Origin: a virus
Lineage: Duplodnaviria; Heunggongvirae; Uroviricota; Caudoviricetes
Reading direction: 5' to 3' (one strand)
Length of the DNA stretch: 7,092 nucleotides
Virus record (IMG/VR): IMGVR_UViG_2534681912_000006
Shown here: one piece after another, positions 1 through 7,092 of the stretch
How the letters are laid out: every line of letters begins with the position of its first letter
Position numbering within the stretch: position 1 is the first letter of the stretch
Position numbers and translations under genes: made by a program
Notes under the pieces: generated by a model
Databases searched by the model: none
What the model saw: the letters and a program-made list of their open reading frames with translations, nothing else
What the model was told of the DNA's origin: nothing

Positions 1-5781: not shown

Positions 5782-6672
5782 ATGAATAAAAAATATGAAC
5801 TGGTTGTTAAGGGGATAAATAATTACGGGGATAAGGTTACTGTTACTGTGAAGCCGGAAGGTGACGGGCAAGCGTCGCTGTTGTTGCCAGATGTGGCGAT
5901 TAGTCTTGACCGTACTGAAGGTGCCACGCTGGAGTTTTACGAAGCTGAGGCGAAAAAGCAGGCGAAGCAGTTTTTCATGGATGTTGCTGCCGGGTTATGT
6001 GAATGGAACGAACCGTTGCCGGAAAAGCGCCCCGTAATTTTAGAGGCGCAGGATGTGTTGATAACCTACAAAGGAAAGCTACCGGGAAGAATTACTTGTT
6101 CTCTGAAGATGCCGCCGTCAACACTGCGGTCAGAAAAAGATGATGTTGAATCACGTATTGAAAAACTGGAGAGCTACGTCGTTGAGCTGAATAAGAAATG
6201 GTCGATATTGGTGCCTTCTGGCGATGAAAAGCAGTTTGCTGCGTTTGACGATTATTGTCGGAAAGTGATGAGCAGAAATCTCGCAGAGTGTTTCAGTATT
6301 CATAATGATAATTTCAGTGAGCTGGAATGGGAGTGTAACCGGCCATCCTTTGTTGTATCCGGTGATGCTGGGAAAATAACCATCTCAGAAAATGGGAAAG
6401 TAACACCTCCATCGCACCAGCACAGTGAGGAGCTCATTGAATTTGCCATTGATTACCTGAAGAACAATAAAAAGCAGGGGCTGATGAAGCGCGTTGGCCG
6501 TTGCATGGGATATCTTCAGGTAGCCGCTGAGATTGAAGCGCTGGCCAGTGGTGCTGATAAGGATGCAATTGTGCGGGAGGCTCTTCTTCGTGATTTTAAT
6601 ACTCCACCCTTTAAAAAAGTGCCGGCTTACTGGCTTCATCCGGGGCTGACTTATCTTAAAGTGCGTATTTAG
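5782..6672 (+). CDS. Hypothetical protein, 296 aa from ATG 5782 (GTG 5779 also possible); unrecognised, inserted between holin and endolysin
   Basis: Long ORF with its ATG 4 nt after the S stop codon; the SD GGGGAGAG lies inside the 3' end of S. No TM segment, signal peptide, P-loop or other motif I can recognise. Codon usage is AT-leaning, including rare ATA (5815-5817) and AGA (6088-6090). Confidence 0.75.
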   Translation: MNKKYELVVKGINNYGDKVTVTVKPEGDGQASLLLPDVAISLDRTEGATLEFYEAEAKKQAKQFFMDVAAGLCEWNEPLPEKRPVILEAQDVLITYKGKLPGRITCSLKMPPSTLRSEKDDVESRIEKLESYVVELNKKWSILVPSGDEKQFAAFDDYCRKVMSRNLAECFSIHNDNFSELEWECNRPSFVVSGDAGKITISENGKVTPPSHQHSEELIEFAIDYLKNNKKQGLMKRVGRCMGYLQVAAEIEALASGADKDAIVREALLRDFNTPPFKKVPAYWLHPGLTYLKVRI

Positions 6673-6708
6673 TGGGCCAGGGACAGCGGCTGAATATTTA
6701 ATATATCC

Positions 6709-7092
6709 ATGAACACCAAAATCAAATACGGCCTGTCGGCTGCCGTTCTGGCGCTGATTGCCGCTGGTGCGCCTGCGCCTGACATTCTCGACCAGTTTCT
6801 GGATGAAAAGGAAGGCAACCACACCACAGCATACCGTGATGGTGCAGGTATCTGGACCATCTGCCGTGGTGCCATCATGGTGGATGGCAAACCTGTCGTT
6901 CCGGGCATGAAGTTGTCGAAGGAAAAATGCGACCAGGTTAACGCCATTGAGCGTGATAAAGCGCTGGCGTGGGTGGAGAAAAACATCAGAGTGCCGCTGA
7001 CCGAACCCCAGAAAGCGGGGATCGCGTCATTCTGTCCGTACAACATTGGTCCCGGTAAGTGTTTCCCGTCGACGTTTTACAGACGAATTAAT
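6709..7092 (+). CDS. R: SAR endolysin R (GH24 T4-lysozyme-like phage lysozyme), 5' 128 codons; continues beyond the window end
   Basis: ATG 6709. The N-terminal weakly hydrophobic Gly/Ala-rich segment YGLSAAVLALIAAGAPAP is a signal-anchor-release domain. The catalytic E-x8-D-x5-T triad is present (EGNHTTAYRDGAGIWT). No stop codon before the window end. Confidence 0.9.
   Translation, partial: MNTKIKYGLSAAVLALIAAGAPAPDILDQFLDEKEGNHTTAYRDGAGIWTICRGAIMVDGKPVVPGMKLSKEKCDQVNAIERDKALAWVEKNIRVPLTEPQKAGIASFCPYNIGPGKCFPSTFYRRIN

Follow-up and report, generated by a model that had tools for sequence, protein, structure and literature searches.

YdfR, encoded by the Qin prophage of Escherichia coli K-12, emerged from a bacterial two-hybrid screen (Göpel et al. 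2026, PMC13232886). In this assay YdfR is positive with Rne(1-597) but not with Rne(1-415), and its residues 1-72 alone give a signal with Rne(1-597) and a weaker one with Rng (PMC13232886). Full-length Strep-YdfR co-purifies Rne(1-598) along with DNase-resistant nucleic acid; the authors allow that this RNA may have come with a contaminant (PMC13232886). Overproduction of YdfR does not slow growth, is not toxic and changes few transcripts; in growing K-12 the gene is silent, with almost no reads, and the Qin cluster is upregulated under cold stress according to a public expression database (PMC13232886). These RNase E binding data concern the short K-12 protein only and were obtained mostly under overproduction. 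A literature search located the term "DUF1327" in a single genomics paper, and the insert between the lysis genes S and R is not discussed in two papers on Stx-phage lysis cassettes.

Here, we analyze a long gene that occupies this slot in a 7,092-nucleotide stretch of Caudoviricetes DNA, referred to below, at its full length, as the window. An earlier note made from the sequence had described the gene as unrecognised and its insertion as unusual.

Position and expression of the gene

The listing of open reading frames opens at a GTG (5779..6672), and the starts of the homologues (MNKK or MKKK) place the initiation codon at the ATG at 5782. Together with the Pfam matches, these observations confirm that a 296-aa ORF lies between S and R and displaces R to 6709 (Table 1), as the earlier note had read it. 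The ATG is found 4 nt downstream of the S stop codon (TAA, 5775-5777), and the Shine-Dalgarno-like sequence GGGGAGAG within the end of S can be read directly from the DNA. S, the upstream partner in the late lysis operon, has a hydrophobic segment and an N terminus reading MYQM..., which provides Met1 and Met4 and which we take to resemble the dual start of S21. R has a hydrophobic, SAR-type N terminus (MNTKIKYGLSAAVLALIAAGA) and starts 36 nt past the stop of the ydfR-family gene, with no obvious Shine-Dalgarno sequence.

Table 1. Features of the window and parts of the 296-aa protein
Feature	Coordinates	Strand	Description
tRNAs, anticodons CAT and TCT	1125-1375		
P21-type class II holin (pinholin) S	5562..5777	+	71 aa; PF04971 E=9e-33; phrog_9876 and phrog_20 holin
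Shine-Dalgarno-like GGGGAGAG	5767..5774	+	Within 3' end of S; GGAG 9 nt before ATG 5782
Long-form ydfR-family gene	5782..6672	+	296 aa; ~33.4 kDa; pI ~6.0; soluble, cytoplasmic
DUF1327 core, residues 1-75	5782..6006	+	Three strands then long helix; pLDDT 62-85
Linker, residues 76-121	6007..6144	+	Conserved PEKRPVILEAQDVLITYKGKLPGRIT.SLKMPPSTLRSEKDD; no regular secondary structure; pLDDT 25-37
Spacer, residues 122-182	6145..6327	+	Acidic (pI 4.7) helical hairpin or coiled-coil; 40% GC
C module, residues 183-296	6328..6669	+	Three strands and four helices; basic, pI 8.9; pLDDT 80-94
SAR endolysin R	6709..7092	+	PF00959 E=1.8e-15; phrog_7 endolysin; 3' end outside window

No sigma-70-like promoter was found ahead of the ydfR-family gene on the + strand, and the gene has no terminator of its own, the sole nearby hairpin (6631-6648) being weak and located within the ORF. 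The gene belongs to the Q-dependent late transcript and is placed for translational coupling to S. With co-transcription and probable coupling to S, its product should therefore be made late, together with the lysis proteins, in agreement with what had been proposed before. A classical lambdoid moron, consisting of its own promoter, gene and terminator and expressed in the lysogen, was rejected on the basis of the 4-nt gap and the missing promoter and terminator.

The ORF is indeed more AT-leaning than its neighbors (46.1% GC, versus 55.1% for S and 53.6% for R), and its moron-like character is limited to this lower GC. The ATA (n = 4) and AGA (n = 2) codons and the phage tRNAs to which the earlier note drew attention are both real. 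The expectation of a soluble product also holds, with a maximum 19-residue Kyte-Doolittle mean (KD19) of 0.75 compared to 1.7 for S and R, and with no membrane or hydrophobic segment found in the 296-aa protein by this 19-residue measure. An antiholin or lysis regulator of the S107/S21-71, T4 RI or Mu releasin type was rejected, since the membrane or periplasmic segment that such proteins require is absent. On the opposite strand, a 145-aa ORF (6385-6822, -) overlaps the C-terminal part of the gene; it has no family match and a junk-like sequence and was treated as spurious.

Family identity and the S-R slot

The 296-aa protein matches PF07041 (DUF1327/YdfR) over residues 1-100 (profile positions 1-88 of 93) with 136.9 bits and E=2.7e-40, above the curated gathering score of 25 bits, and matches PHROG 1085 from end to end (residues 1-296 on positions 1-296 of 296, E=1.5e-189). 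BLASTP against K-12 YdfR gives 46% identity over 74 residues (1-74, E=7e-21). The exact protein occurs on 966 public contigs, where it is named "YdfR family protein", "DUF1327 domain-containing protein" or "Phage protein", the name in RefSeq and nr being "YdfR family protein", and the 891-bp gene is at least 99% identical in 329 complete E. coli records, among them ATCC 25922. None of the tests run contradicts this identity, and we regard it as almost certain that the gene is a long form of the YdfR/DUF1327 family. The label "unrecognised" can thus not be kept for a protein with these Pfam and PHROG matches, a RefSeq name and copies in hundreds of E. coli genomes; gene, family and position are already catalogued, and the element itself is not new. 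We do agree with the earlier note that the function is uncharacterized. An NCBIfam search with the 296-aa protein returned only noise, a profile of alignment A2 found nothing below E=0.09 among PDB sequences, and the protein has no match to a lysis-category PHROG or to a Pfam family of that kind.

With respect to position, YdfR-family genes of 103-333 aa are found between S and R in K-12 Qin, BP-4795, phage 86 and many Stx1a/Stx2c phages. The same holin-YdfR-lysozyme layout is observed in K-12 Qin, BP-4795 (insert of 114 aa), PhiR5_1 (211 aa), phage 86 (268 aa) and Stx2_95 (329 aa). In a sample of 60 rows drawn evenly from the 368 phage records matching the region, approximately 14 carry a YdfR-family insert, while S abuts R in approximately 37. 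The statement that R normally follows S directly therefore holds for 933W-type phages. The insertion is not unusual, given these sampled records and the family member in K-12 Qin. The S-R slot is a known polymorphic site and the insert a standard optional member of the cassette; this is largely the outcome that the earlier note had named as speaking against its reading. It is likewise nearly beyond doubt that the YdfR/DUF1327 family represents an optional accessory gene of P21-type (pinholin plus SAR endolysin) cassettes in E. coli lambdoid prophages.

By megablast against 5,426 complete E. coli genomes, with each query counted separately and place counts being rough, the window-type holin gene is found at 8,935 places in 2,450 genomes, the 5' part of the DUF1327 region at 3,749 places in 1,333 genomes and the C-terminal module at 952 places in 777 genomes. 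By DNA matching, the DUF1327 part is thus present in about one-quarter and the C module in about one-seventh of complete E. coli genomes.

S directly adjoins R in 933W, VT2-Sakai and Min27. In 933W the ATG of R follows the S stop at a distance of 4 nt, which is the offset taken by the ydfR-family ATG in the window; the Shine-Dalgarno-like motif and the 4-nt stop-to-ATG spacing are also seen in BP-4795 and K-12 Qin and serve R in 933W. When a ydfR-family gene occupies the slot, R has a different 5' allele (MNTKIKYGLS) with no visible Shine-Dalgarno sequence, lies 36-50 nt from the upstream stop and has lost the position coupled to S. Given these differences in allele and spacing, slot occupancy must alter R translation.

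This change in R translation, along with the location of the gene between S and R and its coupling to S, is what a lysis-timing modulator would lead one to expect, that is, a protein tuning pinholin triggering or the release or synthesis of the SAR endolysin, with binding to the cytoplasmic tail of S or uncoupling of R translation from S as suggested routes. We nevertheless consider such a role quite unlikely, since, in contrast to known antiholins and releasins, this soluble protein lacks a membrane segment, and since S retains both Met1 and Met4. Close relatives such as 933W lyse without a ydfR-family gene, which is therefore not required for lysis. A genetic screen cited by Göpel et al. (PMC13232886) links ydfR to envelope integrity, although ydfR is absent from the main text of the paper describing that screen.

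Modular architecture

Four parts of the protein can be told apart in alignments A1 to A4 and in an AlphaFold2 model for which distant homologues were used (Table 1). In the DUF1327 core, the predicted elements are strands at residues 6-14, 18-26 and 38-43 and a helix at 50-73. Short forms, for example BP-4795 ORF47, share the linker segment 76-121, and the Pfam DUF1327 match reaches residue 100. The spacer, for which helices at 122-146 and 149-170 are predicted with a pLDDT of approximately 50-60, is the most variable and most AT-rich part of the protein and the site of a 33-aa insert in 329-aa variants (alignment A1). The C module contains ten invariant residues (G239, R240, L245, Q246, A248, P276, K278, W284, P287 and Y291; alignments A3 and A4), which fall in the motifs GRCMGYLQVAAEIEA, NPPFK and PG.xYLK.RI.

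No Pfam family was found for the C module, and a Foldseek search of the better model against the PDB gave nothing at E<=0.001 and hence no usable fold relative for the protein. Because both ends are made up of three strands followed by helices, internal duplication was also tested; an origin of the C module as a diverged copy of the N domain was rejected at the sequence level (hhalign N versus C, probability 0.6%).

Selection and module shuffling

Against homologues, dN/dS is 0.16-0.36 for the C module and 0.39-0.66 for the whole protein. The C module is under purifying selection, and it is functional, as seen from its dN/dS, the ten invariant residues and its confidently predicted fold. Since these residues are kept at approximately 30% overall identity, together with the dN/dS values, the gene is a genuine coding gene and not a chance ORF. 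For the N domain, dN/dS is 0.5-0.8 when close relatives are compared and 0.14 when the comparison is with K-12 YdfR, and the former range fits relaxed constraint and an arms race equally well.

Relaxed constraint on the N domain is one of the features expected of functionless filler, a slowly decaying mosaic remnant that stays in place through its linkage to the lysis genes. Truncated, split or rearranged versions of 114, 162, 183, 211, 213 plus 75, 268 and 305 aa fit the same picture, as does the PGAP annotation of some copies as pseudogenes. We regard this reading as highly improbable in view of the low dN/dS of the C module and of the N domain when compared with K-12 YdfR, the identity of the intact 296-aa sequence on all 966 contigs and the persistence of the two-domain architecture at approximately 30% overall identity. 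In ATCC 25922, the DNA of the PGAP "pseudogene" matches the intact 891-bp ORF with 100% identity, so that this call seems to be an artefact of annotation.

The raised N-domain dN/dS among close relatives can also be read as a sign of cargo for defence, superinfection exclusion or abortive infection in a variable prophage slot. The GC content below that of the neighboring genes, the presence/absence polymorphism of the slot with its heavy module shuffling, and the cold-stress upregulation of the Qin cluster (PMC13232886) are in line with such cargo. We find this decidedly improbable, however, as the search of PADLOC-DB v2 gave no significant match (best PbeC, E=0.049, 9.9 bits, 60 residues) and the protein has no nuclease, NTPase, TIR, Sir2 or membrane-effector signature. 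In addition, without a promoter and terminator of its own the gene is not expected to be expressed in a repressed lysogen, and ydfR has almost no reads in growing K-12, where its short product is not toxic when overproduced (PMC13232886). A lysis-timing role and a defence role, both put forward as candidates in the earlier note, gain no support from this analysis.

Among 1.84 billion proteins, relatives of the C module fall into just 25 representative clusters, and a C-module motif scan of species-representative genomes found three loci only, all in Escherichia or Shigella. A tblastn search of the phage collection with a distant homologue retrieved nothing beyond the same Stx phages. In distant relatives the C module is 35-46% identical, and overall identity is approximately 30%. 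In the distant homologues P0126 to P0141, a DUF1327-like N domain and the C module are retained while the middles vary, and in P0126 the two are joined directly. At four loci (L006 to L009) in E. coli prophages, among them an Stx prophage, the slot instead holds a 213-aa protein consisting of spacer and C module, then a separate 75-aa DUF1327 gene, and additionally an antisense ORF before R. Neither the slot antisense ORFs nor the length variants P0058, P0045, P0051, P0116 and P0095 contain an extra Pfam domain. The fusion of the two modules here and in distant relatives, and their occurrence as adjacent split genes in swapped order in other prophages, suggests that the N and C modules function together.

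The genomic contexts of the distant relatives are again linked to lysis genes. P0141 is encoded two genes ahead of a holin-lysozyme-Rz cassette of the P21 type, and the homologues on L017 and L014 lie just upstream of the holin. P0127 (on L016) and the related viral contig L014 have a common upstream DUF4406 gene, and the L014 homologue, which is related to P0127 only over the N-terminal 84 residues, precedes a lambda-S-type holin, an ORF without a family in the endolysin position and an Rz gene. These contexts indicate that the family has stayed linked to the beginning of the lysis region, and that the exact S-R position is not conserved. For a role in lysis timing this cuts both ways, since the family is tied to lysis cassettes even in distant phages, yet the homologues found upstream of the holin show that the exact slot is not conserved.

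A candidate link to RNase E

The region of 46% identity between the window protein and K-12 YdfR spans exactly the RNase E-binding region, and from this homology over residues 1-74 we infer that the 296-aa protein may also bind RNase E. In the mechanism that we propose, the DUF1327 N domain would bind host RNase E at its catalytic N-terminal half, with RNase G as a weaker partner. The C module, hung from the flexible linker and helical spacer, could then offer RNA or another protein a second surface to bind. Late in infection, such a protein might modulate RNase E-dependent RNA decay or serve it as an adaptor, for instance by protecting the long late transcript or by diverting RNase E. This mechanism, with RNase E docking and a second surface on the C module, is possible but somewhat unlikely.

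The whole explanation, in which the YdfR identity is combined with a role as late RNase E binder or adaptor, is the one that we tentatively favor. Counting against it, many truncated or rearranged prophage versions exist, so that some copies may be decaying. A broader proposal would be that long YdfR proteins constitute an undescribed class of two-ended phage adaptors, in which the DUF1327 head holds RNase E and the C module brings in a specific RNA or protein, so that decay is reprogrammed just before lysis; we put this forward as an unlikely idea.

The lysis cassette concerned is among the best-studied in biology, and the gene is carried by many Shiga-toxin phages. Should the RNase E lead also apply to the long forms, temperate phages would have a means of manipulating the RNA decay of their host at a late stage of infection; if true, this would also define a new protein domain and assign a role to an uncharacterized K-12 gene. 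In Stx phages, altered stability of late transcripts or altered lysis timing could affect toxin yield.

Comparison with known systems

K-12 Qin YdfR (P76160) has a homologous N domain, and its gene lies between the P21-type holin gene essQ and the lysozyme gene rrrQ, like the gene in the window. The spacing of 4 nt after the holin stop in essQ-ydfR-rrrQ is also that of the window. Whereas K-12 YdfR is a 103-aa protein with a short-helix end, the window protein reaches 296 aa and adds the 76-121 segment, the helical spacer and the 114-aa C module, all of which K-12 YdfR lacks. On the downstream side, the annotated coordinates give a 4-nt overlap between the K-12 ydfR stop and the rrrQ start, in contrast to the 36 nt that separate the stop from R in the window.

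Among the long forms, the Stx2_95 protein (BCI50300.1, 329 aa) occupies the same slot and has the same N domain and C module, with 86% identity over aligned codons, and differs from the window protein by a 33-aa insert in the spacer. Phage 86 gp05 (YP_794052.1, 268 aa) also shares slot, N domain and C module, with 78% identity over aligned codons; here the spacer is replaced and an antisense ORF precedes R. In both proteins, differences from the window protein are confined to the middle.

Phage proteins that target RNase E include T4 Srd, T7 gp0.7 and phiKZ Dip, all from virulent phages and expressed early or in the middle of infection. T4 Srd acts via the N-terminal catalytic half of RNase E. 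The window gene, by contrast, belongs to the late operon of a temperate lambdoid phage, and its product has no sequence or fold similarity to Srd, gp0.7 or Dip. If the RNase E lead holds, the product would join these proteins in targeting the RNA-decay machinery of the host, through the same catalytic half as Srd; the likeness would be one of mode of action only and not of family membership.

RapZ, an adaptor presenting an sRNA to the N-terminal domain of RNase E, is the reference binder of the Rne N-terminal domain, and YdfR was placed with it in the same group II (PMC13232886). YdfR, like RapZ, co-purifies with RNA (PMC13232886), although RapZ has no homology to YdfR. By analogy, a two-module protein with one putative RNase E-binding end would fit a RapZ-like adaptor design.

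Annotation and modular arrangement of the ydfR family

The C-terminal module of the ydfR-family gene under study, although conserved, is often left unannotated in other genomes. In the prophage of ATCC 25922, an 891-bp gene (L005 12001-12891) is 100% identical at the DNA level, yet RefSeq/PGAP calls a truncated pseudogene there, which spans only the first 336 bp and is described as "missing C-terminus." Elsewhere, C-module DNA lies without any annotated feature, with H127 and H128 among the matches.

The same modules occur split and permuted in the slot between the pinholin S and the SAR endolysin R of other E. coli prophages (L006-L009, 4001-5189), one of which, L008, has adjoining stx genes. 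There, a 213-aa gene that joins the spacer to the C module comes first, followed by a separate DUF1327 gene of 75 aa, an antisense 95-aa ORF (phrog_10490), and finally R. At two loci of distant homologues, the YdfR-like genes encode 297 aa (L016) and 196 aa (L014), and DUF1327-like domains occur twice, because the YdfR-like gene is trailed by a second small DUF1327-like ORF (L016 2883-3116; L014 4909-5184). This small ORF is assigned to phrog_30780 and also matches phrog_2735 weakly; it directly precedes the holin in L014, while the L016 contig stops short of any holin.

Genes upstream of the lysis cassette

With respect to the region downstream of the phage tRNAs (1376-2870), we found no stx genes; their place is taken by a 117-aa ORF, the small RNA STnc100, and an antisense ORF, and the window phage appears to be related to Stx phages without being one itself. 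STnc100, whose match of 132 bits is well above the gathering score of 47, lies between the tRNAs and the nanS-p-like gene, which is where stx sits in Stx phages. The antisense 111-aa ORF gave no Pfam match, and its ATCC 25922 counterpart, at the equivalent site, is annotated as "anti-adapter protein IraM."

The NanS-p-like sialate O-acetylesterase that follows is apparently split into two ORFs in the window, which may reflect a frameshift or a pseudogene. In L006-L009, by contrast, the parts are joined in one protein of ~655 aa, and the ATCC 25922 copy is frameshifted according to its annotation. Between the esterase and S are two small conserved ORFs, DUF1378 and DUF826, a pair also recorded in a published survey of Stx2a phages.

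Features of the window upstream of S
Feature	Position	Strand	Evidence or remark
Two phage tRNAs, anticodons CAT (Met per ARAGORN) and TCT (Arg)	1125-1375	+	ARAGORN
117-aa ORF	1488-1841		phrog_2873
STnc100, gammaproteobacterial sRNA	2074-2263	+	Rfam RF02076, match over full length
111-aa ORF	2289-2624	-	98% identical to ATCC 25922 prophage protein
63-aa DUF1737 ORF	2870-3061	+	Overlaps start of 597-aa ORF
597-aa SASA + DUF6645 ORF	3052-4845	+	Frame differs from 63-aa DUF1737 ORF
DUF1378 ORF, 60 aa	4997-5179	+	E=1.5e-36
DUF826 ORF, 89 aa	5217-5486	+	E=5e-38

R 5' end and slot occupancy

Comparing the window (6673-6725) with loci L015 (540-600) and L004 (2570-2680), we observe that the 5' end of R covaries with occupancy of the S-R slot. 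Where a ydfR-family gene fills the slot, R begins MNTKIKYGLS and the DNA in front of it reads ...ATATCC; no Shine-Dalgarno sequence is visible before R in the junction sequences inspected. In phage 933W, by contrast, where S abuts R, the endolysin begins MSRKLRYGLS and its ATG lies 4 nt past the S stop. In the Qin prophage of K-12, ydfR and rrrQ overlap by 4 nt according to their annotated coordinates.
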